Shown: piece after piece, positions 1-64,000 of the stretch
Layout of the letters: every line of letters begins with the position of its first letter
Position numbering within the stretch: the stretch's first letter is position 1
The notes under the pieces: model-generated
Told to the model about the DNA's origin: nothing
Seen by the model: the letters and a program-made list of their open reading frames with translations, nothing else
The model's database searches: none
Made by a program: the position numbers and the translations under genes
Assembly (NCBI RefSeq): GCF_032062105.1
Contig: NW_026919438.1
Location: forward strand, 1-64,000
Direction: 5' to 3'
DNA length: 64,000 nucleotides
DNA from: Saccostrea cucullata
Taxonomy: Eukaryota

Positions 1-11599: not shown

Positions 11600-13047
11600 A
11601 TGGAACAAACTACGTATTCACCTAGAGATATGGAATTGACCGGAGACGCGAGTGATAGTCCTATAGCTGAAACACCAAGAAGTGCGAGGAATATTCCGAG
11701 AAGGGAATATGGTTCATCAGCAAGACGAAATTTAATGGTGAATTTTAATGAGGCGGAGAACGTTAATTCGCCTATTCATGCAAGTACTCCTGCATGTTCA
11801 GAGCCGGACCAACAGACCGATTTTAATCAGGAATCCAGTGAAAGCGAAACTTCACAATGGAAAAACTTCATGTGTTTATGGGGTTTGGTATTTCTGGCAG
11901 GAACTGTAGGTTTATACCTTTTGTATAAATATTTCCCAGGATATATGCTGCTATGCCTAACACGGGAATTTCTGATGACAGGAACACTGGCAATCTTGTG
12001 CGTTATACTTATTAGTATTATTTGCAAGCTGGCATTTAGAGATGATCTTGTAAGTGGGCGCAACAGAAACACAGAAAGGAATTTAACATCAAGGACCCCT
12101 ATACCACGACGAACTCCAAGTCTCTCGCCAGGCGTTAACCAGAATGTAATGTCAGGTGTTCAACCCTCCCTATCTAGGGTTCCCAATACAAGGAATACAC
12201 CAGCGCAACAGATAAATGTGAAAAGAACATTTAAGGGAGATGGCACAGATATTTGGAGTGAATACATACGATATTTTGAAAATATTTCAGAACTAAATGG
12301 CTGGGATAATGACAGAAAACGAAAAGTATTTTTCACAGTGTTGCGGGGACAGGCAGAAACATTCTGTTACGGATTATCCGATTCCGAGCGGAGCGACTGG
12401 AAACTGTTAACAGAGTCAATGAACCGGAGATTTGGTCACATGGCTATGAAAGAGAGCTACATTACGGAAGCAAAGTTGCGATTTAAGAAGCATGGCGAGA
12501 CTTTCCGAGATTTTGGACAAGCTATCCAAGATTTATACAGACGAGCTTATCCGGAAAGCAGGGAATATGTACAGGAAGCTAGTCTCAAGACTTTCCTTGA
12601 CAACTGTAGTGAATCAGGAGTTTTGTTTAGCTGTTAAGAGAACACGACCAAAGACTATTGATGAAGCAGTTACAGCAGCAATGCAGGAAGAGTGCATTAG
12701 ACTCACAGAGAACCGGAAACCTAGAGATCAAAGGATCATGAAACCCCCAGTTTACCAGGTATGGTCAAATTCTACTAAAACCGGAAATTAAGACGGATAT
12801 GCTAGAGCCACAGGATACAGTCCAGAGACGGTACTATAACAACAATAATAGTGTGACGACAGGTACGAATTATCAAGCGAGGGACAAGAAATTGTGCTAT
12901 CATTGTAACTCAAGTCAACACTTAATCCGAGATTGTCCAAAGAAAGCAACTTCAAAGAAAATGCAAAACACAGGTGCGACTTTCCAAAAGAGGAAGAATC
13001 AGGAAACACCCGAGCAGCAGTTAAACGACATTCGACCGAGGCAGTAG
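11600..13047 (+). pseudogene. gag: Gag with N-terminal hydrophobic (TM-like) pair, capsid-like domain and CCHC knuckle; two frameshifts (~12620, ~12790)
   Basis: FKGDGTDIWSEYIRYFENISELNGW...LRGQA capsid-like region; RPKTIDEAVTAA in the second frame; CYHCNSSQHLIRDC knuckle in the third frame. Confidence 0.85.
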
Positions 13048-16000
13048 GCCGTGTGTCGGTCACAATGCACCACAGGCCTAATACATTGGATTTGCAACAT
13101 TCCGTTTCAGAGAACAGGGAGACTAGAAATGAAGCTAAATTGCTTGAGAAGCTTTCTGTGGTAAACTCCGAGGAAGGAGAATCTCCAGTTTTTAATAAGG
13201 AAGCGGGTGTAAATGATGCAACGCACATCGGTGTAAACTCCAAGCAGGGCGAGGACCGGAAATTTAAGGTTAAAGGATCCTGTGACATGAGGATCAATGG
13301 ATGGGTAGAAGGGACTCCCCTTGAATGGAAAATCGATACAGGTGCGGTTAATACCTTTATTACGGAAGATACATTTTACAATATCTTACCGGAAATTAGA
13401 CCTGTGCTGGAACGCGTGCAGAAGAAATTTCACATAGCTGATGGAAATGAATTACAGATTCTAGGGACTGCAAAGATGATTTTAAGTTTTGGAGAAAAAG
13501 ACGTTTTATTTCGTGTTTTTGTCGGAGGAGTTAAGTGCAATCTCCTGGGACAGGATTTCATGAGACAATTTAAGTGCAACTGGGATTACAGTGAAAATTC
13601 GTTGATGTTAAATTTTGATTCGTACAATCAAGGAGGAGATTTCAGTCATAGAACTTTGCGGGTTTTGTCCATAGAGGATTGTGTTATACCCGGGCGACAT
13701 GAAGCTTTGATTAAAACTAGGATACGATGCACGGAAAATCTTGGTGATGGAATCTTATTGCCGATTAAGCAGTTCATGCATGTTTATGGATTAATGATTG
13801 CGCATGCTCTTGTAAACGCTGACTTAAAGGAAGTGTTTGTGCGTGTATTTAATCAGTGTGATAACGATATTTTGGTGAAAAAGGACACAGATGTAGCACT
13901 GTTTTCACCTGTGAAATATATTAGTGAACATATTCATGAACAAGGAGTATTTGATGTAGATTTTAAAAGGAAATCTGAGGATTTGCCGGAACATCTAAAG
14001 AAGTTGTATTCAGAGGGATGTGAACATTTAACAGAGGAAGAAAGTATTACTTTCAAGGAATTTTTAATGGAATTCAAAGGAGCATTTGCTGACCCGAACC
14101 AACCAATGGAGCGTGCTAATTTTGGAGAGCATTGCATTAAATTGAAAAATGAATCGCCGTTTAAGGAACCACCCAGGCGAGTCCCTATATTTAAAAGGGA
14201 AATACTGGACACGGAAGTTCGGAATTTTGAGAAGCATGGACTTATAGAGGAGTCTATTAGCCCTTGGTCATCACCCCTTGTACTGGTGCAGAAAAAGGAC
14301 AAAAGCTGGAGAGTGTGCGTAGACTATAGGAAACTCAACGCTCAAACAATTAAGGATGCTTATCCCATTCCAAGGATTGCCGATAATTTAGATTCATTGG
14401 CGGGATCTAAATGGTTTACTTCATTGGATTTAAACATGGTATACCATCAGATTCCAATGTCGGAGAGTGACAAGGAAAAGACTGCTTTTGCAACACCACG
14501 TGGAGGATTGTACCAGTACCGAGTTATGCCTTTTGGACTATGTAACGCGCCTGCAACTTTTCAGCGTGTTATTGAGAGAGCATTACAAGGACTACAGTGG
14601 CATATAACAGTACTTTACTTGGACGATATAATTGTGACTGGTCGAGATTTCTCAGGTCATCTGAAAAACTTACGACAAGTGCTCGATCGACTACGGCAAG
14701 CAAACTTGAAGCTTAAAGCGAAAAAGTGCAAATTCTTTCAAAAGGAAGTGATATTCCTCGGACATATTGTGTCAGAAAACGGTGTTAAAACTGATCCGGC
14801 GAAAACTAGAGCTGTCGAGGAATGGAAATCACCAGAGAATGTATCTGAATTAAGGAGTTTCTTAGGACTTGTGTCATATTACAGGAAATTCATCAAAAAC
14901 TTTGCCGAAATAGCAAAATGTTTACATGCACTTACAAGTAAAAATTCTAAATGGGAATGGATGAATGAATGTGAAAATGCATTTCAAATGCTGAAATCAA
15001 AACTAGTGACTGCTCCCATACTAGGATATCCAGATACGGATGGAGGTGTATTTATTCTAGACACTGATGCTAGCAACAACGCAATTGGAGCTGTTCTGTC
15101 ACAAATTCAAGACGACAAGGAAATAGTTATTGAGTACGCTAGCCGAACTTTGAATAGTGCAGAGAGAAATTACTGCGTTACTCGGAAAGAAATGCTAGCG
15201 CTTGTGTATTTTATAAAGCATTTCAAACATTATTTGCTCGGGCGGGAGTTCATTCTTAGAACTGACCACGGATCATTAGTGTGGCTGCACAAATTTCGGG
15301 AGCCAGATGGACAAGTAGCGAGATGGCTTCAACAACTGGGACCATACGTATTTCGCATTGTGCATAGACCAGGTAAACGCCATGGAAATGCTGACGCATT
15401 ATCCAGAATCAGTGACAGTTTAATCTGTAAACAATGCAAGCGCTACATTCACGAAGAATCGACAGAAGAAACTTTCACTCATGTAGACGAATTAAGAAAA
15501 CTATGTGAATCCCCGGATTGCTACAAACAGAACACAGAAGTTTTAGATATCGGATGTTTGTTATATCCCGGAAGTTATCCGAATCCGGATGCGTGTCAAG
15601 TAGAATCAACAAATGAAAACAGTAAAACGGCTAGGCGTAAGAAAGTCAAAAACAGACCCCCTCCAGCGAGGCAACGGAAACAACCAACAGAGTCTCTGAC
15701 AGTTGAAAATATACGTAAGCGCCAACACGAAGATCATGAGATGTCTGAACTACTGCGCTTAAAGGAAAAATTGGATTCTGTGAAACCTGCGATAAGTTCT
15801 ATTTCTCATACCAGTTTTGAGTTCAAATTCTGGTATTCTAGGTGGGAAATGTTAACAGTTGATCGTGGTTTACTATGTTACCGGTGGATAGAAAAAGACA
15901 GTGAAACACTTAAAATATGTATTCCCAGGACTTTACGTGACAGTGTAATGTGGTATTTACATGATTCAAAAACTGCCGGACATATGGGAATTAGGAGGAC

Positions 16001-17261
16001 TGTTTCAAAGTTAATGAATAGTCAGTACTACTGGCCACAGCTGAAGCTATATGCTCAAGATTATGTATCGTCATGCGATATTTGCGAAGAGAGGAAAAAT
16101 CCAACAAGGAAGAAGCGATCTTACATGAAGACGTATTTAAGTGGTGACAGGTTCCATAGAATAGCCGCGGATATTGCAGGACCATTTCAGAAATCAGAAA
16201 ATGGATACTTGTACATATTAGTCGTCGCTGATTATTCTACTAAATTTTGTGAAATTTATCCCTTACGTGATATGGAAGCTGAAACTGTGGCAGAAACATT
16301 ATTCAAAGGTTGGATTAAACGATACGGATGTCCGTTAGAAATACACTCTGATCAAGGTAGACAGTTTGAAAGTCAACTATTTCAAGAAATGTGCAGATTA
16401 CTTCAGATCAACAAAACACGGACAACTGCTTACCATCCGCAGTCCGACGGGATGGTAGAGCGATTAAACCGAACTATAAAGGAAATGTTATCGAAATACA
16501 TTTCAGCTCATCAGACAGACTGGGACAAGTACATAGACGGGATCGTTCTGGCCTATAATAGTACACCCCATGAAACAACGACTATATCTCCGTATAGAAT
16601 GGTGTTCGGTACAGAGCCCTCACTACCCTTAGATGTTATGACTACAGAATTAACCGAAGAAGAACCAGTTCGGAAAAATGATTCGGAATATGTGAGAAAC
16701 TTGGAAAGTGAACTATATTTTGTGCACAATCTTGCGAGAGAAGTTACAGGAAAATTATCGCAAAGACAAAAACATTATTATGACAGAAATGTTTGTAATG
16801 TGAATTATGACATTGGAGATAAAGTGAGGCGAAATCAACGCCAAATTATTACAGGGACGAAAGCAAAACTAGCAAGGAACTGGACAGGGCCATGGTTTAT
16901 TGTGAAAAGACTGAGCGATACGCTTTATCAAATTCAACATTCCAAAAACTCCAAGCCTGTGATAGTGCACGCCGACAATATCAAACCATACAGGGGGAAT
17001 AAACAATTGCGCCCAGTTCCTGAATCCGAATATACAACTGGCGAGACAGCAGGTGCCCCGCGACGTCGCGTGCCAGCTGCGAGAGAGAGACCAATGACCA
17101 AACGATTGAAGTTACCGCCAGAGCCGCGACCCGAGACTGTCACAGCGGAACAGTCACATGCCGACAGCCAATCAGAAGCCGTCATTAGAACAACACGACT
17201 TGGGAGAGTTATAAAAAGACCACTTCGGTACCAGACTGACCATTCTCCAGATGATTTGTGA
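12933..17261 (+). CDS. pol: Pol polyprotein: aspartic protease, dUTPase-like insert, RT, RNase H, integrase
   Basis: IDTGA (protease); CVDYRKLN, MPFGLCNAPATFQR, YLDD (RT); TDAS, TDH, NADALSR (RNase H); HHCC, ADIAGP, SDQG, VERLNRT (integrase); open for 1442 codons. Confidence 0.97.
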   Translation: MSKESNFKENAKHRCDFPKEEESGNTRAAVKRHSTEAVGRVSVTMHHRPNTLDLQHSVSENRETRNEAKLLEKLSVVNSEEGESPVFNKEAGVNDATHIGVNSKQGEDRKFKVKGSCDMRINGWVEGTPLEWKIDTGAVNTFITEDTFYNILPEIRPVLERVQKKFHIADGNELQILGTAKMILSFGEKDVLFRVFVGGVKCNLLGQDFMRQFKCNWDYSENSLMLNFDSYNQGGDFSHRTLRVLSIEDCVIPGRHEALIKTRIRCTENLGDGILLPIKQFMHVYGLMIAHALVNADLKEVFVRVFNQCDNDILVKKDTDVALFSPVKYISEHIHEQGVFDVDFKRKSEDLPEHLKKLYSEGCEHLTEEESITFKEFLMEFKGAFADPNQPMERANFGEHCIKLKNESPFKEPPRRVPIFKREILDTEVRNFEKHGLIEESISPWSSPLVLVQKKDKSWRVCVDYRKLNAQTIKDAYPIPRIADNLDSLAGSKWFTSLDLNMVYHQIPMSESDKEKTAFATPRGGLYQYRVMPFGLCNAPATFQRVIERALQGLQWHITVLYLDDIIVTGRDFSGHLKNLRQVLDRLRQANLKLKAKKCKFFQKEVIFLGHIVSENGVKTDPAKTRAVEEWKSPENVSELRSFLGLVSYYRKFIKNFAEIAKCLHALTSKNSKWEWMNECENAFQMLKSKLVTAPILGYPDTDGGVFILDTDASNNAIGAVLSQIQDDKEIVIEYASRTLNSAERNYCVTRKEMLALVYFIKHFKHYLLGREFILRTDHGSLVWLHKFREPDGQVARWLQQLGPYVFRIVHRPGKRHGNADALSRISDSLICKQCKRYIHEESTEETFTHVDELRKLCESPDCYKQNTEVLDIGCLLYPGSYPNPDACQVESTNENSKTARRKKVKNRPPPARQRKQPTESLTVENIRKRQHEDHEMSELLRLKEKLDSVKPAISSISHTSFEFKFWYSRWEMLTVDRGLLCYRWIEKDSETLKICIPRTLRDSVMWYLHDSKTAGHMGIRRTVSKLMNSQYYWPQLKLYAQDYVSSCDICEERKNPTRKKRSYMKTYLSGDRFHRIAADIAGPFQKSENGYLYILVVADYSTKFCEIYPLRDMEAETVAETLFKGWIKRYGCPLEIHSDQGRQFESQLFQEMCRLLQINKTRTTAYHPQSDGMVERLNRTIKEMLSKYISAHQTDWDKYIDGIVLAYNSTPHETTTISPYRMVFGTEPSLPLDVMTTELTEEEPVRKNDSEYVRNLESELYFVHNLAREVTGKLSQRQKHYYDRNVCNVNYDIGDKVRRNQRQIITGTKAKLARNWTGPWFIVKRLSDTLYQIQHSKNSKPVIVHADNIKPYRGNKQLRPVPESEYTTGETAGAPRRRVPAARERPMTKRLKLPPEPRPETVTAEQSHADSQSEAVIRTTRLGRVIKRPLRYQTDHSPDDL
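13020..13061 (+). promoter_or_regulatory. Candidate -1 ribosomal frameshift signal (gag-pol)
   Basis: G_TTA_AAC in the gag frame at 13020-13026, 7-nt spacer, stem GACCGA (13034-39)/TCGGTC (13056-61); pol is -1 relative to the gag C-terminal frame. Confidence 0.6.
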
Positions 17262-18030
17262 ATATTGTGGGTGTGTGTTTTCGACAAATAGTCACTTGTA
17301 CCAGCATCAACGCGAACAACATAGAAGTGATTTGAATGTTATTAAATGTGAATATTGCCAAAAACTCTTTACTAGAAAATCAAATCTTAAAAGACATGTT
17401 AAAAACGTCCATAAGTTAGACGAGGACTTCATCAATGAGGCCTTAAATCCCCCGCGGAAGAAGATTCAACGACACAGCTTCATGGAGACCCGGAAACCGG
17501 TGTACGTTATGAGTGACTTTTATGAGGACATTTCCTCCGATGAGGAAGAGATGCATTATGCTGAGACTGCGCAGCCACTCGTTAGGGATTCATATCCGGA
17601 CTTAGACATCATTTCAGTGAATTCGGAAGACTTGCCGGAAGTAGATGACGCTTTTGTTAGTGAAATTCTGGGCGACATAGAAGAGGAAGAAACGTGTGCG
17701 CGACCAACAGAAGAATCTCTCGAGTCACCAGACGTGAGCGAAGCCGCGAACTCGTCATCAGAGGACAGTGATATGTATGACATGGACGATAACAACAATC
17801 GCGTAAGTGTCGAGACGTCAACCATATGCCTGGTGATGAAGAAGACGATTCGGACTAATCCTGACGGCACCGAGGAGATTAATCGCGAATCTCAAATTAT
17901 CTACTCAGAGAACGTAAATCCAGAGGAAGTAGACTTTCGTGATCTTGCCGAGGAGATTCTGGATGAGGTTCCGCGACACCTAGCGCCGAGTGCCCGTGTG
18001 CGGATAGTAAAGGGAGATTTGTCCTTGTGA
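17251..18030 (+). CDS. Gypsy ORF3: two C2H2 zinc fingers, basic NLS-like patch and long acidic region (259 aa)
   Basis: CEYC-x12-H-x4-H twice, PRKK, then a D/E/S-rich tract; lies between pol and the PPT, overlapping the end of pol; homologue at 44782. Confidence 0.85.
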   Translation: MICEYCGCVFSTNSHLYQHQREQHRSDLNVIKCEYCQKLFTRKSNLKRHVKNVHKLDEDFINEALNPPRKKIQRHSFMETRKPVYVMSDFYEDISSDEEEMHYAETAQPLVRDSYPDLDIISVNSEDLPEVDDAFVSEILGDIEEEETCARPTEESLESPDVSEAANSSSEDSDMYDMDDNNNRVSVETSTICLVMKKTIRTNPDGTEEINRESQIIYSENVNPEEVDFRDLAEEILDEVPRHLAPSARVRIVKGDLSL

Positions 18031-18443
18031 ACCGTGTAACAAACTAAAGGCCATACTGAAAAGTTGTGAACTCTAACAAAAGACTTGTGATCTATTAACA
18101 AGCTTTTATGTATATAATATTTAATTATTTTGACTTTGATTTTTATTATGTTTTAATGTCATGTTTGTAAATATTTTTTTTTTGTGCTTTGTTTGTCCGA
18201 AGGTGATTTATTGTTTACGTAGACTAAGTTTGCTAGGTGTAAGTTAATATGTTTACTGTTTCAACAAAATGATTTTATTATGGATTGTGTAGTAAAAATT
18301 TACTGATTTGGAGAAAATAATTGTTTATATAGCTAACGTTTAATTGTTTATGTATTTACTTTAAATTTTACCATCATGTTTAACTTCAAGAAATTATTTT
18401 TAGTTGTCTATTGTTTAATCATTTTGAACGGAGTCAAAAACTT

Positions 18444-18456
18444 AAGTGGGGGGGAG
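18444..18456 (+). promoter_or_regulatory. Polypurine tract
   Basis: AAGTGGGGGGGAG immediately before the 3' LTR; same motif at ~45981-45993. Confidence 0.9.
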
Positions 18457-18457
18457 T

Positions 18458-18736
18458 TGTAGCGAATTATTATGTAACTATGATTTGTTTATATAACATT
18501 GCTCCTCGCGAGCAATGGGTTTTTGATTACATTGCATTGCTCCTCGCGAGCAATGGGTTTTATGTATAAATATAGGAGCGATTTTAGACAGTTAGTCAGT
18601 CAGTTTTTCATATTCATTACGATCACTTCGGACAATTTTTATTTGGATTTTTATACTTACTGTGTTTATGTTATCGTGGATTTTAAAATGTGAATAAACC
18701 GTAAACTTGATTACTTGCGTATCATTTCAAGAATAT
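18458..18736 (+). repeat. 3' LTR, missing the last 64 bp
   Basis: Matches 9520-9798 with 4 substitutions. Confidence 0.95.
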
Positions 18737-19079
18737 GCGATAGGATAATTCTTCTATAAAATAAGGAAGATAACGCGAACAGTATTCAATCTCAAAGTCC
18801 AGAAAACATTCAGTAATGAGCTCACTAAATAATTCCCCCGCCTCCCATATGAATATAATGGCAGTAACCATGTTTTGTTCTGGAAAATCCAAAATGTGTT
18901 ATTAAAGTTGTTTAATTATAAAAATATTTACATTGTATTCTTCAGTATCCACTTGCTCTTTGTTTATTTTCGTTTGGCCATAATGGAGTCTTCAACTGGA
19001 AGGATCTATTTGCTAAAATAAAAGATAGGTTCAGCCCGGAGGACGAGTCTGTTTAGTATTAATTACCCAATCATATCCA

Positions 19080-21180
19080 GGGGTTTCCTACTTCTGTTAA
19101 AACAGCTTCTATCGGTGGTAAGCTAGCGCCACCTAATTACGTCATTATCATCCAATCAAATTTCTGGTTGTACTTTTTTTAAATCCGACCACTGTTTCCG
19201 CCAATTAAAACACTTTTTTCATCTATTTCAATCCATGTTTTGGCCATTAAGCATCACTTTCTTAGAAAATCCTCCGCGGCAGAATCCACGTCGTTTAACA
19301 CTGATTTAATCTTGTAAAAAAAAAATTGTGCGTGTTCCGTGTGACCTTCTACGGCCGATCTAGTACGTGTTTTAATCGTGCCATCGAGACTTATCATGGA
19401 AGCCGTAACTGCCTGGGTCGTACAGTTCTTTGGACTTCCGACGTGGTACATTCTCTACGATGATGAGGCCATGCGTATCCACGCCATATTGGTAGACTGT
19501 GATTTCGACATTGCCAAAGCCTTATCTAACATTGCGCTAGACTGCTCCGCCATGTGCAACGGATGTATTTTCAGCGATCCCGAGGACATTATCCCCTTGC
19601 CTGCCTGTATTCCTAAGCATCCCAGGAGTACCTAAGTTAACCAATTAACTATTAACCCATTAACTGTGATTAACCCATTAACTGTGATTATCACGTTTTT
19701 GCTGTGAATTCATGATTATTAATTTCCGATGACGTCACAAAAATGGAATCCGAGGGAGAAAAAGAAGTCGCCATCACGATCGGCGAAGAAGCTGTCCATG
19801 AGTGGGCCACGACCAAAAAACTGTAGAGTAGGACTACCGACACCCTTATCAATATCGGCTACGATAGCATGAAGGCCCCTATCTCGACTAACAAAAGAAG
19901 ACTTGATGCAAACCGAGATTCTGGTAGGCCAGAAGAATTCGGTCTTACACTGTGTTAAAAACACTTTCCCACTTGGACCCGAGGCCAAGACGAACCAACC
20001 CTGTGAAACTCCTAGTATTCCATGCGCACCAGGACCGTCCGCGATGGATTAATCAGCCCTCCGGCATCAATGTGTGATCAATCATCGGACAACTTCATCC
20101 GAAACGTTCTCGGACAGTTGTCGTCAGCGCAACAGCCCGAACATCAACCCCCGTCTTATGGTGGAAGTGGAATGCAAGCCTTGGAAAATACAGGTACGTT
20201 TTCTTGCAAGACCCCCAAATTTATTTAAAATATCTCTCAAACCCATCTGCAAATTATAGCTACTTAGATATTACAGAATTCGCTAATTCGACGGCAATTT
20301 TCCAAACGGAAAGAATCTTTTCTGATAACTATGATGGGCAATTAATCTTATAAGTCGATCCTCAAAACCTAAGCTCGAGTCCCTATCCATCTCACAATGG
20401 TATGTGGCTAACCTAGCAATTCTACTCAAATAGTTACAGGATAATTCCTTAGCCCAAGGTCAAATTCTCGACTATCTTTCGTGCACCACAAGAGTGTATC
20501 AACTCTTCCCTATTTATGACGTAAATTCCTTCTACTTCTATGATAGGGAATCCAGAAAGCTCCAACATCAACATACGTTTAGATGGGACACTAACATCCC
20601 CCACATTCAGTCTTTCTCAGACCAAAAAATGCCCCCCCCCCCTCAGTATGCCCATCAAACCAAACAAAACCCAAGACCCAAAATAGGGTTTTCCCTTCAT
20701 CCCCGAGCCTCCCATACATCACAGGGGATCGAGATTTTCCGGCGATTCAATGCTAAACGCAGCTGCACTGTGCAGCAATGCAAGTATGCTTATACGTGTT
20801 CAGTACCGGGCTGTTCGGACAAGCACCCTGCTTCAGAGGATGCCGTATTAAAACACAATTCCTCGGGTTTGATCCTCTCTGCCTGGGAAGAAGAGCTTTC
20901 CAAAGACCCCGATAAACATTTTATGATTGAAAGAATTGAAAATGTTTTGACATCATCGACCCAACCTTATCCCCTATCCCAGCTGAAATGGAAAATCACC
21001 CTTCCTCTCTTAATTCGGAACTTTTTGACAAAGCTACAGACCAAATTCTTAACAAAATTGCTGAAGGTAACTATAATTTTGCACCGTCTCCCCCCATTAT
21101 TATTATCCCCTTAGGAAGTATTCCAAAGAAGGACGGGGGGGGGGGGGGGGGGTACGTATATTTCATGACCGTAGCGATCT
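19080..21180 (+). mobile_element. Degraded DIRS/Ngaro-like retroelement remnant 1 (gag-like ORF and RT N-terminus)
   Basis: Gag-like LSISQW...YDRESRKLQ...FRWD, Cys/His finger RFNAKRSC..QCKYAYTCSVPGCSDKH; RT start AWEEEL...NHPSS...PLGSIPKKDGG.VRIFHD; many stops and frameshifts. The 5' boundary is approximate. Confidence 0.7.
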
Positions 21181-22120
21181 AAGGGACAGAGAAGAAATGA
21201 ACACCGCCTTTGAAGGCTTTACAGGCGAATCGGCTGACGAATGTCTCCAGATGGTTGGCGGGAGACAAGATGGTGATCTGAGAAAGCGGTTACATTTTCC
21301 AATCTTGTATGCAAATGAGGTCGGTCAACCAGATGGCCATGATTTAGAGAGAGAGGAATCGTTAAATGAATATGATTGTTAAAAATCAATTTAATAAAAA
21401 AAAAAAAGTTAAATTTTTTTTATTGTTGTGTAGTATATTTAAAGGGGATACTTTCTAACAGAATAGTATCAAGTTGATAAGATATTAATGGTGAATGATC
21501 GGTTATTGATCGATTAATTAATTCAATCTCGATTGTTCAAGGTTTTGTTACGTACAATATAACCTTACTATGAATTGTGTTCTGGTCAAGTTGTTCAAAA
21601 CGATTTATTAATTTCAATATTTAGGCTGGAAATGAACCAACGACCAAGAAACGTAAGAAGTCAGACCAGGGACTGGAGAAAAGAATATTGGAGCTGGAAA
21701 TATCCCGAGAAAACGAAGGAGAAGAAGAACTGGGAAATTTGAAAGCGAAGGTGAGGGGTTTATGTATGCAGACGGAACCTAGCGTCCCGCTGATTCCTGT
21801 CTGTATGGAGGAGCTGGCTAGAACTGCGCGAAAGTCAAACCATGCAGACCTACTCTTCCGCTTTTGGCGTAATTCTTCCGCTTTTTACCACAAAATTAAG
21901 CTATTACGCCTTTTATATTAATTTTACGCTTTTGATACTTTGGTTAAAATTTCATTATGAATGTCTCAATTCAGAGTTAAAGTACGACCTGCTGAAATGA
22001 AATAGGAAGTTCTTATGAATGTAATTCAAAGATCAGTTCGATAATGTGCGTAGTATACCTAGTAGTTACATGTAAACTGGTGTGGTGAAGATTCGGAAGA
22101 AGACGAGAAGGCACTGCTTA

Positions 22121-22370
22121 CAGGCGCGGATCCAGGATTTGGAGAGGGGGCGCCAAAATTAGACAAGGGGCCTTGTGGCCGCCTTGAGGCCCCCAGTGGG
22201 TCCAGGGCAAAAACCCTGGTGGGGGCCCAGGGGGCTTCGCCCCCGGAAGTTCCTGGATTCTAGAGATTTTGAAGAGTAAAAATGAGGTCTACCAAGTAGA
22301 CATATTTGATTTACGCTAACTTTGACAATTTCAGGGGGGGGGGGTGCGCCTACCCTTAAATCCGCCACTG
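22121..22370. mobile_element. GC-rich MITE (hAT-like CAG...CTG ends) with 5-bp TSD
   Basis: Imperfect TIR CAGGCGCGGAT / ATCCGCCACTG; GCTTA at 22116-22120 and 22371-22375. Confidence 0.7.
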
Positions 22371-22829
22371 GCTTACGTTAACTATGAAACGATATTGCAA
22401 AACATACAGCCATTTCTATGCTCAAGTAAGTTTATTTTAACAATTCCTAAAACAAGATAGAGAAATATGAGTGTTTAAAAAGATAGGAAAAACAATTAAA
22501 AATGTACAATTTGTTTTAACATTCAAACGCAAGCCTTCAGTTACGTGATTTGATACAAATTGACCAAATGCTTCATCAAAGGTGTACGGTTGAATTGAGT
22601 TTGATATAGGATACTTGTATTTAAAAACACTTTTTTGCTAATAGATGCTTTTAAAAATTATGAAAAGTTTATGCCAACTTTGTTTAGTATTGTACAATTC
22701 CGGTTGTTTTGAAAGAAAAACAAAGTATTAAAGTGAAACAAAAAAAGTAAAACATGATTGATTACGCTTTTACCTCTGAAATTCCACCAAAATTGTACCA
22801 AAATTACACTCTTGCAATGAAAAGGGTAG

Positions 22830-24605
22830 GTAGGTCTGAACCGTGACGAAATGCCAGTATTTGAAGAATTATCAAGACAAGCTAACTGCAATAAGGAAAA
22901 ACAAGATATTCCTTCATTTTGCATGAGTGTTCTTGGGGGAAAGCTACTGACGTGGTCAGCAAAGCGTTGGCGAAAGCTCTGAAGACGAAGACGGAATCGG
23001 GGAACAGTAGTTGCCAAGGAAGAGCAAAGACTCCCCGATAATGAATTTATACCCCCACCCATCTCAAGCCTATTGGGGTTTCGGACAAGGGAATTGTGTT
23101 CCCCCCAATGTACCCATACGGAGGTTTAGGGGGATATACAGGGTATAGAAAATATCAGAGAGGTTTCGGCCGGGGTCAATCGGCCAGGGGAAATTGTCAG
23201 TTTCGCAGCGCGTCTGGTCATTATGTTCGTGACTGTCTAAAGATGAAAGCGGCTAGGGGAAAGTAATGAAATATCGAAATTGTGACAATGAGACATCTCT
23301 TGTAACGTGCAACCTCTTAAAAAATGTAATAGTGTCTATTAGAATGAGAAATTGTAAGGGACTAATCGCTTACCATTGTGTATATTGTTTTGTAATCCCC
23401 AACTGCTGTATCATCATTAATCGTCTTTTGTTAGTTTCTTTTAATTGATTATCAACATGTTGCTGCTATCAATTTTGAATTTCTTTTTGTATATATTTCT
23501 CTTTACCTTTATGCCCTGATGAGCCCCAAATTTGTATAAATAAATCTTATCTTATTGTTTTTGGAATGACAGAGAAATAAAACTTCGTAAAATTTAAACT
23601 TACTGTTTTTATCCTTTAACCTGACATCCGGGAACTCTGAAGCCCTAGTGATCTCGCTAACGTGGATTGCAGGTTTAGATCCAATCTTCAGCGTTATTTC
23701 GTAGAGATGCTTTATTTGAAAATGTTTCTTTATCCCTAACAGGATTTTGAGATTGAAGTCCCGGAATGGGAAAGATGTGAGTCATTCCATCCGGAGAAAA
23801 GTGTATTGGAAAAGAGAGAGCATCCTACGTGGACAACACTGAAAGAAAGTGATCCCAAACCTGCATTCCACGTAAATGAACAGTTTAAGTTGTATGACGA
23901 TAAAATAGATATTAATGATTTTGTTGTACGAAATCCAGATACTTTTGTGTCGGGAAAAATTTATAATTGTTCAAATGAATGGTTGGATATTACTGGGAAA
24001 ATATCTGATAATATGTCTAAGACGGTACAGTATTGCGTGGACGCAGGAATTGACGCGCAGTCTTTTATGCGCTCGTTTAAAGGGAATAACAAAGGGAGAT
24101 CTTTTGATTCAGATAGTCCACCAAAACAGTATTTTCCTAAGTCATTGTCGTGCAAATCACACACCTCCTTTATCAGAAAGGAAATATAATGCAATGTACG
24201 AAAGATTGAAATGCTATTTAGTTACGTTAGGAATATATGAGGGTGAAAACCCACACAGTTTAAGGGGAGGTTTCGCTATTACAATGGCTGTTTCGAGTGC
24301 GGTTAAGTGTCCTAGGGAACTCATGCACCATGTACGGTGGTCAACAGAAAGTTCGGCACACTATTACAGTAGATCAAAATCTTTTGACAGATGCTAGTAG
24401 AGTGGCGGGTAACATTGCCAAAATCACAAGTGATAGGGGGGATATAGAACTATTTTACAAAACACACGGGGATATGTCTGCATTGTCACCCGCCTTCAAC
24501 TGATGTACATGCATGTTATTACATTTTCATAAAATGTTATCACAGTAGTAGTATATGGTATAGCAAATATCTCTACCCTCACCGGATGTGCTTGATGGGT
24601 AAACT
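22830..24605 (+). mobile_element. Internally deleted DIRS-like retroelement remnant 2 (gag end, RT N-terminus, tyrosine recombinase C-terminus)
   Basis: RG-rich gag end with knuckle CQFRSASGHYVRDC (~23195-23237); RT-like RNPDTFVSGKIYNCSNEW; YR motifs ENPHSLRGG and MHHVRWSTESSAHYY; terminal motif CTACCCT...GATGGGTAAACTA recurs at 27184-27210 after the nested inserts. Confidence 0.75.
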
Positions 24606-27160
24606 AACTAGAACTGTCCAATAGGGACAAATACCCCCCGCAGGGTTTTTCAGAGAAGGTGCCAATTCAAAAATACTTTATGGATCTAGAGATGTTCACA
24701 ATTTACTTAAAAAAATTTGCAGTGAAATATAATTGCTCATCATGTTTCTTAATGAATGAAACGGAGGTGCAAACAAATGAAACATCAATACTAATACATT
24801 GTAATTCCATTGTAACATTTTTTTAAAAATTTTTCATTTAATTTTTCTTTATTACTGCATTAAAATAAAGTGCCACGCCACAGCATGATACGCCCGTCAA
24901 AAAAAAATACAATTACAATGTATCTTAAACAGTTAAAAGTGCAGGAAAATCATGTCAACCTTGATTTTTAGATTTCAATGATGTTTACACACCTTAAAAT
25001 ATCTCCTGTGGTGTAGGCATTAATTATAACAAATATTGCATCATTCATAGATTTCTATACCTTGCCAAATGCCTATCATATTTAAAAATATCAAATTAGT
25101 CTTCACAACTTAATCTACACCTAATTAACTTTGGAAATAAAAGACTGGCCATCAAATATAAACTGACCAACAGCTCTTCTTCTAATTCCCGAAGGATACA
25201 GATTAGACCATGCTCTGAAGAAATGAAAGAGATTCCTACATTGAACACATTAATTAATCTTTAACTGGATGCTTGTCTACTCATTACTCCCAAAAGATTA
25301 TTGGATCTGCGCTATCTACCATAAAACATTTTTAAAAGATATAAAACATCAATGATTTTTTTTTTTTTGGATTTAATGTCAGACAGTTAATTGTTAATAT
25401 GCAATTCATATGGACATGCAGATTCCACCCCTACCACCATAAAATTAATTTTTAAGTTCATAATATTATGTAATATCAAAATAGTTAATATGCAATATCA
25501 AATTTGTTTTAATTACTTCTCATCAAATTCATTTTCAAACTTCGGCTACCTAAAAAGAGCTATTTTTAATCCAACAGGCTTACCCATTTGGCCCAATACT
25601 CAAGGGATATAGATAGCACCGATGCTCTTACAGCTACTCCTCTCACTAAACTCATTAATTTCTCTCTCTAAATTGTCATGCAATTTTCTGTTATCATTCT
25701 TCTTGACCAGTGCTTGATAATTAGACTCATGGGAGTGGTGGAATTTCTCTAACATACTCTATATTTGTTATAGATTGCTGTCAAGTATATGCTAAAAAAT
25801 AAGTATTTTCTTGATTTAACATTTTTCTAATAAGGTTAGTGCAATAATTTTACATTATTCTGAATGTGTAAATGAAGAGAAAAAATTTAATTTTTTTTTT
25901 AAAAATTCCACTTAAATTAAAGGTCACATGTACAGTGACCTTGAAATAGGTCGCGACACACCTTTTACCTAAGATGCATAAACTGGCCAAGTTTGATGAT
26001 TCTAAGTCTTATAGTTTTCTAGTTATGGACCGGACAGGATTTTTCCATATTTGGCTATAACTTTTTAATTATAGGTCAGAGCGACATACTTTTTGTGCGC
26101 GACACACCTTCTACCCAAGATGTATCAGATGACAAAGTTTGATAACTCTAGGCCTTATAGTATTAAAGTTATGAGCCGGAGACGAGAAAAGCTAACAGAC
26201 GGACGGACGGACAGCTAGACAGACGGACAGACAGACAGACACGAAGCCTATCACATAAGACGGGCATATAAAAATATATTGCAATTATGTGTTATGTCAC
26301 TCTGCAAACTGATTGTTGAAAAAAAAAAAAAAAACATTATACAAAATCAAATTAATCTTGATACATCAATTTGAAATGCATTTTGAAAATAAAGAACTGG
26401 TCATCCAGTAATGAAGTGTTTTGACAGACAATAAATTACAATTAAGAGAATAAGAGAAGAGAGATCTTTAATTCTTGTGCCTTATTCCCTGAAGATTTGA
26501 TAACACACACACACTTGATAAGAGATATGACTAAACAACTTCCAACACCCAACTCATTAATTTATCTTTAACTGGATGCATGTCCAGTCATTATTCCCCA
26601 GAGACAAATGAAATTACATTATCTTCTGTGCAATGTAAAAACTGTTTTTAACACTTGATGTTTCTTTTTTTTAAAGTTTTTATGAGTAGTTTTAAGCTGT
26701 AGTTCACGTTTTTGTACAGATATTCTAGATTCTATGTCTCAAACCTTATACATGAGCCCAAAATAAACAAGTCAATTAAAATTTTAAAAAACCTGTAAAA
26801 TGCAGAAAAATGAATAAAAAGAGTTGAAAATTCCAGGTGCACAACTTCATATGGTGAATAATAATTGTACAAATTTTCAGATTAATCCTTGCAATAGTTT
26901 CTGAGAAACGGTCCAAACAAAATCACAAAATAAAAATGAAAAAACACCTGTAAAATTCAAAATAATAATCCAATCAAGATGAAAAATATCAGGTGCACAA
27001 CTTCATATGGTGAATAATATGTGTACAACTTTTCAGACAAATCCTTCCAATAGTTTCTGAGTAATGGTCCGGACAAAATCTCGTCTACAGACAGACGGAC
27101 AGACGGACATGGTGATTCCAATATACCCCCCCCCTAAACTTCGTTTGCGGGGGGTATAAA
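24606..27160 (-). mobile_element. HINE-like element (family D) containing a second HINE-like element (~24862-26273)
   Basis: Outer: TGTCC-aatag-GGACA hairpin plus ATACCCCCCGC at the left; (GACG/GACA)n plus ATACCCCCC-aaacttcgttt-GCGGGGGGTAT at the right. Inner: ATACGCCCGTC at 24888 and GACGGGCATAT at 26259 after a GACA microsatellite. Confidence 0.7.
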
Positions 27161-27440
27161 AATAGACACGAAAGCAGATCAATCTACCCTGTGTGAGATG
27201 GGTAAACTAGAAAATAAACACACTAAAGGGACAGACTAAACATTCAAATCTACTATTAAAATAAAGAAAGTATTTAAATCCATGTATCACAGTTTAATGT
27301 TATTCAACGTTACATAGGACTTAAAATCCGATGTTTTAGAGACGTTTTATTGGTTACTTAGCAATCAAATTTATACTTGTAAAATAGTGAAATATCACAT
27401 TGTATCATTTATTGAAATCGTACACTACTGAAGTAGTAAT

Positions 27441-28427
27441 ATGGATTTAGATAAGATTTTATACCATGTTGAGGATGTTATAATAGAAAGTGAAGTGCAA
27501 GAATTTCAAAACAGAAATGAATTAATTCGATGGGCAGAGGAGAATAATTATTTACACCACTGTAGCGTTACAAGGAAATTAAAGGAACTCGAATCAGAGT
27601 AAGTGAAAACTATTTTTTTTTTTACATAAGGTATAATTTTCCACGAATAGAAATTCAAACAATTTATATAAAAGAGGTATATTTAAGATATCAGAGAAAT
27701 ATTCAAAATTTATTTTAAAATTTCAGTCAACGCGTTAATACATGTAGCTGATATCTATTTATTTTATATAGGTACGAAAGTAATGGCACGGACGACGAGG
27801 ATTCAACTGACGAGAGTGACTACAACTCGGAAAATGACACGCAAAGTGTTGATTCGAATAAAATAAGCAGCAACAAAACTGACACTGAAGATACAGAGGA
27901 AGGAGATGTCATTATAACATCTACACAGCAATATCTTCAAAATCCTGTACATTTAACCACAGAGGAAAAAAGAAAATATATGCAAGACACTGAATATTCC
28001 GATTTATCAAGATTCAGACCTTCATGGAATCCACATCACACAAGGAGACGGGAATTGTCTTTTTAGAGCTGTATCGTATGCTATAAGTAATACAGAAAAC
28101 AATCACGATAACCTCAGAAAGAAAACCGTTCAATATGCACTTAAAAATAAGGATCAATTCAAAGACATTCTACGATCGGACTTCGATACTGTAAATGAGT
28201 ATTTACAAATAACAGAAATGGAGAAAATCGGCTCATGGACTACTGAATTCGAGATATTTGTTTTAGCGCATTTACTTGCATGTAACATATACACGCATAC
28301 ATATGGAGACGCAAGACCACTAAAATTTTCTGCTCGCGTAATCGAGCAAAACAAAAAACTTCTGACGGGTAACATTTTATTAGAACATCGTCACAAAAGA
28401 CATTACAATGTATTTAACAAGTGGTGA
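27441..28427 (+). pseudogene. Two-exon OTU-domain cysteine protease (deubiquitinase-like) gene with one frameshift
   Basis: Exon 1 27441-27598 (GTAAGT donor), exon 2 from 27772 (phase 2 matches: GA|G); acidic tract; frameshift at ~27975; QGDGNCLFRAVS...GSWTTEFEIFVLAHLL...HYNV OTU motifs. Confidence 0.8.
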
Positions 28428-28751
28428 ATACGTAGAAATCTGCGATTTATGTATATAGGTTCAGTAACAATTTAGTGAAATGATTTTAATAGTGCAATCT
28501 GTTCTTATAATTATCTGTCCGTAATCTATTAAGTCAAAATGATGGGGAATTTTTGTGATATCTTGTATGTGCATATATTATGTAACTTTTTTGCTGATCG
28601 AGTTAACGTCCCACAGCGGTCAGGGCTTCCGCGCACCCTGTGGTCTTTTGAAGACAGCCGTTAACCACTGTTCTCCTTTGAAATGATGCAGTCCAACTGA
28701 CCACGCACGTGCAGTTTCCTTCACTTCAACTTCTATACTAAAGACAATAAG

Positions 28752-29727
28752 ATGTATCTTACGCTGATGATATCAACATATTATTGATGAAGGGGATCAT
28801 GAGCCAGGATTATAAGAGAGAAAACGACATTGTCAGTTGTTTTTCTTACAAAAGAGAAGCGTTTCAAGGTGAAACAACGATGCGCATAGCTAAAGTAAAA
28901 GCTCCGAGGTTGGCAAGACGGACTTCCAGGATCTCGAGCTACTGGAAATACTTAAAACCACTATCCAATGCAGAGACATAATTACCGCTGAACAGACCAA
29001 AGTCATTCTCAACAATATTCCGTACGAACATGTAAGTAACCATTTAATTAATTAACGGGGGGGGGGGGAAGAATAAGAGCACAGCGTTTCCTTATCAAAT
29101 GAGTTATTTCTAAACATCTACATTTTAACACGAATTTCAGGCAAAAACATCAACCACCGACTCGAATATGACAATGACCAGTATTGTGCAGGACGTTCTA
29201 AGCAATGGTACAGGTAATTAATTTATATTTTTCATAAGTCAGATACCCGATCACTATAAAACATATTAACATAGGAGTTAGTCAAGGAACTTGTGTGTGT
29301 GTGTGTTTTTTTTTTAAACATAATACGCGAACTTTGAGGGAAAAAGTTATCAAAATTTAAGCATCTACAACTCGTTTTTTCTTTTGGATGTTAACCTGAT
29401 TATTGTATACGGAGCCATTTCTGCAACTTTTATTTTGTTCGCCGGAATATGCATTAGACTCACCTTATGGAGAAAATTTAAAAGGAACGCGACCAATATC
29501 CAAGACCGTGATTCCCTGGTGTACTTCAGCATAAGTGATATTAAACTTGAATGAATTGTTATCTTTCAGTGATTATCTGTCTCCTCTGTGTAGCGCAAAA
29601 GATTTTCCGTCCTCGCGATCAAGAGGAAGAAGTCCGTCATCCACCAGAGGAAATTCAAGAAGCAATTCCCCAACTCCGTAGATCTACCAGGGTTAGAAGA
29701 AGGAGACCAAACCGCCTCTTATTTTAA
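28752..29727 (+). pseudogene. Three-exon small gene of unknown function, degraded in exon 1
   Basis: GT-AG introns 29032-29140 and 29214-29569 with compatible phases (0 and 1); spliced product ...NNIPYEH|AKTSTT...NGT|VIICLLCVAQKIF...LRRSTRVRRRRPNRLLF*. Confidence 0.5.
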
Positions 29728-31159
29728 GACTGATGTTTAAAAGTGTATGTAAGACAATTAGTAGCTGTAGTTTGAAAAATGCGGTAATGAAAATTTTCTC
29801 AGTGTACCATTTGAAAGAAAAACAAAATTAAATCTTAAAAACTTGTATGTTTTTTTTTTAATTTTTTTTTTCCTTTCCCGATTCTTATTACTAAGTGACA
29901 TATATATTCGTTCCATTGTAGAAATGTCACGCAAACATTTGTAATTTATTTTATGAAGTAATTAATCCGTCTAGTCATTGTTCTTTACATTGTTTACATA
30001 ATGTATCAAAGTATAGGGGGAAAAGGAAACCAAATATTTTATAAGTCCTGAAGCATATTGAAACTTTCCGCATAACAGCCAGTAATGTATAAAGTAGTGG
30101 CAAGTTTTAACAAGTCTCAAAAATAAAGTTGTTCTTATAACCATAGAGACAAGTTGTGTAAAATAAAAGTATATAAACTCACAATGTTTACATAATCTTC
30201 TCGAAATATCGTGTGGAAACGAAACTTTACAGACAAACATCCCTTCAATATTGCGTTAAGAAAAAAAGAAGGGACCCATGAGCAACATCGATCACCTGAG
30301 CTCCCGAGTCATTGAGATAGTGACTGCCAGTGAGATTTAAACTGGAAGATCAGGATCCGTTTATTATACATAAATAGAATGTAAATACTTTTAAACTAGT
30401 TATCTCTCAGACCTTGCAGAATCAAGACATTAATAAGGCCTGTCATATCCGGTGACTCAGATTTTTGGCGAGTTGTCTATTCGTTATAACTGATCTATTG
30501 TTGATTTATTCTTTATTTCATTGTATTTATTTATGCACAAGAGAGATATATGATAAATCCAGGATTGAAACCAGATGTATCGGAAGAGACTGTAGCTTGA
30601 CTGGTTTATACGTATGCGTACGAAAAGTAGCAGTTGGGACATGAACATGACCGGCAGGCACCAGAGACATATACATTGTTTTATATGTATCTGATGGCAC
30701 TTAGTTTTTTATTTATTTTTTTCTTACACTTTTTCATTGAAAATTTAGAGTTCCGTTTGCGCAAGGCCAGTGTATAATCATCATGGTTGATGGAACGCTG
30801 TATATTGTAGATGTAGATGTAACCTTACAAAAGCAATAGGTAGAATAATGACCCTTGGTTAGTTTCTTTTTGTGGCAAGATTGCAGTAAGATTACAAATG
30901 TAAAGTAGCTTTTAATAAAATGTTACAGAATTTTCAATTTCAGTTACCTTGGTAACATCGTACACAGGATTCTCTGTTATATACTTGCACAAGCCAGAGA
31001 GGGATTCGTCATGACCATGAAAGCAGATAGGCTGCATCCAGGTAGTTTAACAGTATTTTCATCTGTTTATGTCTTACTTGTTAATTTTTAAAAGAAAAAT
31101 CGTTTAATTAGTAACACATAATTTCTAAAAAATTTTAAATGCTCTTAAGTAATAGTTAG

Positions 31160-31411
31160 ATCATATTAAGTAAAATTTTAGTGATTAAGAAGGGGCGGAG
31201 GGAGCGAAGCGACCGAGCCCCCTTCTTAATCACTAAAATTTTACTTAATATGATTTAACTTACCGGTACTTAGAACCTATCGCGCTTTTTCATTGGCTAA
31301 TTAGTCAGCCCGCGGAGTTTCTGCATAGACATAAAATCTTAACAATTAAGTGATCGACTTAATAGAAAATTTAGCAGCTGCTGATTGGAGGAAAAAGCGG
31401 GTTAGGTTCTA
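31160..31411. repeat. Long hairpin (36-bp perfect arms, GAGCGAAGCG-containing loop) followed by a second inverted repeat with ATTGG boxes; possible Crypton-like non-autonomous element end
   Basis: Arms 31160-31195 and 31219-31254; TAGAACCTA..CGCTTTTT at 31271 pairs with AAAAAGCG..TAGGTTCTA ending at 31411. Confidence 0.55.
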
Positions 31412-32057
31412 ATGTTACTTTATCAGTTGACAATTCCAAACAAGCCCCGGATGTCAAACATATTGAAGGTATTAAAATTAGGTATACAGATACGTCACAT
31501 TAATATCTAGGTCAAGTTTCGTTTTGGCTACGATCTCACCATTTTTGAAAGTTATGCCCCTTGGACTTAAAAAATTCCAATTATTTGCAGTTTCTGTTCA
31601 TTTCCTTCACAATTTGTGAAAAAGATTTATCAGATGAATATCTAGGACAAATTCGGTTTCGAGTACAATCGCGCCAAGTTATGCCCCTTGGACTTGGACA
31701 AATTCCAATTTCGGGGTAGGGGGCATAAGTGTTTTACAAACATCTCTTGTATTAATTATATCTTTTTAATTTGAATTAAGTTTATAAAAATTTAATTTAT
31801 TTTTGTATATTTCTTTTGTAGTTTTTGCCATCACAACTTTAGGAATGGACAACACGGACATTGTTAAAGCCATAAACACCACTATCGGTTCCATGCGCCG
31901 TGCTGTGAAAGAAAACCGACTAATCTAAGTAGATGTCCTGTATGAAGAAGGGAGGGCATATTGCTTTGCTGCTGTCCGTCGGTTCATTTTGTTTCCGTTC
32001 ATTTTCACAATCATTACACACACTGAATTGAAATTTGGTTTACATGTTTGTCAGGTA

Positions 32058-32196
32058 AAGATCCCTCACTGCTTAATGGCCCTGAGTGCCGAGTAAAGGT
32101 CAAAATTTGAAGCCCTTCACCGGCATACGGTGACGTCTCCATGTGAGTGAAAAATTCTCGAGAAGGACGTTAAACAATAAACAATCAATCAATCAA
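32058..32196 (+). mobile_element. SINE 3' half with (CAAT)n tail
   Basis: AAAGATCCCTC.CTGCT...GCCCTTCACCGGCA...GGTGACGTCTC...GGACGTTAAA(CAAT)n; second copy at 63428. Confidence 0.65.
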
Positions 32197-33331
32197 AATA
32201 GTCCTGGCACCGCATTGAAGCAGAATTCAAAGTCAAGTGTATGTGTCTTTTACTTCCTATTTGAATGGCTCTCTCATGACACTGAGGCATTCAACAGCCT
32301 AAAACTGAAAACTATTGATGATGACTTTTATTACCATATACTGAATCTGGGGAAAAGCTCCAAAGGTCACCGCTGGATTTGATGACGAAGTTCATCGACG
32401 GGCTTCCAATGCAGCTCCAATTTTCGTTCGCTCTGGTAAGCTTTGAACACAAAATAACATTCTGGAAATTAAGTGGTTTTACCAAAGTCTAGACCCCATA
32501 CTAAGGGACGGGTGCACCTAAACGACATGGGCAATTATAAACTTCTACGTCAGATCAGGGGTGTTTTTCTTCATCAACCGACTAATACAGGACCTATTGC
32601 TACACAATCTTGAAGACGGGGGTTTATTGCATTGTGCGTTTTGTTATACTACGAGAAAGTATGATGTGTGTAACATTTCATTCTTATTTCAATGTTATTG
32701 CTCATCATTTCATTTTTATTTCAATGTTATTGCTCTGATGGGAATTTTTTTTTCATTTGTGAACATTCTTATAGAAAATGTAATAGGACTATTTTCAAGA
32801 GGTGCAACCGAAGAAGAATTTTGGTTCATTTTCGATTTATTATGCTAACCGATGGTGAAATGAGGTATAAACCATATTGATACCTCAAACGAGGTTTTAG
32901 TAAAACACTCGCCTCATAGAATTACAGGTTCCACTAATATAACATTAGGAGTTAATGATAAAGTTAGAACAAAAATACATTCTGGGAAGTTTGTCAAATT
33001 TTCATCACATCTACCTAAACATTTCACAGTAGAAAAGGAGAACAAATTCAGCTCATCGCTTTTTAAGCTCACATGGTTTTTTGCAAAATTATGGTCACAT
33101 TGTCTTAATAAAAATTACCATTTTCGAACTGCAGTACAATGACATAACCCTTCGTTTTATTACATATATTATGTCAAGATTTAGTTATGTGGTTTGATGT
33201 TTATGTTCAACTTGACTATTTCCGCTCCACGAGCTTTTCATGTGTACAAGGTTTTTTTTTGGATGGTGTTTTACAGACCCCGCAGTGTATGTAAATTTAT
33301 AATTTCATTTTCATCTTTATATTAGTGATGA

Positions 33332-33510
33332 GAAGGATATGGAGATAAAGAAAAGTATTCAATCTCAATAAAACAATATAAAATAAGAGCAGAGCAAACA
33401 CGGAACCCTGAAACACCAGAGGTGTTTCAGGTGCCATGGAGGAGGGAGCATCCCTTGCTGACCGGTCACACCCGTCGTGTGCTCCCTGCCATGATCAGGA
33501 AATAATGAAA
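33332..33510 (-). repeat. Dispersed ~190-bp structured repeat (probable retroelement 3' end), copy 1
   Basis: Homologous to 41540-41720, 43794-43992 and 47236-47434. Confidence 0.7.
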
Positions 33511-34277
33511 AATTGTGTATTTTTTTTAACTACAGTAAATTAAATATTTTGCATTTGAAAATTTTGTTCACGAGAGTATTATTACATGTTGTTTGTATGC
33601 TCCCTGGCATGGAGTATGATGGTTTTTACATGTGCTACATTGTATTGTTTTGTTATTGAAGCATCTACAATAAAGTGTAAATGTGGACAGACTGAATATT
33701 TATTCCGAAATCCGAAACTGACTACCAAACATAGACATTTGGAAAGTACTATGATTGTATCTGAAGAGTTAAAGGAAAAATAAATTTCATTCCCAATAAC
33801 CATCATGTACGTATGTCAAAAATTTGGGAGCCCTTGGGTACTTTTTTTCAATTTCTCACCTATGGTTCTTCAGGATTTTCCTTATGATGGTGAAAAAAAA
33901 TCCCTAAAATAGGATCTTTACAGTATCACAAAGACTATTCCAAGTCGATGAAGCCAAACTCCAAAGTTGAGGCTAATTTTGGCCACAGTTGCTTTAGTTA
34001 TGGTGTTAAATATACCAAGTGTAGAACGCATCATTCGCTACAGACCCTTAAGGTAAAAAAGCAAATCCCCAGGAAAATTAACGAACGTGTGATAATCCTA
34101 CACCATCACTAAAATAAACAAAACTACTCGGGCATGAAGGTTGTGATGATCGTGACCACCAATGGGCAGATTTGTGGCTAAAATCCAGGTTCCGATGCAC
34201 TCATAGAGAGCAACAACAAATAATCGAATTGAAAGTAAAACTTTAGAAACTCTCTCAAATCAATAGACTCATCGAGA

Positions 34278-34650
34278 GTAAGATTCATATCCATTAATGT
34301 TTCTGGGTTAAATTCAGAAAAACAATTTCCCGAGTTTTATTTTATTGATAAGTATGATATAGTGTGCCTTAAAGGAGATGATAATCGACAATCCTAATTT
34401 ACTTCATTTTGTAAATTAATCACTTTGGAAATCCGGTGGAATTGTTGTGTATATAAGAAATTCAATTGCTCAAAACTGCAATATTATTAATAACGAATGT
34501 GACAATGTACTTTGGGCCGGAGTAGAAGGTAATGCATTTAGAATCTATGAGCACGTATTCATAAGAACTAAATACCACCTGTTAACACTAGATTTTTTTC
34601 TGGTGAAATAGGAATATTTGCACTCACTACAGAGCATACATTGTGACTTT
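34278..34650 (+). mobile_element. Degraded LINE APE endonuclease fragment
   Basis: VRFISINVSGL...KYDIVCL and KSGGIVVYIR motifs, broken by indels. Confidence 0.6.
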
Positions 34651-34882
34651 AACAATAGAGTCTACTTTATTAAATGATGAATAATTTGTATAAACAAATT
34701 ACAATATGTGTGATAATGATTGATTAAATTGTTCAGAATCTCTCTCTATCTAATTATAGAATTTATTTTCAGTAGAGCTTGCATATTATGCATATGCAGA
34801 CAACCTGACCCGCATGATTCTTTGTTAAAATGAGCAAAACAGGGAGCTTGAATCTTGCTTTGTTAAGTAAATTTAGTAACAT

Positions 34883-35700
34883 TATGGCTATAGTGTGTAA
34901 AAAGGGTGTAACAAAACACTGTTCTCAACGAGTCTGTGGAAGTTACTCAAGTTATGCAAGGAGTTTTTTTTATTCAATTTTCCAAACCTTGGAGAGAATC
35001 CGATATTGAAAAGTGTAAACGATTGGTGAATGCTTGTAATCGGAAAGGTTGTTCAACTGCAAAGCTCACTAAGGATACAAAGCAAGCACCCAGACCCCCT
35101 TCCTGCAACCCAATCTGAAGAAGGTACTTTAGTACAGCATATTAATATGTGTTAAAATTTTGTGATAACATAAACTAGTATATGTAGAAAAATACGTTGT
35201 TTAATTGTGCAATACTGTTCATCTGTTTCGCTTTATTTATTTTTTGAACAGATTAAAAAGATGCACAACAAAGCGTAAATGTCCAAGTCGCATCGCAGAC
35301 AAAAAATCTCACATCCCAGGAAAATGGCAAGAAAATCTCTTCATTATGAATAAGAACTGACAGGATTCATAAAAAAAAATACAAGTACAACGGAGTCCAT
35401 ATATCTCAATGCTAAAGTACCGGTATTTGTCAAACTTCAGATAGATTGACAGACAAATGCTTTCAGGTCAAACCTCAAGAAGCATCAATGAGTGCACAAA
35501 CCGAAGGGAACATCACTATTGAATTAGAGGTTAGAAATGAAAAATTGCATGCTACTAAAATCAATTGCTCCAAAATGAAGTTGATCATCTCCAAACATCT
35601 AGTTGTCATAAATAACCTAACAAAAAAAAACCTTTGTAGAGACTTCGGATGAGTTAACTTTTGATGTCACAATCAAGGATGAAGAGTTCAAGTATTATAC
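34883..35700 (+). pseudogene. THAP-domain transposase remnant (ISL2EU/Harbinger-like N-terminus)
   Basis: FIQFSKP...KCKRLVNACNRK...LTKDT is THAP-like; downstream TIKDEEFKYYT is cut by a HINE-like 5' end at ~35695. Confidence 0.5.
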
Positions 35701-38700
35701 CACCGCAAACGAAGTAGAGGGAGTTAATTTTGAATCAGCTTGTCCGTCTGCCTGTCTGTATGTCCGTCCATATGTAGACAAGAAATTGTCCGTACCGTTT
35801 CTCCAAAACTATTGGAAGGGTTTGTTTTAAAAAGAAATGTACATTTATTATTATTCATCCTAACTTATGAAGGTGTGCACCTGGTATTTTCAGCACGATT
35901 GGATGAATTTTAAGCAGTTTACAGGCGTTTTATCTTTTTATCCCTCCCCCTCCTGAACGAAGTTAAGGACTGCTCCATTTCAATGGGAGATAATCCATAA
36001 TTACTGAAGAATCAATGGCATTTTTCCAAAATGTTCTGTTCAAGACAAACTCTGCCAGGAATGTTATGTGCCTGAATCTTTAAAAAAAAAAGATAAAAAT
36101 AATTCACTGACAAATTGTTCCTAAGTTGAAATATGATTATGAATTCTCGGAATCAATTTTTAAAACCAGGTGGAATAACCGTCACAATTCTGTTGAGGGT
36201 TCAGAACTTATATGCAGAAATCGCATTAATATTGGTAAAAGTGTGGCATCAATAGAGATATGTTTTCCTTATATATCTCTGCTAGCCATATGTATGACAT
36301 GAAACATTCCCTGACATGCATTGAAAAAAAGGTTATTGTGTTATTTGCAATCTTATCATATGATTGTTACATGTGAAATCTAGCATGTTATATGCATTTG
36401 AAGGAAATAGATTTTTTTTTGGAAGGTGGGGGGATGTTTGAAATTTTCTGGTGCCTTTACAAAAAGTAGAAAGGTAAAATTCCAATCTTCCATGTTAGTT
36501 TAATGTTTATATTTGCCCTTTCCCCTCCAACAAAAAAGAAGAACAAGAAAGCCCAGTATTGGAGGGTTAGCGCCCAGGTGCAGGTGCTTCTCCGCTGTTC
36601 CCTCGCTTCTGTCACATGATTTTCCACGAGTTCTGGGCTGTACCCATCATCATTTTGCCTTTTGCCTTCAGAAGACTCAAGAAGATAAGGTAAGAAATTT
36701 TTTTTTATTGTCCTTTATAAAATTAAATTTACTGAATATGTACATGAATTTATCCAACATGTACCCAAATGAAATAGGATGAAATGTTATAAAGAGTACG
36801 TGCCTGAATGGAATATCCCAAAGCACAGTCACATGGATTCACTTGTGCCATATTCTTCGTGTATATTTACCAGTATGACTAAAACTACCGAGTATGGTAA
36901 TGTTCTGTTAACTTGAACTGAAAATGTGTGTTTTATATGTTTGAATAAAATTATGAATGAAGTACACGTAGCACTGAAAATTAAATTTAAACATGGCTGC
37001 CATGTTTCAAAAATGGCCGCCGATAACAGTATGATATGGGAAAGTATTGGTAGATACAGAATTTGAGAGGTAGATGTGTAATGTCCTAGTTACTGTGTTT
37101 GTAATAATACAATGCATAATGTGTTATATTAAGAATGGTCCCAAGGGAACTTGAAAGTTTGTAACAAGAATGTGGCAACTAACCCTGCAGAGAAAACTTG
37201 TTTCATGTAACACTGTAGTGCATGCTTGCTCTTTGAATTGAAATCAAAAACCTTTAATTTCATTGAAGGATAATGATATTGAAATGGTTAAAATTCTTAA
37301 TGAACTTGAAATATTTAGTAGAGGTGTTCCAGATCATCTCCTTTCCTCGTTATTTTCTGTCCTCTTTTGGACTTTTGATAATGGATAAGAATGTTATGGT
37401 AGGGAATATCAATTTCTTATAAGCCTTTGTTGACTAAAATGTTTAATGTAGACAAGAATGGAGAAAGAAATGTTTCCTAGGCATATAAACAAATTATTAT
37501 TTATTGTGCTTTTAGATATTGAAATTGGGATTGACTCCCAATATAAGAATGAAGTTTGCATCCACGTTAATTTGTACAGATTGCAAATACACACATAAAT
37601 TTTATTATACACCCGACAAACACTGTCATACTGGTTGAGGTAATGAATTTCTGGTAGAATTAGTTTTGAGAAAATGTTGGCTTCAGAACAGTGTATATTG
37701 TAATGTATCATATCCTATTGTTAGTGTTATGAATTGTTACCCTTAGAATTACCGACGGTATTATAATTTTTTTGGCAGAAACCCGATGAAATTTTTAGTT
37801 AATAGTTATAAATAAAAGTCTGAATTGTGAACAGGCGCGAACACGATTGCTAAGATGAATACATGTATATGATTAAATGCCGATTGTAAGAGTTATTGTT
37901 TTATATTATTTCTCTACTGTAGTAACTCAATATGAAATTAATAACATAAGACTGCGTATTTCCCCGTGAAGAGACTCCTTCCCTCATCTGAGGATTACTC
38001 CCTGAGAAAGCGCTACTCACTGGAAGTACTCTCTCATGAATATTTATTAGTGCTTTTAACCAATCAAAGTGTTAATTGGGCGGAGCGTTCCCGGAATCTC
38101 GAGTGTGTGACTTCATCATTGTTGCGCCGTTTTCTCTTTGTGACGCAAACTGCAGAAATTATAAAAAATAAGGTAAAAGTAGCTACTTTGGCTAGCTTTA
38201 AATACTTGTACCTAGTTAGCTATTAATTGCTACGTAGGTAGAAATAGTCTTTGGGCTAAACCTGATTAATGCTGAAGACTTGCCATGGATTGAAAGTAAC
38301 ATTCAATCTTTGCTAGATTAATAAATAACTTAAAGAGAAGATCTTTTATGAGCCGTTTGAATTAATTTCAGTCTAGAAAGACGCAACAACCTGCGCCTCC
38401 CTTCAGAATTCAATGAACTCTTCCAAAGATGTTGACGGCCGTTGTCTTGGCTTATTTATATTCACACGCTAAGGACAGCTCGGTTTCCCTTTGATTTAAA
38501 ACTGTTGCGTAACAGTGCGCGCAGCTTTACTTGCGAGATAAATATAGCCCAGGTCAACACACGGTCATGAGAGTATCGCGTGTGATTTGAAGTGAGGCTG
38601 AATTCTGCTAAGTTTTAAAACTATCGCAAGTGTTATATTGAAAATCGGAAATAAAAAGAAATTAGAAAAAAAATCAAAATTTAAGTTAACTGTCACTCTG

Positions 38701-39389
38701 AAGAGAATGTAAGATACAGTTAAAAAGAAAATCCCACCAACGCCAAGGCTCAAGTATTGAAAGGAAAAAAAAAAGAAGTAAATCCCTGACAGCAATGACT
38801 ATACTTATCAGAAAGGTTTTAACTCGTCAAACGAAGATAGACTTTAATGTAAACTGATGTGTTAGATCCTGAACGAATTAATATGACAATTTTAATATAT
38901 TTCCCACGTATTAAATCCAAACAATGTTTATTCTAACATGTATCTGTATCCCTGCTGACTGTAAAAGAAATATTCGAAATAAACTGTACTGCGCGAGGTT
39001 ATTATTACTATATCTTGAAAAGGCAGTATTATATACTGTTGGAAGGCCTAAGACGGATTAAAGACCTGCCAGACCCCCCCCCCCCCCGGTCCCTTCCCCT
39101 GTTAAAAAAAAATAATATCAAAAAGTTATATGTTCAGTAGCAGGGATTTATACTAGTATATAGGTCCGGCACTCCTTGTTCATTAGCCTGAAATCATGGA
39201 AAGCACTGTATTGTTTAAAAACCTGTGATCCATCACCCCCAAAATCATCACCTTTCGTAAGACCTACTTGCATGAGTCTTCAATACAGCATACAGACCCC
39301 CCCTCCCCCCTGAGATCGAAATCGAAAACTTACTTCTGAAAAACCCAGCGGGGGGTATTTTGTCCCGATTGGACAGTTCTAGTTGTATC

Positions 39390-39917
39390 AAACACGAATT
39401 ATAAAATTTCTTCCAGTGACCTTGGACTTCCCCAAATGACCTTGGGTCAAGGTCATGACACATCCTTGGGTCATAGGCAATCTTTGAGTGAAATAAAAAC
39501 CTACCAAGCTTATCAATAAAAAAGATGTGGACCGGACACGAATTATGAAATTTTCTTCCAGTGACCTTGAACTTCCCCACATGACCTTGGGTCAAGGTCA
39601 TGACACACCCTTGGGTCATGGGCAATCTGTGTGTGAAATGAGAACCTACCAAGTTTATCCATAAGAAAGACATGGACCGGACACGAATTATGAAATTTTT
39701 CTTCCAGTGACCTTGAACTTTCCCAAATGACCTTGGGTCAAGGTCGTGACACACCCTTAGGTTATGAGCAATCTTAGTGTGGAGTAGTAGATTCTAATGT
39801 CCCTCTGCAAGAAAGATATGGACCGGACACGATTGCACAGACAGACGGACAGACAGACGGACAATGTGATTCCTGTATACCCCCCCCCCCCCAAACTTCG
39901 TTTGCAGGGGGTATAAT
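39390..39917 (-). repeat. HINE-like element 5' part with ~146-bp tandem units
   Basis: ATGACCTTGGGTCAAGGTC at ~39436, 39581 and 39728; (GACA/GACG)n and ATACCCCC-aaacttcgttt-GCAGGGGGTAT hairpin. Confidence 0.75.
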
Positions 39918-41539
39918 GAACTGTACCATCGGGCTCGACCTCCTATACTTTAGTACTGCCATGTTTAAACATTTCATCAGTCAAGGCAATAAACTTTTAA
40001 TATTGAACTAAGAACAACTTAAAATACAAGAAAACATGATGCCATTTAGAAATAGATGGAAAGTCTACTACGGAAGACCAATGAAAGTTCCTGACACAAT
40101 AAGTAAGCCGAAATACCACCTTTGGATAGCTTTGATCAGCTGATTACTGGTACTACCAGAGTACGAGAGAGTACTTTAGAGTACGCTAGAAAAATTGTAT
40201 TACTCGTAATCAATTTTAAATTGTCATATAGCTGCAGATCTGCAGCTCTCCGAAAAAAATGTGTATTGATAGACCGGAGAGCTACAGTGCCACCCATTGA
40301 AAGAACTGTATATTTATTGCGCACAAAAAAGTGCGCTCGATTCTTGATTTATTCTTCCAAATCCTTACCTCAATTGCAAAACATGGAAGAAATTAATAGG
40401 ACTTAATTGTGAATTAGAATCATAAGAATAAGATAGACAATGTAAATTAATGTACTTACTTTTTTTAGATCACCTCAGCCGAAGGCCCCATAGTATCTTT
40501 GGGTGAAGTGGATTCAAGTTTGTTTAAGTGAAGGGCCACGCCCTTATTCAAGGGGAGATAATTGAAATATAGAGAAAATTAGGTGGTATTTGGTGGTAAC
40601 TTATAGTTAAGCAACCTCAGGTAGTGAAGATTCCATTTTGTCCAATTCATGATCTTGGGGTAAGGCAGGGCCACAATGGACGACCAAAGTGTATCATAGA
40701 AATGTGAAGGATTTTTTTTTTTTTTACATATAGTCTTTTTGAGAGCCACTGTGGCAGGAAAGATGAGATTTATACATGTAGGGAAGCATCCTTAGGTAGT
40801 GTAGATTCAGCTTTGTTGAAATAATGACCCTTGTTGGGAGTGTTTATGGCTATTTTTTGGAACAGTGTTTGTGAATAATCAGGCAGTTCGCCACCCAAAA
40901 AAAAAAAAAAAAAAAAAACTGGACCAAAGTTCGTGACACTAACATGGATTTCTTTTTGAAGATCTATTACACAGATTTAATGTTAGCACCTCTGTAAATC
41001 TGACATGGGTTCAGTTTTATCATATTAAAGATTTCACCTGTTCAAAAGTATAAGATGTATAATAGATTGTAGAAAGTATTTTTCCATAATCTAGAGACTT
41101 TAACTTGGTGAAAATATTCTTCGTGCAAGAGTTACATTACATATAAACTTTAGGTTGTAATAGCTGTCTGTAGAATCTCGGGAGGGAGAAGTGACGAGAG
41201 ATTCAAACGATGGAGGTAAGGGCTATTTAATGCTTATTGATATTAGTGGACATGTAAACTCCACGTTAATGATGGTTTTACATTGTAGAGAAGGTAAAAG
41301 GATGACATATTGAGATAAGACTTGAGAAAATGGAATCGGCAATGAAAGAAGTGACATGGAATACAGATAAAGAGGCGAAACTGATATTAAAGAACATTTC
41401 TATTTTGGCTAGCAGGCCCACGTTGACACTACAGTTATGTTAACTGCGGTTGAATCATTAATGTAGATTGCAATTTCATCTGGCCATATTTAAAGAGGCT
41501 AATTACTATGCTAAGGATTTGCAAACCTGTAAGAAATTT

Positions 41540-41720
41540 GAAAGAAGCATATGGAGATACGAACAGTATTCAAAATCAAAGTCCAAAATAGTACAAAATA
41601 GGAGCAGAGCAAACACGGACCTCAAAGGTGGGATCAGGTCAAGAAGGAGTAAACATCCCTGCTGACCTGTCACATCCGATGTGTGCTGCTTGTCAATGTC
41701 ATGATCGGGAAATAACTGAA
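41540..41720 (-). repeat. Dispersed structured repeat, copy 2 (diverged)
   Basis: AGAGCAAACACGGACCTC...GGTGGGATCAGGT...GGAGTAAACATCCCCTGCTGACC. Confidence 0.65.
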
Positions 41721-42574
41721 ATTCTGACCTCAATTAAGTGTATAAATAATGGACTAACAATTAGTATGAAAAACGTTAGTAAGCGTTTGTCTCAATGATA
41801 AATGTATTTGCTGACAAGGTCATTGTATCGACCACAAAATTGACGAAATGATGATTATCGATGAAGGGACCCCCTTTAGGTTGAAAAGAGGTTGTGCAGT
41901 GACCCTTTCACTTTCTGGTTCAGCGGAGGTTTGATTGCATGGACATACACTTATTCTTCCCAATCCTGACATCTGGAATAACACGAGATATTTGTAAAAT
42001 ACTTATGCTCCCCTCCCCCCAAATTGGAATTTTTCCAAGTCAAAGGGGCAAAACTCTGTCAAAAATGGCATGATTGTACCCAAAACAGAAGTTGACCTAA
42101 ATATTCATCTGATAAATCTGTATACTAAATTTCATCTCCGCATGTGCAATGGTTGTGAAGAAAATGAACGGAAACTGCAAATAATTGGAATTTTTGTAAG
42201 TCCAAAGGGCATAACGCTGTCAAAAATGGTACAATCATACCTAAAACAGAACTTGACCTAGATATTAATGTGATTTATCTATACAAAATTTCAATCACTT
42301 TGAAAAAAATATAATTGATTTGGATCTGTTATTACTAAATGTATTGAGCACTATTCTGAAATTTAATGTTGTAACTCATTGGATATAATATTTAAAAGTG
42401 AAATGTTACTGTGCATTTTAATATGTACATTTTATTTTTTGTTTTAATTAAAAACATACAAACTGTTCTTATCGTGGTCACCACGACGCCCTACCAGGGC
42501 CCAGAATCTGTTTGTCTAAAACAAATAAATAATTTACTATCACTTAATTAAATATCACTAGTCTTTTGACTGTA

Positions 42575-43360
42575 ATGTTTAAAAACGGAGAAAATGGTGC
42601 ATTACATTGGGGACAGTTGAAAAAAAACTTTCCCTTAGGTTTGAAACACCTGCACATTTCAGATGGAACCATTGCTGACATGATGGAGTGTCGCAAGCGA
42701 TCATATTGTCAAAGATGCTTGGCAGATTGCACTGTGCAGCACAATCAAGTAGAATTGTTTGTACTTTGCCTTTATTTGGTGAGACTCAGTCTTTTCTTTT
42801 GACATGGGTTTCTGGGCAATGGCGTGAAATTCTTTTCTTCAATTCATTTCACCAAATGACTTCTCATGTTATCGACATCATAGTTAATTGGCTGATCGCT
42901 GTTACCTGTGAAACAAAACTGTCAAATTCGCAATGGCATACACCCCACAATCCACTCCATTCTGCTGTTGTTTAAATTCTGCTACTGGCACTTTGATAGT
43001 TTTTCCCCATCTCCATATACTCCTAGTATTTTACCAAGCTGGATTTGTGTCGGCTGTGAAATGTAATCTTTATTTTTGTTACAACTGTCTGATATACTGA
43101 TGGTTTCATCACCCTCACGTTGAGTACTGGCAATCCAATGACTGTAGCCAGTGTAATGTATTTGTGCCACTGGATATTTCATGGGCTTCATCTGAAGCTT
43201 GTATTCCAATTTATCTTTTTTAAGCACTGGGGCATATCCTGTATGCTGAAATCCTTGGATATTTGAAAATTGTTGCTGCAGGATTTCTTAATAGAAATTG
43301 ATGATGTCACTGCACAACATGTAGTTATTCAGAATGTCATTTTTATGTTCCATCATAAGT
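42575..43360 (-). pseudogene. Ulp1/C48-type cysteine protease followed by a PHD finger (transposon cargo-type), degraded
   Basis: Minus-strand translation: QIHYTGYSHW...DS, QQQNGVDCGVYAIAN, YDVDNMRSHL, then CAAQC...MIACDTPSCQQWFHLKC...CPQC; stops and frameshifts present. Confidence 0.75.
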
Positions 43361-43793
43361 ATTTGTTTCCCATTTTCTGTCCATTTAATTCTTTCCTCGT
43401 CAGTTTCATTTTCGCATAGTGTTTGAACAACATCTTCCTCTATTTGAATTTGTTTGGGTTAATCTTTTTTGTATTCCACATCATCCACAAACTTGGTTTT
43501 TTTTCTTGCTGTTGCTTTCTCATCTGTTCGTTTTCTTTTCATAATAGATGCAGGCTTCACATCTGTTAGAGGCAGTGTGGGCAATTGAGAATCCATACAT
43601 TCTTCCCATTCTGCATTTCTTTTCACAGCTGAATCTGAGCCAGCTATTACTGAAATATCTTGGTAACAATCCTGCTTTCTTGTTGGCTCTTTTCCTGCTG
43701 TTCTTTCTCAATTGTGTTAAATTGAATTCCAGTTTTTCTTCTGTCTTCTTCCCCAATGCTCATTTTGACCGCCAAGATTGATAACAAGTACCA

Positions 43794-43992
43794 AGAAGGA
43801 TATGGAAATAACGAACAGTATTCAATCTCAACGTCCATTAAACAAATATACAAAATAAGAGTAGAGCAAACACGGACCTCCGAAACATCAGAGGTGGGAT
43901 CAGGTGCCATGGAGGAGTGAGCATCCCCTGCCGACCGGTCACACCCGCCGTGTGCTCGTTGTCATAATCAGGAAATAACGGAAAAAATCCGT
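43794..43992 (-). repeat. Dispersed structured repeat, copy 3
   Basis: Near-identical reverse complement of 47236-47434. Confidence 0.8.
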
Positions 43993-44156
43993 TTCATTAA
44001 ATTTCACTCAGTAGTATGAGAGGAGTTGTGGATAAGAGAAAAAGCGTAACAGACGGACGGACGGACGTACAGACGGACGGACGGACGGAATTAACGATTA
44101 CTATATACCCTCCCGCTTTTCAAGCGGGGGGGGGGGGTATAATAAAGGCAAGTCAC

Positions 44157-46282
44157 TGTAGCGAATTATTACGTAACAATGATTTGTTTATATAACATTG
44201 CTCCTCGCGAGCAATGGGTGTTTTGTTTACATTGCATTGCTCCTCGCGAACAATGGGTTTTATGTATAAATATGTGAGGAAAGTGAACTATATTTTGTGC
44301 ACAATCTTGCGAGAGAAGTTACAGGAAAATTTTCGCTAAGACAAAAACATTATTATGACAGAAATGTTCGTAATGTGAATTAAGACATTGGAGATAAAGT
44401 GAGGCGAAAGCAACGCCAAATTATTACAGAGACGAAAGCAAAACTAGCAAGAAACTGGACAGGGCCATGGTTTATTGTGTTAAGACTGAGCAGTCGCAAC
44501 CCGTCATAGTGCACGCCGACAACATCAAACCCTAGCGCGGAGATCAACAGCAGCCCCACTACACAACCAGCGAGACAGCGGAATACACGGGTGGCGAGAC
44601 ACCAGATGGTCAACAACTGCACTCGTCTGGACCAGGCCGGCGGCGTTTCAAGTTACCGCTAGCTCCACCCCCGAGAACAGACAATTCGGAAGCTGACCAA
44701 TCAGAACCAATAATGAAGATGACCCGAAGAGGACGGACTATAAGAAGCCCCATCCGTTTCAGAAATTAAAACATTCGACAAATGTTGTGCGAGACTTGCG
44801 GAAAGACATTCAGCACAAGCAGTAATCTTCGCCAGCATACCAGAGAGAAACGTAGTGATCATGTAAATAGTTTACTGTGTAGTTATTGCCAGAGACCCTT
44901 TTTGCGAAAATTTAATTTGAAAAGACACTTGACTTCAGTTCACAAACTGAATAGTAAACATTTAGAAGCAGCCATGTCCTCAAAGCGGAGACGAGTCGAG
45001 CGTGATGTCTTCTTTGAAACCAGGAAACCGGTGTACGTTATGAGTGACTTTTATGAGGACATTATCTCCGATGAGGAAGAGATGCATTATGCTGAGACTG
45101 CGCAGCAACTCGTTAGGGATTCATATCTGGACTTAGACATCATCTAAGTGAATTCGTAAGACTTGCCGAAAGTAGATGACACTTTTGTTAGTGAAATTCT
45201 CGGCGACATAGAAGAGGAAGAAACGTGTGTGCGACCAACAAAAGAATCTCTCGAGTCACCAGACGTGAGCGAAGCCGCGAATTCGTCATCAGAGGACGGT
45301 ATTATGCATAATATGGACGATAACAACAATTGCATAAGTGTCGATAACCATATGCCTGGTGATGAGGAAGACGATTCGGACTAATCCTGACGGTTCCGAG
45401 GAATCGCGAATCTAAAATTATCAACTCAGAGAACGTGAACCCAGAGGAGTAGAATTTCTTGATCTTGCCGATGAGATTCTGAATGAGGTTCCGCGACACC
45501 TAGCGCTGAATGCCCGCGTGTGGGTAGTAAAGGGAGATTTGTCCTTGTGAACAATGTATATTCGTGAAACAAATTTGAGGCCATACTGAAAAAGTTGTGA
45601 ACTCTAACAAAAGACTTGTGGTCTATTAACAAGCTTTTATGTATATAATATTTAATTATTTTGACTTTGATTTTTATTATGTTTTAATGTCATGTTTGTA
45701 AATATTTTTTTTTTTGTGTGCTTTATTTGTCCGAAGGTGATTTATTGTTTACGTAGACTAGGTTTGCTAGGTGTAAGTTAACATGTTCACTGTTTCAACA
45801 AAATAATTTTATTATGGATTGTGTAGTAAAAATTAACTGATTTAGAAAGAAATAATTGTTTATATATAGCTAACGTTTAATTGTTTATGTATTTCCTTTA
45901 AATTTTACCATCATGTTTAACTTCAAAAAAATAATTTTAGTTGTATATTGTTTAATCATTTTGAACGGAGTTTAAAACTTAAGTGGGGGGGAGTTGTAGC
46001 GAATTACAAAGTAACAATGATTTGTTTATATAACATTGCTTCTCGCGAGCAATGGGTTTTATGTATAAATATAGGAGCCATTTTAGAAAGTCAGTCAGTC
46101 AGTTTTTGATATTCATTACGATCACTTCGGACAATTTTTATTTGGATTTGTTATATACTTACTGTGTTTATGTTATTGTGGATTTTAAAATGTGAATAAA
46201 CTGTAAACTTGATTACTTGCGTATCACTTCAAGAATATTCATTGGGAGAAAAGGAAAACACTGAGAGTTATTCCCCTTAGAC
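44157..46282 (+). mobile_element. Internally deleted derivative of the same Gypsy family (partial 5' LTR, integrase tail, ORF3, PPT, 3' LTR)
   Basis: LTR start at 44157 joins pol position ~16687 at AATAT (~44269-44273); ORF3 homologue; 3' UTR closely matches 18030-18457; 3' LTR 45995-46282. Confidence 0.93.
44782..45549 (+). pseudogene. ORF3 homologue (C2H2 x2 plus acidic region), with stops and frameshifts
   Basis: MLCETCGKTF...CSYCQRPFLRKFNLKRHLTSVH; from ETRKPVY onward near-identical to 17484-18030; stop at 45145-45147. Confidence 0.85.
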
Positions 46283-46915
46283 TCATCTGACTAATCTGTA
46301 TACTAAATTCCATTTCAATATGTGCAACCTCTCCAAAGAAAATGAACGGAAAGTGCAAAAATATGGATTTTTTTCTAAGTCCAAGGGGCATAACTCTGTC
46401 AATTATGGTGCGATCATACCTAAAACAGAACTTGACCTAGATATTCATCTGACTAATCTGTATACTAAATTCCATTTTAATATGTGCAACTTCTTTAAAG
46501 AAAATGAGCGGAAACTGCAAATAATTGGAATTTTTCTAAGTCCAAGGGGCATAACTCTGTCAATTATGGTGTGATCGTACCCAAAACAAAACTTGACCTA
46601 GATATTCTTCTGACTAATCTGTATACTAAATTCCATTTCAATATGTGTAACCTCTCCAAAGAAAATGAGCGGAAACTGCAAACAATTGGAATTTTTTTAA
46701 GTCCAAGGGGCATAACTCTGTCAATTATGGTGCGACCGTACCCGAAACAGAACTTGACCTAGATATTCATGTGATATACTTGTATACCAAATTTCATATC
46801 AGTATGTGCAATGGTCATGAAGAAAATGAGCGGAAACTAAATGGACCGACAGACCGACCGACCGACAGACAGCAGCAAAGCAATATGCCCTCCCTTCCTC
46901 GAAGGGGGGCATAAT
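46283..46915 (-). repeat. HINE-like element with ~163-bp tandem units (same family at 41980-42290)
   Basis: AAGTCCAAGGGGCATAACTCTGTC recurs at ~46377, 46538 and 46699; (GACC/GACA)n and ATGCCCTCCCTTC-ctc-GAAGGGGGGCAT hairpin. Confidence 0.7.
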
Positions 46916-47235
46916 CAACATTTTATAGATATGTATATGTATATCTCTCCTTCCTTTGTAATATCTGGCTGGGAGTTAGGACCTGCAATGGGTGAATTCT
47001 TGATATAACATATACAGTAATATTGCAGTATACCCCGGGTCCAGCATTATCTCCTCCCAGAAGCTCCCGAAGGAACTCGGACACATATATGAAAGAAGAG
47101 TGATGGATGTTGAACACAAAATAAGGAAAAACATGTACTTAGTTGTCACCGTTAGGTATCCATACATGTTATACTATACCTGATTGAATCAATATGCTGT
47201 CTTTTTAATAAAAATATCTGAACACTGAATTGACC

Positions 47236-47434
47236 ACGGATTTTTTCCGTTATTTCCTGATTATGACAACGAGCACACGGCGGGTGTGACCGCTCGGCAG
47301 GGGATGCTCACTCCTCCATGGCACCTGATCAAACCTCTGATGTTTTGGAGGTCCGTGTTTGCTCTGTTCTTATTTTGTATATTTGTTTATTGGACGTTAA
47401 GATTGAATACTGTTCGTTATTTCCATATCCTTCT
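47236..47434 (+). repeat. Dispersed structured repeat, copy 4
   Basis: GAGCACACGGCGGGTGTGACC...GCACCTGATC...CCGTGTTTGCTC. Confidence 0.8.
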
Positions 47435-48747
47435 GATTTAACTTTCTTTGGCTACTTCTAAGATTCCCCCCACTATTTAACCCATACAGCATAACAATTC
47501 AATTTTTCCAGTCCGAAGAGATCACAAGTACATCATGATTATATAACATTCATTTATTCATAAAGACCTCGTACCTACATTTTCTTTTTCAGGTGACAAA
47601 CATTATAGTAAACTATTCCGGAATCTTCAGGTTTTTCCCGGGTGATTGGATCCTGTTTTAATGACCTAGTTTTTCTTTAAACATGTAATTTGTTACGTGA
47701 ATATTACAATAACCAATGAAGAAATATTAATTTTTAGTTAATATGCATTCTTAAACACCAGAATTATTCATAACTTTATGGACTTAAAGCAGCATATGTT
47801 TGAAAACGTAGATTTGTGAACTTGGGAAGCTGCCTACCCATTTTACCAACTTGAAAATCAAAAAATCGCCGATAAAATCTATAATATAAAGCATTTAATG
47901 GCAGTTTTTAGCAGCGAATATAATCATCATGTATTAAATACATTCTGAAAAATTCAGCTGGATCGATAGAGTATGAAGACAGAAGTCTGAAAAATCTCGA
48001 TCTGCCCCGGCTTTTAATTTGCCCCGGCCCGGGTTTGCCAACCCATTTTACCAACACTCATTCAAGCCAATATTTTCTCAATAATCATTTGTTGTAGGTT
48101 TTAATAAAAATAAGTAAATGATATTATTTCATTGTACATGTAGGTTATAAATTGCGGTACATTACAGGCCGAGTATTTTACGTTCGCCTTCACTTTGGTG
48201 CATGTAATAATAGGAGAAATAGCTCGTTCTTCACATGACTCGTGATTGCCGATGCATTGTTCATGGATGTGTTCCCAACCTGTGATATAATTTTTCTATA
48301 AATTTATCGTTTTTAAAGTATTTGTTATCAAGTGATACTCTGTATATATTAATCAACGATATATTTATAAACTGTAAACGTTTTGACTTTACACCACGGC
48401 TTAGTTTTGGAGCTATTGTAAAAATATTTTTTGGACATACTGACCTTTAACGAAACTTTAAAAACGTTCAAACATTGCCTTTAGCAAAGCCTGATTTTCC
48501 CTCTCTAGCGACCCCGTGGGGATTCGGGTAAGAATAGGTTCTCAGTACCCTAACTTCTGAAAAGGAAAATCCTGAAATATGTCAACCCATCCGATAATTT
48601 TTTTAGTGTCTCATCTTAATATATTTGCTTCAAAATATTTCATGTACTGCTGCAAATCATGGAAATTAGAATCAGTCTATGAACAATAGTGTAGCCTTCC
48701 TAGGGAGGACCACAGGTGATAATTATCAGTACAAGTTATAGTTGAAG

Positions 48748-48846
48748 TACATTTTATCTCGTGTATCATGGATAATCAAGGGGGCGGTGACGAAGCAAAC
48801 GAGTCTCCGCCCCCTTGATTATCCATGATTCACGAGATAAAATGTA
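48748..48846. repeat. Long hairpin (40-bp arms, 1 mismatch, CGAAGC-containing loop)
   Basis: 48748-48787 pairs with 48807-48846; architecture resembles 31160-31254. Confidence 0.85.
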
Positions 48847-49022
48847 ATTTAAAGGCCGGCTCTGACCTAGTTTAATATCCACACGGACAGCAATTAAGCC
48901 TTTTATGGAGCTGGTCACACCTCCAACTGATTAGACTGCAGAGTGAAGCTATAAATAGATACGTGCATAGAACATAAACGTGTTACACAGAAAGTAGAGA
49001 TAAAACTCTGCACATGGTTTTA

Positions 49023-50633
49023 CTATTTATTTCTCCGCTTTGAGTACACTTGTTTAATATAGCGCATCCATAATTTATTTCTAAAATTAAATGTTTTCTT
49101 TTTATAGTTCTTTTTTCCCTTTAGTCTTCTAGGGGCCTTTGGGTCAGCCTTGAATGAAGTAGAAGTATGTTCTCTGTTTACATTTTCATTCCAATGCAAA
49201 GTTCCAAGGAAAGCACGCACTTTATATTGTTCACTTCCAAATGCTATTCGTTTGTCTTGATAGATATTTAATGTATTATTGAAACTCTCCACAAAGTACG
49301 TATCTCTCCCTAAATTAAAATGGTCTGGGTTCTTATAAATAGTTGAATTTACTATAACACTTCTGAGTAATTTTACTGCCACTGGATTTTCAATTACAAC
49401 CTTTGAAGGTTCATAATTTGGATCTCGTTTACACCTAGAGCTGGGATGACATTGTTTGTGGCTGTTCTGGTAATGGTCCACAATATTGTCCAACAGATTT
49501 CTCAAAGTAGCTGAATTACCATCACAATACTTGGTCGCCCAGTAAAAATGTGTTGCTACAGGCTCCACTTTGTCAATCAATTCTTCAGACCATGTTTTTC
49601 CTTCCTTATATCTTGGTCCTTTTGATATATCAGTCAAGGCTTTTTTAACACTCTTGATGCCATGCCAAAGATCGTTTTGATTGCATGTAAATCCATGTTC
49701 TCTTTCCCTTACAAATTTGTTGATGGCCATATTCCTGTCGTGGGTATGTACATTCACAGAAATGTCTCTATTGTCAAAATCTTCATAAATTTTCCTTGTT
49801 CCGACTACCTCATGTCTTTGGGAAACAGGTTCCTCTGCTTTCGAGACATGGGCACAATTCAGTACTTTATGGGATTCTCCCCAATAGCAACAACACTGGT
49901 ATCTTGTGAATTTTTTCTCCATCCATGGCGGGCATCAGTTATTATGTCTATTCCATCCAGGTTTTCATATAATCCAACTTCTTCTAAAATAGCAGTAGTG
50001 CACGAATCCCCATATTCTTCTTTTACAAATTGCTTATACATTTTGAAAAATGTATCTCGTTTCTCTACGGAAAGAATTCCAAGAGCATTACAGAATCGGG
50101 AATAATGAGAAGGTAATTTTCCGCTGCATAGAAATGCATGGTAGATTCTTTTGTTAACAAGGTATTTCCCGTTGGGTAAGTATGGAGAAGATGCCCAAAT
50201 ATAGGAATGTTTTCCTAGGTCCCCCCGGGTACGTTTAAATTTACGAATGCACATGACTTCTCTTAGTGACTTTTTTGATTTCTAGAATTCCTCTGCAGTA
50301 CTTTCCATGGGTTGCTTGAATATCCATCAGTTTTTTGATAGATTGCATTGATGTTACAAAAAAGTCCTGCTTCACTTGACTCTTCTTTACTTTGGTATAA
50401 GTTCCCGGTGACTTGAAATCACCACTTTTACTCACTTCTAGGGATTTTCTCCAAGCATCCATCAATGATTCCATTATGTCAGTGTTGTTGACAGGTCTCC
50501 CTAACTTACTGACCAAAACCTCCCTTACTTTCTGAAGACTTTGCATTATTTCTTGCTTTTTTCCTTCAGTAATTGGCATCTCAAACTTGAAATTGGCAGG
50601 CCGTTTTCGCTTGGTTTCTGCCATTTTCTTCAC
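49023..50633 (-). pseudogene. Kolobok-like DDD/E transposase, two frameshifts (~50245, ~49875)
   Basis: Three overlapping ORFs join into WASSP...VN.R, IITDARHGWRKN, THDRNMAINK, NDLWHGIKSVKK, HFYW, TYFVESFNN, LHWNEN; TTAA followed by AGG at 48849-48855 may be one terminus. Confidence 0.7.
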
Positions 50634-51286
50634 TTCTTTTGAGTATTATTTGACTTTCTATATTCTTTCAATGTTTACTTGCTTATCTTCTTGTAATACT
50701 ATATAAAATGTTACCTGCAGTTTTGTGTGTTTCCTATTACGGACTAGGCCACTATTTTTTGTGATGTAACAGGATACAATCATATTTTTCATTTTCAATA
50801 GAATTAATAGATGACTGGCAAATATGGTTCAAAGTTTGCTCCTCATGATGAAACTGATATAAGAATTGCAAAATCAAGTCTCACCTCTTGCGTTTGAAAT
50901 TATGTGTATTTATGCAATTAAATATTTATAATCTGAATTTACCCTTAGTCTATTATCAAATGGAATAGACCAGTTACACTGAACATGTAAAGCTTAAATA
51001 TTTTCACAGTGGGGAGGCACTCCCTGCATCCCGCCAAATGTCAATAAATCTATTAGTCAGCACACCTCCCATGATGGGCCCTCAGGGGTCAAAGAATATG
51101 ATGCAAGAAAACCCCCAGATATTATTATTATATTTAATAGATTATCAGTGTATTTATTTTATAAAAATTTTGATGCCAAAAAAATAATAAAGTTTTAAAA
51201 TTTACAAAAGTGACCAAATAGACAACAACATGTTAATAAACCTCCTTGGGTGCCCCATGTCCTAAAACTTTCCCTCCAATTCCAAA

Positions 51287-51813
51287 ATGGATGAAAATGA
51301 GGACACAAGTGTAATTTCTTTGAGAAAGAATCCTCAACAAAGGGAAACAATTATTCAGTTGATAAATTTTAATGAATGGGAATTAGATGAAATGTTATGC
51401 AAAGGGGATACTATTGAAAATCAAAACACCAGTGATGAAAACTTTGAGAGGACATTCCGTATCCCACAGAATGAAAACTGTGATGAATGTCAACAGTGTT
51501 TTTTGCAAACCCTGCATCACAGATGAGAAAAACACACAGATGTGGTGGCCTTCTGAAGCAGTGTTACCGGACAGAAGAAACAGCTCCTTCCAGAAGCAAA
51601 GGTATAAGTTTTTTTGGACAATGCTCTTTCACAGAGGTTTTTCTTGATGCCCGATACAAAGAAAGAAAACTCATCGCGCTGCAGTCAGACCCTCGATTGA
51701 AAAATGTTGCAAGCCATCGTAGGGACATTCTACCAGAATGTGTTGTTGATCTTGTCAGATTTTGGTATCCCAACCCAAAGGATATTCCATACATGGGACA
51801 CCGATGGCAGTGA
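51287..51813 (+). pseudogene. KolX-like accessory protein (P2X7 C-terminal-like Cys-rich domain), two frameshifts in T-runs
   Basis: ECQQCFCKPCIT...RYKFFWTML...RDILPECVVDLVRFWYPNP...YMG; head-to-head with the transposase. Confidence 0.6.
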
Positions 51814-52744
51814 ATGTCATGTTTAACAGTTTGAATACACGAATTAATGAAATTTATGTTTTTGTGAGAATTACATTTGTTTGCAGCTTCATATACTATA
51901 CAAGTCTTATCTGTTGACTGGTCAGTGCTTATGTGTTAATTACTTGTATTCTGCGCTGTGAACAGCGGTCAGTTGATAACAGCCTGAAACAGCAGGATGC
52001 ACTTTTATATGTTCTTGTTTACATACAGTGTGTTCTTTATCTCTTCATCAAATAAAAGGAATTAATGGACTTTTCTTTCTCTTTGCTGAGTAAGAGAATT
52101 AGGCATATTAACCATATAATAAGAAGCCATTTTGAATGCGTCCATAGAGATTAGAGCTTCCGGTGTAAATACAAACAGAGCTTTGCTAGCTGTCTATCGA
52201 AACAGGCAGATTTTGAAAATCAGTGTCACTTCAGAATTTCAATTGATAAATTCTCCCTTTTTACAAACATTAGAAATATAGTCTTAGCATTTTCTTAATG
52301 CAGAATAGTAAACTTTATTTACAGAACAACTATCTCAAAATGGTAATTGGTGCTATAAGTATGAATTAAAAAAAATATCCCCTGAAGTGAAGAGTGGCAA
52401 GAAAATTGAAATTTCCACCATTTTCCTGATTGGCTGCTATTTATACCCCAGAACCGGGCTTTTACTGACTTTTATCAATGGTCCAATCAGAAAGCTCGAA
52501 ATATTAGGGCGAAAATTCTCCTTGAAACAGCGCGGGAATTTATTCCGGAAAATAACCCGCGAAAATATCGGGGGTTTTCGTAATAGAGGTGCGAAAGTAT
52601 CGACAGCATTCGATAGATTTCGTTATCATTTCCCGCGCTCCAACCGGCATATTATTGGTTCTATTGACTCTCGGAACATTCCGTAGTCATTTCCCGCTAA
52701 CTCTTCGTGATATTCTGTGCATTTAGTCATTAACTTAGATTAAG

Positions 52745-53762
52745 TTGAGGAGGGTGAACGTACTAGGTCTAGATGATTTGCATTTGTCGACTATTAACCT
52801 GGGCGATTTAGACTTTTTTAACATGTGTGGAGTAACCGACGAAGATATCGAACTGTCGCAGGTATTTGATGCAGTTGCAGAAGAAAATGCCATATCAGAG
52901 GGTCTATGTGAAGTGCTGAATTTAAATGGTGTCGAAAATATGGACAGTGAAATTGGTACCGCATTTGGGTCTTTCAACCTAGATACAGTGGACCCTGTAG
53001 CTGATATTTCCGATGCAAAGCCTCGACCAGTTAAATCGGAACCTGGTGATGATAACAGTGAACGGTTTGGAAAACCCGTGACAGATGATGAAATTTCAAA
53101 ATTGATTGCGTCGAACGAGAATGTTAACACCAAGAAAAATACCACCTGGGCGCTCAAGGTTTTCGAGGAATGGCGAGAAAAACGTAATGGTAATTCCGTC
53201 GATGAAATACCATTTTTACATTTAATGACGGCAGAACAATTGAATTTCTACCTGGGGCGCTTTATTGTGGAAACTCGGAGAAAAGATGGCATTGAATACC
53301 TTCCCCGATCTTTGTACCTTATATTGTGTGGGATATTGCGCCACCTCAGAAATAAAAACGTTTTCGACAAAAACATTTTGGACAATAATGACCCAAGGTT
53401 TAGTGAATTCCGGAAAATTCTTGACAGCAAAATGAAAGACCTTCTGAAGCGCGGGTTTGGAACGGCGATAAAGCAAGCTGAGCCCATTATGCCACAGGAT
53501 GAGGAAAGCATGTGGGAGAAAGGTGTATTTGGGGATGGCAGTTCCGAAAGTCTTCAACATACCATGTTTTTCTATAACTGTAAACTATTTGGTTTAAGGG
53601 GGCATGACGAGCATCACGAACTTAAGTGTAGACAGTTTGTTCTTGGAGAGGACAGCTCTGGAAAATACATGGAATTCATTCGACATGCTAGCAAGACTTA
53701 CAAGGGTAGGTTGGCCAAAATGCAGCTGACAAACAAGCAGATTCGTTATTTTAGTCCACCCG
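52745..53762 (+). CDS. Crypton-type tyrosine recombinase (DUF3504/ZMYM-QRICH1-like) exon; downstream exons not found
   Basis: NTKKNTTWALKVFEEW, LNFYLGRFIVETRRKDGIEY, LDSKMKDL, AEPI...MWEKGVFG, FFYNCKLFGLRGHDEH; probable GT donor at 53763; ATTGG/CCAAT boxes at ~52430-52470. Confidence 0.8.
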
Positions 53763-54183
53763 GTAAAATACGATTTCATTTAGTTTATAATCTAATTTTA
53801 ATTTCAAAATTATATGTGCATTATTAATTACGTAACGACTTGGAAATATTCATGAATATTGTCACGGAGGTGACAGAGCAATTATAACTTTTTAATTCCA
53901 CTGTGTATATATCAATTATCAAACTGTCATAACCAAGCTTGACCTTAACTCAATACACGGCTCCCGATTCTACGAACAATGGCTCCCATTACTCCACTCA
54001 TTAAAGACTCATTATTCTTGACCACACTAGACACTGCTTTACTCTTAATTACCCCAACACAGCTTGACTAGTCGGGGCAATGCATCCAAATGCCTGTAAC
54101 TGTGGACATTTAATCATAAATCACTTCATTACTTTTGAGCCTAAAATTACCACTCATCAATAACATAACCCATATGCACCTCA

Positions 54184-54223
<40 letters not shown>

Positions 54224-54448
54224 CTGTTTTCGTCCGTCGTGTGTTAACATTTGAACATTTTCAACTTCGTGTGCCAATATGTTGTCTATATAGAACATCC
54301 CCTTGAAGCTGTGCAAAATGTTGACGCAGTGTTATCAAATTGCTGATATGAGCCCTATTTGGGCTAAAAAATATTTAAATTGCAATGTTCTATGTTCATT
54401 TTGGAGCAATACCTTCAAAGTTGTCAATTTTTTCTTTGATATGAACCA

Positions 54449-55093
54449 TTATTTCGTTGTCATGGCTTGGATGTAGATATTTGAAAAGAGGATTTCCATG
54501 TCCGCCACAAGAGAATGATCGCTCAACTTGAAGTAATTTCTCTCAAACCTCACTTTGTTGTCAGCTAAGATGCATTTCTCTAGAAGTGCCTGATTCGTGC
54601 ATATCAAGACAACCACAGCTGAGCCTTGCTTGATTGCTGCTGGCATTAGCATATATCTCGAGATACCGATTGCGGTCATAATAGCCTCCCTTTTTTATTT
54701 CAACAAGCAAGTGTTCTTTGGATGTGCTTTCGAGAACTATGTCTGGTATGAACTTGAAGACTTGACTAGTACTACAATCAACGTCCTTTAATATAGGAGC
54801 TTTCTGTGAAATGCGAGGTGAACGTCTTGTCACCGTAGATTCACTTTGCAACTTGGAAGGAGATTCCGATGGCGAAGAGTCGTACTCACTTTCCTGAAAT
54901 GTAACTTCAAAGGCTAATTCCCTAACTGATGGCGCTTTGACAGTTGAGGAACCACCAATATTCACCACTCTGACTGAGGTGTCTTAGCCGAATAGTTGTG
55001 AAAGGAGATTTTATATCATTGATCTGCCCCGGGAGTTTGACATATCCGAGACAAAGCCTTCTGTAATTGTTTGTTGGTCTATGGATAATACAC
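54449..55093 (-). pseudogene. Degraded terminal exon with PD-(D/E)XK nuclease-like motif
   Basis: Acceptor ttctattcttttcag before 55093; two in-frame stops; Ser-rich linker; FIPDIVLESTSKEHLLVEIKK; frameshift near the homopolymer at ~54690 into ORF 54449-54679. Confidence 0.5.
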
Positions 55094-55439
55094 CTGAAAA
55101 GAATAGAAAGAACAAAGAATCAACAAATGTTTAATTTGGTTGCTGTATATTAGGCAGTACCCTCACATTTCTGTAGTGTACATGTAGTCTAGCAGTGGCA
55201 CTAACTCAGTTGACAATATTTCAACAATTAAAATTGAAAATGGAGGCAGAATAAGAATACAAATAGCCTTTTAACTTGCTTTAATATAAATATATTGCTG
55301 TAAATTTCCAAGTCTGATGTGTATAAAAAAAGAGAACAGAGTTCCGATATCCCCCGCCGCCCCAATTTTTTTATGCTATTGTTTGAGTTTTCAAAGGCAA
55401 TATTCCTATACATATTTTGAATTCAACTTTTTTTTCAAA

Positions 55440-56607
55440 TTAAGAGCGCTAACAAGGATATTTCGTTAATTTTCTAAGTTGAAAAGGGGCGTAACTCGCA
55501 CAAAAATATTCGGTCAGAACTCATCTTCAAACTATCATGAGATATCATTGAGCTAAAACTAATGTATAAATTTTATCCTAATCGGATGATAAATAAATTT
55601 GCTGGAGCGCTAACAAGGATATTTCGTCAAATTTTTAAGTTAAAAAGGGGCTTAACTCTCACAAAAATAGAGCTAAAGCTACTGTATAAATTTTTTTCGA
55701 ATCAGATGAGAAATAAATTTGCTAGAGTGCTAACAAGCATATTTTGTCAATTTTCTAAGTTAAAAGGGGCATAACTCCCACAAAAATATTCGGCCAGGAC
55801 TCATCTTCAAACTTGCTCGGGATATCATTGAGCTTAAGCTACTGTATAAATTTTATTGGAATCGGACGAGAAATAAATTTCCTAGACGCTAACAAGGAAA
55901 TTTTTCAATTTTCTAAGTTTAAAAGGGACATAACTCCTATAAAAATTTTCGACCAGGACTGCATGATCTTCAAACTTGCTCAAGATATCATTTAGCTAAA
56001 GCAACTGTATAAATTTTATTTGAATCGGATGAGAAATAAATTTGCTAGAACAATACAAGGAAACTTTTCAATTTTCTAAGTTTAAAAGGGGCATAACTCC
56101 TATAAAAATTTTCGACCAGGACTGCATGATCTTCAAACTTGCTCAATATATCATTGAGCTAAAGCAACTATGTAAATTTTATTTGAATCGGATGAGAAAT
56201 AAATTTGCTAGAACAATACAAGGAAATTTTTCAATTTTCTAAGTTTAAAAGGGGCATAACTCCTATAAAAATTTTTGACCAGGACTCATCTTCGAACTGC
56301 TCAAGATATTATTGAGCTAAAGCTTCTGTATAAATTTTATTTGAATCGGATGAGAAATAAATTTACAAGAGCGCTAACAAGCATATTTTGTCAATTCTCT
56401 AAGTTAAAAAGGGGCTTAACTCCAAAAAAATTTTTTTGGCCAGGACTAATCCTCGAACTTGCTCAAGATATCATTGAGCTAAAGCTACTGTATAAATTTT
56501 ATTTGAATCGGATAAGAAATAAACTTGCTAGAGTGCTAGCAAGGCGCACGGACGGACGGACGCCCGGCATAACCATATCCCCGCACCGCGTTGCGGCGGG
56601 GGATAAT
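55440..56607 (-). repeat. HINE-like element with ~160-bp tandem units
   Basis: AAAAGGGGCATAACTCC recurs about every 160-163 bp; (GGAC)n and ATCCCCGC...GCGGGGAT terminal hairpin. Confidence 0.75.
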
Positions 56608-57390
56608 AAACTGTGCATGCATAAGTGAAATTTTGTAGAAATATGTTTGAACACTCGCATTTGAAGATATTTCTCCTTACAAATTATCATGGTGACTTTC
56701 AAATATTTTAAGAACAAAGACAGGAAGTTATGTTAAAAGTGCCATCTACAGTTGACCATGTGATATTTCTATAGATCAGATTACTTCTGGTGTGACGGTG
56801 GTGTACGTTTGATCTGATATAATAGACAAACATTTATTGGTGTATATCTGGTGTAATGAAAAAGAAAAATTTAAGAACTCCCTGCGGTGTATTTCTGGTG
56901 TACCCTGTAATCTCAACTGGAATCAAACACCCACTGGTGTATCTGTTGTGTACCCAATAGGAATAAATTTCAGAAGTCCATATGGTGTATCTCTGGTGTA
57001 CATGTTTTTGCTATGGTATACTTGTGGTGATCCATGATCAAGTGATTTATTTTGCTGAATTCTTTAATTTTTATCGAGGCTGAAGAGTGATAAAGTTATT
57101 ATTGTTTTGTGAAGCGTATTTTATAGACACATAGGTAAAGAAACGGTTGGGTGGGTGACCTGTTGTTATAGCCATTTTACTCATGTTCAAAATTTAGCGC
57201 CATTATGTCAGTGTATTACGTCACAAGTTTTTGAGTACTGCACGAGCAGTGACATTCGCTGGAAGGTATCGTTCTCTGGTCTGTACTTTTGTTCAATGCA
57301 TCTCTTTTGTTCAATTGGGGAAAAACTACTTATTCGGTAAGCCAATTATTCAAACACCAGCACACCCATATGTATTTGTATGCATTTCTT

Positions 57391-58684
57391 GTTAGGGCCC
57401 CGCAAGGATTTGCGGGTGCCCTATAGTAATCACTCTGTCTGTCCGTCCGTCTGTCCGTCTGTCTGTCCGTCTGTCACTCTTCCGTCCACAAATTTTCTGT
57501 TTTTTGCTAATAACTTTTTTCATGGTTGCCCAATCAAGTTCAAATTTGTAATGGTAGTTCAGTAGGCAGAAATACATATTTTGATGCTAAGTTTGGTTCT
57601 CTATGTCTTCTGGTTTAGAGGTGGGGTGGTGGGGTAGATTCCTTAATTATGCATAAGAATGAATGAATAACTTTTTTTATGGTTGCCCAATCAAGTACAA
57701 ATTTGGTACATTACTTCAGTAGTCAGAAATACATATTTTGATGTTAAGTTTGGTTCTCTATGTCCCATGGTTTGGAGCTGGGGTGGTGGGGTAGATTCCT
57801 TAACTTAATATAAGAATGCATTGGCAAAGAGAGATAACTTCTGAAGATGTTCCCATTGTTAATTTGTTATGCTGCTAGAAGTCCCTTGAGATTAATTAGC
57901 TTTCCTCCTGAAGAAAATCCAGAGCGTTATCTTTATCTGTCACATTGAGATTAATTACCAACTCTGTCTGCAAATGAAGTTTGCTTTGAAGTTAAATCAA
58001 TTTGGAATGCTATGAACACTTTGAAATGTGGATTTAAATATAAATTTTTATAATTTATTTTTGTTGATAGTTATGATTTCATTGAATTCTAAAAAAAAAA
58101 AAAAGAAATAGATTAAAGAAGATTTTTTAAATTTACTTTTTTCACTTTTTCAAAAATATTAATTCAAGAATACATGTATAATTAATTTTTAATGTACATG
58201 TAGTTGTATAAAAACTTCATTCTATCATTAACACTGAAAAAATTCTTATTGTAAATTTAGAAGAAAATGATGAGAGAGGTACAATTAATCCCTTGGGATT
58301 AATTATCTAGCCTGCTGCAGAAAATTTAGTAGGCTTTTCTTTATCTATCACTTCAAGATTAATGAAAACCTTTGTCTGCAACTGCTGTTTGTTTGAAGTA
58401 GAGGTCAAGCCTTCATGATATTTGCATTCATTAAAGGCTGGCATTTATATGACACAAAGCTTCATAATTGTTTAAATATACATTCAATGTTAAGTTGTTC
58501 TTTACTGCCTAATGTAAATACATGTACAAGGATATTATTTTCAGGTTTTTAAATATTCAGGAATTATCTCTAAGTTTTAAGAATACAGTTCATGAGTTGC
58601 TGTTGCTTATTAATCAATCTGTAAGCGGCACCCTTTTAATTCTACCCCATGGCGGGGCCCTTGCTGACTGGTCAGTTTTCTAGT
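57391..58684 (+). mobile_element. Complete HINE-like element
   Basis: 5' AGGGCCCCGC with hairpin and (GTCT/GTCC)n; 3' GCGGGGCCCT plus hairpin CTGAC-tg-GTCAG and CTAGT end. Confidence 0.75.
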
Positions 58685-60336
58685 ATTTTATTTATGAATC
58701 AGTATTTTTTTATACTCTGATAATGGTCTACATAGTCGAGCATATTGGATAATCAATACTTCTTATGTAAAGCTACATTTACAGATTTATTATATTAGAC
58801 ACAATAAGATTCATTGATAGGTCTGCATATCTGTTGTTTAGGATAGGTGTTAAATGCATTAGGCTTAAACTGTGTATCGCAAGGGCGATAACTCTCATAT
58901 CCATTTGTAAACACCAGTTTCGAAAGTTAGATATTTTTATGTATACTTAGTAATATATAGAACGTTAACTTATAAAGTATTATTTTTGGGTTTGTGATAT
59001 TGATAGCATATATTCTGGCATATATTTCTAGTCTTAATTGCCTTGGCACTGTCAGTTTTCTAGTCCGCATTGTCTCTGTTACAAGATTTTTTTGTTTACA
59101 ATTTTGTTTATTTACTTTACAGTAAATCGTATGATGAACCGTATGATGGATGGTATGATGTCAGTCATATGACGTATGATGGATTGTATGAGAACTATGA
59201 CATATGATGAAATCTATGAGCGAATGTTCCTATGAATGAAGTTGAATAAAGACATACGCATTTACAATTTCTCAATCTCTCTCTGGGCATTGAACAGGAC
59301 ACCTATAGTATTAGAGTTTTGGCGCAACGAAACATATTATAACCTTTACTGGAGGGGGGGGGGGCTCTATGTAATATGAAGAAGATACCGATTGAGACAT
59401 TGCATGTATGAGCTGATTTAAAGAAGAGAATTGCTTGGCAATTTAGCAAAGAAAATACATGGGAGTTGAAAGGAATATAGAAAATAACTCAAAGTTGTGT
59501 AAAGAGTCAAGAAAGTTTGGAACGCATGTGAAGTAGCTCGATTGGTCCTTTGGGTCATCTTTGTCATGTTAGGCACATCAGAATTTTTTAAACGTAAATA
59601 GTGGATTTATTCGTTATTTTTAGTGTAAATTCTTGCTTCTGTTTCTGGAATTTGGAGAATTGGCTGAATTGACCAATCAGAAATTAGAATCTATCTAGAT
59701 GTAAAAAAAAAAACTCCCTTGTTATTGCTTAGAAGAATCAGATAATGACTCGGGCTTTTCCGTCAGCAAACAGAACCCCCAGAATTTGAAATATTATAAA
59801 TATGAAATTATCTTTAAAGTGTAAGCTACACAATAAATAAACAGTTATTTCATGCTACAACATGATACAACGAAATTGTTATCGTACAGTCTATCTGTAA
59901 TAGATTTCACAGTTTTCCCAGAATGCACGGCCATGGCGGACGAGCATGCGTATTCAATGAATTTGGACTAACGTAGTTGCTAACGCTCGAGAGCGCTAGC
60001 AATAAAACACTTACCGGTACAATCTGTCTTTTAGCTCATGATGCTGTTGTTTGTCAAAGTACAAGGATTCAAGAGGCTTCATGATCCTAGTAATAGTCTG
60101 TTTTATTTGATCAGGAACATGTTCAGCATTGCTCGTTTGACAGTGTCCGCCCAGACCAAGCCAGTCTGTTATATCATATTCACTCTCGCCTTCTTTGATG
60201 CAAACAGGAATCACCGATCTCCAATGCCACTCAGAAATGCCTAGCTTCTGGGCTTTATTTATTGTGCATACTGGGAATCGACATTGCTGAAAACAGATAT
60301 ATATCAGTTAGTAAATATGAATGCATAAGATAAAGA

Positions 60337-61715
60337 AACTAGAGATTTTGTGATTGCGGGCAATCACTGAAGATGCCTCCGCTTAAGAGCAATACTGACT
60401 GGCAAGGGTGCAGCATGACCTTGATATAACACACGTCAATGTAACACGGGTTTGAATATACTGCAGTTGTTGTATGGCTCCCATTTCTAATCATTTAAAC
60501 ATATTTATGTATATAAAACCTCGATATAACGCGACCTTACTAATGAAATGGGCCAATAAGATGGCTCCCAATAAAAGGGTTATAATGAGGTCCTACTGTA
60601 TTACTGCATCTAGTAAAATGATGAAGCGGATTTTCGAAAGCAACATTCCTCATATATTGAGCCATGTAGGTGTTCAAAAGTTATCAGTTGGAAACCATGA
60701 ATTTTATAGGAATTTGGTTAAAAAGGGGGCATAATTGCGCCAAGAATAGGTGGAAGTAACCAAAATCGAAGTTGACCTGTATATCAGGAATATACAGCCG
60801 TGTACCAATTATGAACTGAATCCCTGAAGGCATTCAAAAGTTAACAGTCAGACACCATGAATTTGATAGGAATTTGGTGCAAAAGGGTGAATAACTCCAC
60901 CAAGAATTAGTGGAGTGTAACGAAAATCGAACTTGATCTGTATTTCATTTCTATATAGATGTATACCATATGTCAATGGACTCCCTGAAGGCATTCAAAA
61001 GTTATCAGTCGGAAACCATGAATTTGATACCAATTTGGTGCAGAAGGGGGCATAACTCTACCAGGAATTTGTGGAAAGTAACCAAAATCGACCTTGACCT
61101 GTATTTCATTTTTATATAGCCGTAAACCAAATATGAATAGAGTCCCTGATGGCATTCAAAAGTTAGGCCGTACAAAGTGGAATTCTCAAAAGCTCATAAC
61201 TTTCATATTTATTATCGGATCAAGACGAGTTTGGTGTCGCTGGAAAGGTACGAAAACGGACAACAGACATATTAAACTTAGATGACAGCAAAAGGGAGAA
61301 AAAAAGCTCCTTATTTACACCAAAGAAATTGACAAATGGAGAATTTTTGACCATTTTCAATCTTCAATATCTGGAGAATGGCATGCAATCGACACACCGC
61401 TCTTATGTGAGTAAGACACCCTAAAAAGGACTCTTGGTAGCTACAAAGAGTTGGCCAAATTGCGTTCTCCTTCTAAAGATATGAAGGACTAAACATGCAA
61501 AAAATGTGCAGAAGTCTTAAAAACTTTAAAACAGGGATTTGGACAAGTTAAAGTGGTCAGATCTCGACAACCTGCGCGTTGCCGAGGAGACCTAACAAGA
61601 AGCTGCTCAAGTGCCCCAAAAATGGGTTATGCTCGGAGACGAGGTAAAATTGCGTTCCGCGCTAAGTTCTTTCTCCGGGCGATAGCGAAAACCATACCTG
61701 CTTTGATTAATTAAA
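60337..61715 (-). mobile_element. Probable HINE/Helitron-like element with about three ~160-bp units
   Basis: AACTAG plus GTGATTGC-gg-GCAATCAC hairpin at the left; units GGCATTCAAAAGTTA at ~60670, 60829, 60990 and 61151. Confidence 0.5.
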
Positions 61716-61889
61716 AAATATAGTCTAAATTCTACACAAGAATAAAGCTTATAGGGTTTATGTCTGTAACGTTAACAACTTCAGACACATATCTTTGCAT
61801 TCAGTCAAACACTACTAAAACATCCCGAATTTCTGAATATCTTTGAGAAATTTTCTTATTGAAAACGCCTTTAAGAAATCTCTGGTTGG

Positions 61890-62135
61890 TGTCCCACAGG
61901 GTCATGAACAAACCGACACCTCTTCCTGGTAGGAGAAAGTAACAACGTTCGAAAATTCCAAATATTCTTCAAATCTGCACATTGAGACCAATTCCCTCCG
62001 TAAAGAGACATCGATTTCCTCCTTGCCGTCATTCACTCGTATGTTGCGGACCTCAACATCGGATCCTCGAACCTGAGCGGTGCGTTTCATCTCTTCCTGC
62101 AATTTAATGAATTGTGTTATATTTCTCAAAGCATC
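61890..62135 (-). pseudogene. Exon fragment resembling an OB-fold ssDNA-binding domain
   Basis: VRNIRVNDGKEEIDVSL...YLEFSNVVTFSYQEEVSVCS pattern; acceptor tcttcag before 62135. Confidence 0.35.
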
Positions 62136-63427
62136 CTGAAGATTTGTGCATACTTGAGATATAGTTATCTAGTTCAACAATGTTGAATTTATTGTATGTG
62201 CTTTACATGCAATTGTAGATATCAGAGGAAGAAATTAAATTAAACATAAATTCAAACTAAAACAACCCAAGTTGAGATCACTATAATCATGAAGTTCTTA
62301 CATTGCAAGGGTACTAATGATTGAATAATAGTTGTCACTAGAGGCTACCTTACTTTACATGTATACTCACTGTAACATGACCTTTCATTGAGTATAAAAG
62401 TTTTGAGCTCTTGACCTTGATCTGAGAGTGTGCCACTTCTAAACAAACTTTAATTTTGACCATAATTTTGGAGTCATTTAAACAGGAGTTTTCATATTTC
62501 ACAGGTGTTTTGACAATACCTTTCTTAGAAACCAACAATTCTGATTTTTTAGTTTAACTTGCTTTTGAGAATCTTCAATCCTTCACATATTAGCATCAAT
62601 ATGGGGGCATTCACAAACATTTTTTTTTTCATTATTTTTATTATGAAGCTATAAAAATAAATCAGTACTTCAGATATCAGGATCCAATGAACCTTGTAAA
62701 TGTTCACTTAAAATTGGTAGGAAGTACATGAGGAAGTAGTTTAAAATAAAAAAAAGAATTATCATATTTTGTGTAAATCTATTCTCTATATTCTATCATT
62801 TTTGAACAGTTGATAAAATAAGATAAAATTCAGTAGATATTTTGCAAGGTTAACAAATCTAATTTCACTAAGTTCGTGCATTGGCCATGCTTTCAATACA
62901 TCTGTATTATTGTTTTATCCGAAGTTCCTGTATTACTGCATTATTTATGGGATGAATTAATAGGCTAATCATAAGTTGTTTTGGCGTTTTATATTATTTT
63001 CGGCATTGCTGATGACAAAGTAAGAATTTGTCTCCCATAGGAATTTTCTAAATTGGATTATCTGTGTTGGGGGAATGCCCAGTAGTTGATCAGGTGTAAG
63101 AAAATTACCAGGTGAAAGTAGTTTTTCACACACAGGAATATCTTTGGATATGCTGTTCGTGGAAGCTGTTGTCAAATTATCCAAGTTCTCCCCTAAGAAA
63201 TCCGAGTCATCATCAGATGATAATAGCATAGTCTTTATGCTGCACTTACTCTTTTTGGATGGTGGCTGGAGTTTGTTTGAAGTTTCTTCATTGGACGAAC
63301 TACTACTCTCTGGTGACAATGTCTCAATTTCTGATGATGGTGGACTTAAAGGTTTACTTGCTGCCTTGTTCTTGTTGGTCTTTCACTTTCTGGACACACC
63401 TGCTGTGACACGGGGCCTCGGTTTATA

Positions 63428-63558
63428 AAGATCCCTCCCTGCTCAAAGGCCGTAAGTGCCGAGAATAGGCCTAAATTTGCAGCCCTTCACCGGCAATGGT
63501 GACGTCTCTACATCAGTGAAATATTCTGGAGATGGACGTTAAATAGTATACAATCAAT
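63428..63558 (+). mobile_element. SINE 3' half with (CAAT)n tail
   Basis: Homologous to 32058-32196. Confidence 0.65.
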
Positions 63559-64000
63559 CTTCATGGAGTTCACCATTGTTGATGCCCTGGCATAATCTCC
63601 TAACAAAACAGTGATGCCTTTAGTAATCTCATTTCATTTAACTATAAATTATCAGTTATCTGTATGCGAAATGATAATGAAATTGAAACAGAAAAACAAA
63701 GATTGAAACTAAGATTAAAGCAATTTTTTAATAATTTTAATCATGATTTTATACATGTTATTACAGTAAAACTCGTTTAGTACGAACACGGATATTGCGA
63801 ATTCACGGATATAGCGAAGTCATTTTGGATCCCCGGCTATATAAATCTTATGAATTCCTTATACGGATACCGTATAAGTCGAATTTTTAGCGAGGATTTA
63901 ATTTTGGCATTATTAGCGACGGTGTCAAGATCGCTTAAATTGAATATCGCTAAAAATTAATTGCGTTGTATTTGTAATATTTTGTTTAATGTGCATTTTA

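What the first reader, a model, noticed from the sequence alone, without database searches (positions are those of the whole stretch)
11867..12037. Gag carries two transmembrane-like helices ahead of the capsid domain
Seen: FMCLWGLVFLAGTVGLYLLYKYF and FLMTGTLAILCVILISIICKLAF, several Cys, followed by an Arg-rich stretch, in the same open frame as the capsid-like domain. Established: Gypsy Gags are normally soluble, whereas mouse IAP Gag uses a hydrophobic leader for ER budding. Inference: a helical hairpin tethers capsid assembly to membranes, allowing intracisternal or vesicular particles without Env, which is relevant to horizontal transfer among aquatic hosts.
Basis: partly seen in the sequence, partly recalled or inferred. 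Interest (0 to 1): 0.75.

Follow-up and report, generated by a model that had tools for sequence, protein, structure and literature searches.

The report
Retrotransposon capsid with built-in membrane anchor
A whole lineage of envelope-less jumping genes, in what is likely a bivalve genome, carries two conserved, predicted membrane-spanning helices inside its capsid protein, which would pin particle assembly to cell membranes, something none of our literature searches found described for this class.

Summary
Observation confirmed, and it is a lineage trait. The window holds a Ty3/gypsy element without env (LTR, PBS, small Cys-rich ORF, gag, pol, zinc-finger ORF, LTR). Its gag frame encodes two hydrophobic helices (Kyte-Doolittle 2.05 and 2.67) and a 15-residue loop ahead of a PNMA2/Arc-like capsid domain.

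The hairpin is in 14 of 14 sister families sampled from this genome and in 63 of 68 close database homologues with a long enough N-terminus. It is in 0 of 30 control Gag frames from other families. Loop and second helix are under purifying selection. The Met at 12149 is not conserved, and 6 of 14 families have no Met between hairpin and capsid.

New here: 8 families add a third hydrophobic segment starting at a conserved in-frame CTG, as in glyco-Gag. The window's family has only a stop-blocked remnant of it.

Best reading: an integral-membrane Gag whose capsids assemble on, and likely bud into, ER or nuclear-envelope membrane. Insertion, budding, release and horizontal transfer are untested. 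Ten searches found no description. This copy's gag is frameshifted.

The parts
9520..11054 (+). 5' LTR, interrupted by a satellite-bearing insertion (about 9872-11047)
   Evidence: matches a sister copy's LTR at 9513-9871; 98.6% to the 3' LTR over 279 nt
11057..11075 (+). primer-binding site, a degenerate form of the motif in sister copies (tRNA-Leu assignment recalled, not from a call)
11204..11545 (+). ORF0: small Cys-rich, zinc-ribbon-like frame upstream of gag; this copy lacks the start ATG seen in sister copies
   Evidence: in 16 of 18 fetched elements; only weak Pfam hits
11555..11599 (+). hydrophobic in-frame stretch before the gag ATG, likely a remnant of the CTG-started leader of 8 sister families; an in-frame stop precedes it here
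11600..11866 (+). Gag N-terminal region, predicted disordered, with S/T-P sites and a conserved RRxL..F motif
   Evidence: pN/pS 0.33
11867..11923 (+). predicted transmembrane helix 1 (Gag 90-108)
   Evidence: pN/pS 0.55
11924..11968 (+). 15-residue loop (YKYFPGYMLLCLTRE), the most conserved part of the hairpin
   Evidence: pN/pS 0.16; 43% identity between families
11969..12037 (+). predicted transmembrane helix 2 (Gag 124-146)
   Evidence: pN/pS 0.35
12038..12208 (+). variable Arg/Ser/Thr/Pro-rich linker, with the non-conserved Met at 12149
   Evidence: (pN/pS 0.83)
12209..12613 (+). capsid domain (Ty3/Arc/PNMA fold)
   Evidence: pN/pS 0.14
12614..13047 (+). rest of gag in shifted frames, with a CCHC zinc knuckle at about 12892-12942; broken in this copy
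12909..17261 (+). pol: protease, RT, RNase H, integrase, p58-like C-terminal domain; overlaps the end of gag in another frame
17215..18030 (+). ORF3: two C2H2 zinc fingers, acidic middle, conserved C-terminal part; no transmembrane segment, not an env
   Evidence: max KD 1.09
18458..18736 (+). 3' LTR, cut short after 279 nt

Best explanation
The segment is a conserved two-helix hairpin inside the Gag of an env-less Ty3/gypsy lineage; it is predicted to span a membrane twice and likely anchors Gag in ER or nuclear-envelope membrane, so that capsids would assemble on that membrane and bud into its lumen. Shown: the sequence, its conservation, selection on it, the capsid fold and the absence of env. 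Inferred steps: (1) co-translational insertion with the N-terminal region and the capsid in the cytosol and only the 15-residue loop in the lumen; (2) Gag-Pol, likely made by a frameshift, carries the same anchor; (3) the anchor sits where matrix sits in retroviral Gag, outside the shell, so closing a shell of anchored subunits would wrap it in membrane, as with IAP; (4) the element's protease later frees the core. In 8 families a likely CUG-initiated form adds a third hydrophobic segment, most simply an N-out anchor that leaves the capsid cytosolic.
For: Hydrophobicity and shuffle tests. Two long helices in the model. Hairpin in 14 of 14 family representatives, in 63 of 68 homologues with capsid score of 150 bits or more and at least 120 residues before the capsid, in 4 of 5 at 100-150 bits and in 1 of 18 below. 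No such segment after the capsid start in those 68, in 30 control Gag frames, or in the 16 RT-search hits with a capsid match. The hairpin-bearing rows fall in one branch of 54 rows (support 100/100) against 15 rows without it. Helix spacing is 33-34 in 21 of 43 proteins while residues turn over (23-25% identity in the helices), the pattern of selection on hydrophobicity. Trp/Tyr flank the helices and Lys or Arg follows helix 2. The N-terminal S/T-P sites and RRxL motif (12 of 14 families) resemble cytosolic cell-cycle motifs (recalled). Precedents for Gag targeted to the ER: Ty1 and IAP (passages).
Against: No experiment and no dedicated topology predictor. The positive-inside bias is weak. 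Helix 1 is only moderately hydrophobic in some families (1.7-2.0) and less constrained (pN/pS 0.55). The linker is long and variable (23-90 residues in this genome, far longer in some homologues), so it could be cut before assembly. Nothing in the sequence tells ER from plasma membrane. Five of 68 close homologues lack one or both helices, and two Mytilus gene models skip the hairpin. A particle budded into a lumen without a fusogen would need a way back. The human Gag-derived protease ASPRV1 has a similar-looking hydrophobic stretch for which no membrane association has been reported (passage). Raw RNA reads over gag were near zero in two runs.
Confidence: 0.5

Rival explanations
1. Tether and release: the hairpin anchors Gag and Gag-Pol on the cytosolic face of the ER or nuclear envelope only to concentrate and place assembly, perhaps timed to the cell cycle by the N-terminal motifs. 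The protease cuts the linker and naked capsids form beside the nucleus, with no budding.
For: Long, unconstrained, disordered linker (pN/pS 0.83). RRxL..F and S/T-P sites in 12 of 14 families resemble cyclin-docking or D-box and CDK motifs (recalled). No env or other fusogen ORF, so no membrane has to be crossed again.
Against: It does not explain why the short loop, predicted luminal, is nearly as constrained as the capsid (0.16 against 0.14). Retroviral proteases usually act after assembly (recalled).
Confidence: 0.25
2. Built-in minimal envelope: Gag reaches the plasma membrane or multivesicular bodies, particles leave the cell wrapped in membrane, and the exposed loop or the CUG-extended form helps them enter other cells, replacing Env.
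For: The loop would face outward on such a particle, and it is conserved and partly hydrophobic. The CTG-started leader parallels MLV glyco-Gag (passage). Env-less cell-to-cell spread exists in the fly 412/MDG1 elements through a small membrane protein (passages). At least 14 families carry the hairpin, with LTR pairs 94-100% identical.
Against: The loop is only about 15 residues, with no ectodomain and no known fusion motif. No host-range or transfer evidence was obtained. The leader is missing in 6 of 14 families, including the window's.
Confidence: 0.17
3. Not a working anchor: the helices form a soluble oligomerisation domain, or the working Gag omits them by splicing or a downstream start.
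For: Two Mytilus gene models skip the hairpin (P0219 lacks residues 98-156 of P0060; P0064 lacks 19-155). Arc-type Gags have a soluble N-terminal helical domain (recalled).
Against: KD up to 3.7 with almost no charged residues. No conserved in-frame donor and acceptor pair in 14 families by a simple motif scan. Contigs from RNA or presumed-RNA runs cross the hairpin unspliced. No conserved downstream Met. The gene models may be prediction artefacts on broken copies (not checked).
Confidence: 0.08

Closest known systems
Ty3/gypsy (Metaviridae) LTR retrotransposons, e.g. yeast Ty3
   Same: LTRs, PBS, gag with capsid and CCHC knuckle, pol in the order PR-RT-RH-IN; Ty3 is the best solved relative of Pol (E 7.7e-119)
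   Different: Gag has an internal two-helix hydrophobic hairpin; there are extra ORF0 and ORF3; some families have a CTG-started leader
Mouse IAP endogenous retrovirus Gag
   Same: [quoted passage not shown]
   Different: IAP is a retrovirus with a hydrophobic extreme N-terminus (recalled; the primary paper was not held); here there are two internal helices with a conserved loop
MLV glyco-Gag
   Same: an in-frame upstream CUG adds a hydrophobic, ER-directing extension to Gag (passage in PMC3542737)
   Different: there the AUG form is not a transmembrane protein and the extended form is not built into virions; here the AUG form already has two helices, and the window's family lacks the CTG leader
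Drosophila 412/MDG1 sORF2
   Same: env-less gypsy elements with small ORFs before gag and a membrane protein that co-localises with capsids (passages, 10.1101/2025.03.14.642691)
   Different: sORF2 is a separate single small protein; here the helices are part of Gag, and ORF0 has no conserved hydrophobic segment
Human ASPRV1 (SASPase)
   Same: hydrophobic segment N-terminal to a capsid-like domain in a Gag-derived protein (passages, PMC11402058)
   Different: a domesticated gene with one segment that DeepTMHMM did not call transmembrane, and only half a capsid domain
Yeast Ty1 Gag
   Same: Gag routed to the ER by SRP to nucleate assembly sites (passages, PMC3945221)
   Different: [quoted passage not shown]

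Membership tests
Ty3/gypsy LTR retrotransposon (Metaviridae) | flanking LTRs and a tRNA primer-binding site | tested here: met
Ty3/gypsy LTR retrotransposon (Metaviridae) | pol order PR-RT-RH-IN | tested here: met
Ty3/gypsy LTR retrotransposon (Metaviridae) | Gag with Ty3/Arc-type capsid fold and CCHC knuckle | tested here: met
Named mollusc Gypsy clade (MolGy1-16, C-clade, Cigr-1 and others) | RT/RNase H tree position with reference elements | not testable with these tools
   no reference sequences on hand; two Pol motifs were not found in the readable supplements of PMC6238403
Errantivirus-like env-carrying gypsy elements | env ORF with signal peptide, ectodomain and transmembrane anchor after pol | tested here: not met
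   ORF3 is a zinc-finger, acidic protein with max KD 1.09; no env-like ORF after pol in the window or in the fetched elements that reach that far
IAP-type intracisternal particle former | hydrophobic ER-targeting segment in Gag | tested here: inconclusive
   hydrophobic segments are present but internal; targeting not tested
IAP-type intracisternal particle former | particles budding into ER cisternae | not testable with these tools
   needs EM
Glyco-Gag arrangement | in-frame upstream CUG in good context adding a hydrophobic leader | tested here: not met
   absent in the window's family (stop before the stretch); present by sequence in 8 of 14 families, initiation not shown
sORF2/FAST-like fusogen system | separate small single-pass membrane ORF before gag | tested here: not met
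   ORF0 is Cys-rich with max KD 0.32 in the window

The most novel reading that the evidence does not exclude
A lineage of env-less retrotransposons has built its envelope function into Gag: a double-pass capsid protein that makes membrane-wrapped particles displaying a conserved loop, with a CUG-initiated three-pass isoform, able to move between cells or animals in water without any Env or separate fusogen.
Probability: 0.17. Interest if true: 0.92.

Novelty: new variant of a known kind. Interest (0 to 1): 0.72.

Why it matters
Gag proteins reach membranes through lipid anchors, basic patches or partner proteins (recalled); a capsid precursor that is itself a two-pass membrane protein would be a different solution. 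Here it marks a diverse and recently active clade, not one odd copy. It gives a concrete handle on how env-less LTR elements assemble, and perhaps leave cells, in marine invertebrates, where horizontal transfer of the LTR element Steamer is reported (passage, PMC10294476). The conserved CTG leader would be an independent origin of the glyco-Gag arrangement outside retroviruses.

Tried and rejected
Chance hydrophobicity from T-rich DNA: rejected by shuffles and clade-wide conservation. Downstream start at 12149: rejected. Conserved splicing of the hairpin: no shared in-frame GT/AG pair by a crude motif scan. No contig joint skips it: the only joint has 910 other letters between its sides, and the joint table was cut to the best-supported rows, all inside the satellite insertion. 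Contigs drop rare forms, so this is not proof. Expression: two raw RNA runs gave depth 0-1.25 over gag and at most 2.75 elsewhere inside the element. Contigs from RNA or presumed-RNA runs cover gag but do not show transcription. Pfam found nothing for the 345-aa Gag frame. The PDB sequence search matched essentially only zinc knuckles. The protein atlas gave generic Gag clusters, queried with homologue P0049. Host range: 15 of 20 homologues looked up had no name; the named ones are Mytilus, Mizuhopecten and an invertebrate metagenome. Clade naming failed (one PDF and one slide file of that supplement were unreadable). No complex prediction was run.

Full report
Context. The window is contig C1575 of a 1.17-Gb animal genome. 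The nearest named Gag relatives are from Mytilus edulis, M. galloprovincialis and Mizuhopecten yessoensis (54-61% identity over about 43% of the query), so a bivalve host is likely but inferred. The finding lies in a Ty3/gypsy element. LTRs start at 9520 and 18458; the 5' one is split by a satellite-bearing insertion. A primer-binding site lies at 11057. Then come a small Cys-rich frame, gag, pol with PR-RT-RH-IN, and a third ORF with two C2H2 fingers. There is no env. This copy's gag is broken by frameshifts near 12620 and 12780.

The observation. The two segments are as written and in frame with the capsid domain. KD maxima are 2.05 and 2.67, against 1.17 for all of Pol. Sums on a position-free biological insertion scale (values recalled) are -1.0 and -3.5 kcal/mol. 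Base shuffles match them in 1.8% and 0.005% of 20,000 trials, uncorrected for window choice. AlphaFold2, given a 39-sequence alignment, builds helices 82-111 and 114-147 between disordered regions, and a confident domain at 201-338. The model's best matches are PNMA2, human Arc and dArc capsids.

Conservation in the genome. The search gave 131 matches, a lower bound. I examined 50 of them (30 returned, 20 chosen for diversity). Of these, 38 had an open frame with at least 150 residues before the capsid motif, and they fell into 14 families at 88% capsid identity. All 14 representatives have the hairpin. Between families the helices share only 23-25% identity yet stay hydrophobic and nearly gap-free; the loop shares 43% and the capsid 63%. 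Pooled within-family pN/pS values are: N-terminal region 0.33, helix 1 0.55, loop 0.16, helix 2 0.35, linker 0.83, capsid 0.14. These are star comparisons of related, partly decayed copies, with no significance test. As a control, 0 of the 30 best PF03732 Gag frames (of 139 matches; about six other families; several frames short or broken) has a segment of KD 1.6 or more.

Conservation elsewhere. Searches gave 210 proteins; 138 had a near-complete capsid match and 91 of these had at least 120 residues before it. Two segments were found in 63 of 68 at 150 bits or more, 4 of 5 at 100-150 bits and 1 of 18 below. The profile came from hairpin-bearing sequences, but this score uses capsid columns only. 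A capsid tree of 69 rows (near-duplicates among the top 30 hits dropped) separates 54 rows (43 with two segments, 6 with one, 5 with none) from 15 rows with none, at support 100/100. The tree is midpoint-rooted with a long-branch warning. Some one- or no-segment labels come from N-terminally cut predictions or from ignoring the first 30 residues. The 16 RT-search hits with a capsid match have no segment before it. Exceptions among the close set are P0062, P0064, P0085, P0090 and P0095. Two Mytilus gene models, P0219 and P0064, skip the hairpin relative to P0060; I did not see their DNA.

Start site and splicing. Met 12149 lies in the variable linker. Six of 14 families have no Met between helix 2 and the capsid, and no in-frame splice pair is shared. 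Contigs from RNA or presumed-RNA runs cross the hairpin without a joint. Raw reads are too few to say more.

A third segment. In 8 of 14 families the gag frame stays open upstream of the first ATG through a hydrophobic stretch, LDxF-7 residues-H. It begins at CTG with A at -3 in all 14 copies found (one has GTG) and G at +4 in 13 of them. Identity by codon position over codons 3-18 of 8 family representatives is 0.53, 0.67 and 0.39, against 0.46, 0.43 and 0.41 in the 30 bases upstream; this is a coding pattern. Four database proteins carry a similar stretch. A CUG-initiated longer Gag is the simplest reading; initiation is not shown. The window's family has a similar stretch behind an in-frame stop and without the CTG.

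Architecture. Of 18 longer stretches fetched, 16 have ORF0 and 10 have a C2H2 ORF3 by motif (others are cut or broken). Twelve show both LTRs, 94-100% identical. A sister group (L091, L092) has the hairpin without ORF0, so the hairpin is likely the older trait. In relatives at 62-65% RT identity an ORF3-like tail is fused to Pol.

Mechanism. Shown: sequence, conservation, selection, capsid fold, no env. Inferred: two helices and a short loop leave both ends of Gag on one side. Basic residues after helix 2 and cytosolic-looking S/T-P and RRxL motifs (labels recalled) make that side the cytosol, though the charge bias is weak. In retroviral Gag the membrane-bound part lies outside the capsid lattice and the RNA-binding part inside (passage, PMC13709493). 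If most subunits keep the anchor while the shell closes, the membrane must wrap it, which gives budding into the ER or perinuclear lumen (0.5). If the linker is cut first, the hairpin only places assembly (0.25). Export of wrapped particles (0.17) and a non-membrane role or bypass (0.08) are less supported.

Literature. Ten searches listed no paper on a transmembrane Gag in invertebrate gypsy elements. I saw search listings and abstract openings, plus term passages from 10.1101/2025.03.14.642691, PMC13524379, PMC12440569, PMC6238403 (supplements searched), PMC11402058, PMC3945221, PMC3542737, PMC10294476 and PMC13709493. I read no paper whole. Repbase Reports, most subscription journals and bioRxiv supplements were out of reach, so a prior note there cannot be excluded. 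Four look-ups in the scan's earlier notes returned one loosely related item.

Verdict. A real, lineage-defining and apparently undescribed feature of a known kind of element. The membrane anchor is well supported by sequence; what the particles do is open. Interest 0.72.

Noticed in passing
window 11204-11545; L081-L090, L093-L098: Conserved ~75-aa Cys-rich ORF0 just before gag (RKECPNC ... YxCxxCxCRI), zinc-ribbon-like, no clear Pfam family; in 16 of 18 fetched elements.
   Followed up: partly
window 17215-18030; L082, L084-L086, L088, L090, L093, L094, L097, L098: Conserved ORF3 after pol with two C2H2 fingers, an acidic middle and a conserved C-terminal part, resembling an element-encoded transcription factor; a similar tail is fused to Pol in more distant relatives.
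   Followed up: partly
L014, L023, L029, L031, L032, L034, L036, L042, upstream of the gag ATG: In-frame CTG-started hydrophobic leader with an invariant His, a likely non-AUG Gag extension.
   Followed up: yes
window 11600-11866: RRxL..F motif in 12 of 14 families plus several S/T-P sites, resembling cyclin-docking or D-box and CDK motifs (recalled).
   Followed up: partly
window 9872-11047, also about 2480-2935 and 5600-6850: Insertion with ~156-bp tandem units inside the 5' LTR; inverted copies lie upstream; abundant in RNA reads on both strands.
   Followed up: no
window 44157-46282: Rearranged partial copy of the same element (LTR pieces, end of pol, ORF3) between 199-nt inverted repeats at 43794-43992 and 47236-47434.
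   Followed up: no
window 52739-53824 (+) and 49026-49934 (-): Open frames of 362 and 303 aa, not identified.
   Followed up: no
proteins P0125, P0127, P0128, P0130, P0156, P0159, P0193: Distant Gags of unnamed hosts with one or two hydrophobic helices and a longer loop (~25 residues), suggesting the trait reaches well beyond this clade's core.
   Followed up: partly

Follow-up and report, generated by a model that had tools for sequence, protein, structure and literature searches.

An open reading frame that lies behind pol, in the env position of a retroelement, raises the question of what its product does for the element that encodes it. The frame, ORF3, was found in Saccostrea cucullata DNA, in a stretch of 64,000 nucleotides that we call the window, and the element around it is an env-less Ty3/Gypsy LTR retrotransposon with LTRs of the form TG...CA, a primer-binding site (PBS), a polypurine tract (PPT) and a pol gene in which Pfam finds the order PR-RT-RNase H-IN. 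Our reading, to which we give a probability of about 0.7, is that ORF3 is a Ty3/Gypsy accessory gene for a self-encoded transcription factor that binds the element's own LTR and likely activates it. The features of the element, in window coordinates, are the following.

9520..9863, + strand: 5' LTR, TG...CA, 344 bp (full length taken from the intact family copies L082-L086), 98.6% identical to the 3' LTR over 279 bp
9559..9579, no strand: LTR palindrome 1, predicted ORF3 site; half-site GAG-CAA, inner triplets 5 bp apart
9597..9617, no strand: LTR palindrome 2, predicted ORF3 site; final half-site ends 11 nt before TATA
9627..9632, + strand: LTR TATA box, from sequence
9868..11048, no strand: satellite-bearing insertion of 1.18 kb between LTR and PBS, missing from other family copies
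11058..11077, + strand: PBS, from sequence and family copies, which we take to be of tRNA-Leu type
11204..11545, + strand: ORF0, CxxC..CxxC, zinc-ribbon-like, before gag; no start codon in this copy
11555..13047, + strand: gag, with CCHC knuckle and N-terminal hydrophobic segment(s); divided among three frames in this copy
12909..17261, + strand: pol, PR-RT-RNase H-IN (Pfam), one open frame of 1450 aa
17166..17217, + strand: pol-tail candidate for an internal promoter; CCAAT box at 17168, TATAAAAA at 17210
17251..18030, + strand: ORF3, 259 aa; ATG 17251, TGA 18030
17257..17412, + strand: two C2H2 fingers (Pfam, alignment, structure prediction)
17494..17550, + strand: KPVYV..YEDISSDE motif, conserved; all 17 aligned rows have Y91 and I94
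17806..18027, + strand: C-terminal domain, aa 186-259; predicted beta-hairpin plus helix, candidate dimerisation module
18444..18457, + strand: PPT, from sequence
18458..18736, + strand: 3' LTR, truncated to 279 of 344 bp; both palindromes, 18497-18517 and 18535-18555

Because the 3' LTR is truncated, no target-site duplication can be read in this copy; an AT-rich spacer separates ORF3 from the PPT. An inverted relative of the satellite-bearing repeat between LTR and PBS lies nearby at 5648-6905. ORF0 is 74-81 aa long and 40-59% conserved across families (L053, L058, L070, L072, L084 and L088), with weak Pfam matches only. The N-terminal hydrophobic segments of Gag (11555-12637, and likewise in six other families) have 19-residue hydropathy values of 2.2-2.95 and are absent from L064. 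The Gag of this env-less element is possibly membrane-anchored, for which passages on the transmembrane sORF2 of MDG1 elements offer a comparison (10.1101/2025.03.14.642691).

ORF3 overlaps the end of pol (stop at 17259-17261) by 11 nt. The sequence-only reading had described two C2H2 fingers with the helices TNSHLYQH and RKSNLKRH, a basic PRKK and no signal peptide or transmembrane segment, hence no Env, and these points stand. Pfam gives zf-C2H2 at 41.7 bits (cut-off 25.2) in two stretches, the fingers being at aa 3-24 and 33-54; both helices are in the sequence, as is PRKK at aa 68-71 (a basic patch that some families lack). Seven of the eight finger ligands are invariant across 17 aligned rows, and the structure prediction that had been proposed as a check returned confident fingers, with AlphaFold2 pLDDT of 86-92 per block over aa 1-60. 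The highest 19-residue hydropathy in ORF3 is 0.32, so the protein is without a signal peptide or transmembrane segment and is not Env; together with the lack of any Env family among its Pfam matches, this rules out the Env identity. The linker between the fingers has eight residues and is non-canonical, the canonical C2H2 inter-finger linker being TGEKP. The best fold match of the fingers is the Tramtrack finger pair (PDB 2drp; rmsd 1.2 over 55 columns, 36% identity, E of 0.012, above the 0.001 significance level), which likewise consists of two H-x4-H fingers; unlike ORF3, Tramtrack is a host protein, and the likeness is confined to the fingers.

At least 13 divergent families, counted as those with both readable fingers and an LTR, carry ORF3 after pol, and their RT is 48-80% identical to that of this copy. 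Upstream of the TATA box there are two palindromes with 5-bp spacing in nine families and direct repeats in four, and the distance from the last half-site to TATA in the palindromic families, counted by eye, is 11 nt in eight of the nine and 12 nt in the ninth. The top repeated LTR words were reached in 0 of 500 shuffles for this LTR and five other families and in 23/500 in three; against 500 shuffles they were not significant in L072 and L064. The GAG-CAA half-site of this element is found in the LTRs and once more at 15234.

The recognition code of C2H2 fingers is given by helix positions -1, 3 and 6, and passages of a published account present such codes as context-dependent (PMC4330361). 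The second finger of ORF3 has R-1, N3 and R6. It is predicted to read GAG, as we take R/N/R to be read by the usual code, and GAG is the inner triplet in most families. By the strong rules of the code 173 of 180 specified positions match (10 families), with an exact permutation value of 1/40,320 (8 families); adding the weaker rules, which often fail, gives 178 of 236 positions and 5/40,320. These permutation values overstate independence because the families are related; moreover, the strong code was fixed post hoc after several families had been seen, and the LTR sites and their register were chosen by the analyst, those of L072 by a search in which G-N-G was obligatory. For this copy the Asn form of finger 1 entered the test, and for L186 the Asn of its family mates. 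A model with a one-base gap between the half-site triplets was dropped because L053, L058, L070 and L072 do not fit it. Outside this genome, two metagenome scans yielded no locus for the code test.

The families in which the helices differ are informative about both fingers. In L072 the Ser3 of finger 2 pairs with G-N-G and the R/N/R of finger 1 with GAG, and in L186, with Glu6 in finger 2 and R/N/R in finger 1, the LTR half-site is CAG-GAG, which was derived ahead of the site reading and recorded only after it; Glu6 in finger 2 goes with CAG also in L194 and L195. Asn at position 3 of finger 1 goes with a middle A, and families lacking it (L058, L070) have G or T there. Finger 1 fits poorly: its Gln6 never stands with A (five families), Arg6 stands with C in three of four L053 half-sites, and Arg-1 with A in three of four L088 half-sites. 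The present copy is itself a poor fit, having His at position 3 of finger 1 (His in 3, Asn in 8 and Lys in 2 of 13 readable copies), yet its LTR keeps the A.

Some half-sites were predicted ahead from the helices. The one for L234 was found in all seven LTRs located (13 loci), and the 5-bp palindrome predicted with it was absent. The predicted half-site was also found in L264 and in L266/L268, each with three GAGGAG before TATA, and once in the older L265; three of the predicted families share this purine-rich GAGGAG. The LTR of L064 has three copies of TGGAGC (0 of 1000 shuffles), a word that fits its N-N-G-G-A-N and was picked after looking. No LTR was found for the L275 half-site prediction, and L233, L219 and L142 are too degraded, L219 keeping one TAGGAG/TAGGAT pair 4 bp apart. 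This co-variation of helices with repeated LTR sites supports the earlier proposal that the element encodes a regulator of its own LTR. We regard binding of ORF3 to its LTR as highly probable and activation, once binding is granted, as probable; that the effect is activation, rather than repression or anti-silencing, is what we infer.

The earlier description was of an acidic tail of about 170 aa and an activator-like modular layout. In ORF3 the fingers (aa 3-54) are followed by the KPVYV..YEDISSDE motif, then by an acidic linker that varies between families and by a C-terminal domain of 74 aa; mean identities among nine families are 46% for the fingers, 22% for the linker and 39% for the C-terminal domain. 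The acidic peptides quoted earlier are present, and aa 83-185 are acidic (32% D+E); the last 74 aa (20% D+E) do not belong to an acidic activation tail and form a conserved, predicted folded domain. Its model has pLDDT 80 and pTM 0.53, with a beta-hairpin and then a helix. It has no Pfam family, its best VIA Z is 2.5 among 48,161 chains, no viral fold was found at E 0.001, and an Atlas search with its homologue P0006 gave no usable match; this lack of matches does not establish a new fold.

We propose that the candidate internal CCAAT/TATA promoter in the pol tail would make ORF3, which would bind the repeated U3 sites of its own LTR with finger 2 on the inner triplet of a half-site and finger 1 on its outer triplet. 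Each palindrome would take up two molecules, perhaps paired via their C-terminal domains, and the acidic region and YEDISSDE would bring in host machinery at the TATA box, a helical turn away; activation of the LTR would then give genomic RNA. ORF3 would be diffusible, and intact copies would therefore drive defective copies of the same family too.

The YEDISSDE motif allows a different outcome at the same sites, in which ORF3 represses or limits the element or alters its chromatin, the motif docking on a SPOC protein (SPEN/RBM15). It shows the Y-E-x-L/I-pS-D/S-x-E register of SPOC-binding LSD-motif proteins (SMRT/NCoR), and passages on the SMRT/NCoR ligand YETLpSDSE name the Tyr and the +3 acidic residue as contacts (PMC9834408). 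The motif is the best-conserved part of the linker, arises in 0.1-0.6% of shuffles and recurs in 25 of the 36 homologues described below; SPOC proteins are encoded in this genome, and SPEN is described in part of PMC10111866 as alternating between corepressor and coactivator. The resemblance to the SPOC ligand was judged by eye, and a predicted complex of ORF3 aa 75-112 with the SPOC domain of the host RBM15-like protein scored 0.44 versus 0.53 for the control. Presumably the motif would also suit a SUMO-interacting or a TFIIH-binding reading. Several sites at a fixed TATA spacing and an acidic-hydrophobic linker, both seen here, are typical activator traits, and we consider a repressive or chromatin role unlikely.

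The pol tail reads RRCCAATCARA in 7 of 12 families, with synonymous letters identical, and CCAAT is absent in 5 of 12; TATAAA stands at 42-72 nt in three of the seven CCAAT families, and most families have a TATA-like word. L070 has a GC box and TATAAA in the pol tail instead, and L072 and L238 have none of these elements. We take the CCAAT element to be an NF-Y box, and a CCAAT/TATA-like internal promoter in the pol tail is our candidate source of ORF3. Stop-start coupling is an alternative because, in the 10 families with the pol stop placed in an intact tail, no more than about 35 nt separate it from the ATG. A spliced env-type mRNA from a CAG before the ATG was rejected: the AG is unconserved across families, and neither reads nor contigs contain a joint. 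Element RNA is present at trace level in oligo-dT data (63 reads among 12.8 million records, 45 among 11.3 million and 48 among 10.9 million, in both directions), and these reads show no ORF3 excess, no splice joint and no pile of starts. One run, presumably of RNA, gave a contig of 7,831 nt that covers gag, pol and ORF3 without a splice joint; X4, X5 and X12 have contigs ending close to the start of ORF3, and these ends are uninformative on the transcript start and were excluded from the counts.

ORF3 could act on RNA rather than DNA, as a Rev/CERV-like export factor for unspliced genomic RNA that recognises the palindromes as RNA hairpins of the 3' U3. The CERV protein of Cer1 is described as a nuclear export accessory protein of an LTR retrotransposon (in part of PMC10309623). 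The SPOC domain of RBM15 is used in viral mRNA export, and the U3 folds better than shuffles (z = -2.8). Against this, direct repeats make such hairpins impossible in four families, the sites obey a double-stranded DNA code and keep a fixed TATA distance, and spliced ORF3 RNA is absent from the contigs and the very low-depth reads, which leaves export an improbable function.

Very improbable in our judgement is that a host factor binds the LTR repeats while ORF3 targets host genes or integration sites, the code match reflecting shared ancestry and chance. GAG with an R/N/R finger 2 in most families is one inherited state, finger 1 misses often, and elements that lack ORF3 can also have a single 5-bp palindrome in their LTRs; these points are countered by the concordant switches in L186 and L072, which lie on separate branches, and by the four held-out half-sites that were found as predicted.

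ORF3 occurs at no fewer than 22 sites in this genome by DNA search and at least 131 by protein search, following pol or the pol tail wherever pol is present in the fetched loci. A quick RT tree places 12 of the 13 families in a 14-row clade (SH-aLRT 100%) and the thirteenth, L064, on a long distant branch, so that module transfer or several losses are possible. Pooled over seven within-family pairs, pN/pS is 0.22, indicating purifying selection, with 0.42 in the fingers, 0.18 in aa 57-98, 0.28 in the linker and 0.15 in the C-terminal domain; dN/dS is near 1 in the two youngest pairs, as is expected of post-insertion mutations. Between families the synonymous sites are saturated, and ORF3 protein identity is still 31-49%. 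A profile search with the C-terminal domain returned 96 representatives at E up to 0.001, at least five of whose long matches are unrelated proteins. Among 36 homologues examined (190-460 aa), a C2H2 finger is present in 20 and the Y-x-x-I-S motif in 25. Of 20 homologues that were looked up, known from protein sequence alone, those with a named source come from Crassostrea virginica, three Mytilus species, Pinctada and Pecten. Judged by these sequences, relatives of ORF3 appear to extend across pteriomorph bivalves (oysters, pearl oyster, mussels, scallop); RefSeq labels several ORF3 copies Cp190-like or EVI1-like.

The sequence-only reading had named as its counter-case a host exon of recent capture. 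Such a zinc-finger exon, functionless in the element, might draw on those RefSeq names and on the two youngest pairs, but it is already refuted by the purifying selection and the wide spread over many families and several bivalves, ORF3 being intronless and conserved in position across the 14-row RT clade. A broader picture, for which we would give slightly less than even odds, is of a bivalve-wide clade of 'complex' LTR elements with their own C2H2 factors, in which dozens of co-evolved finger/LTR pairs would form private orthogonal circuits, driven by internal promoters within pol and coupled to host SPOC proteins through a mimic of the NCoR motif.

Among known systems, ORF3 resembles Tas/Bel1 of foamy viruses (Spumaretrovirinae) in being element-encoded, in the location of its gene 3' of the structural genes and in its acidic region. 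Tas is described in part of PMC517496 as a nuclear protein that binds LTR DNA elements directly, has an acidic activation domain and uses an internal promoter, to which the candidate promoter in the pol tail would be a parallel. Unlike Tas, ORF3 has C2H2 fingers, the word 'zinc' being absent from PMC517496, and it belongs to an env-less Ty3/Gypsy element. A further difference is that no ORF3 half-site lies near the candidate internal promoter, so no positive feedback is indicated there, and no Tas family is among the Pfam matches of ORF3. VANDAL elements are DNA transposons. Their VANC protein in Arabidopsis is a TE-encoded, sequence-specific anti-silencing factor, and related families differ both in the protein and in its repeated targets (PMC5735166). 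ORF3 is likewise TE-encoded and diverges together with repeated targets, but its sites are grouped at the promoter and can be read by a zinc-finger code, whereas VANC brings about DNA demethylation across the element. The nearest retrotransposon precedent is CERV of C. elegans Cer1, a nuclear, phosphorylation-dependent accessory regulator (part of PMC10309623) that is translated from a spliced mRNA and acts in RNA export; for ORF3, in contrast, no splice joint was seen and the signal points to DNA. ORF3 would be Tas-like in its working and VANC-like in its target co-evolution; by the tests made it is a member of neither family.

Self-encoded DNA-binding transactivators are a hallmark of complex retroviruses. 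Our literature search found no report of one in a Ty3/Gypsy element, though this ORF may have a Repbase entry already; PMC6238403, a survey of mollusc LTR elements, contains neither 'zinc' nor 'ORF', and PMC13524379 neither 'zinc finger' nor 'ORF3'. For each family the sequence gives both the protein and its likely target, and the claim is therefore directly testable. If it is true, it shows how many related elements in one genome avoid or share cross-activation, it provides a natural collection of finger/site pairs, and many bivalve genes now annotated as 'Cp190-like' or 'C2H2 domain' would be transposon genes. The 151 exact palindrome copies of this family group (5 for a control pattern) could bring nearby host genes under ORF3 control.

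Several derivative and related elements were noted. A broken 2.1-kb derivative in the window (44157-46282) joins L076-type fingers to the acidic and C-terminal part of this family, and its sequence reads as inter-family recombination inside ORF3. Young copies with internal deletions (L060-L063, L066, L067; LTR identity as high as 100%) have retained gag and ORF3, and two of them, L066 and L067, have a portion of pol joined in frame to the finger-less remainder of ORF3. Distant Gypsy families have different zinc-finger ORFs after pol (L292:6975-7658, L295:2190-2873, L299:7143-7796 and L298), three of which share a TQT motif, in our view resembling dynein-light-chain LC8 sites, before a C-terminal hairpin-like stretch. 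Profile comparison of the ORF3 C-terminal domain with the C-termini of L292, L295 and L299 found no likeness (probability 0.2%). In these distant families the zinc-finger ORF lies on a 766-815-bp cassette that sister subfamilies lack (L289 vs L292, L291 vs L299, L294 vs L295) and whose ends are not GT-AG; the cassette-borne ORF is dispensable in cis. The LTR of L271 (6994-7587) has about ten (A/G)GCCTA repeats before TATA, the fingers of that family not having been recovered, and finger 2 is different in its sister L275. In the Gypsy families L293 (7130-8227) and L300 (7175-8212) the ORF after pol encodes a BTB/POZ domain (BTB_2, E about 1e-13).

Follow-up and report, generated by a model that had tools for sequence, protein, structure and literature searches.

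The window analysed here is a stretch of 64,000 nucleotides of the Saccostrea cucullata contig NW_026919438.1. It contains a full Ty3/gypsy element between 9520 and 18736, with LTRs 98.6% alike over 279 nt, and a second, incomplete copy at 44157-46282 (Table 1). Among named proteins, those of Saccostrea cucullata come closest (94% in the matched part), as expected if the host is an oyster. Membership of Ty3/Gypsy is indicated by the PR-RT-RH-IN order, by TG...CA LTR pairs and by the presence of PBS and PPT, while 4-bp target duplications are visible at several full copies. In the Pfam search of 12909-17258, the protease match is of 19.4 bits, below the curated cut-off of 28.2. An insertion that carries repeats and has short inverted termini (~9868-11048) displaces the PBS of the full element from its 5' LTR, and related repeats are found at 2480-2920 and 5650-6900. 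Near its N-terminus Gag has two strongly hydrophobic segments of 19 residues, ~35 residues apart, in 9/9 elements examined (window 11600-12100, L114, L118-L120, L122-L124 and L126), a possible membrane anchor that would be unusual for an env-less element. The C-terminus of the pol product finishes in most families with a conserved basic motif, TRxGRxxxxPxR[FY] (17190-17235; 44722-44765), preceded by poorly conserved sequence; we take this ending to resemble, possibly, a chromatin-binding tail.

Table 1. Features of the two Ty3/gypsy copies in the window
Feature	Position	Strand	Remarks
Full element: 5' LTR, family A, TG...CA	9520..9862	+	end 9862 from matches to other copies
Two palindromes, CATTGCTC-n5-GAGCAATG	9559-9579, 9597-9617	+	just 5' of TATA; predicted ORF3 sites
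PBS-like TGG motif	11057..11075	+	same motif directly behind LTR in other copies
gag	11600..13047	+	three frames (broken); two hydrophobic segments near N-terminus; terminal CCHC knuckle
pol, open frame of 1450 aa	12909..17261	+	Pfam: protease, RT, RNase H, integrase, in Ty3/gypsy order
ORF3, 259 aa	17251..18030	+	two C2H2 fingers (17257-17322, 17347-17412), then basic patch, KPVY...YEDISSDE, acidic disordered middle, conserved beta-beta-alpha C-terminal domain
3' LTR	18458..18736 (cut short at 18736)	+	preceded by polypurine tract; palindromes 18497-18517, 18535-18555
Second copy: family-A 5' LTR stub	44157..44273	+	96-97% to A LTRs; ends at the TATA box
Palindromes in the stub	44196-44216, 44235-44255	+	
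Family-A integrase tail	44278..44491	+	96% to A; 63-65% to B copies having the region
Family-B segment	44492..45022	+	91-94% to 12 B copies, 59-63% to 13 A copies; pol tail, ORF3 start 44782, fingers 44788-44853 and 44878-44943, basic patch
B-to-A crossover interval	45023..45029	+	7 nt common to both parents in the alignment
Family-A ORF3 tail, 3' UTR, polypurine tract	45030..45994	+	~89-93% to most A copies
Family-A 3' LTR	45995..46282	+	one palindrome, 46034-46054

The second copy is a mosaic of two Ty3/gypsy families in the order A, B, A: a dead hybrid, in which a family-B segment lies inside one broken family-A copy. The initial annotation had described 44535..45020 as strongly diverged between closely matching flanks, and identity is indeed far from uniform along the copy, flipping from A to B and back in sliding windows. 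Windows of 50 bp starting between 44528 and 44953 are 86-98% identical to family B, against 46-76% for family A, and upstream of 44450 and downstream of 45028 identity to A is mostly 86-100%, with dips at indels. The foreign stretch is thus real; its start is at 44492, not 44535, its end falls in the 7 nt shared by both parents, and the A-like left flank, said to reach ~16990 of the full element, already ends at the equivalent of 16916. Likewise, recombination stands while the notion of an exchanged cassette does not, for what is seen is a crossover tract over pol tail and fingers rather than a unit of defined ends. The motifs quoted for the segment are all present (TRRGRTIRSPIRF as against TRLGRVIKRPLRY, two colinear fingers, KRRR), as is the substitution reported in finger 1, where the last zinc ligand, a His, reads Arg (codon 44851-44853).

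Decay is visible throughout. PBS, gag and most of pol are absent, the LTR stub being fused to the integrase tail at ~44273/44278 through a 5-nt AATAT microhomology; 31 nt are absent relative to both parents at the left joint (44491/44492); in-frame stops interrupt the pol tail (near 44533) and ORF3 (45145), with later indels in the ORF3 tail. The final ~20 nt of the 3' LTR are absent, a tandem-repeat element starting there, and with the right end lost no target duplication is readable. That element, with units of ~162 bp (46283-46900), has related arrays at 31450-31750 and 42020-42300.

Searching the same genome with 44535-45020 gave 19 matches, of which 12 are other near-full-length copies at 91-94%; the matching stretch of the full element gave 31, with 12 others at 93-97%. 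The 12 B-type copies have an integrase only ~68% like that of the full family-A element (where the region is present), as well as their own ORF3 tail and their own LTR, and they therefore form a separate family, B. The proposal that families had recombined is borne out in this way, the donor having been found. The B-to-A joint is spanned by 1/33 matches, that is, by a single copy. Among 118 loci, 106 match a family reference and two match two families, the second copy and L079; in L079 the second match lies outside ORF3, which leaves the second copy as the sole finger-region mosaic among the 106. While B copies are 97.6% alike among themselves, it is 92-94% like them and has 21 private differences against nine unanimous B copies, the finger-1 Arg included, so that it is an older, decaying single insertion.

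An assembly chimera might be suspected in a fragmented assembly (23,869 contigs) and a repeat-rich window. We give it practically no credence: private substitutions occur all along the copy, the parents are only ~60% alike in the segment, and two of the three joints recur in contigs from other samples. For the right joint, contigs come from two other studies, run X1 covering 44919-45095 with 6/177 differences and run X2 covering 44950-45095 with 4/146, when over the same spans 25-53 differences separate it from copies that are purely A or purely B. The 5' joint is spanned by one contig of run X5, and the left joint, 44491/44492, by none among the contigs listed. It is likely that the mosaic was made by template switching during reverse transcription. 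RNAs of A and B would have been co-packaged and RT would have switched templates twice, a further aberrant jump or a later deletion taking out PBS, gag and most of pol. Gene conversion after insertion would give an identical mosaic.

What, then, is the protein whose gene was cut by this exchange? Protein searches of the same genome gave 90 and 115 matches, and 80 stretches taken from it were sorted by eye into 12 families, A-L. LTR pairs are 99-100% identical in several of them, which indicates recent activity there. The layout of ORF3 is constant: two fingers separated by an unusual linker of 7-8 residues (longer in L), KPVY...YEDISSDE, an acidic disordered middle and a C-terminal domain. Pfam recognizes the two fingers as zf-C2H2 (41.5 bits, cut-off 25.2), the eight ligands are invariant in 13/13 aligned ORF3s, and pLDDT is ~90 over the fingers. 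No ORF3 match to an env family exceeds the Pfam cut-off and the sequence is by inspection acidic and soluble, so that these are not elements of the env-bearing (errantivirus) type. The KPVY...YEDISSDE stretch (17500-17545) hardly varies between families or in many of the mussel relatives and is sometimes duplicated; it has the look of a docking motif for a cofactor, dependent on phosphorylation. An AG stands directly 5' of the ORF3 ATG in families A, C and G, at most a hint of splicing; in three poly-A RNA runs a family-A copy collects 55-87 reads per run, on both strands, and no splice joint to ORF3 is found at this very low depth.

The C-terminal domain has 75 residues, for which the model (pLDDT 83) shows two strands followed by one helix. 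It belongs to no Pfam family in 13/13 members, and the fold search with its model gave nothing clear (best E 0.16 with Foldseek, best Z 2.5 with VIA). Prediction of a dimer gave a score of 0.02 that speaks neither for nor against one, in a run made without alignment and with the fold of the domain itself uncertain. A profile search with the domain retrieved 95 proteins among 1.84 billion. Twenty of them were looked up, and wherever their clusters include a named protein it comes from Saccostrea, Crassostrea virginica, Mytilus edulis or M. galloprovincialis; many have the same two-finger layout, known here from proteins alone. P0060 and P0067 are longer predictions in which the domain is followed by unrelated sequence, and these may be gene-model fusions or host-gene captures. 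An Atlas search with the homologue P0006 retrieved generic C2H2 clusters only. The seven loci from a metagenome scan were all dropped: four were host genes with many fingers, one was an unrelated gene with a single finger, in one no finger was recovered, and the last was a fragment of a finger where a contig ends.

Family L (L128, L097-L099, L101) is a distant gypsy lineage with the same type of ORF3, its pol being only 33-40% like that of A and its PBS different. In L098 and L101 an internal deletion has apparently joined the C-terminal domain and part of pol in a single open frame. Internally deleted derivatives recur in several families (L002, L003, L115, L116, L066, L094, L100), with ORF3 and LTR kept and parts of pol lost.

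That ORF3 is old and under purifying selection, as the initial annotation had supposed, is borne out across the finger region, where synonymous sites are saturated: in 8/8 between-family pairs pS is 0.80-0.90 against a pN of 0.24-0.37. The C-terminal domain shows a similar pattern, and in the acidic middle pN is ~0.5 between families. Within four families, pN/pS is 0.16-0.52.

The LTRs of the 12 families have little sequence in common. In nine of them we find palindromes whose arms are 5 bp apart, and from the end of the proximal one it is 5-10 bp to the TATA box of the LTR; eight of the nine were located by a finder blind to the fingers, that of family I by eye. Their half-sites can be set beside the residues at helix positions -1, 3 and 6 (Table 2), with finger 2 on the inner triplet and finger 1 on the outer.

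Table 2. Finger residues (helix -1/3/6) and LTR half-sites
Family	Finger 2	Finger 1	Half-site
A, B, C	RNR	TNQ	GAGCAA
D	RNR	HNR	GAGCAT (one GAGGAT)
E	RNR	RNL	GAGCAA (one GAGCAG)
F	RNE	RNR	CAGGAG
G	RNK	NTQ	GAGCTG or TAGCTG
H	RNR	SAQ	GAGTGA
I	RSR	RNR	GGGGAG, GTGGAG, GAGGAG

Changes of residue and changes of base go together. Glu at position 6 of finger 2 in family F meets CAG-GAG, Lys at the same position in G meets GAG or TAG, and in I, with Ser at position 3 of that finger, the middle base is variable (GGG, GTG, GAG). Base 5 is A with Asn at position 3 of finger 1 in A-F and I, T in G (Thr) and G in H (Ala). The annotation had suggested that finger type might covary with LTR type; it does, across the other families from A to I, A and B being alike in both.

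The rules scored were those of the C2H2 code for Arg-1/G, Asn3/A, His3/G, Arg6/G, Glu6/C and Lys6/G,T only, with Gln6 and Thr-1 of finger 1 in A/B/C left unscored. Arg-G contacts at -1 and +6, and the pairs QSNR/GAA and ISNR/GAT, are documented in the accessible text of one source (PMC2709573), and that of another has each finger covering three bases, read 3'-to-5', with exceptions (PMC12852955). With A/B/C collapsed to one, and with J, K and L, which have no palindrome, left out, there are seven independent units, all from one genome. For the blind-found sites the true pairing is the unique best of 5040 permutations, with 100/124 contacts, two wrongly picked sites included. On TATA-proximal sites only, 58/62 rule-bearing contacts agree, a score that includes the family I palindrome picked by eye and that is reached by 24/5040 permutations; 11 other combinations of register and order (whole-site shifts, reversed finger order) reach at most 34/62. 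Register and rule set were fixed after families A-G had been seen, and are blind only for H and I. For H, predicted before its LTR was read, GAG and 'not A' were right and the predicted C and T wrong; for I, likewise predicted in advance, the second triplet GAG was right in 4/4 half-sites and 'not A' in 3/4. The four proximal contacts that break the code are those of finger-1 Arg6 in D and finger-1 Arg-1 in E, each of which fits 1/4 half-sites. Genome-wide, the A/B/C palindrome pattern occurs 113 times, and its reversed control 0 times. A register that skips one base between the fingers (GAG-C-AAT) looks perfect for A/B/C and fails, likewise by eye, for D, E, F and I, and was set aside. The LTRs of J, K and L have, instead of a palindrome, 5-9 GGAG direct repeats on one strand, an enrichment equalled in 0-4 of 500 shuffles in a test devised post hoc. 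TGTTTAC/T motifs, presumably forkhead-like, are found just 5' of the palindromes in several families (window 9540-9600; LTRs A-E, G, H and J) and suggest that a co-factor of the host acts next to the sites predicted for ORF3.

Since the half-sites change with the finger residues much as the C2H2 code would have it, ORF3 is likely to be a self-targeted LTR regulator, and probably an activator. We put at about 0.6 the probability of the whole reading, in which the segment of family B came, likely by template switching, into a broken A copy, and in which its ORF3 is predicted to bind the palindromes of its own LTR promoter and likely to activate that promoter. Binding is the firmer part, being highly probable on the finger-to-site correspondence. 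Two ORF3 molecules would sit on each palindrome, and the fixed 5-bp spacer suggests a dimer, for which the conserved C-terminal domain is a candidate contact. Cross-reaction is predicted among families A, B and C, and none for F, G, H and I.

The palindromes could, to be sure, be sites for host factors, or hairpins, with ORF3 doing something else (integration targeting, RNA binding, acting as a decoy for zinc-finger repressors of the host) and the code match coming from chance and co-inheritance. Independent families are few and GAG is common to most; in D and in E one position disagrees with the code; no palindrome is present in J, K or L; and the forkhead-like motifs are next to several sites. 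We nevertheless hold this quite improbable, since co-inheritance cannot yield agreement with a code established outside these elements (Glu6/C in F; Arg-Asn-Arg/GAG in F and I), a single register and finger order fits, and the arms vary by family while the spacing to TATA is kept.

If ORF3 does bind, activation is likely, its sign resting on the acidic tract and the position of the sites only: the acidic middle would recruit the host transcription machinery beside TATA and create a positive feedback specific to each family. An ORF3 bound to its own palindromes might also repress or limit transcription, as in copy-number control, or block silencing rather than recruit the polymerase directly. 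Covariation of fingers and sites is equally expected there, the proximal site is near enough to TATA for occlusion, the YEDISSDE-type and hydrophobic-acidic conserved motifs could dock cofactors of either sign, and RNA levels of a family-A copy are low. Long acidic disordered tracts are, by contrast, typical of activators, and ORF3 has such a tract in its middle; duplicated sites 5' of TATA look like an activating element; and the keeping of ORF3 across saturated synonymous divergence fits a selfish benefit. Repression or its variants thus seem unlikely to us, and activation remains the sign that we prefer.

The initial annotation had gone further for the second copy, proposing that a swap of the finger segment alone is a route to new specificity and that this copy is such an innovation. 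The mosaic is real, and exchange among lineages has happened, as the disagreement between ORF3 and pol trees implies. The double crossover of the second copy, however, moved the fingers alone between families that share, in most copies, the helix -1/3/6 residues (T,N,Q; R,N,R) and the half-site GAGCAATG, so that no retuning is predicted. The copy is moreover unique and defective, with a zinc ligand lost, and no expanded lineage with mismatched finger and LTR-site families is seen among the 118 loci. We consider innovation of this kind very improbable.

Exchange between lineages would have followed another track. In the pol tree the groups B+D+I and C+E+H each have 100% bootstrap. Resolution is weak in the tree of ORF3, which nevertheless rejects the pol topology as a whole (AU p=0.001) as well as the clades B+D+I (p=0.001) and C+E+H (p=0.013), not A+F (p=0.079); pol in turn rejects A+B+C and F+I. 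Family L was part of the first RT plus integrase trees and is absent from this comparison and its AU tests. As the two trees reject each other's groupings, ORF3 has changed pol partners. In every multi-copy family the fingers match the site to the extent that the code can be read, which fits joint transfer of ORF3 and U3 in one crossover: U3 has the 3' end of the RNA as its template, and a single crossover between pol and ORF3 would therefore carry protein and site together and keep the pair matched. We lean towards a wider picture, that of a bivalve-wide, env-less Ty3/gypsy group with its own dimeric C2H2 activator and co-diverging sites, which would form orthogonal self-activation circuits, the ORF3-U3 block moving between pol backbones.

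Mollusc Ty3/Gypsy LTR retrotransposons have been surveyed, and 21 clades described in the text available (PMC6238403). The present elements resemble them in LTRs, PBS, PPT, CCHC gag and PR-RT-RH-IN pol, and differ by an extra 3' ORF with two C2H2 fingers; 'zinc' and 'ORF' have 0 matches in the main text of that survey. A third ORF between pol and 3' LTR, common to distant lineages (family L here), is also seen, in the accessible parts of two articles, in LTR retrotransposons with non-env ORF3 of the bdelloid GDSL, DEDDy and TM types (PMC5408684) and in env-carrying LTR elements (PMC13524379). Unlike these, the ORF3 described here is a predicted DNA-binding regulator, neither envelope nor enzyme, and 'zinc finger' and 'C2H2' have 0 matches in the available text of either source. 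A literature search, with Repbase/GyDB, subscription journals and supplements outside its scope, found no gypsy element described as having a zinc-finger ORF3 or a product that binds its own LTR.

Foamy virus Tas/Bel-1 and other transactivators of complex retroviruses are encoded by a 3' accessory ORF, combine DNA-binding and acidic parts and target their own LTR in a lineage-specific way. ORF3, a 3' ORF with fingers and an acidic middle directed at its own LTR, would act in a similar mode if our inference holds; it differs in using classical C2H2 fingers, readable by the code, and in being carried by an env-less retrotransposon, and Pfam searches of ORF3 gave no match to the Tas family. The VANC proteins of Arabidopsis VANDAL transposons recognize, in the text available, family-specific target motifs in their own element, protein and target co-evolving, and remove DNA methylation across a DNA transposon via tandem-repeat targets (PMC5735166). 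ORF3 is likewise encoded by a transposable element and predicted to recognize family-specific motifs within it; its carrier is an LTR retrotransposon rather than a VANDAL, with two palindromes at the core promoter. C2H2 proteins are otherwise known as a weapon of the host against LTR retrotransposons. As in the host C2H2/KRAB repressors of retroelements described in the accessible part of PMC4592553, the fingers of ORF3 are predicted to read LTR sequence, but ORF3 is encoded by the element and has only two fingers, a non-canonical linker and no KRAB. The available text of PMC13269885 mentions zinc fingers of the host only, and that of 10.64898/2026.08.24.746577 describes transposases activating cognate copies, with 0 matches for retrotransposon or LTR. 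By analogy, VANC and foamy-virus Tas would be the closest counterparts of a system that constitutes a new form of ORF3-bearing LTR retrotransposon, a zinc-finger ORF3 with matched LTR sites, and that makes a specific and testable regulatory prediction.

The mosaic itself is ordinary, yet it tells that recombination persists between families with only ~70% pol identity. LTR retrotransposons are generally held to depend on host factors for their transcription. If our reading is true, simple retrotransposons can run a promoter circuit of their own, and the coexistence of many related families in one genome, whether they cross-activate or not, would have an explanation. The natural series of matched finger/site pairs lends itself to direct tests of protein-DNA co-evolution. 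By analogy, these elements would be the retrotransposon counterpart of the complex-retrovirus transactivators, and a mirror image of the repression that hosts exert with their own zinc fingers.
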